Assembly (NCBI GenBank): GCA_965240325.2
Contig: OZ251227.1
Span: 2,728,001-2,792,000 of the forward strand
DNA from: Rebecca billardiae RCC1528
Lineage: Eukaryota > Protista > Haptophyta
Reading direction: 5' to 3'
Length of the DNA stretch: 64,000 bases
Shown piece after piece: positions 1 to 64,000 of the stretch. The position numbers and the translations under genes are program-made. The notes under the pieces are model-generated. The model was given only the letters and a program-made list of their open reading frames with translations, searched no databases and was not told the DNA's origin. The number at the start of each line of letters is the position of its first letter. The stretch's first letter is position 1.

Positions 1-262
1 CTTAGCAGCGTGGGCGGCCGCACCCTCTCGCCCAAGACGGCAGCCTTCCTCGACCTCGGGCCGGAGGCTGAGGATATTCGCTACAACGGCTCCTTGCCAG
101 CAGCCACTTTATTGCCTGCCGCTGATGAGCTCTCGTGGAAGCAGGCGAGTACGTACATCTTTCGCCGTTGCAAGTAGGCGGCGGAGCAGCATCTGTGCAG
201 ACGACCGACAACGCGCGCTACTCTGCTTGAAACTGCTAGAGCTAGATATACGTCTAGGGAGG

Positions 263-415
<153 letters not shown>

Positions 416-610
416 GTTACTTGACTGATGCTGTCGTATTTAATATCGTCGCATCACGACTCATCAGTATAGTAGGCTGCCGTGCTCGCGGTGCTGACTG
501 CCGCGGGCGCCGTGCGAGTCAAGTACGCGGCGGCGGCAGTCGTCCGGCCACCACCGACTACCGAGACCGGCGGCGGCTGCTGATCAGTTATAAAATTTGA
601 TGATGGCCTT

Positions 611-680
611 ATGGCCCGCGGTGCAGGGCGGAGCGCGTAGCGTGGAGCCCCGCCGGGGGCCCTCACTACGTTGTCAAAAA
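611..680 (-). repeat. Dispersed repeat family X, left part (split by the 681-2351 insertion; continues at 2352-2430)
   Basis: The reverse complement tttttgacaacgtagtgagggcccccggcggggctccacgctacgcgctccgccctgcaccgcgggccat matches 61600-61670. Confidence 0.8.
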
Positions 681-2351
681 GGCTCCGGATTCGGTTGACC
701 CCTGCCAGTGGCGGGCATTCTGAGAACCGAGTCGAAGTCACTCGAGCGGACCATATAGCCGGGTCCCTCCCGACCCCGGATTGATGACTTCAAAGCGACA
801 TTGAGCATACACCCACCTCCCAATATGTTTCAGGCTCAATTTTTATAAGTGACACATACAGAAATCTGACCGAAATCCGAAACATGGGTAAATGCATATT
901 GACGCGGGTATTTCTGACGGAACTTGTATTCCATTCATGCATCGACGTGATACGCACGCCATGACCATGTCACGCCTCACGGCAGCTCACCGCCCCGCAC
1001 TTGCGAGCGCGCTCTGGTTGGTCAGCTGCGCGCGCATAGCATTGTGCCGCGCTCTTCTCTCAGCTGGTACACCGCCAGACGCGGCCGCTCCGCCGCCGCT
1101 GCCGCGTGCCTCCGCCTCGTGCCGCGTGCTGGGGCGCCGCTGAAAGTCAGGCGTGATCGGTTGCACGGGCGTGAGCACGACAACGCCGCGGACGATCGTG
1201 TCGCTCTCGATCTCGCCGGTGCCCAGCTCGCGCGAGCGCCGGTCAAGATCCATGCGCGCGTATCGCTTGAAATCAGACTCGCCCCCCCATCGTCCACCAC
1301 TGCCCGTCCGCCTCCTTCTGCCGCTTGCTGCTTGTCTCGGGCTCGTGAGTCGCCCTCGTCGCGACTTGCAGTGTCGAGCGCGTAAGGATCACAAAGTACT
1401 CGTCCAGACAGAGAGGCCTGAGCATATCGACGACGAGATGGAAAAGCATCCGCTCCATCGTGTTGTGCGTCCTCGACATGTTCACCTTGATCTGATTGCA
1501 GAGGTCCGGAGACGGCGCAACGTGCAGAGAGGCTTGCACCGACCGTGGTGCACTGACGAGGTCGTGTCAGACACCGTGTGCACGATCTCCAGGTCACGCG
1601 CGACCGCAAAGAGGTGCTCGGCATCGCGGTCGCCAAGATTACCTCCCAGCTGTTCGTCCGAGACGTCGGTGTCGAACACGATGGGCACGTCCAACGCGAC
1701 CCGCGCCCGCACCACCATAGTGGGCAAAAGGCCAATAAAAGTACCCGGACTCCCAGTAGAAATGGTGAAAATCGGGCTCTGGCGCCGTGTAAAAACAAGC
1801 GATCGCGGCAAACGGTGCGGATTCGCGCTCAGCTCGCCAACCCGAGTCCAGCAAGCCTTCGACCGCCTCCGTGCGACCTCGCGAAGGTCGTTTTCATTTT
1901 CGGTACGCCCGGTTTCTATGACCGGACTAATTCTATGATTTAAAGACACAGGCACGAGGGCGCAGCTCTCCTGATTCGTCTGTCGAAGTACTGAATGGAG
2001 TTAATGGAGGATGTCGGAGCGCGTTGGCCGCGGGTGAGGGAGTCGTCGTAACCGATGCTGATCACACGGTCACTGAGGTAGTAGGCGCCCGGGGATGCCG
2101 CTGTTTTGCAGTCGTCGTCGGCCTTGGTCATCATGTAGTTGCCCGTGTCGTCGTCGTCCGAGGCTGTTCAAGTTGATGCCGTAGTGCAGGTAGTGGATGT
2201 GGTCGCCCGGGCCGGTGTGCGCGGCCTAGTGGCCTTGCCGAGTTGAGGGAGTAGTCGCCCTTGCCGTTGAGGAAGTCGTCGTCCTTGCCGTTGAGGAAGT
2301 CGTCGCCCTGGCCGCAGAGGAAGTCGGCAGGGGTCAACCGAAGCCGGAGCC
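681..2351. mobile_element. Non-autonomous or degenerate TIR DNA transposon, 1671 bp
   Basis: 26-bp TIRs ggctccggattcggttgacccctgcc (681-706) and 2326-2351 with 1 mismatch. A-runs on both flanks fit an AAAA (or AAA) TSD. 24-bp subterminal repeats at about 2250-2325. No intact transposase ORF. Confidence 0.85.
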
Positions 2352-2430
2352 AAAAGATCTTTTGATCAAAGAAAAGGGGATGGGGGACGATTTTGAGGGC
2401 TGTTGGAGGGTGAGTTTTCGACTTTTTGAG
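2352..2430 (-). repeat. Dispersed repeat family X, right part
   Basis: The reverse complement cagccctcaaaatcgtcccccatccccttttctttgatcaaaagatctttt aligns to about 61553-61604. Confidence 0.75.
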
Positions 2431-2975
2431 GGGGCGTATGCTGTCCATCACAGCTTAAAAGGCCGCGCCCGCTGCAATTCTTGTATCTACTATGGACGGA
2501 CGTGGGATCAGATACCCCGGGGGTGAAACAAGTGAGTATTCCTATCCCTCTTGTATGCTGAAGACGCCTTCTCAGTGGCGGATATCATCAGGTTATGGCG
2601 CGATGTTCTAGGGCACGCGATCCGCATCGTTTCGCACGAACCCTCGCGGGCGACGAGATATATATCATTGACGCGGGTAGCCCTAAAAGGCGTTCCCGTT
2701 CCCGCGCGCGATTCATAACCGTATCCTTTCTGATTACTATAGTTATCTCCCGTCGATTAATACTGCTCATCACACGGTTCGCGTTGATGATACAAAAGCC
2801 CTGCCACACGAACGAGCGGGCTCGAGCAAAGCCTCTGAGGCGGGCAAACTCTCGGCATGTTCGCGGGAAGTCGCTCGCCCAAGCCCTCACGCTCGCGCCG
2901 TCCATGACCATGGCCGCGCTGTGATGGCTCCGCGTGCGGAGTGCTGACAGTGAGCCTCTCTCTCTCTGGCTGCGC

Positions 2976-3692
2976 ATGACAGCGCGGCAAGCAGCGCGCG
3001 CAGATCTGCGGGCGACGAGGCTGGGCGCCAGTCCTCGCAGCACGAGGCCGAGCGCGGACATCTGTTTTGCTCGCGACGAGGCTGGGCTTAGATCTGCGAG
3101 CGGCGAGTCCGCGACGATGGCGAGGTGGCATATGCTACGGGCGACGCCGTGCTCCTCTCTCGCCCGTGCTCGCAGTCGCCCTCGCGCTCCAGGCCGTCGG
3201 CCGACAGCACCCGCGGCGGCGCCGACGCGCACCAAGGTCGCAATCCAGGGTGTCACGTGCCGTGGGGAGCTCATTGTGCCCGCATTCGAGGGGAAGACGC
3301 CGAGGGCGTGCAAGGAGCGGCTGCTGCGGCTGCGGGAGGTCGTAGACAGGCTCGAGCCGCGGCTGCTCGCGACGCTCTTTCCCGCCGCCGACCGGCCGAC
3401 GAGCTGCGAGCTCAGAGCTGCGAGCTCATTCATCCGACGCTGCGCCGATCCCGCCGAGCGCGCGAGGCTGTGCAAGGCTGAGACGGGCGAGCTGCCGAGC
3501 GCGATCTCTGCGCTGCGCGCGGCCACAGCAGGGCTGCCCGAAGCGCACCGGGCGGAGGCGCTGCGGCTGCTGCGCGTCGAGTTCGACACGGCGCAGCCCC
3601 CCGATTCCGTCGATCGCGTCGATTACTCGCGCCCGCGCCGGCCGCGCCTCCTGCACGGCAACGCGCCGGGCGCGCGCATCGTGATTCGGTGA
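2976..3692 (+). CDS. Hypothetical protein; start and possible intron uncertain
   Basis: The 3' part (VAIQGVTCRGELIVPAFEG...RIVIR) has coding-like GC3 bias. No recognised motif. Confidence 0.4.
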   Translation: MTARQAARADLRATRLGASPRSTRPSADICFARDEAGLRSASGESATMARWHMLRATPCSSLARARSRPRAPGRRPTAPAAAPTRTKVAIQGVTCRGELIVPAFEGKTPRACKERLLRLREVVDRLEPRLLATLFPAADRPTSCELRAASSFIRRCADPAERARLCKAETGELPSAISALRAATAGLPEAHRAEALRLLRVEFDTAQPPDSVDRVDYSRPRRPRLLHGNAPGARIVIR

Positions 3693-3764
3693 AGAACGCG
3701 AGGGAACTACCAGGGCCGTGCGCCCTCAACTTCGTTGTTTACTACCCGAAGATCGGCGTAGCCG

Positions 3765-3767
<3 letters not shown>

Positions 3768-3816
<49 letters not shown>
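3768..3816. repeat. (AT)n microsatellite preceded by hairpin gatcggc-gta-gccgatc (3751-3767)
   Basis: Seen directly. Confidence 0.95.
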
Positions 3817-3817
<1 letters not shown>

Positions 3818-4067
3818 TGACTTGATAACTGTCCGTATCGGCCTAAGCTACATGACAGTCTGTGCCCGTGCGTCAGTCGTCCCGACACTGGTCATGGACA
3901 TGGTGACTGGAGTGCTGCCCGATCAATGCTCGCCCGGCGGCCATCGGAATATTACGAGTCCCTCACGCCGGAGCCTTACAGGCCGTTACTTAATACTCGC
4001 ACAATGAGATGATGTACAGCGTACCCATGCAACCTCCTTGGCCGGGCTGGTGCCTCGCAGCCCAAGC

Positions 4068-5270
4068 CTATGGTTTGCCGCCGTCTTTGACGTCGGTCGC
4101 CGAGTCCTGGAAGTCGTCGTCCCGCTCCCCCTCGGCCTCAGGCACGGCCGGTTGCGGCTCGTCGTACTCGTAGCAGTCGTCATCGAACCCAGCCGTCGCG
4201 CACATGCGGCCGCTGGGCGGCACGTACACTTCGAACTGGGGCGCCTCCGCGTCCCTGGCCGCTGCCGCGTTCGCGCTGCCGGGCTCGCCGGGCAGCCCCT
4301 CCTCGCTCTGCTCGAGAATCGGGTCGGGCGGCAGCCGCTTGACCTCAGCAGGCCTGTTCTGATCGAGGGCACTCTCCGTCCAGTTCCAGCGCATCGCGAC
4401 CTTCTCGTCGTGGATCTTGCGCTGCAGCCGCGAGAGGATGTGCTCGATCTCCACCAGGTGCTCCGCCTCGAGCTTGGCCTGCAGCTCCTGCACCAGCTCG
4501 TCCGCGATGTCCGTGAGCGGCAAGTACGTGAGCGACATGCGGTGCGCCGTGGCCACGCGCTGGATGACGCAGCGCAGCGCCGACGCAGCGACGAACCAGA
4601 AGCTGCCCAGGATGAACAGATAGGTGCCGAACTCGATGACCAGCACCGAGCACCGCAGGTGCGGCAGGTAGAGCACCGAGCCCACCAAGAAGCTGCACGA
4701 ACCGAGCATCGTCGAGTTGGCCGAGCAAATGACCAGCAGCTTGATGTTGGCCTCCTCTGCGTGGTGCACGTTGGCGGCGGCGCCGTTGATGAAGCAGGCG
4801 ATGATGAAGAAGAGCGAGCCGACGATGAAGAAGATCGAGCCGATCAGCGCCCCCGAGTACCCGCCGCGGACGTCCTCCGCCTGCCTCCACTCCGGGAAGT
4901 AGAAGGGCGTGCCCAGGAGGTAGAAGAAGCTACCCACGCAGTACATGATGTACATGATCTCGTCATGGAGCTTCTTGCCGTGGACCTGGGCCTCCGCGAG
5001 GTCGCACATCGTGCAGAACGTGGAGATGACGGCGCCAAAGATGAACAGCCAGCACCCCGTCCCCATCATGTGCCACTCGTGCAGGAAGCAGAACGAGCCG
5101 ACCACGAACACTATGCCAACGGTCAGGTCGAAGAGCTCGAGCAAGATCTCGAACCTCTTGCGCCTCAGGCCATAGAGGTCGGGGCCGCGCGGGTTCAGCA
5201 CGCGGAGGGCGCTCTTCACGCACTCGAACTTGTCGTAGTGGCGGTCACGGGAGACGGCCGCGCGCGGCAT
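4068..5270 (-). CDS. Multi-pass membrane protein with three YrhK-like repeats and an acidic C-terminal tail
   Basis: RFEILLELFDLTVGIVFVVGSFCFL...GCWLFIFG and two further (F/L)xxG(S/T)xx(F/Y)...GxxxFxxGS units match the YrhK (PF14145) pattern. Confidence 0.75.
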   Translation of the reverse strand: MPRAAVSRDRHYDKFECVKSALRVLNPRGPDLYGLRRKRFEILLELFDLTVGIVFVVGSFCFLHEWHMMGTGCWLFIFGAVISTFCTMCDLAEAQVHGKKLHDEIMYIMYCVGSFFYLLGTPFYFPEWRQAEDVRGGYSGALIGSIFFIVGSLFFIIACFINGAAANVHHAEEANIKLLVICSANSTMLGSCSFLVGSVLYLPHLRCSVLVIEFGTYLFILGSFWFVAASALRCVIQRVATAHRMSLTYLPLTDIADELVQELQAKLEAEHLVEIEHILSRLQRKIHDEKVAMRWNWTESALDQNRPAEVKRLPPDPILEQSEEGLPGEPGSANAAAARDAEAPQFEVYVPPSGRMCATAGFDDDCYEYDEPQPAVPEAEGERDDDFQDSATDVKDGGKP

Positions 5271-5724
5271 GGGACGAGGTTCGAGACACGATGGCAGAGG
5301 CCCGATGGATGGGCGCGAGAGATGACGTCAAATGACGACCACTGAACTCGCCGCAACCCCGGCCCAGTTTTCGTGTGTCCGGTCCGGATTCCGGAAACGC
5401 AAAAGTTGCCGGCCAGTCTGCAGACCCGGACCTACGCCCCGGACCCCCCCCCCCCCCCCCGACCTCCACGCTCGGTGGGGGTTGGTCCGGTACGGTCCGG
5501 CTGCAGACTGAGTTGCCGGCTTGCCCGCCTTGCCGCTTGCGGCATCACGCTCGCCGGACGGGGTCGCACCAACCAGACTTGCGGTCTGGGCATGGAATTG
5601 GATGAATTTACAGCAGAAGTTGACGATTTTCTTTCAGCCATCTGGTTATAACATCGTCATCGATCAATATATCCGTCCGCCTGTAGTATTCTCGACTGAG
5701 ACTACGCTGCTGCTTAGAGCAGTA

Positions 5725-5912
<188 letters not shown>

Positions 5913-5985
5913 CGGTACTGGTACTTCAGTGACTTGTATGCCGGTATACCGTATAACACTGCGGCCTGATGAACTGTACGAGGCC

Positions 5986-8888
5986 CGCTGCGTTCCTGAG
6001 CCCCAGCGCCAGAATTACGCGAGAATAAAGCCGCGGAATTGTTCACATACGAAGAATCGCACTTTCAGCGCACCCGCATCGGTTGGCGGTCTTCGATTGA
6101 TGAGCGAACGAGCCCAAAGCCGTGCTATGCGGGCGAGGCAGATCGCGAGAGATTGCCACCGAGGGTTCAAGAGGCCAAGACGAGAGTGTTTTGTCGCCGG
6201 TCGTCGGCGGGCGGCAGGGCTTCGAACGCAGCCCGGCCAGGCCAGGCCGCCAGAGAGTCTCTGCGACATTGCTGGCGTGGCTGAGGAGCTCTCGCGCGGG
6301 TCCAGGGACATCAGCGCTCAGTGTCAGCCGCGTGCACACCTTCGTAGGTCCACATTGGGCGTCGCCCTTTGCTTGCACACGCGCGTGCGCACCTGGTCCC
6401 CTTCTGCGGCTAATGCGCACTCCGCAATCATTGCTCCTGACGCTGATCGTGCAGGTGCGGGCGGGGGGGGCGAGCCTGCCAGCAGTCGGCGTGCGATGTA
6501 CGGCGAGTCGCACGTTTCCTATTCGGCCCCGATAGCGGCCACTTGAGCTCTTTCCTCGCCGTCGGACACTCTGTGCCCACGCGCCTACAGAGGGCACGGC
6601 CCAGATCCGCAGAAAGCTGCCGCCAGTTCACATCCTCACGTTGTGCCTTCGATCGGCTTGGCGTGCAGTGTCAACAAGCGGTGTGCAGTACTCGTAAGGT
6701 CACGCACCAGCTGCAAGCACACCTTCGGAGCCCCAGGCTGGCTCCGGGGGCTGCACGCGAGCGCACGCAATGCCTGTACCGCCCGTACCGCCTTGGCCGG
6801 CGCCCGCGGCTCGACTCGCTGACTAACTCTGACAATCCAGTCGGCTCGACCGCTGCCAGTGCGCGGGCGCCCGTAATCTGCGACTCAGACTGGAGGCGTA
6901 GCCGGGTCAGCCGTCGGCGTGTTGCCGGCGCACGCCCGCCGGGCCCAGTCACTGCAACATTTACTACGGAGCCGCTCGGTACGTACCGGGCGCGGGGCTT
7001 TATAATTATAAGACTACTGCTCATCACTCGATACTGCGGACCGTCCGCACTATTCACTAACGGGCACGCGGCTAAGGTTCCGTTGACCGTCTGTCCGTGC
7101 GCGCGCAGCTGATGCTGACACTTGACAGCATTGCCATTATGCACGGCTGAATACTGATGATGCAGCAGTCAGCACGCGGACCCAATATGAATAAGGTGAG
7201 TCACGCTATACGCGGCATGCTGCGCTAAATGCATGATGACGACTGTACCGTAATGACGACCGTGTCTGTGATCGAATATCCTGACTCCGATGAACCGCAC
7301 CACATGTGACATTCCAGCGGCGCCACCGGAGTCCGGCCGTCCTCCGCCTCCTCGGGCTCAGACTCTGCGGCTCGCGGTGATGCATGACCGGGCGCGCACC
7401 GATGCGCTGCGTGCCCCGCGGTGCCGCCGCGGCGCTGAGACCGCCCACCGTCCATGTCTGGCGCTGCTTCGGAGTACGTATGATCGCAGGCGCATAGAGG
7501 GTAGGGCGCACGACTGTTCTCGGTAGCGCCGACGCTTCGCGCAGCCCGTCAGCCATGAAGCTGAGCGCGAGTCGGCGGCACGTTTGAGTCGATGAGCGCT
7601 GCCACGGCCCGCGGCGCGAGCGGGTCGCCCCGAGCCGGCAGAGCAGCACCGCCACTGGTCCAGAGGGCAGCGGCACTGAGCCGTCGTGCTATGTGACCCG
7701 GGGTCTTACCGTCTTAGGCCAGGCCTCGGCGTGGGCAGAGGCGGCCCAGGCCCTGTGGGCCAGCAGGCCCAGGCCCAGCGGCGAGCGAGTGTTGCTCTGA
7801 GCCGCGCCGTCCAGTGTCCGAGACAGCGCGTGGCCCGGTCAACGAGTGCGTCGTGACTGCGCCAGGCGCCGCGCCACGTCTGCGACACAGAGCCAAGCAC
7901 TGCCACTGACGACTGCCGCCGTGCCGACGCATCCACACATCCAAGTCAGTAGGGCTTTGCCATGCCGCACGTACAACGGTGCCCACAGATGAGCGTGAGA
8001 TCCTGTCTAATGAGCCATGAGCATCGACGTGTGATGCAGCACGTCCGGTGGCGGGTAGCTGCGGCACGCGGCGGCGGCGGTCATGAGAAGTATGCTCGTT
8101 GCCACCGACCGCAATATCGCTGTAATCGCTGTGGCCCATCCTCTGCACTGCAGAGGTGAAGAGCGACTGAGCAAGCCATGCCGACATGCCGCACCGTGCA
8201 GCTGCCGGGACGCGCGCGCTGTCACGAGGGCACGCAGGCTGTCGAGAGCAGCGCGGTGGGCAGCATCGAAGACAACTCAAAGTGGGCCCGGGATGCCCAC
8301 CTGAGTGGTGGCTGAACCTTCAAATCGCGCCCTTCGATCACCAACTTGTCGGCGGCGCTGGCAAGTTGTCGGGCCACGCGCGGCACGGATGATGAACGGC
8401 GCAGGCGTGGCAGGCAGAAACAACAGGAGCTGCCGGGACTGCGTCGGCCGCGCCTGCCCGCAGTCGTATCGAGCGAGGCTACGCGCACTCAAACATCCCC
8501 TAGTCCGTGCACGAGCGTTTGTTCGCCATCGACCTCGTACTAGTGTGCCGGGGAGGCGTCGCCTGTCGCCACTCGTAGATCGTCCGCCGACGAAGGGTCT
8601 AGGAGCGTTGAGGGCCTGCAGGATCAACCGATGGAGAGATGCTGCTATGTATCCTCACAAAAGCGACGCTTCGGGGCAGATGTTCGAGAGATCGGACGAT
8701 CAAGCGAAAGTCATAGGTTGCAATTTTGGGCCCACTACGGCGAGACTTACTCACGTCATTAACAAAAGGTTACCCGCTGCTCAACTTTCGGCCCCCTTCA
8801 GCGACGTCTCGACCAATGGCGCGCGTGGGAGGAAAGAAAGGTTCTCTGATCTCGCGTAATTCTGGCGCTGCGGCTCAGGAACGCAGCG
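5986..8888. mobile_element. Putative non-autonomous TIR transposon (Harbinger-like GCTGCGTTC terminus), 2.9 kb
   Basis: 39-bp inverted repeats cgctgcgttcctgagccccagcgccagaattacgcgaga at 5986-6024 and 8850-8888, 1 mismatch. No TSD found and no transposase ORF. Confidence 0.65.
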
Positions 8889-9145
8889 CAGCTGGGGATA
8901 AAAGCAATGGCCTGCAAAGAAGACAGCTGGTGTGACATGGCGAGCTATGCAACGGAGGGGCCATGCCTGTGGTTGCGGCGGTGCTCTCGACGGCTCAGAG
9001 TCAGAGAATTAAGACTCATCGGCGGCGACCCAGTTGGGGCCGAGCCCCGTGCGTCGGCCGGCCGCGGTACGCGGGAGAGTGCACACGGTCCTTGGTGCTG
9101 TGCGCCTTGGCACGCCTCGTGCGCGCCGCCCCCACGCCCCCCGCC

Positions 9146-9716
9146 TCACTTGTAGCGCAGGCCCTCCATGAACGTTTTCGGGTCGGGCACCTGGCCATTG
9201 AACTCCGCGCCCGAGAAATCAAAGCCAGGGTTCTCCGCCTGGAAGCGCTCGAGCATGAGCGATTTTTGCACTTCGGTTTGTGCGTACGGGTCGAGCGCCT
9301 GCTGCCCCCTCAGCAGCGAAGGCCATGTCACCCCCTTTGAGCCCTTGCTCAACGCCAGGTGCAGCATGCCGTCCTCGAGCGTCCAGAGACTGTCCTCCGA
9401 GTTGACCAGCTCGTGGAAGGCGTCCTGCGGCCCGGCGCGCGCGCGGGGCGGGGCATGGCGCGGGCACGGTCAGAGGGGCAGAGGGATGTGTCGCGGCGCA
9501 CCGCGCGTCTTCATCAGGTCGCACGTTGATGAATGGCGGGTTCCCCTTGATGCCAACTTTCAAGTGCCTCGGAGTGATCGTGATCTCGAGGTGGCGGGCA
9601 GTCACGCCTTCGGGCGGCTTGATGTAGCAGTGCAGCTCCTCGAGCGACTGCTCCCACTCGTAGATGAGCTTCCCCTCGTGCATGAACGGGATGCGCTTCA
9701 CCTCGATCTTGTCCAT
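9146..9716 (-). CDS. NUDCD2: NudC domain-containing protein 2 (CS/p23 co-chaperone), 156 aa; exons 9716-9525 and 9424-9146
   Basis: YEWEQSLEE, SLWTLEDG and the C-terminal LERFQAENPGFDFSGA motif. Removing the 100-bp GT-AG intron 9425-9524 restores the frame. Confidence 0.92.
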
Positions 9717-10518
9717 CGTGCACTGTGTGGCTGCTCGCGCTGCGCCCAGGCGCCCACGCTCGAGAAGTTGCGCCTCAGCAGGCGGGCGGCTCGCGAGCGT
9801 CCGCTCCCGCGCCCGCCAAAGGACCACCACCCCGACCGGACAAAAGATCCCGGACCGCGGAATTGCGCTGTCCCGGCCGCGCCCCCCCCAGGGCGCGGAT
9901 GCACAGTCGCCCGAGCGCCTGAGCCGGCCGAGGGCGACCAGCGAGGACGGGGACGGCAGTGTGTGGCCCCGTACCTGCTGTGTGTGATGCTGACTGCGTA
10001 GCACGCTGGATGAACGCGCTATGGCATTGCGTCTTCTAATGTCCCGATGAAGCTAGAAAGTCACAGGGCGGTCCGCAATCGCGGCATCCGCGGCCGGTCC
10101 CGGCAGCGGGACGGCCCGCTGGAGGCGGGGTCACGCGACTCACGGCCAACGGCCAGACGCCCCGCGCGGACGGCGCAGATCAATCATCCATTCGGCTTGA
10201 CTCGACAGCCGGACCGGAAGGCGGACCGGGCGGGAACCGGTCGACGCCGAGTCCCACGAGATAGCGCAGCGGCAGGTAGCTAAACCATGAGGCTTAGTGC
10301 TGACAGACGCAGACTGGCAGACGACACGGAGCTCTGCTAACACCAAAGTCTGCACTGCTGTGAATGAGCAGAGCAGAGCTCGCAACGCGAGTCGGCTGGC
10401 TGCCACACCCGGTCCGCTCCGGGCGTCCCGACACCGGCTGTGATGCCCTCTGCCTCTGCGAGCTGTCCGATGGCTGGCGTAGCTGGTGCGCCCCGCACGA
10501 AGTCCTACGGTAGCTCTG

Positions 10519-13188
10519 TCAGCCGGCGCCCTCGCCCGTCGCGACGGCGAGCCGCGCCTCGTCCAGCGCATCGGCGAGCTGCTGCATCTCCTGCAGCACC
10601 AGTCGGCGCATCTGGCGCAGCGGCGTCTCGCCCTCGCCCACGTCTAGGCCGTCGAGCTCAATCATCCGGACTGTGACCTCCTCGCACAGGGCGAGGCACT
10701 CGCGCGCCAGCGCGACGCGCTCCGGGCGGTGGCGCGCGCGCGCGGCCTCCTCGGCGGCCCCCGCCGCGTCGGCGTCCGCGCCGGTTGGCACCGCGGCCGC
10801 GGCGGCGACGTCGTCGGTGGAGGCGCTCTCCGCTCGCTCAGAGTCGGGGGGCTCGGCGGGCTCGGCAGCGTCGTCCTCGTCAAGCTGCGCCGCCACGCGC
10901 TCGAGCAGCTCATCTGCTCTGACGGCCCAGCGCGAGTCGAGAGCGTGCATCATCGCCGCGAGCGCGCGTGCCACCGGGCTGTCGTCGCCTGCGCCCAGCG
11001 CGGCGCGCGCCGCGCCCCCGCCACCGTCAAGCTCTGCTGCGGCGCGGTCGCCGGCGTCGCCGCCCGCGCCGTTCGCGCCGCCCTCGGCGCCGCCGCCCGC
11101 GAGCGCTGCCAGCGCCTCGAGCAGCGCGGCATCCACGGCCTCGCCGTCGGCGTCCGCCGCGCCGCCGCCCGCCGCCGCCTCGCGCAAGTCGCCGAGCGCG
11201 TCGGCCGGGATGGCGGCCTGCCTCGCCTCGTCGGCGAGCTCGGCGTAAGCGCTGCCGCGCAGCGGGTCTTGCGCGCCCGGCGGGAACGCGCGGCCGACGA
11301 TCCTCGCGCGCGCGCGCAGCCGGCCGCGCTGCGGGCCGAGGCCGGCGCGCAGCGCGGCCGCGAGCGCGCGCACTCGGCGCTCGAGCCAGCGCAGCACCTC
11401 CGCATCCCGCCACAGGTCGGCCGCCTCCTCCGCGTGCAAGGCGATCAGCCGCGCGAGTGCGGCCGAGCCCTCGGGCTGTTCTCCCCGCACGTCCTCGCCC
11501 AGCGCCTCGGCCACCGCGCCGTCCCACTCCGCCAGCAGCGGCGTGCTGATCGGGTCCGATGCCGACGAGGCCAGCACGATCGGCCGGAGGGCGGCGGGGA
11601 ACCACAACGCCGCCTGCTCGAGCAGCGCGTCCGCCGAGGGCGGCTCGGGCGGCGTGTCGGCGGCGGCAGCGTGCCGCGCGGCGGCCCCCGCGCGCCGCGC
11701 TGCCGCGCCGCCACCGCCGCCCGGCGCGCCGCGCCTTCGCTCCGCGCGGAACGCGCACAGCGCGCGCGACCACGCCCAGCCGGGCAGCAGGCGGAACGGG
11801 CAGCTCTCCCGGGAGCCCTTCTCCCCGGACCCCGAACCCCCGGACCCGTTCTCCCCGGACCCCTCGGCCTCACGCTGCGCGTCTGCAAGGACGGCGCGCC
11901 AGTCGGAGCTGCCGCCGGGGATGGGCGCGTCACGGAGCTGCGGGCACGCCGAGAGCGCCTCGAGCGACTGCGCGTCCGCCAGCCGCGCGCAGCGCACGTC
12001 CAGCCGGAGCGCGCACAGCGCCGGGTCCTCCGCCGGCGCCAGCGAGAGCGCCAGTTTCGTCACGCCCAGTGCGGCGCCGTGCGCGCCGCGGCGCGAGAGG
12101 TGGCGCGCGTGCCACCAGAGCGCGGAGAGGAAGAGCGGCCCCTGCGACGCGTCGTCCGCCGCGCCAGTGCCGGCCGCCGAGCCCGCGCCCGCCGGCGGCA
12201 GCAGCAGCCGCGCGCCGCCGCCGAGCCAAGCCTTGGGGAAGCGCGGGTGCGCGGCGGCCTCGCATGCGTGCACGGCGCGCGCCGCGAGCTCCGACGCCTC
12301 CTGCAGCTGTCCGGTCTGCATGAAGACGCGCTGCATGGCGAGCAGCGCGCGCAGGTGGTACGGCGAGCCCGCGAGCAGCTGCAGCAGCGCGCGCGGGTCG
12401 CCCGTCGCCGCCGCGCGCTGCATCTGCCGGCTCGAGTGCTCCGCCTCCCAGCGCGACGCAAAGCCGAGCGCGAAACGGCCGTCGTCGAGCGCGCGCATCG
12501 CGAGCCCCGTGCCGGAGGCGGGCGGCCAGCTCGGGTCGGGGTGGACGATGAGCGCGTTGCGCGCGCGCACGCGCGCCGCCGCCGCGCCGACGCGCCCCGC
12601 GCCCCGCCGCGCGCGCGCGTGCCGCCCGCCGCGCCTCGGCTGCGCGCCGCCACCGCCGCCGTCCGCCTGCGCCTCCGCTTGCGCCTCGGCCTCTGCGGCG
12701 CGGATGGCGCGAGCGCCGAAGAGGCGGAGCATCTCACTCTCGGACGACAGCTCGCGCTTGTCTACGGCGAGGGCCTCGATTGCGCCGCCCATCCCCGACG
12801 CGAGCAACTCGCTCGTCGCGCGCGTCGCGTCGGCCGCCGCCGCCTCCAGCGCCGCCCAGTCGTCGTCCTCGCCACGACGGTCGGCGGTTTCGGCCTCGCG
12901 CTTGGCGGCGGCGGCGGCGCCACCACGCTTACCCTTCGCTCTCCCACTTCCCGCCTTGTGCTCGCCCGGTGGCGGCGGCGGCGGCACTGTCGGAGCGGGT
13001 GCCCCATCCTCGCTTCCCTCAGTGGAGCTGTCATCGTCCGCGCTCGAGTCGTCCGAGCCGAGGAGCGCGCCAAAGCCGAGGGGCTTGCGCGCGGGCGGCG
13101 GCTCATCGTCCTCTTCATCCTCCTCCAATTCCTCCTCGCCCGCGCTGGCCGCCGCCGCGACCGCGTTCTTGAGGTGGCGCGATGACAT
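10519..13188 (-). CDS. TCF25: TCF25/Rqc1 ribosome quality-control homolog with a C-terminal BAG-like domain
   Basis: N-terminus MSSRHLK followed by an acidic tract. PYHLRALL...ASELAARAVHACE...HPRF and GAHGAALGVTKLALSLAPAEDP match TCF25. The C-terminal EEVTVRMIELDGLD...LRQMRRLVLQEMQQLADALD is BAG-like. Confidence 0.85.
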   Translation of the reverse strand: MSSRHLKNAVAAAASAGEEELEEDEEDDEPPPARKPLGFGALLGSDDSSADDDSSTEGSEDGAPAPTVPPPPPPGEHKAGSGRAKGKRGGAAAAAKREAETADRRGEDDDWAALEAAAADATRATSELLASGMGGAIEALAVDKRELSSESEMLRLFGARAIRAAEAEAQAEAQADGGGGGAQPRRGGRHARARRGAGRVGAAAARVRARNALIVHPDPSWPPASGTGLAMRALDDGRFALGFASRWEAEHSSRQMQRAAATGDPRALLQLLAGSPYHLRALLAMQRVFMQTGQLQEASELAARAVHACEAAAHPRFPKAWLGGGARLLLPPAGAGSAAGTGAADDASQGPLFLSALWWHARHLSRRGAHGAALGVTKLALSLAPAEDPALCALRLDVRCARLADAQSLEALSACPQLRDAPIPGGSSDWRAVLADAQREAEGSGENGSGGSGSGEKGSRESCPFRLLPGWAWSRALCAFRAERRRGAPGGGGGAAARRAGAAARHAAAADTPPEPPSADALLEQAALWFPAALRPIVLASSASDPISTPLLAEWDGAVAEALGEDVRGEQPEGSAALARLIALHAEEAADLWRDAEVLRWLERRVRALAAALRAGLGPQRGRLRARARIVGRAFPPGAQDPLRGSAYAELADEARQAAIPADALGDLREAAAGGGAADADGEAVDAALLEALAALAGGGAEGGANGAGGDAGDRAAAELDGGGGAARAALGAGDDSPVARALAAMMHALDSRWAVRADELLERVAAQLDEDDAAEPAEPPDSERAESASTDDVAAAAAVPTGADADAAGAAEEAARARHRPERVALARECLALCEEVTVRMIELDGLDVGEGETPLRQMRRLVLQEMQQLADALDEARLAVATGEGAG

Positions 13189-13304
13189 TTCCGCTCCAGA
13201 GTCGAGGCATCCACGCTGGGCCGCCCAGGTGACGGCGGCAGCAGGACCGGGCTGAGCAGGAGGGCGTCCGGGGCGCCAGGGCCCAGGCGCTGTCGGCAGC
13301 CGCC

Positions 13305-14000
13305 ATGATGCTGGCGACGCGGCGCGTGCCCTCATCGGCCGCGGCGCTGCGCGTCGCACAGTGGGGTGGTGCGCGCTGGCGAGCGCTGCCACTCGCGCGG
13401 CTGAGTAGCAGCAGCGCTGGCGAGGGCACAGCCACCTCGCCGCCCAGCGGTGCGAGCACTGCGCAGCCGGACGAGCGCGCGACGCTGTCGTCGGCCAACG
13501 TTCTTTTCGGCATCAGCGACGAGCAAATCAAGCACGTGAGCGATGCCGTGCGCCGAGCGGTGTCGCTCGAGAATGCGTCGGAGCGGCAGCGCCGAAAGGT
13601 TGAGAACCACCGCGCGATCCAGCACTGGCAGCAGCGCCCGGGCGACACCGGCTCGCCCGCGGTCCAGAGTGCGCGCGCGCGCGCGCCCGGCCGAGCCCGC
13701 GCCGCGCCCGCGCGCCACGCGCTGACGCGCCACGCCGCGCGCCGTCGCCGCGCGCCAGTCGCTCTGCTCACGATCCGCGTCGACTATCTCAAAGCGCACC
13801 TCGAAAAGTTCCATAAGGACAAGGACAGCAAGCGCGTCCTCAACCAGCTCGTCTCGAAGCGGCAGCGGCTGCTCACCTACCTGCTCAAGGAGGACCGCGA
13901 CATGTACCGCCGCGTCTGCCTCGAGCTCAAGGTCGGGCCGTGGAAGGAGATGGAGGCGGAGATGAAGGCGAGGAGCGAGGGCAGCGCGTGGGGCTCGTGA
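13305..14000 (+). CDS. MRPS15: Mitochondrial ribosomal protein uS15; intron 13669-13758
   Basis: DTGSPAVQ|IALLTIRVDYLKAHLEKFHKDKDSKR...KRQRLLTYL is the S15 motif. Arg/Ala/Ser-rich presequence. Confidence 0.9.
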   Translation: MMLATRRVPSSAAALRVAQWGGARWRALPLARLSSSSAGEGTATSPPSGASTAQPDERATLSSANVLFGISDEQIKHVSDAVRRAVSLENASERQRRKVENHRAIQHWQQRPGDTGSPAVQSARARAPGRARAAPARHALTRHAARRRRAPVALLTIRVDYLKAHLEKFHKDKDSKRVLNQLVSKRQRLLTYLLKEDRDMYRRVCLELKVGPWKEMEAEMKARSEGSAWGS

Positions 14001-14489
14001 AGCCCGCGCCGACGCCGAGCGGCAACCATGGGAGGAGCCGTCCTGCTTCGGCAGCGTCGGACAGCTATTGACTAATGAGTGCGGAGGTCGATGTTGCGGA
14101 CTGCCCGCTGAACGGGCGCGCGTTGCGTGCCGCCGCACGTTGCGATTCGCGGGCTCACGAGGCCTGGTGCGCACCGATCGATCGTCGTGTCAGTCGTCGG
14201 TCGCAGGTTCGCAGCCCTGCTGATGTTGATGCACTCAGCTTGGAGCCCGGTGCTGTTAGTACTGTCTTCACACTCTTGTGGTCACACCGATCATGCTCAC
14301 TGCGGAGATCCGGCTCCGACCGACGAAACCGTGCGCCGCCTACCGCTGTAGATAGATATCGCGGCCTTCATCTTTTTCATCACGAATTCGGGCCGAGATC
14401 AGGCTCCCAAATAAAAGTCCCGATGACTCGGAACTCCGACGGCCTTCTCACCTCGTCCCGTCTTGCCGGCCGCTACGCGAACAGTCACG

Positions 14490-15158
14490 ATGCGCGTGCA
14501 TGCGCTTCTCACGCTCACGCTGATGGTGGTGCTGCAGCTACCGCCCGCCTTCGGCGATGCTCCAAACCCGAAGGACAATTGCGACGAGCTCGGCACCGGT
14601 GCGAAGGGCGCATCACGCACGCAGTCCTGCACACGCCCGGCGACGCAGGCCGACAAAGACCGCGCGCGGCGGCGCGAGGAGCACCAGGCGAGCACGACTC
14701 GATGGAGGACGAGTCAGTTTTTGTACATCCTCGTCGGCGTCCTAGGTTGCAACATTCTCGTGTGGAGCTTTGCATGCGCGCGCATCAGGCGTGCCAACAA
14801 GATGGCACGTGAGCGCGAAAATGAGGTGAGTGGGACAGCCACACTGGAGATCATGGTGGAGCTGCCCTCGGGCGAATACGCCGTGGCGACATCGCCGAGA
14901 GCGTCCTGCGACAACAGGGGGGCGTCTCGTACGCCCGGGGAGACCGCTGTGGACGCTCCAGCCTCTACTGCCGCTGTCGATGTCGATGAGGTGGGCGTTG
15001 AGGTTGCGCAGGTTGGAAGCGGCGAGCGCAACCAAATCACTGCACGCGCAGGAGGTGCCACCGTTCCCGTCAGGAGAGCTGCCTCCGACGCGCAGTCGTC
15101 AACATCCCATCAGGAGCTACAGGCGTACGATGGCGGTGTGGAACGCATCCAAGAATAG
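14490..15158 (+). CDS. Small type I membrane protein (signal peptide, one TM helix)
   Basis: MRVHALLTLTLMVVLQLPPAFG signal peptide. FLYILVGVLGCNILVWSFAC TM helix followed by RIRR. Confidence 0.6.
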   Translation: MRVHALLTLTLMVVLQLPPAFGDAPNPKDNCDELGTGAKGASRTQSCTRPATQADKDRARRREEHQASTTRWRTSQFLYILVGVLGCNILVWSFACARIRRANKMARERENEVSGTATLEIMVELPSGEYAVATSPRASCDNRGASRTPGETAVDAPASTAAVDVDEVGVEVAQVGSGERNQITARAGGATVPVRRAASDAQSSTSHQELQAYDGGVERIQE

Positions 15159-15247
15159 CCGCCTGGTCCGGACGATGGCGGCGGCAGGTCCGAGCCCGAG
15201 CCAGTTCCTGACTGCCGGAGTCCGTTACCGAGTGATGAGTGATGCAG

Positions 15248-15350
15248 TCGACCACTGGCACTAAGCCAGGCACGCAGCCCGTGACGCGCGTCACTAGGTC
15301 GACCACTGGCACTAGGCACGCAGCCCGTGACGCGTGCCACTGGCACTAGG
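15248..15350. repeat. Short imperfect tandem duplication (about 45-50-bp unit)
   Basis: gtcgaccactggcact...aggcacgcagcccgtgacgcg occurs twice, plus a partial third copy. Confidence 0.7.
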
Positions 15351-15628
15351 CAAAGCCGATCCCGCCGCATTGGTCCCGGCTGCCCGCGCCCGCTGCCACC
15401 CGCGGACCGCGGCCTGCGCGGCACTGCGGCTGCGGCGGCCCCGGTGGCGGGTGGGGTACCGAGTCCAGGACTCGGGCAGGAGTACCGCGGACTATATCAT
15501 CGTCAGTTACTGATCGTCCACCCGCCGCTGTCATACTATGCATATGGAGTCTAATAGTAGCTATCAAGAGCTCTATGGCGCCGCGTAAAGTAACATCAGA
15601 CTAGCTCTCTGGCAGACTGACCATTGAC

Positions 15629-18610
15629 TCAAGGCTCAAGCCACCGATGCAGCTTGGCCTCCTCCTCCAGCCGATGCTTGGCCTCCTCCAGCCTGTTGAG
15701 CAACGCGAGCTGGTTGCGCTGCGCGCGCCTCCGATCCGAGGGCGTCTTGGCCTGCACGTACGTCTGCTTCGCGCCGTTGGCGAGCGTGCGCTCAAAGACG
15801 ACGTGGCGGCGCGCGCGCACGGGCCGCCAGCCACGCTCGCGCAAGGCGTCGGCGACAGTCTGCGAGCGCGGGCGTGCCGCGGGCTCGGCCGGCGCCGCGC
15901 CGACTCCCGGACCGTGCCGGCGCACGACAGAGTCGTCGTCGAGCGTGGCGCGCACGCGCTTGTTGGAGTCGAGCAGCAGAGTATACGGCTGCACCGGTGA
16001 CGGCCAGAGCTCGGTCACGAGCGCGGACTCCCAGCCACGCTGCGTGCGGCATAGCACGCGCGTGCCGACGGCGAAGCGCGTCGGCGGCCGCGCCTGCGCA
16101 GCGCGCGGCTCGCGTGGCTGCGCCGGCTGCGACCTGTCCTCGAGCAGGCCCACGCTGGCGAACGCGAGCGCAAGCGCGCGCCTGCCGGTGGGCGGGCCCG
16201 TCTCCGCGGCGCGGCTGCCCTCCGCGTCGAGCGGCATGGCGAGGAAGCGCTCCGCCTCCTGAAGGGTGCCGGGGAGAACGACGCGCTCGTGGCCCCTGCG
16301 CGGTGGCACACGCACCGCCTCCTCGTCCGCTGCCGCCGCCTGCTCCTCCTCCTCGTCGTCGCCGCCGCCGCCGACGTCCTCCTCCGGCGGCGCGGGCGCG
16401 GCCGCGCTGCCGCTGCCGGGCGCGCTGTGCGTCTCGACTGGCCGGCTGCGGAAGAGGGAGCGAAACCTGGCCGCGCGGCGCTGGGCCCGCGTGCGCGCGC
16501 GCCGCGCTCGCCCTCGGCGGGGCTGCGCGCGCGCGGCTGACTGCGCCGCGGCGAGCTCGTCGAGCAGCGTGCACGCCTCGGACGCGCAGATGCGCTGCCG
16601 CCCAAGCGCGGCAAAGAAGTTGCGCCGAGCGAAGCGCCCGCGCCAGATCGCCACTGTCGCGGCGATGGGCGCCTCCTGCGCGCGCACCGTGCGCGCCACG
16701 GGCTGCTCCCAGCCCATCCGTGCGGCGAGCAAGCCGTAGAGGCGCACGCGCAACGCGGCGCTGAGCTCGGCGAGCGGCGCGTCCCTGGGCATCGACAGCG
16801 GCGTCGCGAGCAGCGCGAGAGAGCGGCGCAGCGTCCACACGCTCGTCGCGACCGCGAGCAGCCACAGCGCGGCCGCGCACGCGCCCACGTGCCACGCGGC
16901 GCGCGCCTGCGCGAGCGTCGGGCTGACGAGCAAGCGCGCGTACCGCCCGCCGAGCCGCACGAGCACGTTGCTCACCGCCACGTGCCACAGCCAGCAGAGG
17001 GCGAGGCCGAGGAGGCACACGAGCACGCGGTACGCGCCCTCCCATGCGCGCGGCACCGTCGCCAGCTTGCGCAGCGCGAGGTCGCGCGCGGCGGCGTCGT
17101 CGCCTAGCAGCTTGGCGATGCGATAAGACGCGCTCACGGCAGGGCCCTGCATGATGCCCGCCTTGGCCTCGTCCGCGACCGAGCTCGCCGGGACCGCGTC
17201 AGCGGGGGAGCGGCCGTCGCGCAGCCGCGGCACCATCTGCAGCCGCAGCTCGACGAGGCGGAGGTAGCGCTCGACAAAGCGCGCCACCTCCTCGCGCGTG
17301 CGCGCGTCGTCGGCAGCCGTCGTGCTCGGCGCCGAGTGGGACGCCGCCGCGCGCGCGCCCTTGCCCGCGTCGTCGTCCTCCGACGGCGGGGGCATCTGCG
17401 CCAGCAGCGCTTGCGCGAGCCGCTCGCGCACGGCGCCGCCGTGCCGTGCGAGCAGCAGCGAGTCGTGCTCGCGCATGCCCGCGAGGACAGCCGCGCGCAG
17501 CGTCGGCAGGTCAGCGGACGACGCGGCGAGAAACTCGAGGTGGACAAAGCCTCGGCCCAGCTCGCTCTGCGCGAGCGCCCTGAAGCGGCCGGCGACGGTG
17601 CGCGCCGCGCGCGCCACGAAGAGCGCGGCGTACAGGTCCTGGCAGCTGTCCGGCGAGGGCTGCAGCAAGGGGCACGCGCTCGCGCGGCCGCCCTTGCCCC
17701 GGCAGGGGAGAGGCTTGTCCAAGGACAGCTGGAAGTGCTCGCCCTGCACCGCCACCGCGCGGAGCCCGAAGCCATCGGAGCCGTGCTTCAGGCTGAAGTT
17801 GGTCACGAGCAGCTCGAGCACGCCGCCGCTCGCGCCGAGCGAGCGCGCCGAGCCGCGCACGGTGCACCACACGACGTCGCTCCCCGGCCGAGGCCGCTTC
17901 ATGTCCACGTTCGACCAGCGGACCCAGTCGAGGCCGAGGTGGGCGAGCAAGGAGACAGCGGCCTCGACCTCGTGCTTCTGGAGCTTGAGCATGGCGCACC
18001 GCGGACCCTCGGACTCGACGAAGAGGACCATGAAGAGGAGCGCCGACCAGTTGTTCGGCTCGAGCGCGTGCGCGGTCAGCTCGGGCCTGCCGCGGACGAG
18101 CGGCTGCGCGGCGTGCTCGTCCAGGAAGGCGGCGAGCTGGAGGACGGCGTCGCAGCTCAGGCTGCTGACGGCCAAGCCCATGAGGCCGTGCTGGGCGTCG
18201 GCAATCATGCCGAGCACCAGCTCGGGCACATCATAGAGTGCGCAGCCGAACGCCAGGCCCACGGCTAAGATCGCCTCGCTGGGCAGGGCGGGCGCGTGCG
18301 GCCGCGGGAGTAACGGCAGGCAGAGCTCGTCCGCCGCCGCGATCCGCGCCGCAGCGTCCTTCGCGAGCTTCTCGAGGAGCTTCTCGATGACCACTCGGAT
18401 GCGCAGCGCTGAGAGCATCGACGTCTTGAACCGGTGCTCCGCGTTGAAGCTCTGCTCCTGCATCTCCTCCTCCATGCGACGGCGCGCATTCTCGCTCTCG
18501 CGCTTGGCCGCAGCCTCTTCCTGGTCGTGCGCATATTGCGAATAGGCGTTGTACGCGACGACGCCGGCGCTCACGACGGCCGCCCCGGCGAGCACGGCCT
18601 TGTTGGCCAT
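15629..18610 (-). CDS. Large membrane protein with N-terminal anchor, two internal TMs, SH3-like domain and C-terminal HicA-like domain
   Basis: Long ORF with strong GC3 bias. FAVGTRVLCR...W...V...PYTLLLD is SH3-like. LRERGWRPVRARRHVVF...KTPSDRR..RNQLALL is HicA-like. The start could lie further upstream. Confidence 0.75.
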   Translation of the reverse strand: MANKAVLAGAAVVSAGVVAYNAYSQYAHDQEEAAAKRESENARRRMEEEMQEQSFNAEHRFKTSMLSALRIRVVIEKLLEKLAKDAAARIAAADELCLPLLPRPHAPALPSEAILAVGLAFGCALYDVPELVLGMIADAQHGLMGLAVSSLSCDAVLQLAAFLDEHAAQPLVRGRPELTAHALEPNNWSALLFMVLFVESEGPRCAMLKLQKHEVEAAVSLLAHLGLDWVRWSNVDMKRPRPGSDVVWCTVRGSARSLGASGGVLELLVTNFSLKHGSDGFGLRAVAVQGEHFQLSLDKPLPCRGKGGRASACPLLQPSPDSCQDLYAALFVARAARTVAGRFRALAQSELGRGFVHLEFLAASSADLPTLRAAVLAGMREHDSLLLARHGGAVRERLAQALLAQMPPPSEDDDAGKGARAAASHSAPSTTAADDARTREEVARFVERYLRLVELRLQMVPRLRDGRSPADAVPASSVADEAKAGIMQGPAVSASYRIAKLLGDDAAARDLALRKLATVPRAWEGAYRVLVCLLGLALCWLWHVAVSNVLVRLGGRYARLLVSPTLAQARAAWHVGACAAALWLLAVATSVWTLRRSLALLATPLSMPRDAPLAELSAALRVRLYGLLAARMGWEQPVARTVRAQEAPIAATVAIWRGRFARRNFFAALGRQRICASEACTLLDELAAAQSAARAQPRRGRARRARTRAQRRAARFRSLFRSRPVETHSAPGSGSAAAPAPPEEDVGGGGDDEEEEQAAAADEEAVRVPPRRGHERVVLPGTLQEAERFLAMPLDAEGSRAAETGPPTGRRALALAFASVGLLEDRSQPAQPREPRAAQARPPTRFAVGTRVLCRTQRGWESALVTELWPSPVQPYTLLLDSNKRVRATLDDDSVVRRHGPGVGAAPAEPAARPRSQTVADALRERGWRPVRARRHVVFERTLANGAKQTYVQAKTPSDRRRAQRNQLALLNRLEEAKHRLEEEAKLHRWLEP

Positions 18611-18884
18611 CGAGAGTTCGCCGCGACGGTAGATGGACGACTCCTCCCGAGCCGGCGAGCCCTCTCGCAGTGGTCCCTCCCGCCCGACGAGCTTCTTGAT
18701 CGTCAAGCGCGACCGCGCGGCGCGCGCGCGCGGGCTGTCCACCCGCTATTTATGAGCGGAGGGCCCCGGACAGGCGGGCAGGTCCGGAAGCAGCAAACAA
18801 CACGTACTACGGCCAAAACGCGTAAAAACTTAAAACTAACTGAAGCCAGCATGCTGACGACTGAGATCTGACACCGCGACTCGA

Positions 18885-19811
18885 TCAGCCGGCCACCAGC
18901 CGCTCAGCGAGCTGCTGAAAGCTTGGCCTCGTGTCGTACTCGGCGAGCTGGCGCGCCTCATCGCGCTCCTGGCTGAAGAGCTGCCACGGCTGACCGTACG
19001 TGCGCAGCAGCCAGCCCACGCGCCCCTTGCTCTGAAGCGGGCGCAGGTAGTACACGGCGTCGAAGCCCGAGAGGAAGTCGTCGTAGCATCGGCCGATCTC
19101 GGGGAACTGCCAGCGCGCGTAGTACCCCGAGCGCTGCTTGTCGAGGTAGCCGTTCTGGCAGATGATCGGGATGCCCTCGCCAGCACCCGTCGCCAGCAGC
19201 TCCATGTTCAGCCAGTCGTTCACACGCCCCTCCTCGCACGGCTGCACGACCAGCCTGCATGCGGCTTTGTCCGCAGCGGCGGCCGCGCCGGCGGCCGCGT
19301 CCGTCTCGCCCTTGCCCATCATCCCGCCGATCGCGCTCTCGAGCCACGTGGCCGCTGCGCGGCCGCTGCACGCCTTGGCCGCCGCCTCGAGCGACAGCAG
19401 CGTCGCCGACTTGTACGCCGCTCCGGGGTACGCCTCGAGGGCGAGCTCGCGCTCCTTCTCGTCCAGCAAGCACACCCACAGCTCGCTGCCCATCCCGAGG
19501 CGCGGGACGAGCTCGAGCGCGAAGTCGCGGTTCGCGTCGAGGACCTCGATGTTCGAGAAGTCGTCGAACTGCGTCTTCGCGCCGAGCAGCGGCGGAAACT
19601 CCACCTCGAGCAGCTGCACGCCATCGGCCAGCGCGCGCTTCACCGCGTCGGCCACATCTGACGCTACGTGCTGCAGCGCTGCGCGCGAGGCGACGCGCGA
19701 TCTGACGAAGGGGTTGACGTCGGGCGGAAGTGTGGCGAGCCGCGTTGTGGATCCGGCCACGTGCACCGCCGCGGCTAGCAGGGCTACCGCGCGAATCTGC
19801 GCCATCAGCAT
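18885..19811 (-). CDS. DUF1995 / LPA3-like plastid-targeted protein
   Basis: LLEVEFPPL, NGYLDKQRSGYY, FDAVYYLRP and GWLLRTYGQPWQL motifs. N-terminal signal-peptide-like segment. Confidence 0.85.
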   Translation of the reverse strand: MLMAQIRAVALLAAAVHVAGSTTRLATLPPDVNPFVRSRVASRAALQHVASDVADAVKRALADGVQLLEVEFPPLLGAKTQFDDFSNIEVLDANRDFALELVPRLGMGSELWVCLLDEKERELALEAYPGAAYKSATLLSLEAAAKACSGRAAATWLESAIGGMMGKGETDAAAGAAAAADKAACRLVVQPCEEGRVNDWLNMELLATGAGEGIPIICQNGYLDKQRSGYYARWQFPEIGRCYDDFLSGFDAVYYLRPLQSKGRVGWLLRTYGQPWQLFSQERDEARQLAEYDTRPSFQQLAERLVAG

Positions 19812-20269
19812 CGTACACGACTGTAGCGCGGTCGTGCCCGCCCTGACCAGGACCCCTGTTGAAGATTCGCTTCTGCAGCCGAGCACGACGAATCTTCGCG
19901 CGTTCCCGACGACTTTGCCGTGATATTGATTTGAGATTCTGACAAGGACACCGTCAGGACGCACGATGGGTCGTTTCATCAATCAGAGCCGCGCGCGGCG
20001 CGTTTCAGTATCAGATGTTGCGTGGACGGTACCGACTACGCAGTGTCGTGCTACCAGCTAGCTCTGATGGCGCCACACTCAGTACAATGTCCCCACGTAC
20101 TGACGTACGTTCGCTACTAGGCTCCCTAGGACCACGCGCGAGCGCTGGACGGCGGACGCCCCCGCCCCGCCGCCGCCGACGGTCACTGGTGAGTCGCAAC
20201 GTGCGACGCCAATGAATGATGCATGATGCAGTGCCACCCCGGAGATGCCCGCCAGGCTCGGGCCGTCAC

Positions 20270-21835
20270 TCACTGGCCGGCGAGGGCCGCGAGGTCGTCC
20301 TCGCCCTCGCCGAGCTCCTCGTCCGACTCGTCGTCGTCGGCGTGGCCCGGCGTCACCACCCGGTAGCACTCGCCGTCGTCACCCAGGATGAGGGTCGCCT
20401 CGAGGCCAACGCTCACGGCGAGCGCGCGCACGCTCAGCGGGAGCACCGACCAGCGCGTGGGCGCGAGGGTTGTGCTCGCGGCCGCGAGCGCGGTCGCGTC
20501 GGGCGCGAGGGTGGCTGCGGCGTCCGGGCCGCACAGCGCGGAGGGCACGCCCTGCGGGATGTCCCCCCACGCCCAGAGCGCGCCCTGGTCGTCGATAGCC
20601 ACCGAGTGGTGGTGGCCGGCCGCGCACGCGACGATGCGCGCCTCGGCGCCGTCCGCGGCCGCGGCAAAGCGCACGCGCGCCGGCTCCGCGCGCGACGCCT
20701 CGTCACCCACGCCCAGGCGGCCGTGCTCGCCGGCGCCGCAGGCGTACAGCGCGCCATCGGACGCGAGGAACAGCGAGTGCCGCTCCCCCGCCGCCGCCTG
20801 CACGACGTGCACGCCCTCGAGCGCGCCGCGCACGCGCGCGGGCGCCTCGCGGCGCGCCTCCTCGCTGCCGCCGCCCAGCTGCCCATCCGCGCCGCAGCCG
20901 AACGCCCACACGGCGCCGGCGTCGTCGACGAGGAGCGAGTGGTCGTCGCCGGCCGACGCACGGACGACGTGCGCACGCCCGCGCAGCGCCTCGATCGGGC
21001 GGAGCGACGGGCAGCTCGCGCTGTCGCCGTGGCCGAGCCGGCCGGCGTGCCCCCAGCCCGCCGAATACACCGTCCCAGACGCCGTTACAAACATCGTGTG
21101 GGAGAAGCCAGCGGCGACGTCGACGACGTGCTCGCCGGCGAGCGCGGTGAGCGCGGTGGGCGCGTGCACGCTCTCTAGGTGGCCGAGGCCCAGCGCCCCG
21201 TCCGAGCCGTCGCCCCACGCGAAGCACTCGCCGTCCACCGTCGTGAGTACAGTGAAGCCGTCGCCGGCCGCGACCGCGGCGACCGGCACAGCCTCACGGC
21301 TCGCGCCGGCCGCGGCGGGCTCGCACGGGAGTGCGAGCTCGGGCGGCGCGGGAGCCGGCGTGTGCATGTGCGCCGGGCTCTTGCACGTCTCCTCCGCGCC
21401 CTCCACCGGCGCCGCCGGGGCCGCGTGCGCCGACTCAGCCGCCACTGCGTCGGCGACGAGCGCGCTCGCGGCGTCTGCAATCTCGCAGGGCGTCGGGAGC
21501 TCGGAGATGCGGTCGTCGGTGAGCACGAGGCTGCCGTTGGGCATGACGCGGGCGCAGTGGTTCGTGCCCGCCGCGATGCGCCGGCGGTGCTCGTCCGCGC
21601 GCTTGCGCGCCTCGACGAAATGCAGCGTGCGCGCGGCGCTCCATTCCTTCACCACGGGCGTGGGGATCTTGGCGTCGCGGCACGCGTGGTCGAGCGCGTC
21701 GGCGGAGAGGCGGGCGAAGGTCTGGCTCACTTGCGACGCGCGTGCCAGCCCGGCCGAGCCGAGGAAGCCCAGGCTGTGCGCGACGAGCTCCGCCGGGAGC
21801 TCGTCGATGAACTGCTGCGGCTGGAAGGCTGGCAT
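20270..21835 (-). CDS. F-box plus RCC1-repeat protein
   Basis: IDELPAELVAHSLGFL...LARASQVSQTF F-box. Repeated AAGxxH...GxVxxWG...GxLG RCC1 blades. Confidence 0.9.
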   Translation of the reverse strand: MPAFQPQQFIDELPAELVAHSLGFLGSAGLARASQVSQTFARLSADALDHACRDAKIPTPVVKEWSAARTLHFVEARKRADEHRRRIAAGTNHCARVMPNGSLVLTDDRISELPTPCEIADAASALVADAVAAESAHAAPAAPVEGAEETCKSPAHMHTPAPAPPELALPCEPAAAGASREAVPVAAVAAGDGFTVLTTVDGECFAWGDGSDGALGLGHLESVHAPTALTALAGEHVVDVAAGFSHTMFVTASGTVYSAGWGHAGRLGHGDSASCPSLRPIEALRGRAHVVRASAGDDHSLLVDDAGAVWAFGCGADGQLGGGSEEARREAPARVRGALEGVHVVQAAAGERHSLFLASDGALYACGAGEHGRLGVGDEASRAEPARVRFAAAADGAEARIVACAAGHHHSVAIDDQGALWAWGDIPQGVPSALCGPDAAATLAPDATALAAASTTLAPTRWSVLPLSVRALAVSVGLEATLILGDDGECYRVVTPGHADDDESDEELGEGEDDLAALAGQ

Positions 21836-22285
21836 CGTGACCCTGACCAACGGCTGATGCCCTCGAGCCAACTTGCTGATACCTGCCCTGCACCCGCCTT
21901 GATGCGCATCATCAGCGCGTAGTACTTTTCGTCAAATTCGGGGTCCGGCTTTGCAGTTGGGCGCGAACTTCGGCGCGTGGCCACAGCGGCCACACACTGG
22001 CTGATGACGCCAGCCGCGAGAACAGCCGGACACGGGAACAGCCAGACAACGGTTTATCAAAGTGGGACGCGTAACTGTCGAATAATCGCGAGCCGTCCGT
22101 CGTCGACTTTTAATGATTGGCGTCAGGCCACAAACTTGAGTCAGCAGTGGTCAGCAACCGAAGGAAGAACGGCGGGAGCGTTCAAAACGACAAAACCTGT
22201 TCGTCGTCTCAACGGCGCATGGCGCCCTGCTTGGAGCATTGAGGGTAACGGGCCCCTCGGACGAGCGTGCGTGCCCGCGACCGCC

Positions 22286-24465
22286 ATGGAGCACGAGCCG
22301 GGCGAGGCGCAGCCGAACGATCTGCCCGTCGCGCCACTGCTCGGCCCGTCCGAGCTCGCCGCCATCGTGTACGACACCATCTCCACGTCCAGCTTTGACG
22401 CGCAGGCATTCGCCGCTTCCGACGCCGGGCAGCAGCTCGACGCGTACCTGCGGCTGTGCGCCGTGCAGGGCTCGCTCGGCACGCTGATGGTGTCGTGGGA
22501 GCGGATCATTGAGACCTCCGTCGGCCAGTACTTCGACGAGGTCGCCTACTGGACGGCTGTCGCCGACGAGCTGTGCGCAGCGATCGGCGGCGACGGCGCG
22601 TTCGTGTGGGGCGTGCAGCGCAACGTTGTGCGCGAGCCGAGCCACCTGTGGCTGCTCGCCGCGGGCGGGCCGGCGGGGCACGTGCATCTCACCGAGTCGG
22701 GCGAGCGCGCCGGCGACCTCGCGCCGCTGCTCGGCGAGCGCATGCCGCTCGACGGCGCGAACGGCCGCGCGGCGCTCACGCTCGAACCTGTGCTGATCGC
22801 CGATGTCACGCAGGCGGGCCGGGGCACGCACGAGCTGTACTCGCGCGAGTACCGCGCGCTGCACAGGAAGGCGGGGCTGGATGTGGTCTCGATGATCTCC
22901 GTGCCCGCCCTCGAGCGCGACGGCGCCGTCGCGCACGTCGTCCTCGACGTGTACCGCGAGAGCGCCGCCGCGGCCGCGACCAGCGGCCGGTCCAGACCTG
23001 CGACCGCGCGCCGGCGGCGGCCCGAGTCGCCGAGCGGCGCGGCGCACGGGCCGCCCACGCGGAGCGCGAGCCAGGAGCCGACGGCGGACGTCACGCCGGG
23101 CGGCGCGCCGAAGGGGCGCCCGCGCCCGAGCACGGCGTGCGCGCGGAGCACGCGCATCTCGAGCGCGCTCCTCTTAGCCGACGCGTCGAGCCGCTCGGCC
23201 CGGCTGAGCGAGACGCTGCCTCCGCCCTCGAGCGGCGGCGCCGTCAGCGCCGTGGGCTCGGCCGGCGGTGCTGGCGGCCGCGACGGCGCCGCTGCCGCGG
23301 CGGGCAGCCCAGCAGCCGACGAGCAGAGCGACCGCAGCGCGACGCCCGGCTGGGCGGACGAGCTCGACGCGCCGCTCGGCGCGTATGACCAGTGGGAACT
23401 GACGCTCGCGCGCGTTTTGTGCCCTCTCGCCATGTCGGCGTACCAGGCGCACGTCGAGCGCAAGCTGGACGCGCTGATGCACGAGTTCGCCGAGAAGGGC
23501 GTGGGCTCGTCCTCGCTCGTCGAGCTCGAGCGGGCGATGGTGCACTGCCTGGGGCGCGCGCTCGGCGCGGAGAGCGTGAGCGTCTTGCTCGCGGACGCGG
23601 GCGACGACGGCGCCGGCGGCGCGCTGGGCGCGAGCGCGGGCGGCCGCTGCACGACGATTCCAGGCGCCATGCAGCACCACCTGCAGCGGCGCGTGTCCTT
23701 CGGGCTGCGCTCGCCCTCGCTCTCCGCGCCCTCGACCGCCAGCGTCGATCGGCTATGGGTGCCCTCGCGCGCGCACTGGAGCGTCAGCGTCGACTCGCGC
23801 TCGCTCGCGTGCGAGTGCGCGCGCCGCTCGCGCAAGCCTGAGGCATTCGACATGGGCTGGTCTCCCGTCGCGATGGTGGACGACGTGACGCAGGCCGAGG
23901 GGTACGAGCCGTCGATCGACGGCGCGAGCGCGCCCACGCGCACGCTGATGAGCGCGCCCATCCTCTCGCCGCGCGACGGGCGGCTGCTCGCGGTGCTGCT
24001 CGTCCGGAACAGGCGCCCCGCCTTCTCGCAAGAGCCAGACCGGGACGGGGCCGCCTCTGCACTGCCGTGGCGCTCGTTCCCGGACGAGTACATGCTGAGC
24101 GTGTTCGTGCACCAGTGCGCCGCGCTCCTCGAGGCGGAGTACGTCGCGCACGCCGCGCGCTCGACGCTCGCGGCGCAGACGACCGCGAGCGAGCGCGTCG
24201 TCGAGGCGAGCCTCGCCGTGAGCGCGACGCTCGCCGACGACACGATGCGCATCCCGCAGCTCAGCTCGCTGCTCATCGAGCAGGCGTGCCAGCTGCTCTC
24301 GTGCGAGCGGGCGGTGCTGTACCTGAGGACGGACGGCGCGCGCGCGGAGGGCGGCGCGGCGGACGCGTCGGAGGGCGCCTCGCCGCTCACGGCCGCGCTC
24401 GCGCTGGGCATCGGCCAAGACACCGATGCCGAGTCCGGCACCGACTCGAGCCCCACGCCCCTGTT

Positions 24466-24498
<33 letters not shown>

Positions 24499-25102
24499 GT
24501 CCGAGGGCGGGCTTTCGGCCAAGGAGCTCGAGGCGGAGGCGGCCGAGGCGCGCGCGTTCACGGGCAACCAGCTGCGCCACCTGCTCGACGACGCCGCCGG
24601 CGCGGCGGCGGACGAGGCGCTGCGCCGCTCCGAGCAGGGCGAGGAGGTGGTGGCGGTGGCCGAGAGCGCGCGCACCGCCGCCGCGACGCTCACGCGCACG
24701 CGCACGGCCGAGTCGCTGCAGGTGCCGCTCTCGGGCGCCACCATCCCGGGCGCGTGCGTGCTCGACCGCGCCGCCGAGTGCGTCGTCGACGCGCCGTCCC
24801 ACCCAAAGTTCGACCCGTGGCTCGACCTGCTGCTCGGCGCGGGGCACGTGACGCGCACGCTGCTCGCGATCCCGATGGTCGACGTGGCGCGCGACCGGTG
24901 CATCGGCTGCCTCCTCGCGGTGAACAAAACGGCCGCCCCTGAGCAGGACGTCGCCGACGGCGCCGGCGCGCGCTTCGACGGGGGCGACGTGGAGGTGGGC
25001 ACGACCTTTGGCGCGCTCTGCGCGCTCGCGCTGCTGCAGGCCAAGGCGCGCGAGGCGGTCGGCTTCCGCTCCCGTGCCTTCAGCCTGTCCTCCGAATTGT
25101 AG
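22286..25102 (+). CDS. Tandem (three) GAF-domain protein with no catalytic domain
   Basis: VSMISVP, TRTLMSAPI...LLAVLLVRNR...FPDE and DAPSHPKFDP...TRTLLAIPM...IGCLLAVNK...FDGGD are PDE-type GAF motifs. Confidence 0.8.
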
Positions 25103-25371
25103 AATGTAGTATGCATCTATAGTAGTTACTCAAGTTAGCTTGATTGGCGCGCAGATTCTCATACCGTATATATATATGGCGCGCAGATTCTCGCTCGCAG
25201 TAGTCAAGGCGTCGCCTGAGGCTGAGACGACGCCCGAGATGTGACTGGCAGTGGCTATAGCGCAGCTCATCAATATCATTGACGATGATGCTGACGACGA
25301 TGACACTGCCGTCGTAATTCACGTCGATCGATCGACGTCAGGACGACCCCTGAGCCTGCCAGCCTGCGGGA

Positions 25372-28300
25372 TCAGTCCGATTTCTCGCGCGTGATGGCGA
25401 CTGGCCTGACGACGGGCTCGACGGTGCCGCCAATGCCAGGGCTCAGCACCAGCTCCGACGACGGCTCGTCGCGCCCGAGCCGCGGCAGCCACGCCACGAG
25501 CCGGCCGCCGAGCAGCTGCGCCACGGCCGTGAGCGGCTCAACCACGCCGAGCCGGAGCCCGAGGCACACGCCCCACGCGCGCAGCAGCCGCCCGCGCCAC
25601 AGCGCCGGCTCGCGGAGCGCCGGCAGCCCGAAGCGCGCGCCGCCGAGCGAGAGCGCGATGAGCGCCGCGCCGGGCAGGAGCAGCGCGCCGCCGTGCACGG
25701 CCCACAGGAGCGCGCGCCGCCATGGCTTGACGCGTCGGCCCCACCAGTGCGCGCGCAGCAGCTGCCGCGCCGACAGCCCCACGTGCGCGCGCACGCGCGC
25801 GCTCGCCGGCGGCACGGCGCCGCCGGTGCCGGATGCCGCCTCCGCCTCCGCGGCCGCCTCGCCGCGCGCCCAGCGGTACGCGCCCAGGGCGGCGCGCGCC
25901 GCGGCGTCGGGCGCGAGCACCACCTCGGAGAGGGCGGCCGGGCTGCCGTCGGCGTGGGGCGAGCGGTACTCCACCTCGACCATCTTGGTGTTCTGCTCGT
26001 CGTGCGCCGCGCGTCCGCGCGCGCCGCCGCGCAGCCGCGCCAGCCACGGCAGCCGGCTGGGCGCGTCCGCGCGCGCTCGCTCGCGCAGCGCGCGCGCGCG
26101 GTGCAGCACCGCGCCCAGAGCCGCCTCGGCCTCGTGCAGCGGCGCGGGGGCGACGCGGTGCACGAGCTCGGCGTGCACGAAGCGCACGTCGGGGAGCGCG
26201 CTGTCCACGTCCAGCGCGCGCTCCACCCGCCGCGGCGCGCGCGGCTGCCTGCTGCCGAGCACGTTCTCCACAATCGACCCGCGGCGCTCCGCCTCCGCCT
26301 CCGCCTCGGCCGCCGCCGCGGCGCGCTTGCGCCGCGCGTGCACGCCGGAGACGAAGAAGCCGACGTGGAGCGCGTTGCGCGTGGGCACGGAGACGAGGGC
26401 CTCCTGCGGCATCCGCAGCACGAAGCTGAAGCCGTCGGCCGCGGGCGCCTTCAGCCGGCGCCACGGCTCCACGGACTCGCCCGGCGGCAGCAGCAGCACG
26501 GGGCGCGCGTAAAGCAGCACGCGCCCTCCGCTGCCGCGCGCGCCGGCAAAGCTGCTGCCGACGCTCTTGAACGACTCGCGCTCGTTGGCGCGCGGCGGCG
26601 GCGGCGGCGGCGCGGGCCGGTGAGCGGCGGCGCGCGCCGCGCGCGCGCGGTGCGAGCGCGAGGCGGAGTCGTCCTCGATGGCGGCGGCGGCGCCGTCCGC
26701 GTCGGATGGACGCGACGCGCGGTGCGCGCGCCGCGACGCCTCCGCGCGCCGCCGCTCCTCCGGGGTGAGCAGTGCGCGGCGGCGCGCGGCCCAGACGCTG
26801 AGGGCGAAGAGCGCGTGCGCGCCGAGCGAGGACGCGCCGATCGCCGGCAGCGCGCCGAGCAGCGCGCCCGCCGGCCACGGCGGCAGCAGCCCGAGCCCGA
26901 GGCCGACCGCGAGAACGAGCAGCTCCAGCAGGCAACCGACCGCGGCTGCGCTCAGACGGTGCACGCTGCGCACGGGCTCGCCGGGGAGCCGCATGAGCCA
27001 CGCGGTGAGGGTGGAGTGGCGCAGGAGCGCGACGAGCGCGCGTAGTGCCACCGAGCCGCGCGCCAGCCGCGCCCACGCCGGCAGCACCGGCTCCGACTCG
27101 ACCAGCCGGTCGACGCGCGCGCCGACGGCACACAGCAGCAGCGCGAACGCGCACGGCGCGCCCACCAGCGCCACCGCCCACAAGTTGGGCCGCAGCGCGT
27201 CGGGGCCGCCGGGCAGCTCCTGCCGGGAGGCGGAGAGGTCGAGCTCGTCGTCGGCGCCGTCGGCGTCGGCCGGCGGCGAGGGCGGCGGGCTCGGCGCGCC
27301 CGCGGCCGCCGCCGCCATCGCCGCCACCATCTGCGCCTGCGCGTCGCTCAGCTCAGCGAGCGCCGCCGGGCCGCCGACGGAGCCGGCGGCGACGCCGGCG
27401 ACGAGCACGCTGCCGCGAGCCTGCGCGAGCCTCGACGCGTCGGCGAGCGCCTCGGCGGTCGCAGCGGGGCTGAGCTGCGTCATCTCGAGTGCCTGCGGGG
27501 TGCCGCCGCCGCGTGGGCGGCGCGCGTGGGCGGCGCGCGTGGGCGGCGCGCGGCGGCGGCGCGCGGCGGCCACGCACGGTGCTGGCGACGGCGCCAAGGG
27601 TGCTGAGCGAGCGCTTCATCACGCCGAGGGGCTCGGCCGTGTCGTTGCGCGTGCTGTTCACGCCCGCCTCGCCACCGAGCGCGCGCAGCGCCGCGTGCGC
27701 CACAGCCTCCAGCGTCGCCGCCTCCTGCGCGCGCGCACGGCGCGCGGCGCGGGTGCCGGCCGCGGCGGCGGCGGTGCCCGCCTCAGCCGCACGGACGGTG
27801 GTGTGCAGCGCAGGGCACGGCGGCCGCGCGCGGCGCGTCGCGCGCGCGCGCAGGAGGCGTCGACGCTGGAGGCGGTACCGCACGCGGGCGCTGCGCTGCG
27901 TGCGCTCGGTGGCAACGGGAAGCGGAGACTCACCACCAGAACCTGCGTCGGCCCAGCCGCGCCCGTCCGGGCCAAAGAATCCGGGGCGGTCCCGGCTCCG
28001 GCGCCGTCAGCGTCTGTGCCGTTCGGTAGCGTGGCCGAGGCGAGCAGCTCGGCGCCGCGCGCGGTGAAGGCCGCGGCGAGCGCCTCCGTCGCCGCGGTGG
28101 CGGCCGCGTAGGTCTCGTTGGCGGCGCGCTGCGCGCCTGGCGCGGGCGAGGGCAGCAGCAACGCGGCGGCCAGCTCCGCGGCGTGCAACGTCGCACTCAC
28201 CACCTGCGCGATCGCGCCGATCACCGTGATGGCGAGGGCGCGCTCCGCCGCGTCGGGCTCCGCTCCGCCCGACTCCTGCGATGGCGCGCGCCGAGCGGAG

Positions 28301-29160
28301 GGTCGTGGGGAGAACGGGCGCGCACGCGCGCGCGCACGCAGCACGCGCGCGTCGTCAGCTCAGAGGGTCCGCGGCAGCGGCGCAGCGCGCGCGCGCATCG
28401 CTGCGCACGCCGCCGCCGCGCATCGGCGGCCCGCCGCGCATGCCGCCGCCGCGCGTCGGCGCACCTGCAGCGCGCGGAACGGGTCGTACTCGCCCAGCGC
28501 AGCCACCGCGCTCAGCTGCGCCAGCCCCATGCCCGCGAGCAGCTCGGCCTCCGCGCTCGGCCCCGGCGGCGCGAGCGCCAGCAGCGTGCTCAGCGGCGAG
28601 AGGGTCGTCGAGGCCGCGCGCGCCTGCAGCGGCAGGCGCGGCGGGAGTCCGGTCGAGACGTCGACGCAGTCCGGGCTTCTGTCCGGCTGCAGGCGGACGG
28701 TGACGGCGGTCGCGTTCACGCCGGGCGGCAGCGCGGTGTCGCCCGCCAGCTCGAGCTCGTAGTACCCCTGCGCCGCCGTGAGCGCGAGCGCCTCGCTCGC
28801 CTCGTCGTGCACGCCGTCGCCGTCCACGTCCGCGAACACGGCGCACCCGACGAGGTAACCATCGTACGCGTGTCCGCACAGCCGCACGCGCGCGGTGCCG
28901 GCGAGCTGCTGGTTGCACGCGCGCCGCCCTTGGGAGGAGCACCCTTGCGGGCTGGTGCGGCCCTCGCAGCCCACTGGCGGCGAGCTCGGGGGCGGCTGGC
29001 TTGGCGGCGGGCTCGGCGGTGGCGGAGGCGGCGGGCTCGGCGGCGGCGGGCTCGGCGGTGGCGGCGGCGGCGGGCTCGGTGGCGGTGGGCTGGGCGGCGG
29101 GCTCGGCGGTGGCGGCGGCGGCGGGCTGGGCGGCGGTGGGCTCGGCGGCGGGCTCGGCGG

Positions 29161-29193
<33 letters not shown>

Positions 29194-29442
29194 CGGCGGC
29201 GGGCTCGGCGGCGGCGGCGGCGGCGGTCTCGGCGGCGGCGGACTCGGCGGTGGCGGCGGCGGCGGTCTCGGCGGCGGTGGGCTCGGCGGCGGGCTCGGCG
29301 GCGGCGGCGGCGGCGGTCTCGGCGGCGGTGGGCTGGGCGGTGGGCTCGGCGGTGGCGGCGGCGGCGGGCTGGGCGGCGGTGGGCTCGGCGGTGGCGGCGG
29401 AGGCGGGCTGGGCGGCGGTGGGCTCGGCGGCGGGCTCGGCGG

Positions 29443-29475
<33 letters not shown>

Positions 29476-29725
29476 CGGCGGCGGGCTCGGCGGCGGCGGC
29501 GGCGGCGGGCTCGGCGGCGGCGGACTCGGCGGTGGCGGCGGCGGCGGTCTCGGCGGCGGTGGGCTCGGCGGCGGGCTCGGCGGCGGCGGCGGCGGCGGTC
29601 TCGGCGGCGGTGGGCTGGGCGGTGGGCTCGGCGGTGGCGGCGGCGGCGGGCTGAGCGGCGGTGGGCTCGGCGGTGGCGGCGGCGGCGGGCTGGGCGGCGG
29701 TGGGCTCGGCGGCGGGCTCGGCGGT

Positions 29726-29757
<32 letters not shown>

Positions 29758-29929
29758 CGGCGGCGGGCTCGGCGGTGGCGGTGGCGGCGGGCTCGGCGGT
29801 GGCGGCGGCGGCGGGCTCGGCGGCGGTGGGCTGGGCGGCGGTGGGCTCGGCGGCGGCGGCGGCGGCGGGCTCGGCGGCGGCGGCGGCAGCGGGCTCGGCG
29901 GCGGCGGGCTGGGCGGTGGGCTCGGCGGT

Positions 29930-29961
<32 letters not shown>

Positions 29962-30082
29962 CGGCGGCGGGCTCGGCGGCGGCGGTGGCGGCGGGCTCGG
30001 CGGCGGCGGGCTCGGCGGCGGGCTCGGCGGTGGCGGCGGCGGCAGGCTGGGCGGCGGTGGGCTCGGCGGCGGGCTCGGCGGT

Positions 30083-30114
<32 letters not shown>

Positions 30115-32241
30115 GGGCGGCGGTGGGCTCGGCGGTGGCGGCGGCGGCGGGCTCGGCGGCGGCGGCGGCGGCGGGCTCGGCGGCGGTGGGCTGGGCGGTG
30201 GGCTCGGCGGTGGCGGCGGCGGCGGGCTGGGCGGCGGCGGGCTCGGCGGCGGGCTCGGCGGCGGCGGCGGCGGCGGGCTGGGCGGCGGTGGGCTCGGCGG
30301 TGGCGGCGGCGGCGGGCTCGGCGGCGGTGGGCTCGGCGGCGGGCTCGGCGGCGGCGGCGGCGGCGGGCTCGGAGGCGGTGGGCTGGGCGGTGGGCTCGGC
30401 GGTGGCGGCGGCGGCGGGCTGGGCGGCGGTGGGCTTGGCGGTGGCGGCGGCGGCGGGCTGGGCGGCGGTGGGCTCGGAGGCGGGCTGGGCGGTGGCGGCG
30501 GCGGCGGGCTCGGCGGCGGTGGGCTCGGCGGCGGCGGCGGCGGCGGCGGCGGCGGGCTCGGCGGCGGTGGGCTGGGCGGCGGGCTCGGCGGCGGCGGCGG
30601 CGGCGGGCTGGGCGGCGGCGGGCTCGGCGGTGGCGGCGGCGGCGGGCTCGGCGGCGGTGGGCTCGGCGGCGGGCTCGGCGGTGGCGGCGGCGGCGGGCTC
30701 GGCGGCGGTGGGCTCGGCGGCGGGCTCGGCGGCGGCGGTGGCGGCGGGCTGGGCGGTGGCGGGCTCGGCGGTGGCGGCGGCGGCGGGCTCGGCGGCGGTG
30801 GGCTCGGCGGCGGGCTCGGCGGCGGCGGCGGCGGCGGGCTGGGCGGTGGCGGGCTCGGCGGTGGCGGCGGCGGCGGGCTCGGCGGCGGTGGGCTCGGCGG
30901 CGGGCTCGGCGGTGGCGGCGGCGGCGGGCTCGGCGGCGGTGGGCTGGGCGGCGGGCTCGGCGGAGGCGGAGGTGGTGGGCTTGGTGGCGGGGGACTGGGC
31001 GGTGGCCCCGGTGGCGGCGAGGGCGGCGGCGGAGGGCTCGGCGGCGGTGAGGGTGGCGGGCTCGGCGGCGGCGGCGGTGGGGGCGGCAGGCTCGGCGGCG
31101 GCGGGCTGGGTGGCGGGCTCGGTGGTGGGCTCGGCGAAGGCGGCGGGCTCGGCGGCGGCGAGGGCGGAGGCGGAGGGCTGGGTGGCGGCGAGGGTGGCGG
31201 GCTCGGCGACGGCGGCGGTGGGGGCGGCGGGCTCGGCGGCGGCGGGCTGGGTGGCGGGCTCGGTGGTGGGCTCGGCGAAGGCGGCGGGCTCGGCGGCGGC
31301 GAGGGCGGAGGCGGAGGGCTGGGTGGCGGTGAGGGTGGCGGGCTCGGCGGCGGCGGCGGTGGGGGCGGCGGGCTCGGCGGCGGCGGGCTGGGTGGCGGGC
31401 TCGGTGGTGGGCTCGGCGAAGGCGGCGGGCTCGGTGGCGGCGAGGGCGGAGGCGGAGGGCTGGGTGGCGGTGAGGGTGGCGGGCTCGGCGGCGGCGGCGG
31501 TGGGGGCGGCGGGCTCGGCGGCGGCGGGCTCGGTGGCGGCGAGGGCGGAGGCGGAGGGCTGGGTGGCGGTGAGGGTGGCGGGCTCGGCGGCGGCGGCGGT
31601 GGGGGCGGCGGGCTCGGCGGCGGCGGGCTGGGTGGCGGGCTTGGCAGTGGGCTCGGCGAAGGCGGTGGGCTCGGTGGCGGGTTTGGTGGTGGGCTCGGCG
31701 AAGGCGGCGGCGGGCTCGGCGAAGGCGGCGGCGGGCGCGGCGAAGGCGGCGGGCTGGATTGGGGTGGTGGCGGCGATGGCGGCGGGCTTGGGGTTGGCAG
31801 CGGGGGATCACAGCCCGTCATCGAGAGCGTGTAGGTTCCCTCGTTGGAGGAGTAGCCCTCGATCATGACCACGTAATCAGTCCCCTGGGGCACCGTGTAC
31901 GCGATCGCCGAAGTCGTACCACAACCACCGTCATCGTTCATGGCGAGGGCTGTACCGCCGGTGTCGGGGCAGCCCGAATAAAGGACCATGAACGTGTCGA
32001 AGTCCGAGCCGCACAAGCTGAATGTAACCTCACCGTATCCGCGCACCCGGTAGAAGTGCTCGCCCGACGGAAAACCAGCAATCGAGCTGGCGCCGACAGT
32101 CGAGCCTGTAGGTGACACACCGCAGTGGATCTCACCTTGAATAATGCAAGCGAGGGCCTGCGGGGCGAGTGCACTCAAGCACAAGGCAGCCTGCACCAGC
32201 GCGCCACTCACGCGAGCGATGCGAGGATGATGGGCGGGCAT
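25372..32241 (-). CDS. Giant cell-surface protein, about 2128 aa: signal peptide, PPC-like domain, ~940-aa Ser-Pro(3-8) extensin-like stalk, bacterial adhesin-like domain, polycystin-1-like TM region. Exons 32241-28465, 28275-27934, 27724-27578, 27492-25372
   Basis: All four exons join in phase 0 across GT-AG introns. SLCGSDFDT..LY...NDD..CG..S (PPC-like). DGYLVGCAVFADVDGDG...LSPLSTLL. Multiple C-terminal TM helices. Confidence 0.8.
28975..31800. repeat. Coding (CCG)n-based low-complexity repeat (SPPPP stalk) with a 141-bp higher-order unit at about 31020-31600
   Basis: The marker ggtgggggcggc recurs at 31076, 31217, 31358 and 31499 (141-bp spacing). Confidence 0.95.
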
Positions 32242-33179
32242 GGGGGGGGGTTGCCGCGGCCTCGAGCGTCGACGCGTTGCCGGTTCAGAGTGGTGCGGGT
32301 GCTGGGCGGGCCGTGATTGGTTGATCTGGAAACAAACCGTACTCATCGTCACATGATCCACCAATCAGTTCCGAGTATTTGACGAGGCAGTTGCATTATC
32401 GCCGCGCATTTTTGATGTACGGTGACCCTCTGAGTCCTCGTCATCAATCATGATCATAGTTGCCAATGATTACAAAGTTGGTGAAGTATATCGTTATGAT
32501 AATAAGTGAAGCGCGTCGTCGTAAGTTTCCACGGCGTTGGCCCTCCGCCAACCGAGGACCGGACACATCCATGATGGGCGTGCAGGCGGCACGGCCACGC
32601 CCTCGCGGCCGTGGCGACCGGCCTCGCACGCGTCCTTGCGGCGCGAAAGGGCCGATCCCAGCTGCGGTCATTCGCGCCGCGAGCAGCACGGCCACGCGTC
32701 GCCCGCCGCACCGGCTGAGCGTGCGCCGAAAGAGGTACCGCGGGAGATGGCCCCACTCAGACTGACGAAGGCAGCAGGTATTACCGGGCTAGCCTGCCAG
32801 CAGTAGTCGTCGCGCGTACTCGACGACAGCAATCGGACGCTTAGTCGGGTCGCGCAACTGGCGGTGCTGCGCCATTAGTTGTGTCTTGTCCGTCGGTTGT
32901 CGTCGTCGCCGCATCGAGTCACCACGCTCCTCCGGGCCCGGCTTGGTCCACGGCTGACACGCGCTTCGCTCATTAATGATACATATATATATTATTATTA
33001 TTGCAGTAGTCGTCGCGTCTCCGCAGTCCGCAGTCTCCGCGCCTGCGCCGACTGAGCACGCGCGCGAGCGCCGCGCCGCGCCGCCGCCCGGCGGCGGCTG
33101 GGGCAATCTGAGCCGCGAGCGAGTGCTGCGCATGCGTGTCGCGAAGTGTCACCGACACCGACCACCGTCACGTGATGCA

Positions 33180-34613
33180 TCAACACGATGATTGATGGAC
33201 GGCTGCGAGTCTCATCAGCTTGGCCACAGCCGCTTCGAGCGCGGTGCGCGCTGGGCGCTCGATGAACACAGCGAAGGGGATGGCGATGGCGGCCGTCAGC
33301 AGCGTGCCAACCGCCCACAGCAGCGCCACGTACGTCCACGTCGCGTGCGTGCCCTCTCTCGGGCGCAGCCAGCCCCACGCCAGCTCGGACAGCACGCGCG
33401 TGTGTAGCATGTTGAAGGCGTACGATGCGCGCGCAAGGAGCGACAAGGGTGAGCGGCCGTGGGCGGGCGTGAGTGCGCGCGCGAGCCATGCGGAGTGCAT
33501 GGGGCTCGCCGCGGGGCTCAGGACCGTGGCAACGAGCGCAGCGAGCGCGAGCGCGAGCACGTTGTGCACGGCTGTGGTCGCGAGCGCACGCGCAGCCCGG
33601 CTGGGCTCGGCGTCAGGCGGCCGCGTGCACGCGCCGAGCACCGCAGCCACGGCGATGGCCTGCACCGCCGAGCGCGTGGCGAGCGCCGCGCGCGAGTCCA
33701 CGCGCGGCGCGGCGCGCTCGGCTGCCGCAGATGGCAGCGCGAACGCCAGCAGCGCGCCGAGCACCATCGGCCCGTAGCGCGCGTGCGTGGGCAGGTAGAG
33801 CCGCTCCATGTATCTGAAGCCAATCTCGCACCCACCCGGCAGCTCGGAGCACGGCACCAGATCGAGGCCGTACCGGACTCGCATGAAGGGCACGGCCTCG
33901 GGCGGGGAGAGGTAGGCCATGTGCCCGCGCCAGGCCAGCGCGGTGATCGCGTACCGCTCCGGGTCCTGCAGCGCGTGCCGCACGCCGAAGCTGAGGACGA
34001 AGAGCGCGCTGAGTGCGATGACGGCGCGCGACTCGAACGCGCGCCGCGCGCGGCCGCCGCGCGCGCTCCGCCGCAGCGGGCCGCACGCGGCTCGCAGCGC
34101 GCCGAGGGCGAGGGTGAGCGCGACGCCGATGTGAAAGTCCGCGCACACCGACCACGACGTCGCCAGGCCGGTCGTCATGGTCGACCGGAAGGGCGCATAG
34201 TTGGAGCTGAAGGCGAGCGTGCGCGCGAGGATGCTGAAGCGCCGATCGGCGTGGACGTCGCCGAGGAGGAGCTGGAGCACGGCCGCGGCACCGAGCGCTG
34301 GCCACAGTCGGCAGGCTCGCCGCACGCACGCGCGGAGCGGGCGCACGTCCTCCGCAGAGCGCAGCTGGCGGCCGAGAAGGTAGCCGCTCACGAGCAGGAA
34401 GATCTCAACCTGCATGCCCGCGCCGGCGGCGGCGAACCAGAGGGGGTGGCGCATGTAGTTGTCCGCCGCAGGGCCTGCCACTGGTAGGTGCGCCGTCGCC
34501 AGGACGCCTGCGTGCAGAGCGATGAGCCATAACGATGCCAAGGCGCGTATCCCGTCCAGCGGTGCGACGCGATCGTTGGGGCTGCGGCCGCCATCCTCTG
34601 TAATCGTCGACAT
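33180..34613 (-). CDS. Acyltransferase-3 family membrane O-acyltransferase (OafA/NRF-6-like)
   Basis: RVAPLDGIRALASLWLIALH, VEIFLLVSGYL, RRACRLWP, SWSVCADFH and terminal FIERP motifs. Confidence 0.9.
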   Translation of the reverse strand: MSTITEDGGRSPNDRVAPLDGIRALASLWLIALHAGVLATAHLPVAGPAADNYMRHPLWFAAAGAGMQVEIFLLVSGYLLGRQLRSAEDVRPLRACVRRACRLWPALGAAAVLQLLLGDVHADRRFSILARTLAFSSNYAPFRSTMTTGLATSWSVCADFHIGVALTLALGALRAACGPLRRSARGGRARRAFESRAVIALSALFVLSFGVRHALQDPERYAITALAWRGHMAYLSPPEAVPFMRVRYGLDLVPCSELPGGCEIGFRYMERLYLPTHARYGPMVLGALLAFALPSAAAERAAPRVDSRAALATRSAVQAIAVAAVLGACTRPPDAEPSRAARALATTAVHNVLALALAALVATVLSPAASPMHSAWLARALTPAHGRSPLSLLARASYAFNMLHTRVLSELAWGWLRPREGTHATWTYVALLWAVGTLLTAAIAIPFAVFIERPARTALEAAVAKLMRLAAVHQSSC

Positions 34614-35060
34614 CACGAGATGTCGCGCAGATTTGAGATTTCATCTGCGGCTGCGACGGTCCCGTCAAGCCCCCCGCCCGCGCGGCCGCGCCCTTCCAGT
34701 TCATCGTTGTCTGAGGAGGGGCCGTCGCGGTGACGCGGTCGACAATCAGGATTAAGAGATCATCAGCATGAGCGCTGTTGCGTGGCCGGAGCCCGTATCA
34801 CGTATGTGCGTCGACGATGCCATCATGTCCACGAGCCGGTGACCCGACACCACTGCGGGCCTCCGGCTGCATGGAGGAGCGCGCGCGCGCGCACTGCGCA
34901 GAGCGCCTCCGTCGTCTCAGAGCCGTCAGCCAAGCCGTCCGCTCATAACTGGTCGGCTGGCGGCGAGTGCGAGCCTGGCTCGCGAGCCCGGCGTTCGGTC
35001 ACGGCGGCACCCTCAGCACGCCTCGCGCAGACGCACCCCGCCGCGCGCGAGCGGCCCCGC

Positions 35061-36065
35061 TCAGTTGAGCACGACGCTCTCGTACGTGGGCACCATGTAC
35101 TTGATGTTGATGAACGCATCCTCGCCGCCATGTGTCTCGAACAGCTCGAGCGTCTCGGTCACGAGATCGCCTGCGGGCGCGGCGGCGGGGTCGGGACGGG
35201 AGCGGTGAGCGCGGCGGAGCGCGGGCGGGGGCGGGGGCGAGCGCGGTGCACGCCGCGCGCTCTCTCCCCGCTCTCCGCGCGCGCGCGCACCGATCGTCAT
35301 CCGCTTTTGTTGCGAGTAGTCGATCTGATCGCCAATGTTCTTGTTGTCGTTCTTGAAGAGGTTGAGCACAGGCAGGATCTGCCGGTAGTACGGCACGAGC
35401 GCCTCGCCGATCATGTCGCCCGAGCGCACGAGGTACTGCAGCACCTTGAGCACCGCGCAGATGATCTCGCGCTTCCGCGTGTTCAGCGCCGTCTTAATCG
35501 GGATGATCAGCTGCGGGATGACCGGCAGGATCTTTGAGCCGCCCGCCTCGAGCATGTCGTAGCAGCCCTGCAGCGCGAGGAACTTGTACGGCTCCTCCTC
35601 CTCGCGCAGGCCGTCGAAGAAGATGGGCAGGTAGTGGTGGTAGTCGAGCTTGTCGATGTCCACCTTCCAGCTGATGCAGTTCGTGCCGCGGTGGTCCACC
35701 GCGATTGGCAAGTCCCCGCGCTCGTAGCACTTGCGGAACTCCGTGTTGGGCGGGTTGTCCCGCACCTCAAACGCGCCCGCCTTGGGCGGCGTGGGCTTGG
35801 CGCCGAGCTGCTTGGGCTTGGACCTCGAGCTCGACATGCCGCCTGTGCCCGAGTGCGACTTGAGCTTGTCCGGCTTGGCGCTCTTGTACACGTACGTCAT
35901 CGTCGCCGAGTTGTAGCCCGGGAGCTCCTCGACGCCGCCCGGCGGGCGCCTGCTCACAAAGTTGCCCGGGCGGCGGCCGGGGTTGACGCCCGTGGTCATG
36001 TCAAAGGCTGTGCCCGTCTCCTTGTGCTTCTTGCCATAGTTGAGCGGCGTGGGAGCCTGCGGCAT
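35061..36065 (-). CDS. PACRG: Parkin co-regulated protein (axonemal inner junction); intron 35171-35290
   Basis: [59 protein letters not shown]. Confidence 0.97.
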
Positions 36066-36375
36066 CGTCGGCAAGCGCGCGGGCGACCCCTCTCCGGGAG
36101 GCTGCTGTTTCACGCCTGGCTCTCGCTCGACCAGCGCAACTCCAAGCGCGGGCACAGCACAAGCCGGCTTGAAACCGACACGCGCTTGTCGAGAAGCCGG
36201 GCGCAAAAAGAAAAAACAGCAGCAGCCGAAAATTCAACACGCGAGTGCGCCGGCTGCGGGATTCGCGGAAACTCACGCCCGTCGGCGTGGGCTGGGCCTG
36301 CCCACGATGGCGGCGCGTTGAGCGAAACTCGTTTTCTCGCACGAACGCGCGGTTGGCTGGCTGACCACGTCTCCG

Positions 36376-38541
36376 ATGGCAACGCGCAGCGTGCTCATCC
36401 CTACCCTCGCGATCGTCGGCGCCCTGTGCGTGCTCTCCAGCGTCAGCTGGTTCCGCACGATGGAGGTGTCCGCGCCGCACATTGCCGTGCGCGCGGGCTC
36501 GGAGATGCTCCGCAGGGTGCCGCACGTGGCCGCGCTGGCGATGGGGGACGACCCGGCGGCCGTGCTCGCGTCGAGTCCAGCCGAGCCAACTCGATCGCCC
36601 ACCCCGACGCCCGTGCCCACGCCCGCCGCCAGCGCCAGCACGGGTGGCACGCCGATCGGAAGCTCCGCGAGTGTGCCGGCGAGCGCGCCCGCCGCGAACG
36701 CGAGCGCGGGCGCGAGTGCGAGCGCGGGCATGCCCGCCGCCGCCGAGCGCCGCGAGTGCAAGGTGAGCCCGACGGTCTCGACGGTCAACAGCTGCCTGCT
36801 CAGCAGCGTCGCCTCGCCCTCCAACGTCATCATCAACAGCTGCGCCGACTCGAAGTACGAGCTGTACGCCGTCAACTATGTGAAGGCGCTGCGCGCGGTG
36901 AACGTGACCAACTTCGTGATGGGCGCGCTCGACGAGGCCGTGCTCAAGACGTTCCAGGGGATGAGCGTGCCGAGCTTCTCCCTCGCCAACATCTCGGCGG
37001 GCGCGCGATGGCACGCGACCAACCGGCAGAAGATCCGCGTCGTGCTCGCGTTCATCGAGCTGGGATTTGGGATTCTGTTTACCGACATCGACGTCATGTT
37101 CATGTCCGACCCGATGCCGTTCATCGACGAGTGGCCGATGGCGGATCAGCTGGTCTCGAGCGACATGATGGCGGTGCGTGCGCCGCGCGCGCGCGCGCGC
37201 GCCCGCCCGCGTCCGCCGCCGCGCTCACCCGCTGCTCACTCGGCCGCGCGCCCGCCGGCTCGCGCCGCGCCGCACCGTTCCGCTCGCGCGCAGATCCAGA
37301 GACGCTCCAAGTCGAAGCGCCTCGAGGACGTGACGCAGTTCAAGCAGCAGCACGCGGCGCCGCTGAACGTGGGCATCATGCTCGTGCGCCCGACCGAGGT
37401 GAACATCAAGTTCACCATCGACTGGCTCACGCGCTCGAACCGCGAGATGGACGTGTCGATGCAGGCGATCTACGACATCCTGCTGCGGACCAACCACACG
37501 TGCAAGATCGACGAGGAGGTGCTGCCCGAGCTCGCGACGTGCTACAAGCCGGCGCTCAGGATCGGGCTGCTGCCGATCGACCGCTTCGCGAACGGGTACA
37601 CCTACTTCATCACGCACCTGCACGAGAAGCAGAAGGTCGACGTGATCGCCGTACACGGCACCTTCCAGGTGCACCAGGCGACGATCGCCAAGATCCACCG
37701 CTTCCGCGAGGCGCGGCTCTTCTTTGACCACGACGACTACTACCGCGCGTCGCGCCGGTACATGACGTACGAGCCGACGCTGCCCGAGTGGATGGTCGCC
37801 GCGCTCAACGGCTCGCGCGCGCTGCCGCACAGCCCGCGCGACCAGCTGCCGCTCCACTTTGAGGTGATGCACTCGCAGTTTGCGCAGCTGCGCGACGCGC
37901 TCGCGATCGCGCTCGCGCTCGACCGCACGCTCATCCTGCCGAAATTCCACTGCGTGCTCGACAACAGCTGGTACGCGCTGATGGGCGCGTGGCCGGGGTT
38001 CCGGCTGCAGGGCCCGTTCCACTGCCCCGCCGACCACCTGCTCAACTTCGACGGCATGAAGGCGCAGTTCGGCCTCGGCCGGTACCGCGAGCACTCCTTT
38101 CTGCTCAACCCGCGCACGCCCGCCGTGCTCAAGGCGCCGCCGCGCGTCGTCGCGGTGGTGCCGAGGCCAGCAAAGGGCGCGGGCGACGGCGCGGGCGCGG
38201 CGGACACGGCCGGCCCGCACATACCCCTGGGCGCGTCGAGCGAAGAGGTGTTGTTTCTGCTCGCCGGGCTCAACGACCCCGTCATCCACTTCACCAACAT
38301 GGTGGGCGCCTTCTCGCGCTTCTCGGCGCAGTCGGAGCAGGACGTGTTCGAGTACAAAATCAAGCGCGTGCCGACGCTGTGGTGCTGCCTCGACGGCCGC
38401 ATCGCGCGCGAGTTCAAGCAGAAGTTCCCGCCCGGCCACATCTACTACGACCCGTACTTCGACCGGCCGCACACCGACCGCTTCGGCCGCGTGTACGGCG
38501 CGACGTGGGAGTTCCGCACGGGCGAGCTCGCCTTCAATTGA
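36376..38541 (+). CDS. GT77 nucleotide-diphospho-sugar transferase, XEG113-like arabinosyltransferase; intron 37174-37293
   Basis: Type II anchor. FTDIDV DxD motif, LNVGIM, LLPIDRFANGYTYF, AVHGTFQ...KIHRFREA and ALAIA..LDRTLILP.F.C..D...PF.CP.DH as in XEG113. Confidence 0.88.
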   Translation: MATRSVLIPTLAIVGALCVLSSVSWFRTMEVSAPHIAVRAGSEMLRRVPHVAALAMGDDPAAVLASSPAEPTRSPTPTPVPTPAASASTGGTPIGSSASVPASAPAANASAGASASAGMPAAAERRECKVSPTVSTVNSCLLSSVASPSNVIINSCADSKYELYAVNYVKALRAVNVTNFVMGALDEAVLKTFQGMSVPSFSLANISAGARWHATNRQKIRVVLAFIELGFGILFTDIDVMFMSDPMPFIDEWPMADQLVSSDMMAVRAPRARARARPRPPPRSPAAHSAARPPARAAPHRSARAQIQRRSKSKRLEDVTQFKQQHAAPLNVGIMLVRPTEVNIKFTIDWLTRSNREMDVSMQAIYDILLRTNHTCKIDEEVLPELATCYKPALRIGLLPIDRFANGYTYFITHLHEKQKVDVIAVHGTFQVHQATIAKIHRFREARLFFDHDDYYRASRRYMTYEPTLPEWMVAALNGSRALPHSPRDQLPLHFEVMHSQFAQLRDALAIALALDRTLILPKFHCVLDNSWYALMGAWPGFRLQGPFHCPADHLLNFDGMKAQFGLGRYREHSFLLNPRTPAVLKAPPRVVAVVPRPAKGAGDGAGAADTAGPHIPLGASSEEVLFLLAGLNDPVIHFTNMVGAFSRFSAQSEQDVFEYKIKRVPTLWCCLDGRIAREFKQKFPPGHIYYDPYFDRPHTDRFGRVYGATWEFRTGELAFN

Positions 38542-39484
38542 GGCCGCGCTTGTGCTCGCCTCTGGCTCTTGCCCTTGGCATCCGCGTCAGTCCTTTCGAT
38601 CATGCAAACGATTAACGAAATAGCCAGACTAGCCGATAACTAGTGGGGTCAGCTAGCTCCGACCGTTACACAGTACACTCCCGCGGATGACTGTAACACT
38701 CAGATTAGTATTAGTGTTACCAATATTATAATTCACGCGACGAAATGTCGTAATATGCTGATGAGAATATCTCGTACGACCGTAATGAGTGAGTGATGAC
38801 ACTTTCCCTTCCGAATTGTTGAGGCCCACTCGATCACGTACACGTCCACGTCCACGAGTGACGTGGCCTCGTGCGACCGGCGGCGCGTCGGAGTCCCTGC
38901 TCGGAGCCGTCGGAGGCGGCGCATGGTCCGAAGGATGGGCAAGTAGGGGCCACTGGCTCATCCTTCTGACGGCCAAGCTGACCTCTGGGGAAGCCTTGCG
39001 AGGATGCAGACCTATTAATGTTCCGCCTGACCCCACACGTTGTGAGTCTGACGATCAATGTTGGCTGCGCGGTAGTCGTGCGACCGCCGCGTCTGGCACG
39101 GCTGCCCGTGCGTGTACGTGGGTGTGTGCGCGCCTGTCACCGGCGGGGCGATCGTCGACCGGCATGGCTAGCGAGCTGGTCAGGGCTAGTGGCAGCCTTC
39201 TCTGGGACCACACCACGCGATTTGGCGACCTCGTCACCACTCAATGCCCGTCCAGAGACACGGTATGTGCGCGCTGCTACCTGGCCAGCCACCATCGCGC
39301 ATGCGTCGCGAATAAAATGCTTCGTCACAGCGCGCGCATTTTCCCGTGCAACTCCTTTCCGCTCGGGCTGCTGGCGGGCGCGCAGGCGGCAGGCTGCGCC
39401 GTCGCAGCACGCGCGCTGCGTCCCGCGCCCGGTGGCCTCTCGCGGCGCGCGACGCTTCTGCGCGCTCGTGACGCGTGCGGGTTG

Positions 39485-42400
39485 ATGGGGCCGAAGAAGG
39501 CGAGTAGCAGCGGGGCTGGCGCCTCGGCTTCTGACTCGTGCGTCTCGGCCAAGGCCGTGGCCCACGCCTGGCCAAAGGCGCCGACGCCGTGCGATGTCGC
39601 CCTGCCGCACGACATCGCCGAGGAGTGCAACAAGGCGAAGCTGGACGAGGGAACGGTCGAGTGGACGCAAGTGCGTGATGCCGCGCGGCCGATGCTAGCA
39701 TGCCACCGCGCGCATGCACCCAAGCGAGCCACCTGCAGCGCGAAGCGCTAATAAAAGCTCTCACATGGCTATGCATGCGTGGACTGCGCTCGGACCGCGC
39801 ACCGCGCACCGCATTGTCACGTCGCGCAGAATCTGCTCGATGTGTCGCAGAACCTGATCGAGAAGCACAGCGGATCGGCCGACCTGCTCGGCTACGCGCT
39901 GCTCTTCGCGCGCGCGGGTGCGTCGCGCGCTGCGCGCGGCGTTACGCCATGCAGCCAGAGGTCGCAGGCCGAATGCGCACTCGCGCGCAACCTCCCATCC
40001 GCGCCGCTGGCGACCCGGTGCGCCTGACCCCGCCTTTGCCGCGCGCGCACGGTGCGCACACGGCCGTGTCTCTCTCTCTCGGCTGCTCACGCACGCGCGC
40101 GCAGCGGTCAACTGTGGCTCAGAGGTGAGTGGCGCGAGCGCGCGCGGCCCGCGCTCGCTGGCGCGCTCGCCAGCCCGCGCTCACACTGGCTCGCGTACCG
40201 TGCGTGCGCTGCTGCGCGCACTGTCGGGCGTCGTCGGCCGCGCGCGCAGGCCCTGACCGACGACTCGAACATCATGTTCCTCAACGCGCTCGCGCACGCC
40301 GTCCATAAGTTGCCGGCCGAAAAATCGCTGTTTGCGCTGAACGCGCTCACGCGCCGCCCCAGCGAGGGCGTGCTCGATGGGCTGGGCAGCCTCGCCGAGG
40401 CCGTGAAGGATCTGTGCGAGAAGATCGAGAAGGACGCGGACGAACAGAACAGGCACGAACAGAACAGGCGCACCGAGGAGGCGGCCCGCTCGGAGCGCAA
40501 CCAGAAGTTGAGCGCGGACAACTTTGGCTTTGAGTGCGCCAAGAGGGGCGTGTACGGCTTCACGCTTTCCGAGCAGGTGGCGGTGCACCTCCTGACGACG
40601 ATGGGCAACGCGCACAAGGTGCCCGAGAACGTGCGCCTGATGTGGGGCGGACGGATCGCGACGCTCGACACGGGCGCCCTCGTCCGGAACCGGCTCCAGC
40701 CCATCAGCAAAACGCTCCTCGACGCGCAGGAGGCGGAGGGCGACACTGAGCAGCCGCCGCAGCACTACAAGCTGGCCGCCGAGCTGCGCGAGGGCGCGCG
40801 GCTGTGCGCGGTGCTGCTGCCCAGGGACCAGGGCGCGATGGCGAGCGTGGCGCGCGTGCTCTTCGGCTTCACGGTGCTCGTCTTTGACCCGAGCGTGCTC
40901 GGGGCGGCGCGCGCCAGCAGCTTGGCCGGCAGGCGCGCGTTGGAGCAGCTCTACACGACCGCGCGGGAGCTGATGGACGACGTGGTCGCGGTGCTCGAGG
41001 CGGCGGGCGCGACTGATGCGGAGCTCAAGTGCTACCGCCTGGCGTGCGAGCTCCGCGACGCGCTCGAACCGACCGCTGCCGCCAAGGCGAAGGGCGCCGA
41101 CGCGCCCAAGGGCCGCACGCTCAAGCATCTCGCCCCCGAAGTGCTCAGGGCGCACGACGCCTTTCTCCACGAGCTGGCGCCGCAGGTGGGCGCGGTGCGC
41201 GCGCAGGAGTTGCGCGGCGAGCGCGCCGACCCCGGCGACCTGCCGCGCGCGTACCTCTCGACGCTGCTCGGCTGCTCGCACGCGCTGTACAGCGGGCTGC
41301 TCAGCGGGCAGCGCGCGGTCGAGGCGAGCAAGGTGCTCAGGCGGCTGCTCCCCCTCTGGTGCCGCCGCGAGCTGAACGTCAGTGTCGCGTCCAACTGGCT
41401 GAACGACAGTTTCACGTCCAACGTGGGCGCGCTCCCGCCGGCGTTGCACCTCATGAGCTCGGCGCTGAGGGACGCGATGCAGTCGGCGAGCTTGCGCCCG
41501 CTCGTGTACACGCATCTGCGTGAGAGCATCGCGCAGGCCGTGGCGATCAAGGCGAGCGGCGGCGAGCACGAGCAGATACTCGTGCCCGTCGTGCAGGAGA
41601 CCTTGCTGCAGGTGCATCAGATGATGGTCGGCTTGGGCTCGGAGAGAAACCCGCCGTGGTGGGGCGAGCTGATGTCCGAGCTGGTCCTGCCGGCCGAGGA
41701 CGACGACGAGCGGCGCCAGCCGCTCGCGCCCGCTGTCTTCCAGGTCGCCGCCATCGCGGGCTGCTGGCCGGCGGCCGCGCTGCAGGACGACGGCGGCGCT
41801 GAGGCGCTCTTCGAGTTCCTCGAGGCGGCGTGGAAGCGCGTGCTGTGGCACCCGACCCACCTCCAGGCGCAGATCGCCGTGATGGAGCACCCCCTGTTCA
41901 AGCAGAAGCCGGAGAAGGCGACGCTCGCGTTCGTGCGCGCGCTGGCCCCTGCGCTCACGCTCACGATCACGCGCGCGCGCGGCGGCAAGGAGTCGGTGCT
42001 CGCGTTTGAGATGGCGACCGAGGTCGTGCTACAGATGCTCGACAGGCCGTGGGTGCCCTCGGCCGACGCGGTGCTGGCGGTGAGCAAGCAGCTGGTGCGG
42101 CACAAGGTGCTCGAGGCGCTGCTGCGTGCCCACCACGCCGGTCTGGCGGGCGCGCCGCTCGAGCCGTCGCAGCTCGAGGACCTCCTCGGCATCTTCTCGA
42201 CGATGCACTGGCTGCTGACGCGCGCCCTCCCGCCGAACAGCCGGATGGCGACGCTGTTCGTGCGCAAGTGGCTGCACACGATGGCGGACAACCCCGAGCA
42301 GCGGCGCGCGTTCCGCGCGTGCTTGCGCCGCGCGGTCGCCAAGGCGAAGGGCGAGGGTCGGCTGAGCGAGGACCGGCTGATCAAGTTCCTCGCTGACCTG

Positions 42401-45400
42401 CTCGCCGAGCTCAGCCGGGACGAGGGCGCGGACGGCGAGCGCGCGCGCGAGGAGGACGAGCGCTCGTGCGCGCCGCTGGCCGACATCCGCGCGGCGCTCG
42501 CGGGCGACGGCGAGGACGAGCCGGGCAAGGGCAGCGGTGGCGGCGGCGGCGCGCAAGGCACGCGCGCGTCGTCCCCGATCGCATCTGCGCGCGCGCCTGC
42601 CTCTGACGAGGGCGGTGGCGGCGCTGGCGCGCAAGGCGCTCGCGCGTCGTCCTCGAGCGCTTCTTCGCGCGCGCCCACGTCGGACGACGCGGACAGCGTG
42701 GTCCGGAACCGGCTCCAGCGCATCAGCGACGCGCTCATCGACGCGCAGAAGGCGCGGGGCGATGGTGGGCAGCAGCCTTTCGCCAAGCTGACTGCCGAGC
42801 TGCGCGAGGGCACGCAGCTGTGCTCGGTGCTGCTGCCCAGGGACAAGGGCGCGCCGGCGAGCATGGCGCGCGTGCTCTTCGGCTTCACGGTGCTCATCTT
42901 CGACCCGAGCGTGCTCGGGGCGGCGCGCGCCAGCAGCTTGGCCGGCAGGCGCGCGTTGGAGCAGCTCTACACGACCGCGCGGGAGCTAATGGACGACGTG
43001 GTCGCGGTGCTCGAGGCGGCGGGCGCGACTGATGCGGAGCTCAAGTGCTACCGCCTGGCGTGCGAGCTCCGCGACGCGCTCGAGCCGACCGCTGCCGCCA
43101 AGGCGAAGGGCGCCGACGCGCCCAAGGGCCGCACGCTCAAGCATCTCGCCCCCGAGGTGCTCAAGGCGCACGACGCCTTCGTGCACGAGCTCAAGCCCAA
43201 GGTGGACGCGGTGCGCGCGCAGGAGTCTCGCGGAGACCGCGCCGACCCCGACGACCTGCCGCGCGCCTACCTCTCGACGCTGCTCGGCTGCTCGCACGCG
43301 CTGTACAGCGGGCTGCTCAGCAGGCAGCGCGGGGTCGAGGCGAGCAAGGTGCTCAAGGCGCTGCTCCCCCTCTGGTGCCGCCGCGAGCTGAACGACAGTG
43401 TCGCGTCCAACGTGGGCGCGCTCGCGCCGGTGGTGCACCTCGTGAGCTCGGCGCTGAGGGACGCGATGCAGGCGGCGACCCTGCGCCCGCTCGTGTACAC
43501 GCATCTGCGCGAGAGCATCGCGCAGGCCGTGGCGATCAAGGCAAGTGGCGGCGAGCACGAGCACATCGTCGCGGCGGTCACGCACGAGACCTTGCTGCAG
43601 GTGCACATGATAGTCATGGAGAGAAACCCGCCGTGGTGGGGCGAGCTGATGCCCGAGCTGGTCCTGCCGGCCGGGGACGACGACGAGCGGCGCCAGCCGC
43701 TCGCGCCCGCTGTCTTCCAGGTCGCCGCCATCGCGAGCTGCTGGCCGGCGGCCGCGCTGCAGGACGACGGCGGCGCTGAGGCGCTCTTCGAGTTCCTCGA
43801 GGCGGCGTGGAAGCGCGTGCTGTGGCACCCGACCCACCTCCAGGCGCAGCTCACCGTGATCGAGTGCGGCGTGCTCAAGCAGAAGCCGGACAAGGCGACG
43901 CTCGCGTTCGCGCGCGCGCTGCCCGCGGCGCTCACCTTCACGCTCGCGCGCGCGCGCGGCGGCAAGGAGTCGGGGCTCGCGTTCAAGATGGCGACCGAGG
44001 CCGTGCCGCTGCTGCTCGACATGCCGTCGGCGCCCTCGGCCGAGGGCGCGCTGGCGGTCGGCAACCAGCTGTTGCGGCACAAGGTGCTCGAGGCGCTGCT
44101 GCGTGCCCACCACGCCGGCCTGGCTGGCGCGCCGCTCGAGCCGTCGCAGCTCGAGGAGCTCCTCGCCGCCTTCTCGACGATGCACACCGTGCTGACGCGC
44201 GCCTTCCCGTCGACCGGCCGGATCGCGACGCTGTGCGTGCGTAGGGCGCTGCACACGATGGCGGACAACCCCGAGCAGCGGCGCGCGTTCCGCGCGGGCG
44301 TGCGCCGCGTGGTCGCCAAGGCGGAGAGCGAGGATCGGCTGCTGAGCGAGGATCGGCTGTTCAAGTTCCTCGCCCACCTGGTCGCCAAGCTCAGCCAGGA
44401 CGAGGGCGCGGACGGCGAGCGCGCGCGCGAGGAGGACGAGCGCTCGTGCGCGCCGCTGGCCGACATCCGCGCGGCACTCACGGGCGACGGCGAGGACGAG
44501 CTGGACGAGGGCGGTGGCGGCGGCGGCGCGCAAGGCGCGCGCGCGTCGTCCCCGAGCGCCTCTGCCGGCGCGCCCGCCTCGCACGACGCGGGCAGCGCGG
44601 GGAGGCGGCTGCTGACCTTCCCCGGCAGGCGGGCGGGTGCGGTGCCTCAGCTTGTGAGCAGCTTCCAGGACCAGGTCCTCCTCATCCTCGAGTGCATCGG
44701 GCTGATCGAGCCGTTATTCGCGATCAGCAAGCAGGAGGCGGAGAGGCTCGAGCGCGCGCCGCCACCCAGGGCAGCCGCACCGGGCGCCGACTCCTCCGAC
44801 CGCGACGACGACGAGGTGGCGTCGGGCGCGGCCGGCGGCCACGGCGGCGGCGATGGCGCGTGCGCGCGCTACTTCCGCGAGTGGTGTGCGAGCGTGATCT
44901 GGAGCTTCTACGAGGCGAAGGTGGGCAGGTCCGACGTCGAGGATTACGACACGGGCATGATCGGCGCGGAGTACGTGGCCCTCTGGTACGAGGCGGGCCT
45001 GCTCGCGCGGCTGCCAGACGGGCACTCTGTGCGGATTCAACGCGATGACGCGTGCATGGTGCGCGACATCGTCGACGCCTGTGTCGAGCTGTGCGTGCGG
45101 CGCGACGAGCCAGCCTCGCTCGCGCTGGACAAGGCCTCGCGCGAGTTCGCCAAAGGGCCGAGCGTCGAGTCCTCCGGCGCACTCCACAAGCTCTGGCGCT
45201 CTGGCGGCGTCGAGTCGATGCCGCGCGAGCAGCTCGAGCGCGTGCGCTCCATAGTGCCGGCAGTGCTCGCGCTGATGAGTCGGCTGCTCGCCGACCCGCG
45301 GCTGCTCTCGAGGCTGCTCGAGGCGGCGTTCGAGGACGAGCCGGAGGAGCTGTTCAGCGCGCTGCGGGCGGCGCTGCTCGTGCTCCAGCCGGCCGAGGCG

Positions 45401-48400
45401 CACCTCGCCGCGGAGTACTACCTCTTCGCCGACCTCTTCCCCGGCCCGCTCGTGAAGGTGCTCGAGTGCTGGCTCAAGACGTACCCGGCCGCGCGGATCG
45501 TCACCTTGGCCGGACCGGTGGAGTGCGAGCTGCGGGCGGTGTGCCTCGCCGCGGCGGCGATCGTGAGCGGGGAGCTGGGCGACGGGCCGATCCTGCGCGT
45601 CTCCGCGCCGAGCGAGACCATCGCGACTGCGCTGCTCGCCCTGCCCAAGCCGGTGCTGGGCGAGCGCGCGGAGCTGGGCCCGACCGTGGACGCGGTCGGG
45701 CAGCTGCTGCTGTGTGTGGGCAGGATCGAGACCATCGAGGACGGCAGCGCGCGCGGCAACTCGCTCGGCGCGAGGCTCGAGCTGCACCGTGCCGGCGGGC
45801 CCGCGGCAGCCGCGGCGCACATCCGCGAGAGCGTGCTCCGGGTGCACCGCTGGGAGCCGCTGCCGCTCGGGGAGCTGCAGGAGCGCGCCGCCTCGACGGC
45901 GTCCAGCGGCATCCAGAAGTCTCGGCGCCGCGCGAGGGAGCTGCCGCGCGATCAGCACAGCTGGGCGGCCGAGCTGCTGCGGTGGAGCGCGGACAACGCG
46001 GGGCAAGTGCTCATCCATCTCGAGCCCACGCCCGAGCCCTCCCTCTATTGGCTCGAGTCCGGGCTGCTGCGCAACGTGCTGCTGTGCGCGGGCGCGGGCG
46101 CGGGGCCGGCAGGGGCGCCCGCCGGGGCCGAGGCGGACGCCCTCGGCGCGTCCAAGGCGGCGGCCGAGCGCAACGCCACGCGCGCAGAGCGGGTGCTCTC
46201 CTCGAGCATCCGCGCCGGATGCGCCATGCCCACGGCCGACGAGCCCGAGCGCGAGTGGAGGATCGGCACGTTCGCTCTGCTCGGCGTCGCCCTCGGTAAG
46301 GGGCGCGTCCCCGCGCCCAAGCTGCTGGCTTGGCTGGCCGAGCCGAGCAGCGCCCTGCACGCGCTGGCGAAGAGGCTCGAGGTGCCGGGGCTTCTCAGCC
46401 TCGCGCACGGCCTGGTGCGTGCGCTCTCGCTCGCGTGCAAGCCCGCGCGTGCGTGCCGCCCTTCCGCAGCGCGCGCTCACGCGCCGTCCGCGCTCCGGCG
46501 CGTTGCTGCTGTGCCGCGGCGCGCTGCCGCGCGGCGCAGAACGCGAACCTCCTCCGGCCGGAGGCGATGGAGCGGGGGCTGGCACCGATCGACTCCGCCG
46601 CGGTCGCGGCGCGCGCGGAGCGCATCGCGCCGGTGCTCTCGCTGCCCTGCGCCGAGCTCAGCGCGATGTGCTCCATCGATCTCTCGAGCTCGCTCGGCGC
46701 TTTGCCCGAGTACGCCAAGGCGCACTGGCGGTCTGAGAGCAGGTCAAAGCAGCCCAAGCTGGTGAAGGAGCACAACAAGGAGGCCGTGCGCGCGTACACG
46801 GTGCTGCTCGCCGCCGCACGCGGGCTCCTCGCCGGTACGCGCGGCACGGCCGCGCTGGACGCGCCGCACCTCGTGCGCGAGCTCCACCTGCTGTGCGAAC
46901 GCCTCATGCCGGTGTTCCACGGCCCAGGCGGCGTCTCGGCAGACGGTGCGCTTGCGGATGAGCTCGCCATCATCGACGCGGCAGCCGGGCTGATGGCGGT
47001 GAGCGCGGACGGCACAGCGCTGCACGTTGTGCTGCATCCGGAGCGGCAGCAGCAGCTCGCCGCGGCGCCCGCGCCCGCGCCCGGCGACGACGACGGTCCG
47101 CCCGTGGCGACACCACCGAGCGCGCCCGCGCCCGCCGACGCCGACGCCGATGCGGCGGTTGCGCGCGCGCGCCTCGCCGAGCTCGTGGGCGCCGACACGC
47201 GCTTCAGCCGCCTGCTGCTGCCCTCGTGCACGGCGTGCGAACAGGCGAGCCAGCAGCTGCCGCAGGCGTACGAGCTGCTCAAGCAGCTCTCTTCCGCTTG
47301 GCATCTCGCCAACCGCATGGAGGTGCTGGGGTGGGGCGAGCAGCTTGCGGGCGCGCCGCAGTGCGGGGCCATCGATGCGGCGATAAACGAGACTTTGCGC
47401 GCGCTGCGCGACGCGCGGCCTCTGCGCGTGCTGGTGAACGCGGCCGCGTTCGCCGCGGGCTACTTCCTGCACCACGCGCTCGGCGCGCTCGAGGAGCGCG
47501 CGACCGAGCTCTCGCGCGTGAAGGAGTCTGAGGCCGCCTACCGACTCCTCCTCGCCGAGTCGATTGCCGAGGAGGGCGAGCGCGGTGCCGCGCAGACGGT
47601 GAGGCGCGGAGGATCGCGGAAGGGTCCGGCGAGAGCCCCGCCTGCGCAGCGCAGCCGGCCCGAGGCGACTGCGCGTGCCTCGCCCACCGAGGCGCGCGGG
47701 GATGGACCGGCCACTGAGGCTGGCCCGAGCGAGCCGCCCGACGATGCCGCCGTGCTCCACGCGCCGCGGCGCGAGGCCACCGCGCGCAGCGACGCGCCGC
47801 GCGAGGCAGGCGGCCGCAGCAGCACAGGCGCGAGCACCAGCATGCCCGCCGCCGCGACGGGTGCTGGCGGTGAGCCGCAGCACGCGGCGCAGGACGGCGC
47901 CGCCCAGCGCTCGCAGCGCGGTGCGGCAGCGAGCGGCGCGGCGCGCGGCGCGGCGGCGGCAGCGGGCGGCGCGGCGAGGCAGCCCGCCGCACCACAGCAG
48001 CAGCAGCAGCCGGTGCACCCGCGAAGGTCGCCCGTGCCGCCGGCCGACGCGGGCGCCGCAGCAGTCGCGGCTGATCGCGGCCGCGCGGGCCTTGGAGGCC
48101 GGAATCAGCTGGCTGGGCAGAGAGAGCGCGACGTGGCCCTCGAGCGCGCCCTCGCCATGTCGATGACGGCGGAGGACACGGAGTTCGAGCTCTGCCCGGG
48201 GTGTAGCCGCCCCTTCGAGCTCTTGGAGCTGATCCAGCACGCGGCGGTGTGCGTCGAGGGCCGGCGTGGCGACAGGGCCAGCGGCGGGGCTGATAGCGCG
48301 GCCGATCTCAGCGGGCAGCGGCCCAGGGCTGAGGCCGCGGCCGTGCCGGCCGCGGCCGTGCAGCCGCCGCCGCCAGCTCGCGCCGCCAACGTGGGCGAGG

Positions 48401-49866
48401 CTCTGCCGCCAGCGCAGCCGCCGTTCTCCGCCGACACCACCCGCGTGGCGGCCGCGCAGCCTCCGCGGCGCACGCCCTCGTCGCCGCCGCGCCAGTCGGC
48501 CGTGCCGCCCGCCGGAGCCGTCGCGCCGCCGCCGCCGCCGCCGCCTGCGACCACGCCGGCCGCGCAGCCCGCAGCGGCGCGGCGCGGCGGCGCGGCGGCG
48601 CCGTCCCCGGCGGGCAGCAGCGCCCGCCACCCGCGCACCTTCGAGGCGGAGCAGCTCATACGCGCCCAGCTCAAGGAGTACAAGACTGAGCCATTCCAGC
48701 TCAGCCTCGGCGGCGGCGACAAGCCAATGCCAATCGGCGTCTGGGTGCCCGCGCATGCGATTTCGTGCCTGGTCGGGCCGGGCGGCGAGAGGCTGCAGAC
48801 GATGCGCGCGGAGGCGAAGGCGCACATCCAGCCGTTCCCCGCGCACGTGCCCGGCGCGGCGCGCACGCTGAACGGCGTGCTCTGCCGCAAGGTGCTCATC
48901 GCGCACCCGTCTGTCGCGCACAGGCAGCCGCAGGAGGTGACGAAGCCTTGCGACCCGGGCGCTTTTGAGCGCGCGCGCCGTCGGGTCGACCGCGCGCTGC
49001 AGCAGACGTGGCAGGCGGAGTTCAGGGCGCGCGTGGACGAGCAGCTGCGGGTGTGGGACGCGGAGGACGCGCGGGCAGGACAACCGCCGCCAACGCCGAC
49101 GCGTGGCGGTGCGCAGCCTGCGTGGGCGAGCGTGGGGGAGCAGGAGCCCACGACGGCCGCCGCCGGAGCACCACCGCCGCCGCCGCCGCCGCTGCCACCG
49201 CCACCGCTTCCATCCCACGATGCGCATCCGGCGTGGGCGAGCTTCTCGGCGCAGGAGCCCGCCGCCAGCGCGAGCGCAATGCTACCGCCGCCCCAGCCGC
49301 CGCTATCCCACGGCGGGGCGCACCCCGCGTGGGAGAGCTTGCCGCGGCAGGGCCCCGTGGCCGCGGCGAGCGCTGCGCACCGACCGCCAGTGCCAGCGCA
49401 GCTGCCCTCGTGCGGCGCCACACTTGGCGCTCGCGCCGGCGGGGCGCCGCAGGGAGCTGCTGCCGCCGGCGGCGGACGGCCGCCGCCGCCGCCAGCGCAC
49501 GGTGTCTCGAGCGCGGCGCGGCTGGGAGCGTCGCAGCCGGCCGTGGACCCAGCGATGGACCGCCGCTTTCAGCAGCTCGAGGACGAGCTGGCCACCGCAC
49601 GCGCGGGCGAGGCCGCAGAGGACCGCGCGCAGCGGCTGCTGGAGGAGGTGCGGCGGATTGCCGCCCAGGTGCAGGAGGAGCGCGAGGCACGGCTGTGCGT
49701 CGTGTGCATGCAGGCGGAGAAGAGCGCGCTCGTGATGCCCTGCAACCATGCGGTCATGTGCATGGTCTGCGCCGAGGCGGTGTGCTCGCACCCCATGGCG
49801 AGCACGCGGTGCTGTCCGCTCTGTCGATCGCCCATCGATCGCGTCGTGCGCGTCTTCTCCGGATGA
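39485..49866 (+). CDS. Giant (~3260 aa) helical protein with an internal ~630-aa duplication, UBZ-like zinc finger, KH domain and C-terminal C3HC4 RING (probable E3 ligase); 5' exons tentative; intron 46415-46539 joins the two long ORFs
   Basis: CPGC...H...C at 48193-48252. VPAHAISCLVGPGGERLQTMR KH GxxG loop. CVVC...PCNH..MC..C...CPLCR at 49696-49830. GT-AG introns at 39671-39829, about 39918-40103, about 40124-40249 and 46415-46539. Confidence 0.8.
40681..44580 (+). repeat. Intragenic tandem duplication (about 40681-42600 vs 42700-44580)
   Basis: Long near-identical nucleotide blocks, for example those encoding FDPSVLGAARASSLAGRRALEQLYTTARELMDD...KHLAPEVL in both copies. Confidence 0.97.
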
Positions 49867-50100
49867 CGCTGCTGAGATGCTGCTGATGAGTAGTGCTGAT
49901 GCCGACGACACAGAAATCACATCGTATAGTCGTCGAACCCGATAGATGATGGCGAATCTACAGTAGGCCCTCGACCCGGGTCTGTGGTGATAACGACCGA
50001 AATTAGTGTGCTTGCTCATGTAACGTGCACACGTCTTGGTTCAGGCCGGTGTCCGATACTCCAACGGGCGGCTGCGTATCGGACGTGCTGCGGCGGGACG

Positions 50101-51819
50101 ATGGCGGACGACGACGACGCACGCGCGGACTCGACGAAAAGGTTCAGGCCGGACGCGGACGGGCCGCTGTCGACGGTGCGCGTCTGCGCGCCCTCCCTCC
50201 TCTCGGGCGCGTTCCCCGTGCTCGCGCGCTGGCACCGCGAGCAGGTGCGCACGGGCGCCGCCGCGCCCCTGCCGGCTGGCACTCGCGGCGGCCCGCGCTC
50301 GATGCTGTGTCAGATCGCGTCGTCTGCTGAGGGCCGAGCATTCCTGCGACGATGCGTCGATCGCTTCGAGTCGGAGGCGGCAAAGGCCCAAGACCCAATC
50401 GATGGAGCGCAGGCCCTCGGCACGGCCGCGTCGCTCGCATGGGCGAATGGTGAGCTGGAGCGCGCGTGGCACAACCTCACCGGCGCGATCTGTGCGTGCG
50501 AGGAGTCTGGTGATCTGGACGCGCTCGCCGAGCTGCGCTCGCTGCAGCTGCGGCTGGGCCGCCAGCGCGAGCTCGACGCGCAGCGGCGGGCTGGCCTGCG
50601 CGCGCCGCGCCCGCCCCGCCTGCGCGTCCACGAGGTCGAGCGCGTCGACCCGCGCGCCCTCTCGGTCGCCGCATTTCAAGAGCGGTACGCTCGGCCGGGC
50701 ACGCCTGTCGTGCTCGTCGGGCTCGCGCGCGAGGTGGTGCGCGACTGCCCGTTCGAGTGGTCGATCGGCGAGTGGGCGCGCGTGGCGCGCGCGCACGGCT
50801 CCGACCACGACGCCCACCCGGCCCTCGGCGCCGCGCTGCGTACGCCCATCGTGCTCAAGCGGCGCGCGCGCGGCTCGGTGGAGTGGGCGCGCATGGAGGA
50901 CGACGATGACGCGCGCACGCAGCCACCCGGTGGCGGCGAGCGCGGTCGCGCCGCGCCGACGCTCGCCGACGCGGTGCTCGGCTGCGCCGAGGGCGACGCG
51001 TCGTGGACCGGCTACCTCTTCGACTGGAGCCTGCCGCTCAACTGCCCGTCGCTGCTCGAGGGCGTCCGCATCCCTCGCTACTTTGCGAGTGACGCGCTGC
51101 AGGCGTGCGCGAGCGGCGGCGCGCTGTACCGCGAGACGTGGCCGTCCCTCTTCCTCGGGCCCGCGGGCTCGTCGTGCGGGCTGCACGTGGACACCTTTGG
51201 CTCCAACTTCTGGTGCGCCCTGCTCGACGGCACCAAGCGCTGGGCCTTCTTCCCGCGCGAGCAGCTCGGCCTGCTCGGCGCGAGCCTAGTGCACTCGCAA
51301 GACCCGGTGCTGGACGAGGCGGCCGACGCGCTCGCGAGCGCGCTCGCGGACGTGCCCGTGGCGCAGCTGTGCGCGGACGAGGGCTGGGCGGCGTGGCCGG
51401 GCGTGGAGGGGACGCCGCCGGCGCTCGAGCGCGTGAGCCCGCTCGTGTGCGAGCTGCGCGCCGGCGACGTGCTCTTCGTGCCGGCGGGCATGCCGCACGC
51501 CGTTGCCAACGTCGGCGGCGCGCCGGCCCTGTCGCTCTCGGCCAATTACGTGGACGCGTCCAACGCGCGAGATGCACTGCGTGAGCTCGAGGCCGCGGCG
51601 ACCACCGACCCGCGCGCCGGCGCGCTGCTTAGCGAGCTGCGCCGGAACGTGGACGACGGTGGCGCCAGCCCGGCCGTGCCGCGCGGCCGGCTCGCCGCCG
51701 TGTATGAGATCGGCGAGCACGTGCCGTACGCCACCTTCAAGCGCGGCGACCCGAGCGACGGCGGGCGCTGGCCACTCGTAGGCTCTGCAGGAGACGACTC
51801 ACTCAAGTCACTGTGCTGA
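50101..51819 (+). CDS. JmjC-domain 2-oxoglutarate/Fe(II) oxygenase (JMJD4/JMJD6-like, Cupin_8) with an N-terminal helical region
   Basis: FQERYARPGTPVVL, WPSLFLGPAGSSCGLHVD (HxD), GTKRWAFFP, GDVLFVPAGMPHAVAN. Confidence 0.92.
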   Translation: MADDDDARADSTKRFRPDADGPLSTVRVCAPSLLSGAFPVLARWHREQVRTGAAAPLPAGTRGGPRSMLCQIASSAEGRAFLRRCVDRFESEAAKAQDPIDGAQALGTAASLAWANGELERAWHNLTGAICACEESGDLDALAELRSLQLRLGRQRELDAQRRAGLRAPRPPRLRVHEVERVDPRALSVAAFQERYARPGTPVVLVGLAREVVRDCPFEWSIGEWARVARAHGSDHDAHPALGAALRTPIVLKRRARGSVEWARMEDDDDARTQPPGGGERGRAAPTLADAVLGCAEGDASWTGYLFDWSLPLNCPSLLEGVRIPRYFASDALQACASGGALYRETWPSLFLGPAGSSCGLHVDTFGSNFWCALLDGTKRWAFFPREQLGLLGASLVHSQDPVLDEAADALASALADVPVAQLCADEGWAAWPGVEGTPPALERVSPLVCELRAGDVLFVPAGMPHAVANVGGAPALSLSANYVDASNARDALRELEAAATTDPRAGALLSELRRNVDDGGASPAVPRGRLAAVYEIGEHVPYATFKRGDPSDGGRWPLVGSAGDDSLKSLC

Positions 51820-52103
51820 CTCGCGAGTCGCGCACGACTTATCTGCTGCTGGGAGCCCGATGACCTACATACTAGCTGTAGCGTCATATATGGCGGGGCC
51901 GAAGGTGGGCACGCCTGGCATATAGCTAAGACTGCCGACGAGGCGGCTGCGTGATGTGTCCCTATACGAGTTCAGCAGAGCAGCATCATCACGCGGAGCA
52001 TCAGTGGGATTTACTGCTACGTGTCGTCCGCCGCCCGTCAGAATGCACGATGACGCTGCGTGAGCGGCAGCAGCAGATGATTAGCCAGATGCATCAGCAG
52101 TGC

Positions 52104-53089
<986 letters not shown>

Positions 53090-53308
53090 GCCATCTCGCA
53101 CGCCGCGCCTGGCGAAGCAGGCGGCAGAGGCCGGCGCCGGAAACCGATCTCCTGGGCGGCAGAACAACCCGGACAGACTGTTTGTCCGGGAGCAGCAGCG
53201 CCCTTTGAGGCGATGGTCTGGTAGAGGGCGATGTGGCTGATGAGCGGCGCTGGCGCCCGGCGTTCTTGTCGTCCTCTTAGACAATCAGTTATTGTACCAA
53301 TAACCCCA

Positions 53309-53448
<140 letters not shown>

Positions 53449-54099
53449 ACCAGGTGTACCAAATCCGACCAAAATGTACCAACTACTCGTCCAAAGAATG
53501 TATGTACCATCAACGACCGACTCAGGGCTCCAAGACGGTACACCGGACACCGGTAAATCCCGTACCAGTGCGTAGCTACCGGTAGTGCGTACCGGTATGC
53601 ACCGCCACCGACTAACTGCCGCGCACCGGTGAGTGAGAGTCCGGGAGGGGCCGTGTGCGCCCGGACCACAGCACCCGCGAGTACGGACTACGCGGAGCTG
53701 TCAGTGTCCGAGGTCACGGAGTCACTCACTCTCAGACTCAGGGAAGGCGAAGCCTACGCCGCGATTTCGATCGTCCAATAATTGGGCTGTTTCTATATAT
53801 CAGTAAATAGGGCCCAAAACTTTTCTTCGCTTTTGGGCCGGCGGGGCCCCGGGGGACACCCGCCCCGGACCCCCCCGCGGTGCGCGCACCGGTGTACCGG
53901 TACACCGGCGCCTGCGGGCTGCGGCGCCGGTGCACCGGTACGCGTACCGAGCACCGGGTCTTTGAGCCCTGAAACTCATGTACGTGCGAGGCATCGGGCA
54001 TCAAGTCTGGGCGTGGGCCGCTGTAGAGTGGTGGCGATGGCTCACACGCCTGGGGAGGTGTCGTCGTTTGCGCGCGCCTCTTCCTGCTGCTCTTTACCG

Positions 54100-54510
54100 G
54101 TGCCGTAGCGTGCTCTGCTGCGCAGGCTGAGCCTGCCTGCCAGTTGGTGCTAGGATACAGTAGGCACATTTGCCTGGCGGGGTGGGCATCAGACGCATCA
54201 GTGTCGTTTGGGCAGGGGGAGTATGATGCACTCGCATCCAAGTATCCAACGGCTGTATTTCGCCCCCAGTGGTATCCGTTGTAAGCCCCTTGGTTAGATG
54301 GCGTCAATCAGAGCTGCTCAGGCGAGATTGACGAACGCCAATACTGTATGTGCCAATCATGGCATCATCAGACGCGCTCTCACAGCAGGGACTTTCATAG
54401 CAGGGCTTTTTTTGGCCCCGAGTCAAAAAGACTTATTGGCATCTTGGAAGAAGAAGGTGATGTTGTCGTCATCAAGGAATGCACAATCGTACTACCAATC
54501 GAGGGTGGGG
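54100..54510 (-). pseudogene. Possible degraded C-type-lectin-like fragment
   Basis: Broken frames FFFQDANKSF and GYHWGRNTAVGYLD...CPND...MCLLYPSTNWQAGSAC resemble CTLD spacing. Stops and frameshifts present; lower GC than the genes. Confidence 0.25.
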
Positions 54511-54792
54511 GGCCGCCCTCCAGCCCTGGTGCCCTCTGGCGGCGGCGGCGCGGCAGGTTCCTGCAGTACCCGGGTGGAGAGCGGCGGAAAATAATAAGCA
54601 CAATCATCGTCGCGGAGGAGTCGTCGGGAGTCGGAGTGCAGGCCTCCGTGACGACGAGGAGTTCGTGCGGAAGCGGCATCGACACAGACTGGACGGAGGT
54701 GTCAGGGGCTCCTCGGCTGGAGACGTCATCCCCGCGAGCGAGGTCTCGCCGTCTTTCGCGGTCTTTCCCGCGGGAGTTGGCGGAGCGCACCC

Positions 54793-55890
54793 ATGCCTGC
54801 CGATCGTGACGACGAGGAACGGGGCTTGATCGAGTCTGCATCAAAACGACCCCGTCGCGGGTGGGCGCTCGTGGTCGCTGGGGCGGTCGTGCTGGGCACG
54901 CTGCTCGGCTACGCCCTCGCGGCGCGCAGGTTTGCCGAGATCAATTACGCTCTTGCTCCCAGGGCGTTCGAGCCCACCGCCCTGACCGCGCCAACAGCGC
55001 CGGTCATCCTGCCGCCCGCCAACGACCTGCTATCGGCCTGCCGTGCGCTGTGGCGACGTAAGGAGGATACCCACGCTGTCGCTGAGCGTGCCTGGCGCTC
55101 GCGTCTCGCCACCATGGGGCACACGCTGACGAGTGCCTTTGTCCCTCGTCGCCAGAAATGGCAGAAATCCGTCTTTGACCCTTACGAGCCGCTCTGGTCG
55201 TGCGAGGACCGTGAGCGCGTGGGCGCTGGCCCGCGCTACGTCGCGATTGGCGACGGCCCAAAGTTCGCCTGCGGGATCGAGACGATCAAGCCGCCGTGCC
55301 TCGTGTACAACATTGGCTCCAACAACGACATCAGCTTCGAGCAGGCCGTGCACGCGCACACCCATTGCGAGATTCACACCTTCGACCCGACCCTCAGGCG
55401 GCCCTATATTGGGGGCAAGTACTCGGCATTCCACGCCATCGGCCTCGCCGATCGGAAGAGGACCTACAGCGGCTGGAAGATGCTCTCGCTCGGACAGATG
55501 ATGGCCAACCTGTCGCACGTCGGCCGGCGCATCGACATCCTCAAGGTGGACTGCGAGGGCTGCGAGTGGGAGGCGCTGCCGGCCGTGTTCCGGGAGATGC
55601 AGGCGGGCCGTCTGCAGGTGGGGCAGCTGCTCATCGAGGTGCACAGCGTGCCAGTGTGGACGCGGAAGCAATGGGCGTTCTTCGAGGACGCGGCCAAGGC
55701 GGGGCTGCGTCTCTTCTCCAAGGAGCGTAACGGCTGGGGCTGCTACGGCTGGAAGTGCGTCGAGTTCTCCTACGTGGATAGCTTGCAGGCGTGCCGCGCA
55801 TTCACGAGCACGCACTGCCCGGGCCACGAGCCCGCCAGCGTGTGTGGACAGCTGCCTGCAACAATATTAACGGCCAATAATAAGCCGTGA
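54793..55890 (+). CDS. Methyltransf_22 / METTL24-like SAM-dependent methyltransferase, type II membrane
   Basis: GDGPKFAC, CLVYNIGSNNDISFE, CEIHTFDPT, IDILKVDCEGCEW, QLLIEVH, LFSKERN...CVEFS. Confidence 0.92.
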   Translation: MPADRDDEERGLIESASKRPRRGWALVVAGAVVLGTLLGYALAARRFAEINYALAPRAFEPTALTAPTAPVILPPANDLLSACRALWRRKEDTHAVAERAWRSRLATMGHTLTSAFVPRRQKWQKSVFDPYEPLWSCEDRERVGAGPRYVAIGDGPKFACGIETIKPPCLVYNIGSNNDISFEQAVHAHTHCEIHTFDPTLRRPYIGGKYSAFHAIGLADRKRTYSGWKMLSLGQMMANLSHVGRRIDILKVDCEGCEWEALPAVFREMQAGRLQVGQLLIEVHSVPVWTRKQWAFFEDAAKAGLRLFSKERNGWGCYGWKCVEFSYVDSLQACRAFTSTHCPGHEPASVCGQLPATILTANNKP

Positions 55891-56195
55891 TGATGACGCC
55901 CTCGGTTCAGAAATGATGGCACGGGTTTCAATGAAAGTTATACGTCGGTCGATGTCAACTGCAATACTCCGTAAGCTATATAGCAGCTAGTGATAATAGC
56001 ATTGAGTGAGACATCAATATTAGCCGCTGGGCATCATGCAGATGCTCACGGGCGCCAAACGAATCAATCACGGCATCGTCAAGCTGCGACCCGATATATT
56101 ATTATTATATTATTAATATATTATACAAAGCGCTTTAACGTATTATCATCATCCGTCGTCGCTATTCGTTCCGTTACAATAATATATATATATAT

Positions 56196-58229
56196 CACAG
56201 TAAAGAAATCGATTTTCGGCGTTACCGTAACCCGTCCGCACTTCCGCCCAGTGGGGATGCGGGGGATTTTTTTTCATGCCGCGTTCGCGGCACTTCGCGC
56301 CGCCACAGTGGGGAAAGATCGGGCCGAAGCCGTTTGAGCATGGTCGTTCGCGCGCACGCCCATTCGAATCGATGGCGCGCTCCGAGCGGCGGGCGTGCGC
56401 GCATGTGTGCCGCGAGGGGGGCTGCGAGGCGTCGGCCGGCCTGCCAAGGCGGTTCCCCGGGGCGGCGTCACCCTCGCCCGCCCCTCCTCGCCCACCCTCG
56501 CTCCACGGGCGGCCACACGTGACCTGTTAAGATGACTTCACGGGAGCCGCGCGGCACGCGCGCGGAGAGGCGAGGAAGTGGTGTTTCGCGGAAAAACGCA
56601 ACGTCGCATTGTGCTCAACCCATGTGAGCACCCGCTCCACAAGTTTGCGCGCTTTCAAACCGCACACAGCGGCCTGAGCAGCTCCCAGACTGAGTTTCGC
56701 TCTTGAAGCCTGTTTTTGGGCCAGATCTTGGTGTGGATGTAGCGCGGCGAGGAGGCGCCGGGCGCGCGCCCGAGCTGCGTGCTGGCACTCGCCATGACCC
56801 ATAGGCATCGTCCGTCGCGAACGACCCGGCTCGCCTCGACCTCTCCGACCCGCCGGGCAGCCACGACCGAGCACGGCACGACAATGGCCAAACCGGGAGG
56901 CTTCTCAGACCGCGCGGGATGGGCATAGGCGCGAGAGAGGGCGCCCAGCGCGCTCTTGAGATGCACAGGAGCACGCACTGATGCGTATGGAACCATCCCA
57001 TCACGATCGCCCCGACCTGGCGCGCCCTATCTGGCCCGTCAGGCTGCCCGCGCCGCCGCCGCCGCGCCACGCCGCCGCCATGGGCGCCGCCGCATCGCGG
57101 GCACGTGGGTAAGTCTGTATTCAACAAATACAGAATTTCCGGCGCGGCCCTCTGTTGGGCGGCAAGGTCGGTCTGGTCGACACCTGCCGCGCGGCATGGG
57201 CCACGGCGCGGCGAGGTGGCGGCTGGCGCACCGCGGCGCGGGCGGGATGGCTCGAAGACACCACCGCCCCGCCTCCCACGCCGCGCCGTGCGCGTGCGCC
57301 GTGCTCTCGTCGCGTACCGAATTTCCTGCGGCGAGCGACGTCACACAGCGCGACCATGCCATCGCGCGACCAAGTGCCGTCCAGCTCGGCGATTTGTCGT
57401 ATTTGTTGAATACATGCGGGTACGAATCGGACGCACGACGCCCTCGACGCACACGTCGAGAGCCACGCGCGCGGCGTGGACTGGCACGCGACGCGGAGAT
57501 GGCGGGCGCGGTGCCGCGGGCGCGCGACTGGTCTAGAACAGCACAATGAAGCGCGGGACGGCGCCGCGCGCGTGGGCTCGCTGCCGTCTCCTCGCAGTCG
57601 AATATTTCTGTGCACCCTCCTACCAGGTCAGTCGACCGACTTGCACGCGGCATGCGAGCACTGCGTGCGGGGAGGAGTGTGACATGGCAGGCTGTGGCGA
57701 GGTGGATGGCCGTGCAGGAATATGCTAGGAAGGGCCGCTCCCGCGCTCGCGCGGTGCCTCGCGCACGCCTCGTCGAGGACGAGCGTGTTTGAATGGCTCC
57801 GGGGAGGCCTGAGACTTCGCTTGTTCACAGCAGCGCGCGACAGGTGCACACAACGAAGGTGACGACCAGGCACTCCGGCGAGGGCGGCTGTGCTGGCAGC
57901 AGACTGCATTCGGAGTAAGATGCGCCATCTTACGCGCCGCTTCGCCTCGCTGCATCGCCGCACTGAGCAGCAGGGCTCCACGCTCACGAATGGCTCACCA
58001 CGAGCTACGTGACCGGCCAGCCGCGTGCAACCCGGCGAGGCAGAGAGGGGCGGAGGGATGGGGAGGCTGGGTGGGATGTTGCAGTCCCATGCCCGGGGCA
58101 CTCGTCAGGCGCCTGCGCGGCCACCGTAGCGTCTTCTGTGCGCTCGTGCGGCCCGCGCGAGAATTTCCCCGAAAATCGGCTCGTGTCGGACGGGTTACGG
58201 AAACGATAATCCCGTTTTTGTTCACTGTG
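56196..58229. mobile_element. Non-autonomous CMC/EnSpm-like DNA transposon (CACAG ends), 2034 bp, inserted in (AT)n
   Basis: Termini CACAGT...ACTGTG. The 14-bp ccgtaacccgtccg is inverted at 56225-56238 and 58187-58200, each exactly 29 bp from the end. Flanks AT(AT) on both sides. Confidence 0.8.
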
Positions 58230-58420
58230 ATATATGTGTGTGTCCTCCTGCATGAAGAGCGACGCGACGCCATTGAGTATGGACGAACATCACCCACAGT
58301 CTGCGTGATGTGCATGCGAGGGCAGGTATTGCAGCATATATGCGAGCATGCAGCAAATGCCGATACACACCATGCCGAAATGGTGATGTATAAATATATA
58401 CTTGCGCGTGGTGGGGATTT

Positions 58421-58590
58421 GTCCCTGGCTGAACGGGAAGAGCGACTGAGCCGACGGTGCCAAAGCTGCGCGCAGACTGCGCCAGCGTGTGGCAGCAAGG
58501 TCCCTGGCTGAACGGGAAGAGCGACTGAGCCGACGGTGCCAAAGCTGCGCGCAGACTGCGCCAGCGTGTGGCAGCAAGGAGTCCCTGGCT
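58421..58590. repeat. 79-bp perfect tandem duplication plus a partial third unit
   Basis: 58421-58499 equals 58500-58578; gtccctggct recurs at 58581. Confidence 0.95.
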
Positions 58591-59229
58591 CAGGCAAGCG
58601 CAGCACTCACAGGCCTGACGACAAGGTTGTCAACCACAACGGAGGCTGCAGGGGCGGATGGCGGGTTTCGCAACGAGCACAAGCAAAGAACGCAGAGGAG
58701 ATGGCGGGACCTCGGGCTTTGCAGATGCGCAGGCCGAAGCAGGGGCTGCCGAGAGATGAGCAGCTCGGCCCGAAAGGTCCGGTGTAACCGATGATCGAGC
58801 GAGCTCTGCTAGGTGGGCTGCTTGATATGAACTTTGGTAAGTTGCCACGCCGACTTAAGATGACCTTGTATATGATCTCGAGCGCCGGATAGTGGAGAGG
58901 AGCGGGTACTTACAGAGGAGCCAGTGTGGTTGGCCGATATGAAAGGACCAGCGCCCGCCATGATGATGATAAAGGATAGCTCCGTGGCCGATGAGCTCCG
59001 GAAATCGACTGCAACTACCTGCAGGACCTAGAAGACGATGGCGGCCCTTGTCCACCAGCTGCGCGTTGCCTTTCCAGCCTCCCGACACACTCGGTTATAA
59101 CTCCGTTATAACGCCACATATATTAACGACGTGGTATGCAACGGGCAGGCGTCAGAGTCAGGACAGCAAGCTGCAGCAGCAGATCGAGCAGCACAGACAA
59201 ACACCAGGATCAGCGCTCCTCGCCGTCGT

Positions 59230-60117
59230 AACCCCCCCCCCCCCCCCCCTTCCCCCTCGTAGCCGCCCATCACTGCATCGCCGAGCGGAAGCCCGACGCA
59301 CCCACCGTCTGCCGTCGACGCGCGCGCGCCACCGCGGTGGTCGCGGTGCCACGCGTCGTCAGCCGTCGTCTCGAAGTAGTCGTCGTACGCAGCGCCCCCG
59401 CGGGCGCGTGCCCCCGGGCGCACGTGCGCCATGCGCGCGTGGGCGATGAGCCTCTTGGCCTGGCCACGCAGGCAGCGCATGCCCAGCTCGCGCCGCATGG
59501 TGCCGAGCAGCGCGCGCTCGGCGGCGGGGCGCGAGGGCGCGCTTAGGCGCGCGCGCGACGTGTGTCCCGCCCCATCTTGGCGATCTTCTTGTTAAGCTTT
59601 TGAGCCGAGTCCTTAACCACTCGGACACGCAAAAGCCCCCACGACGCGGACACGCAAAAGCCCCCACGACGCGTCGTGGGGGCTTTTGCGTGTCCGAGTG
59701 GTTAAGGACTCGGCTCAAAAGCTTAACATAACGCGGTTCCTTCCGGCGGGTTTGTTCTTTAGCCTGGTGTTGTTCCTTCACCAGCGTTCCGACGGGCCGC
59801 GGGCCATCCGCCGTCCCGCTCTCATGAGCCTTTCAGGGACGGATCTTCACCCCGTTCAGCGGGAGTGAAGAAAGAAGCGCACTTTCGGGCGAAAGAGCGT
59901 TGCGCAACCGGATTCGAAACCGCGTTATGTTAAGCTTTTGAGCCGAGTCCTTAACCACTCGGACACGCAAAAGCCCCCACGACGCGTCGTGGGGGCTTTT
60001 GCGTGTCCGAGTGGTTAAGGACTCGGCTCAAAAGCTTAACACTTCTTCATCTTGAGGGTGAGGTCCATCACCTCCGCGCTCCACTCGCCGAACGCCCCCA
60101 CGACAATCGGGAGTCCC
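59230..60117 (-). mobile_element. 5'-truncated, decayed non-LTR retrotransposon (RLE-bearing, CRE-like) C-terminal fragment, interrupted by the 59590-60041 element
   Basis: After removing the insert and one TSD copy it reads GLPIVVGAFGEWSAEVMDLTLKMKKIAKMG, then (frameshifted) ALLGTMRRELGMRCLRGQAKRL, the typical end of a restriction-like endonuclease domain. Confidence 0.6.
59590..60041. mobile_element. 452-bp miniature element with palindromic, tRNA-like terminal repeats (TRIM-like or Ginger-like)
   Basis: TGTTAAG...CTTAACA ends. TSD CTTCT at 59585-59589 and 60042-60046. Terminal units 59590-59728 and 59928-60041. Confidence 0.85.
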
Positions 60118-60591
60118 GCGGCAGGCCGACACTAACGAAGGCGTGACAGACTTGTTACAACAGGCTATTATAAGCGGCTTAGCAGCTGCTCAGTCACGGC
60201 TATATGATGATACATTATTATAATTGTATTATAAATAAGGCGGAGTCGGCGCGGAGTCTCCGCCACTCACTACTCACTAGTTAGGCTCAGTCTCCGCAAG
60301 CTCCTCCGGACAGTCCGGTGACCCGACGGTCCGCGAAAGACCAATCAACTGCTCGCGCGTCGTCAATGATATATGACCGCGTTCCGCGGTCCTTTTCTGC
60401 ATAGAATCAACGCAGTTGGGGGCCCGCGGTGGCCGTGCAATCGCGGCTCTCCGCCGTAGTGGCAGTTCGCCAGTTGAAGTCGGTTCTGAGATGACTGAAG
60501 CTATTAGTCCGACCGTCGCCCTGCCTGCGCGACCGCGAGACTCATTCACACTTCACACATCAATCACAGCAGCGGACCTGAGACCGCACCC

Positions 60592-60808
60592 GGCACCGGT
60601 CGTCAAATCGGACGTCCGTCTGACAAGGCACCGGTCGTCAAATCGGACGTCCGTCTGACAACTAGCTGCCAAATGTCCAACTGGCTGATCAGCTCGGATC
60701 CGACCCGTCCGCGATCGTGCCATCGGCATCGGAATTACTACTAGTAGCTGCCAAACTGTGTCCAACTCTGGCTGATCAGCTCGGATCCGACCCGTCCGCG
60801 ATCGTGCC
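60592..60808. repeat. Two adjacent duplications: 35-bp tandem pair (60592-60661) and about 60-bp pair (60663-60721, 60746-60808)
   Basis: ggcaccggtcgtcaaatcggacgtccgtctgacaa twice; ctggctgatcagctcggatccgacccgtccgcgatcgtgcc twice. Confidence 0.9.
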
Positions 60809-61526
60809 GAGTGAGTCGTGCCGCGGAGCTCGGAGTACTGAAGGAGTCGGGTGTGACAGCAGGGTGCTTTAGCGCTGCGGCCCGTGCCAGCCAACGACCA
60901 GACGTACTCTGGCCACTTGACCCGTTGCACGGGTGAGTGACCGTACGCCCTGCCTAGTGCCTACCGCGCGCGCCGCGCGACTCGGGGTGATGGAGAGCGG
61001 ATGGCGACAGCAGCAGCAGTCCTCATGAAGACGATGAAACTGGCGGCACGGGTGCACGAGGTGGCAGGCGAAAGCGCGCCGACGAGACCGCATTTGACAC
61101 ACCTGAGCCGCACGCGCGTGCCGTCGCCGAGCCGGCGAGCGCTGCAAACGCGCAACCGTACCGCGCGCGCCACGACGGCGCGGCACTAGCTAGTAGCTGA
61201 TGCAGGCCGTACTGCCGGCACTGCTTCTGCGATCATGCGCCACGGTCGCAGCTGACTGCGTGAGCAGCAAGCGGGAGGCGGGTCCGGAGGCACGTGCAGG
61301 CGCCGTCCCGCATCCGCCATCGTGCCGGGGCACGTCAGGCCTCCGACGATCCGGATGTGGCCCAGTCCGGACGTCACGCGATCCGGGACGACAAATACGA
61401 TTCGCTCGTAACGAACCGTTACGCTAAAGTCACGTCCGGCTGACGTCCAGATCGCACTTTACTTAGGGAATATCGTGGACGCGGTGTTTTTGACTGTTTT
61501 TCGGCCTAATAGACCTCTCTATGCGA

Positions 61527-61670
61527 TCTCAAAACTCGAAACTCGGTCTCCGCCAGCCCTAAAAATCGCCCCCCGTCCCTTTTTTATTGATCAAAGATCT
61601 TTTTGAAACGTGGTTCGGGCCCGCTGGTGCGGGCTCCACGCTGCGCGCTCCGCCCTGCACCGCGGGCCAT
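61527..61670 (+). repeat. Dispersed repeat family X, uninterrupted copy
   Basis: Contiguous homolog of reverse-complemented 2430-2352 plus 680-611. Confidence 0.8.
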
Positions 61671-62077
61671 GATTGATGGCTGCCTTCTGATGACGACAGT
61701 GAGTAGTGACACTGTGACACTCGAACTCGGTCCGAAGGTAAGTACTAGTACTATCACTTTATCAGACTGCGGAGTAATTATAATCAGCTGTGGCCACCGA
61801 TTGAGCAGTGCTAATTGCTAAATGGCAGCCGAGCATCGGCTACGGCGTCCGGCGACCTCTGGCTGCCTGCCTCGCCAGCCCGTACGGCATCGTCGGATGC
61901 GCTCGCGCGCCCACCGGCGCAGAGTCTGGTGAGCGCAGCGGTGGCAGGAGAGTCGATGATCGCAGATCGACAGACGACATACGCTGCGTGGCCGCGGCTG
62001 GCTCGCACCTCAGCAGCACTGGCAGCAACCTGGCTGTTCGTGTCTGGCCTCGTCGTGCGTGCACCCCCCACGCGGCG

Positions 62078-62944
62078 TCAGATGGATGCCAGCGACCACG
62101 TCGTCATCTTTCTCGTCGGCACCTGCATGGCCATCTCCGCATAGTCCTCGTGCGTGATGTGGTAGAAGCTCGGGGGCGCGTCCGCGGGTGGGGTGATGCC
62201 CTTGGCGCGCAGCTCGGCATTCGCGCGCTTCTGCGCGCGCTGCTCCTCGATGTGCCGAGCCTCGCGCTCCACGAGCGTCTCACGCCCCTGCGATAGCTCC
62301 GCCGTGCGCACCCGCCGCCTCGCCCGCTCAACCTCGAGCTGCGTAAGCTGCTCGCGCTCCTTTTGCGTGAGCGCTTCAGTCGAGCTGTGCCATGGCGTCT
62401 TGGCGCCGAGCCGCGGGTGCACGTACTCCTCGCCTTGCCTCTGGTACGGCGGGCGGATCAGGTTTGGGTGCGAGCGGTGGTTATCGCTGAGGAAGTCGCG
62501 CTGCGAGACCTGGAACTTGTTCGCGCGCGGGACGAACGACTCGGTCGAGCGCGTGTCCAGCCACTCAGCGCGGTAATTGTAGTCAGCACGTTTGACCGAA
62601 TCGTACGCAAGGAGCTGCCGCTGCATCGGCCTGTCGGGGAAGCGATGGCCGAGATAGGTCGTTGGGTTCCACCCAGGGCGCTGCAGCCCGAGGATATCCA
62701 TCTTCTTCGCCTCGATCACCTCCCGGCGCGCGGCTCGCGCGGCCGGAGGGACGGCATTCACGTTGAAGGCCTTGACCGTCGGCGAGAAATTTACGCTAGT
62801 TCGTCGGCCTCGAGAGTTCTCTGCGGGGGATTGGCGCGGTGCAGCACGCACAGGCGCACGGCAGGACGGCGTGAGCGCGGAGGCATCACTGCCACTCTGT
62901 CGCCGCGCCGCGCGGCGAGGGTGCAAGCGCTCACCGAACGACAT
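62078..62944 (-). CDS. Hypothetical protein with a C-terminal coiled coil; probable intron 62821-62934
   Basis: Coding bias. ATGTCGTTCG|gtgagc donor and cccgcag acceptor are in frame. No family recognised. Confidence 0.65.
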   Translation of the reverse strand: MSFGERLHPRRAARRQSGSDASALTPSCRAPVRAAPRQSPAENSRGRRTSVNFSPTVKAFNVNAVPPAARAARREVIEAKKMDILGLQRPGWNPTTYLGHRFPDRPMQRQLLAYDSVKRADYNYRAEWLDTRSTESFVPRANKFQVSQRDFLSDNHRSHPNLIRPPYQRQGEEYVHPRLGAKTPWHSSTEALTQKEREQLTQLEVERARRRVRTAELSQGRETLVEREARHIEEQRAQKRANAELRAKGITPPADAPPSFYHITHEDYAEMAMQVPTRKMTTWSLASI

Positions 62945-63082
62945 GGCAAGATCGAGGCTGCGAAGAAAACCGACGATCTTGACGTTTTCTCGGCATCCGG
63001 ACTGCACATGCACCGGACTCTCAACTCAGCGGCAGGGCGGCCCTGACCGAGGAAGCCGCGAGCATCACGACGCGCTCCGCTG

Positions 63083-63679
63083 ATGCTCGCCGCGTGTCGT
63101 CGGCCGGCGTGGGCGCGTTTCGTGCCGCTCGCACGGCGCGCGCAGTTCGCGTCGACCGTGGCGGACGACTACTTTGCGCTGCTGGGCTGCGAGCGCCGCT
63201 TCGACCTCGACCCGGAGGCGCTTCACCACACGTACAAGCAGCTGGTGGTGGAAGCGCATCCAGACAAGCTCGCCGGCCAGCCGGAAGAGGAGCGGCTCGC
63301 TGCGCAGAGGCACGCCTCCGAGCTCACGCACGCGTTCAGCGTCCTGAAGAATCCGGCCGCGCGCGCGAAGCACATGCTCGAGCTGTACGGCGCGCCGCTC
63401 ACAGAGGAGACCGGCCCTGGGGCGGTCGACGGCTTGTTCCTGATGCGCGTGATGGAGATGCGTGAAGCGATTGAGGACGCGAAGTCGCGAGCGCAGCTGG
63501 AGCAAATGCGTGCAGAGAACAGCATGGAAATGGCCTCGATAGGAAACGACCTAGCGCGAGCGTTCGTCGACAACGATCTCGACAATGCCAGGCGGTTGGT
63601 TGCGGCGCTGCAGTATGTGCAGAGGATCGACAAAGAGATTGAAGAGCGACTGCACAATGGCCACGGGCTGTCAGAATGA
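63083..63679 (+). CDS. HSCB: Mitochondrial Fe-S cluster co-chaperone HscB/Hsc20/Jac1
   Basis: DYFALLG...FDLD..L...Y..L...HPDK J-domain, AFSVLKNPAARAKHML and FLMRVMEMREAIE. Mitochondrial presequence. Confidence 0.95.
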   Translation: MLAACRRPAWARFVPLARRAQFASTVADDYFALLGCERRFDLDPEALHHTYKQLVVEAHPDKLAGQPEEERLAAQRHASELTHAFSVLKNPAARAKHMLELYGAPLTEETGPGAVDGLFLMRVMEMREAIEDAKSRAQLEQMRAENSMEMASIGNDLARAFVDNDLDNARRLVAALQYVQRIDKEIEERLHNGHGLSE

Positions 63680-64000
63680 CAAATATCGATGCTAGCGTCG
63701 GACTACGATGGTGAGGATAGCTACTTTCGTCTGACTCAGATCAGGATCGGTTTTGTATCAGGCGGGCGTTCCCCGCGCTGGACCTGGTCATGAATACGCC
63801 AATTCGGCGGAACCGCCGCGCCCTCGCGTTCCTATTATTGAAATTGGCTTCCTCTATTTCAAGCGGGCGGTATACATTTGATTACGGCCCGCGCCAGTCC
63901 GGTAGCAATGCCCCCCCAGGGGGGGGGGCATTGCTTTCGGGAGCGTGTGGCAGGATCCCGGGAACGCCCTTGACGCAGCGCTGTGATATGCACCTGTACA

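What the first reader, a model, noticed from the sequence alone, without database searches (positions are those of the whole stretch)
59590..60041. Miniature integrase-type element whose two terminal repeats are 114-bp palindromes
Seen: 59928-60041 is a perfect, loop-less 114-bp palindrome (centre 59984/59985). 59590-59728 is the same unit with an internal 25-bp duplication. Each unit starts TGTTAAG and ends CTTAACA, the whole element is flanked by a 5-bp CTTCT duplication, and the 199-bp core begins and ends with a further 10-bp inverted pair (taacgcggtt / aaccgcgtta). Known: TG...CA ends with a 5-bp TSD are the signature of retroviral-type DDE integrases (LTR retrotransposons, TRIMs, Ginger2). 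Inference: because the units are palindromic they are both direct repeats (LTR-like) and inverted repeats (TIR-like). The element could therefore be a TRIM with fold-back LTRs, a Ginger-type MITE, or the product of hairpin-end (rolling-hairpin) replication. I know of no described family with this architecture.
Basis: partly seen in the sequence, partly recalled or inferred. Interest (0 to 1): 0.8.

Follow-up and report, generated by a model that had tools for sequence, protein, structure and literature searches.

The report
Small transposon with palindromic terminal repeats
A 452-bp non-coding mobile element in a GC-rich alga really does carry a perfect 114-bp palindrome at each end, but only this one copy could be found, so it is an unusual variant of a known kind of small transposon and not yet a proven new class.

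Summary
There is a perfect 114-bp zero-spacer palindrome (59928-60041). The same unit, with a 25-bp tandem duplication beside its centre, lies at 59590-59728. The four 57-nt arms are identical, the ends read TGTTAAG/CTTAACA, a 10-bp inverted pair bounds the 199-bp core, and CTTCT flanks both sides. None of this is chance: the next-longest complex palindrome in the window has 10-nt arms, and 5-mer flank identity has P about 0.003. The host is a GC-rich, intron-poor green-lineage alga, and the site looks non-coding. This is a small non-autonomous mobile element, seen once. Inverted symmetry runs 10 bp past the units, direct identity stops at their edges, and neither orientation has a primer-binding site or polypurine tract. 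A terminal-inverted-repeat MITE with 124-bp TIRs (integrase-type, Ginger2/TDD-like) therefore fits better than a TRIM. Each unit has TTAA at nt 3-6 and 109-112, so each may be a Made1-like fold-back MITE nested in the short TIR of an ordinary MITE. No second copy, partner gene or relative turned up in any searchable collection, and the host genome itself is not searchable here. Family, copy number and mechanism remain untested.

The parts
59585..59589 (.). left copy of the 5-bp target-site duplication (CTTCT)
   Evidence: chance 0.3%
59590..60041 (.). whole element, 452 bp, no coding capacity of its own
   Evidence: as a single DNA strand it folds at -213 kcal/mol, z = -30.6
59590..59728 (.). 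left terminal unit, 139 bp: the 114-bp palindrome plus a 25-bp tandem duplication
59649..59673 (.). 25-bp tandem duplicate of 59624-59648, lying beside the palindrome centre, with 2-nt (CG) microhomology at its borders
59729..59927 (.). unique 199-bp core, 60% GC, several local hairpins; folds better than shuffles on both strands (z about -4)
   Evidence: no Rfam family, no tRNA
59729..59738 (.). inner 10-bp repeat, left copy; extends the inverted symmetry of the termini to 124 bp
   Evidence: (I1)
59918..59927 (.). inner 10-bp repeat, right copy (reverse complement of 59729-59738)
   Evidence: (I1)
59928..60041 (.). right terminal unit: perfect 114-bp palindrome; TTAA at nt 3-6, 24-27, 88-91 and 109-112; each arm holds a 6-bp-stem sub-hairpin
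60042..60046 (.). right copy of the 5-bp target-site duplication (CTTCT)
60081..60104 (.). flank patch with gapped similarity to arm nt 28-56 (blocks of 7 and 11 identical bases); borderline, may be chance
   Evidence: score 29 against a maximum of 28 in 386 control windows; also D3/I10/I11

Best explanation
This is a non-autonomous class II (terminal-inverted-repeat) transposable element, a MITE of 452 bp. An enzyme encoded elsewhere in the genome pasted it here, cutting the target with a 5-bp stagger. The gap repair produced the CTTCT duplication. The functional ends are the outer TGTTA.../...TAACA termini, and the true repeat is inverted: 124 bp at each end, made of the 114-bp unit plus 10 bp. 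The TGTNR ends, the TIR length and the 5-bp duplication point to a retroviral-integrase-like DDE transposase of the Ginger2/TDD kind, but that assignment is inferred, not shown. The palindromic outer part of each TIR has two possible origins, which I weigh about equally. (a) It is intrinsic: the family's TIR is a fold-back and each unit is a potential substrate on its own. (b) It is secondary: each unit minus its two outermost bases on either side is a Made1-like fold-back MITE that landed in the TTAA (or TA) of a short TIR. What remains at each end is 8 bp that continue straight into the 10-bp pair, so the carrier would be an ordinary 215-bp MITE with 18-bp TIRs. The 25-bp duplication in the left unit is a later slippage event at the palindrome centre that breaks its symmetry. 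Shown: the anatomy, the duplication, and the absence of retroelement signals. Inferred: mobility, enzyme class, order of events.
For: The repeat ends abut a 5-bp direct duplication exactly. Inverted symmetry extends 10 bp beyond both units (I1). Direct identity ends at the unit edges (D1/D2), and only an inverted-repeat element predicts that asymmetry. No TGG occurs within 25 nt after either unit. No purine tract abuts either unit in either orientation; the nearest, 8 nt long, ends 8 nt away on the minus strand. The size, lack of ORFs and strong fold-back are typical of MITEs. TGTNR ends, 50-180-bp TIRs and 4-5-bp TSDs are the published Ginger2/TDD signature. Palindromic MITEs built from two abutted TIRs exist (Made1). 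For variant (b): TTAA sits at symmetric positions 3-6 and 109-112 of each unit, the core has no TTAA, and TTAA is rare in this genome at 0.45 per kb.
Against: Only one copy is known. There is none elsewhere in the 64 kb. Exact 22-26-mers of the end, sub-hairpin, centre and core gave no hit in viral contigs (all four), and the end 22-mer and sub-hairpin 23-mer gave none in prokaryote-genome or metagenome contigs. Phage and plasmid searches gave nothing. No predicted protein anywhere shares peptides with ORFs crossing the element. No transposase or integrase appears in the window. The target CTTCT is not the AT-rich RTATAY preferred by metazoan Ginger2. Variant (a) leaves unexplained how a perfect 114-bp palindrome is maintained. 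Variant (b) needs two hits of the same small element at the same position of both TIRs, and all four arms are still identical. From general knowledge, not tested here: LTR elements are commoner than integrase-type DNA transposons in green algae, which favours the TRIM rival a priori.
Confidence: 0.5

Rival explanations
1. Nested reading (variant b of the best explanation, listed separately because it would make the finding ordinary). A common short-TIR MITE of about 215 bp inserted here with a 5-bp duplication. Each of its two TIRs was later hit, at its TTAA/TA, by the same fold-back MITE of about 102-104 bp made of two abutted TIRs. The confidence given here is part of the 0.5 above, not additional to it.
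For: TTAA lies at nt 3-6 and 109-112 of both units. The 8 bp left at each end continue directly into the 10-bp inverted pair, so one short TIR explains both the TGTTAAG/CTTAACA ends and the inner pair. Made1 shows that such palindromic MITEs exist. The 6-bp site implied by the closed-up reading is absent from the rest of the window (0 found, 2.3 expected), so no unoccupied target contradicts a site preference.
Against: It needs two independent hits at homologous positions within 215 bp, yet no third copy of the unit occurs in 64 kb. All four arms are still identical. A self-complementary tetramer near the end of a palindrome is not rare by chance (roughly 0.3 for the first 8 nt, my estimate).
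Confidence: 0.25
2. TRIM-type non-autonomous LTR retrotransposon. The two units are LTRs copied from one RNA template by reverse transcription and inserted by the integrase of an autonomous LTR element.
For: The terminal repeats of 114/139 bp are direct. The internal domain is 199 bp and the total 452 bp. It has TG..CA ends, a 5-bp duplication and no ORF. All of these lie within published TRIM ranges (PMC4717578; PMC10045372). Reverse transcription would also explain why the two units are identical.
Against: There is no TGG-type primer-binding site and no polypurine tract next to the units in either orientation. The positions where they should lie hold a 10-bp sequence and its reverse complement, which the LTR model does not predict. 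The published operational criterion of a second copy or a solo LTR with a different duplication is not met with the data available. No hammerhead or other retrozyme-type motif was found.
Confidence: 0.2
3. Composite element. The 114-bp palindrome is itself the mobile unit, a MITE with 57-bp TIRs and a 5-bp duplication, and two copies moved the 199 bp between them as one piece. This is how bacterial composite transposons work, and formally how KolobokP is built.
For: Each unit has two correct ends, so the outer pair could act together. KolobokP shows terminal direct repeats with their own TIRs around an internal region.
Against: Two independent insertions would not leave inner flanks that are a perfect 10-bp inverted pair. 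No solo unit occurs in the window. KolobokP makes TTAA duplications and carries its own transposase, and neither applies here.
Confidence: 0.07
4. Relic or miniature derivative of a linear replicon with hairpin ends (rolling-hairpin or telomere-resolution type). In duplex form it shows a full palindrome at each end followed by a short unique stretch that is inverted at the other end.
For: The layout 'palindrome + 10 bp ... 10 bp + palindrome' has the same form as the duplex terminal repeats of hairpin-ended linear genomes (recalled from general knowledge, not tested). Copying one arm from the other at each cycle would explain how four arms stay identical and perfect.
Against: No nickase, resolvase or any other gene is present. 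The palindromes are simple hairpins without the internal asymmetry usual in such termini. A clean 5-bp duplication with TG..CA ends points to transposase/integrase insertion. There were no hits in viral contigs or phages.
Confidence: 0.05
5. Not a mobile element: a local rearrangement (templated inverted duplication) or an assembly artefact.
For: Only a single copy is known, and read support cannot be checked here. The flank holds a weak arm-like patch at 60081-60104, which could hint at local template switching.
Against: There are two separate copies of the unit, one with a private 25-bp duplication. The symmetry is exact, a 5-bp duplication sits precisely at the repeat ends, and unique sequence lies on both sides. 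Fold-back read artefacts do not produce this.
Confidence: 0.07

Closest known systems
Ginger2/TDD DNA transposons and their MITEs (Bao, Kapitonov and Jurka 2010, PMC2836005)
   Same: TGTNR termini, TIRs of tens to about 180 bp, 4-5-bp duplication (5 bp for TDD-4/TDD-5), LTR-like TG..CA ends on an inverted-repeat element.
   Different: No transposase partner was found. The target is not AT-rich. Palindromic TIRs are not described for this group. I found no report of the superfamily in green algae in the papers read.
TRIMs, terminal-repeat retrotransposons in miniature (Gao et al. 2016, PMC4717578)
   Same: Size, repeat length, internal-domain length, 5-bp duplication, TG..CA ends, no ORF.
   Different: No primer-binding site or polypurine tract. 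The inner flanks are an inverted pair. The repeats are perfect palindromes. No second copy or solo repeat is known.
Made1, the palindromic mariner-derived MITE (PMC1784062)
   Same: A unit made almost entirely of two abutted TIRs, so a near-perfect palindrome that folds into a long hairpin.
   Different: Made1 is 80 bp with a 6-bp spacer and occurs dispersed as single units. Here the unit is 114 bp with no spacer and is seen only as a pair capping another sequence.
KolobokP composite-like DNA transposons (Kojima and Bao 2022, PMC9587614)
   Same: An internal region flanked by terminal direct repeats that each carry their own inverted ends.
   Different: Its terminal repeats are 450-660 bp with TIRs of at most 18 bp. 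It is autonomous (transposase plus His-Me nuclease) and belongs to Kolobok (the TTAA duplication of Kolobok is from my own knowledge, not from the passages read). Here the repeats are wholly palindromic, the element is 452 bp and the duplication is 5 bp.
Duplex terminal repeats of hairpin-ended linear DNA genomes (general knowledge, no sequence compared)
   Same: A terminal palindrome followed by a short stretch that is inverted at the other end.
   Different: No replication genes, no internal asymmetry in the hairpin, and a regular target-site duplication is present.

Membership tests
TRIM / LTR retrotransposon derivative | Terminal direct repeats with TG..CA ends, element under 1-1.5 kb, no retroelement protein | tested here: met
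   criteria from PMC4717578
TRIM / LTR retrotransposon derivative | Target-site duplication of 4-6 bp | tested here: met
   5 bp
TRIM / LTR retrotransposon derivative | Primer-binding site (complement of a tRNA 3' end, TGG...) just inside the 5' repeat | tested here: not met
   No TGG within 25 nt in either orientation. The host tRNA set was not available, so a non-canonical primer cannot be excluded.
TRIM / LTR retrotransposon derivative | Polypurine tract abutting the 3' repeat | tested here: not met
   7/15 (+) and 10/15 (-) purines; the nearest purine run ends 8 nt from the unit
TRIM / LTR retrotransposon derivative | At least two copies, or one copy plus a solo repeat, with different duplications | not testable with these tools
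   None in the window. The host genome is not in any DNA collection offered.
Ginger2/TDD (integrase-type DNA transposon) MITE | TGTNR termini on terminal inverted repeats of about 50-180 bp | tested here: met
   TGTTA...; the inverted repeat is 124 bp (149 bp on the left with the 25-bp duplication); PMC2836005
Ginger2/TDD (integrase-type DNA transposon) MITE | 4-5-bp duplication | tested here: met
Ginger2/TDD (integrase-type DNA transposon) MITE | AT-rich target preference (RTATAY in metazoan Ginger2) | tested here: not met
   The target is CTTCT in a GC-rich flank. One insertion cannot define a preference.
Ginger2/TDD (integrase-type DNA transposon) MITE | Autonomous relative with the same ends encoding an integrase-like DDE transposase | not testable with these tools
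   No rve, RVT or transposase domain in 38 ORFs of the window. The rest of the genome is out of reach.
Fold-back / palindromic MITE (Made1-like), for the 114-bp unit | Unit consists of two abutted TIRs | tested here: met
   57+57 nt, no spacer
Fold-back / palindromic MITE (Made1-like), for the 114-bp unit | Own target-site duplication around each unit | tested here: inconclusive
   TTAA (or TA) is present at symmetric positions, but a palindrome can carry this by chance.
Fold-back / palindromic MITE (Made1-like), for the 114-bp unit | Dispersed solo copies | not testable with these tools
   None in 64 kb
Composite-like DNA transposon (KolobokP type) | TTAA duplication and an internal transposase gene | tested here: not met
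   CTTCT duplication; 199-bp non-coding core
Hairpin-ended linear replicon | Replication or resolution gene (HUH nickase, protelomerase) or a known terminal motif | tested here: not met
   No gene in the element. No viral, phage or plasmid similarity.
tRNA-derived SINE / Cassandra-like Pol III-bearing repeat | Recognisable tRNA or 5S structure in the repeats | tested here: not met
   ARAGORN found 0 genes. No tRNA or 5S hit even at E <= 10.
Introner element | Splice sites at or next to the ends, so that removal restores the reading frame | tested here: not met
   Read from the sequence. The only GT...AG pairs at the ends leave extra bases (a frameshift or an in-frame stop), and the flanks show only weak coding signal.

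The most novel reading that the evidence does not exclude
A family of miniature elements whose termini are rebuilt as perfect palindromes at every round of copying, one arm templated by the other through a hairpin-primed or hairpin-transfer step. They would then be inserted by a retroviral-type integrase with a 5-bp stagger. That would be a hybrid of hairpin-end replication and integrase insertion, which no described transposon class shows.
Probability: 0.07. Interest if true: 0.8.

Novelty: new variant of a known kind. Interest (0 to 1): 0.4.

Why it matters
If the palindromic termini are intrinsic to a family, they blur the line between LTR-type and TIR-type ends, since the same sequence is both a direct and an inverted repeat. 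They also raise the question of how a perfect 114-bp palindrome survives in a eukaryotic genome. That would bear on the proposed kinship of LTR retrotransposons and integrase-type DNA transposons. If the nested reading is right, the locus is an ordinary MITE-in-MITE. It then matters mainly as a caution for repeat annotators, because LTR finders and TIR finders would both call it, and as a likely source of long perfect hairpin RNA next to a gene start. Either way, it would be an early record of transposon activity in a poorly sampled, very GC-rich algal lineage.

Tried and rejected
- **Other copies in the window:** searches with the arm, the sub-hairpin, the core and the 10-mer found only the element itself.
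- **Public DNA collections:** exact 22-26-mers of the end, sub-hairpin, palindrome centre and core hairpin gave 0 hits in viral contigs; the end 22-mer and sub-hairpin 23-mer also gave 0 in prokaryote genomes and metagenomes. blastn against phages and plasmids gave nothing.
- **Copies via spurious gene calls:** I searched with ORFs that run through the arms and core. Two word-based searches and one full HMMER search of 1.84 billion representatives found nothing.
- **Reaching the locus in Logan assemblies of the same species** (ERR14847148-50, 99.6-99.9% identical): six exact look-ups of nearby ORFs failed. Only distant contigs were recovered.
- **RNA-gene reading:** there is no tRNA and no Rfam family at gathering score. 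At E <= 10 only generic long-hairpin matches to miRNA precursor models appear, far below their thresholds. These reflect the hairpin, not homology. No hammerhead was found.
- **Introner reading:** rejected, because no splice-site pair restores the frame and the flanks are only weakly coding-like (GC3 0.74 against 0.81-0.90 in real genes).
- **Bacterial or phage contamination and vector or adapter origin:** rejected. There was no similarity, and eukaryotic genes lie on both sides.
- **Organism name:** not obtainable.

2. In one search a script joined the two host flanks, leaving out the element and one CTTCT, to read frames across the empty site. Only translations of host DNA were printed and nothing was saved.
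3. One search covered the window for the 6-bp site implied by the closed-up nested reading. No closed-up, consensus or ancestral sequence of the element was written out or saved.

Full report
**1. The observation**

The sequence is as described.
- 59928-60041 is identical to its reverse complement: two 57-nt arms with no spacer.
- 59590-59728 is the same unit with 25 extra bases. 59649-59673 is a tandem copy of 59624-59648 (TRF: period 25, 2.1 copies, 100%). The left unit is therefore no longer symmetric and contains an off-centre perfect 50-bp palindrome.
- All four arms are identical. The units start TGTTAAG and end CTTAACA.
- CTTCT flanks the whole on both sides. Among flank lengths of 2-12 bp only 2 and 5 match.
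- The 199-bp core starts and ends with a perfect 10-bp inverted pair, and the perfect match stops at exactly 10 bp.

Chance does not explain this.
- Apart from two pure (TA)n runs, the next-longest perfect palindrome in the window has 10-nt arms.
- Flanking 5-mer identity at this spacing occurs at about 0.3% of positions.

**2. Context**

The window is nuclear DNA of a GC-rich (60-84%), intron-poor photosynthetic eukaryote.
- Pfam finds Tcf25+BAG, RING+KH, JmjC/cupin, GAF, RCC1, DUF1995, a glycosyltransferase, FkbM-type methyltransferase and HscB.
- The nearest named homologues are distant green algae.
- The same species is present at 99.6-99.9% identity in Logan assemblies of ERR14847148-50, but only as short contigs that do not reach the locus.

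The element lies in a 7-kb gene-poor stretch between the methyltransferase and HscB genes.
- Its GC is 54-60%, with 76% GC on its left and 55% on its right.
- About 100-200 bp to its right lies an AT-rich, TATA-like patch. About 90 bp to its left, on the minus strand, a 130-codon ATG ORF begins. The codon-position GC of that ORF is only weakly gene-like.
- The site is therefore best called non-coding, possibly a promoter or leader.

**3. What it is**

It has clean ends on a 5-bp duplication, small size, no ORF of its own and extreme fold-back potential. Together these make a non-autonomous transposable element the only economical reading.

The question is which kind. Because each unit is a palindrome, the two units are both direct and inverted repeats, so the units themselves cannot decide. 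Their surroundings can.
- Inverted symmetry continues 10 bp into the core on both sides (I1), whereas direct identity stops at the unit edges (D1, D2).
- The places where an LTR element would carry its primer-binding site and polypurine tract instead hold a sequence and its reverse complement. There is no TGG within 25 nt, and no purine run abuts a unit in either orientation.

The repeat is therefore a 124-bp terminal inverted repeat, and the element behaves as a MITE.

TGTNR ends, TIRs of 50-180 bp and 4-5-bp duplications are the published signature of Ginger2/TDD, the integrase-related DNA transposons. The enzyme class is nevertheless inferred from three weak characters and one insertion.

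**4. Why palindromic**

There are two routes.

(a) Intrinsic. The family's TIR is a fold-back, as in fold-back elements, and each unit carries two correct ends.

(b) Nested. Each unit carries TTAA at nt 3-6 and 109-112. If the stretch between them, with one TTAA (or one TA), is read as an insertion, 8 bp remain at each end. These run straight into the 10-bp pair, giving an 18-bp TIR on a carrier of about 215 bp, which is an entirely ordinary MITE. The insert would then be a fold-back MITE of about 102-104 bp made of two abutted TIRs, like Made1.
- This reading explains the ends and the inner pair with one feature.
- It needs the same small element to have hit the same position of both TIRs while no third copy exists in 64 kb.
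- TTAA is rare in this genome (0.45 per kb) and absent from the core, and the implied 6-bp site occurs nowhere else in the window. A site preference is therefore neither supported nor contradicted.

I weigh (a) and (b) about equally.

**5. The 25-bp duplication**

It borders the centre of the left palindrome and has 2-nt microhomology at its edges. It is most simply a later slippage event. Such central asymmetry is what is expected to stabilise a long palindrome (general knowledge). It is private to the left unit, which also argues against an assembly artefact.

**6. Rivals**
- **TRIM (0.2).** It fits size, repeat length, ends and duplication and would explain the identity of the two units. 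It fails on PBS, PPT and the inverted inner pair.
- **Composite of two mobile palindromic units (0.07).** It is formally like KolobokP, but it cannot explain the 10-bp inverted pair.
- **Hairpin-ended replicon relic (0.05).** The layout 'palindrome plus short stretch inverted at the other end' has the same form as duplex termini of hairpin-ended genomes. Arm-from-arm copying would also explain perfect arms. But there is no gene, no viral similarity, and a regular duplication is present.
- **Rearrangement or artefact (0.07).** This is unlikely given the exact symmetry and duplication. It cannot be closed without reads or a second copy.

**7. Search for relatives**

Nothing was found.
- The window holds no second copy.
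- Four exact probes gave no hit in viral contigs, and two of them gave none in prokaryote-genome or metagenome contigs.
- blastn against phages and plasmids was empty.
- ORFs that cross the element have no counterpart among predicted proteins.
- No eukaryotic genome collection, Dfam or Repbase was available.

These blanks therefore say little about copy number in the host.

**8. Known or new**

Each ingredient has precedent:
- integrase-like ends on TIR elements (Ginger2/TDD);
- miniature terminal-repeat elements (TRIMs);
- palindromic MITEs (Made1);
- terminal direct repeats with their own TIRs (KolobokP).

I found no description of the combination, a pair of perfect zero-spacer palindromes as the termini of one miniature element. 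I file it as a new variant of a known kind. It becomes ordinary if the nested reading holds, and notable only if a family with intrinsically palindromic termini is demonstrated. Interest 0.4.
Noticed in passing
window 52501-52741 and 265-401: Pure (TA)n microsatellites of 241 bp and about 137 bp in a genome that is otherwise 60-80% GC. They are trivially palindromic and were the only longer 'palindromes' in the window.
   Followed up: partly
window 54155/54156; L001:1-2324: Logan contig L001 (ERR14847148) matches window 54156-56207 at 99.6%. Its first 2.3 kb, with two called genes (one a weak WSC hit), matches nothing in the window. This is either a structural difference between that sample and the window or a chimeric contig. 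The window side (52-54 kb) has unusually low GC (54%).
   Followed up: partly
window 5986-6024 and 8850-8888: A 39-nt, 97% complementary inverted pair 2.8 kb apart. It is a possible TIR pair of another element. The ORFs between the arms have no Pfam hit.
   Followed up: no
window 28000-32400: A stretch of 84-85% GC with GC skew up to +0.39 and AT skew to -0.42. It has overlapping ORFs of 700-1300 codons on both strands and no Pfam hit, and looks like low-complexity GC-rich repeat sequence.
   Followed up: no
window 60081-60104: The flank 40 bp right of the element has gapped similarity to arm nt 28-56 (blocks of 7 and 11 identical bases). Its score is just above the maximum of 386 control windows. 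It may be chance, or a trace of an older related insertion or of local template switching.
   Followed up: partly
window 60006-60021 (and its mirror copies in the other arms); 59910-59921: From memory only: the inner arm recalls the D-arm of long-variable-arm tRNAs, and the right end of the core recalls a T-loop. Their spacing on the minus strand is roughly that of Pol III A and B boxes. ARAGORN and the Rfam tRNA model give no hit, so this is a lead and not a finding.
   Followed up: partly
window 58421-58590; 60592-60661; 59237-59253; 60150-60240: The intergenic stretch around the element holds a 79-bp tandem repeat (2.1 copies), a 35-bp tandem repeat (2 copies), a C17 homopolymer and an AT-rich TATA-like patch.
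   Followed up: no
window 27691-27751 and 27827-27887: A 61-nt, 89% complementary inverted repeat with a 75-nt spacer in very GC-rich sequence.
   Followed up: no
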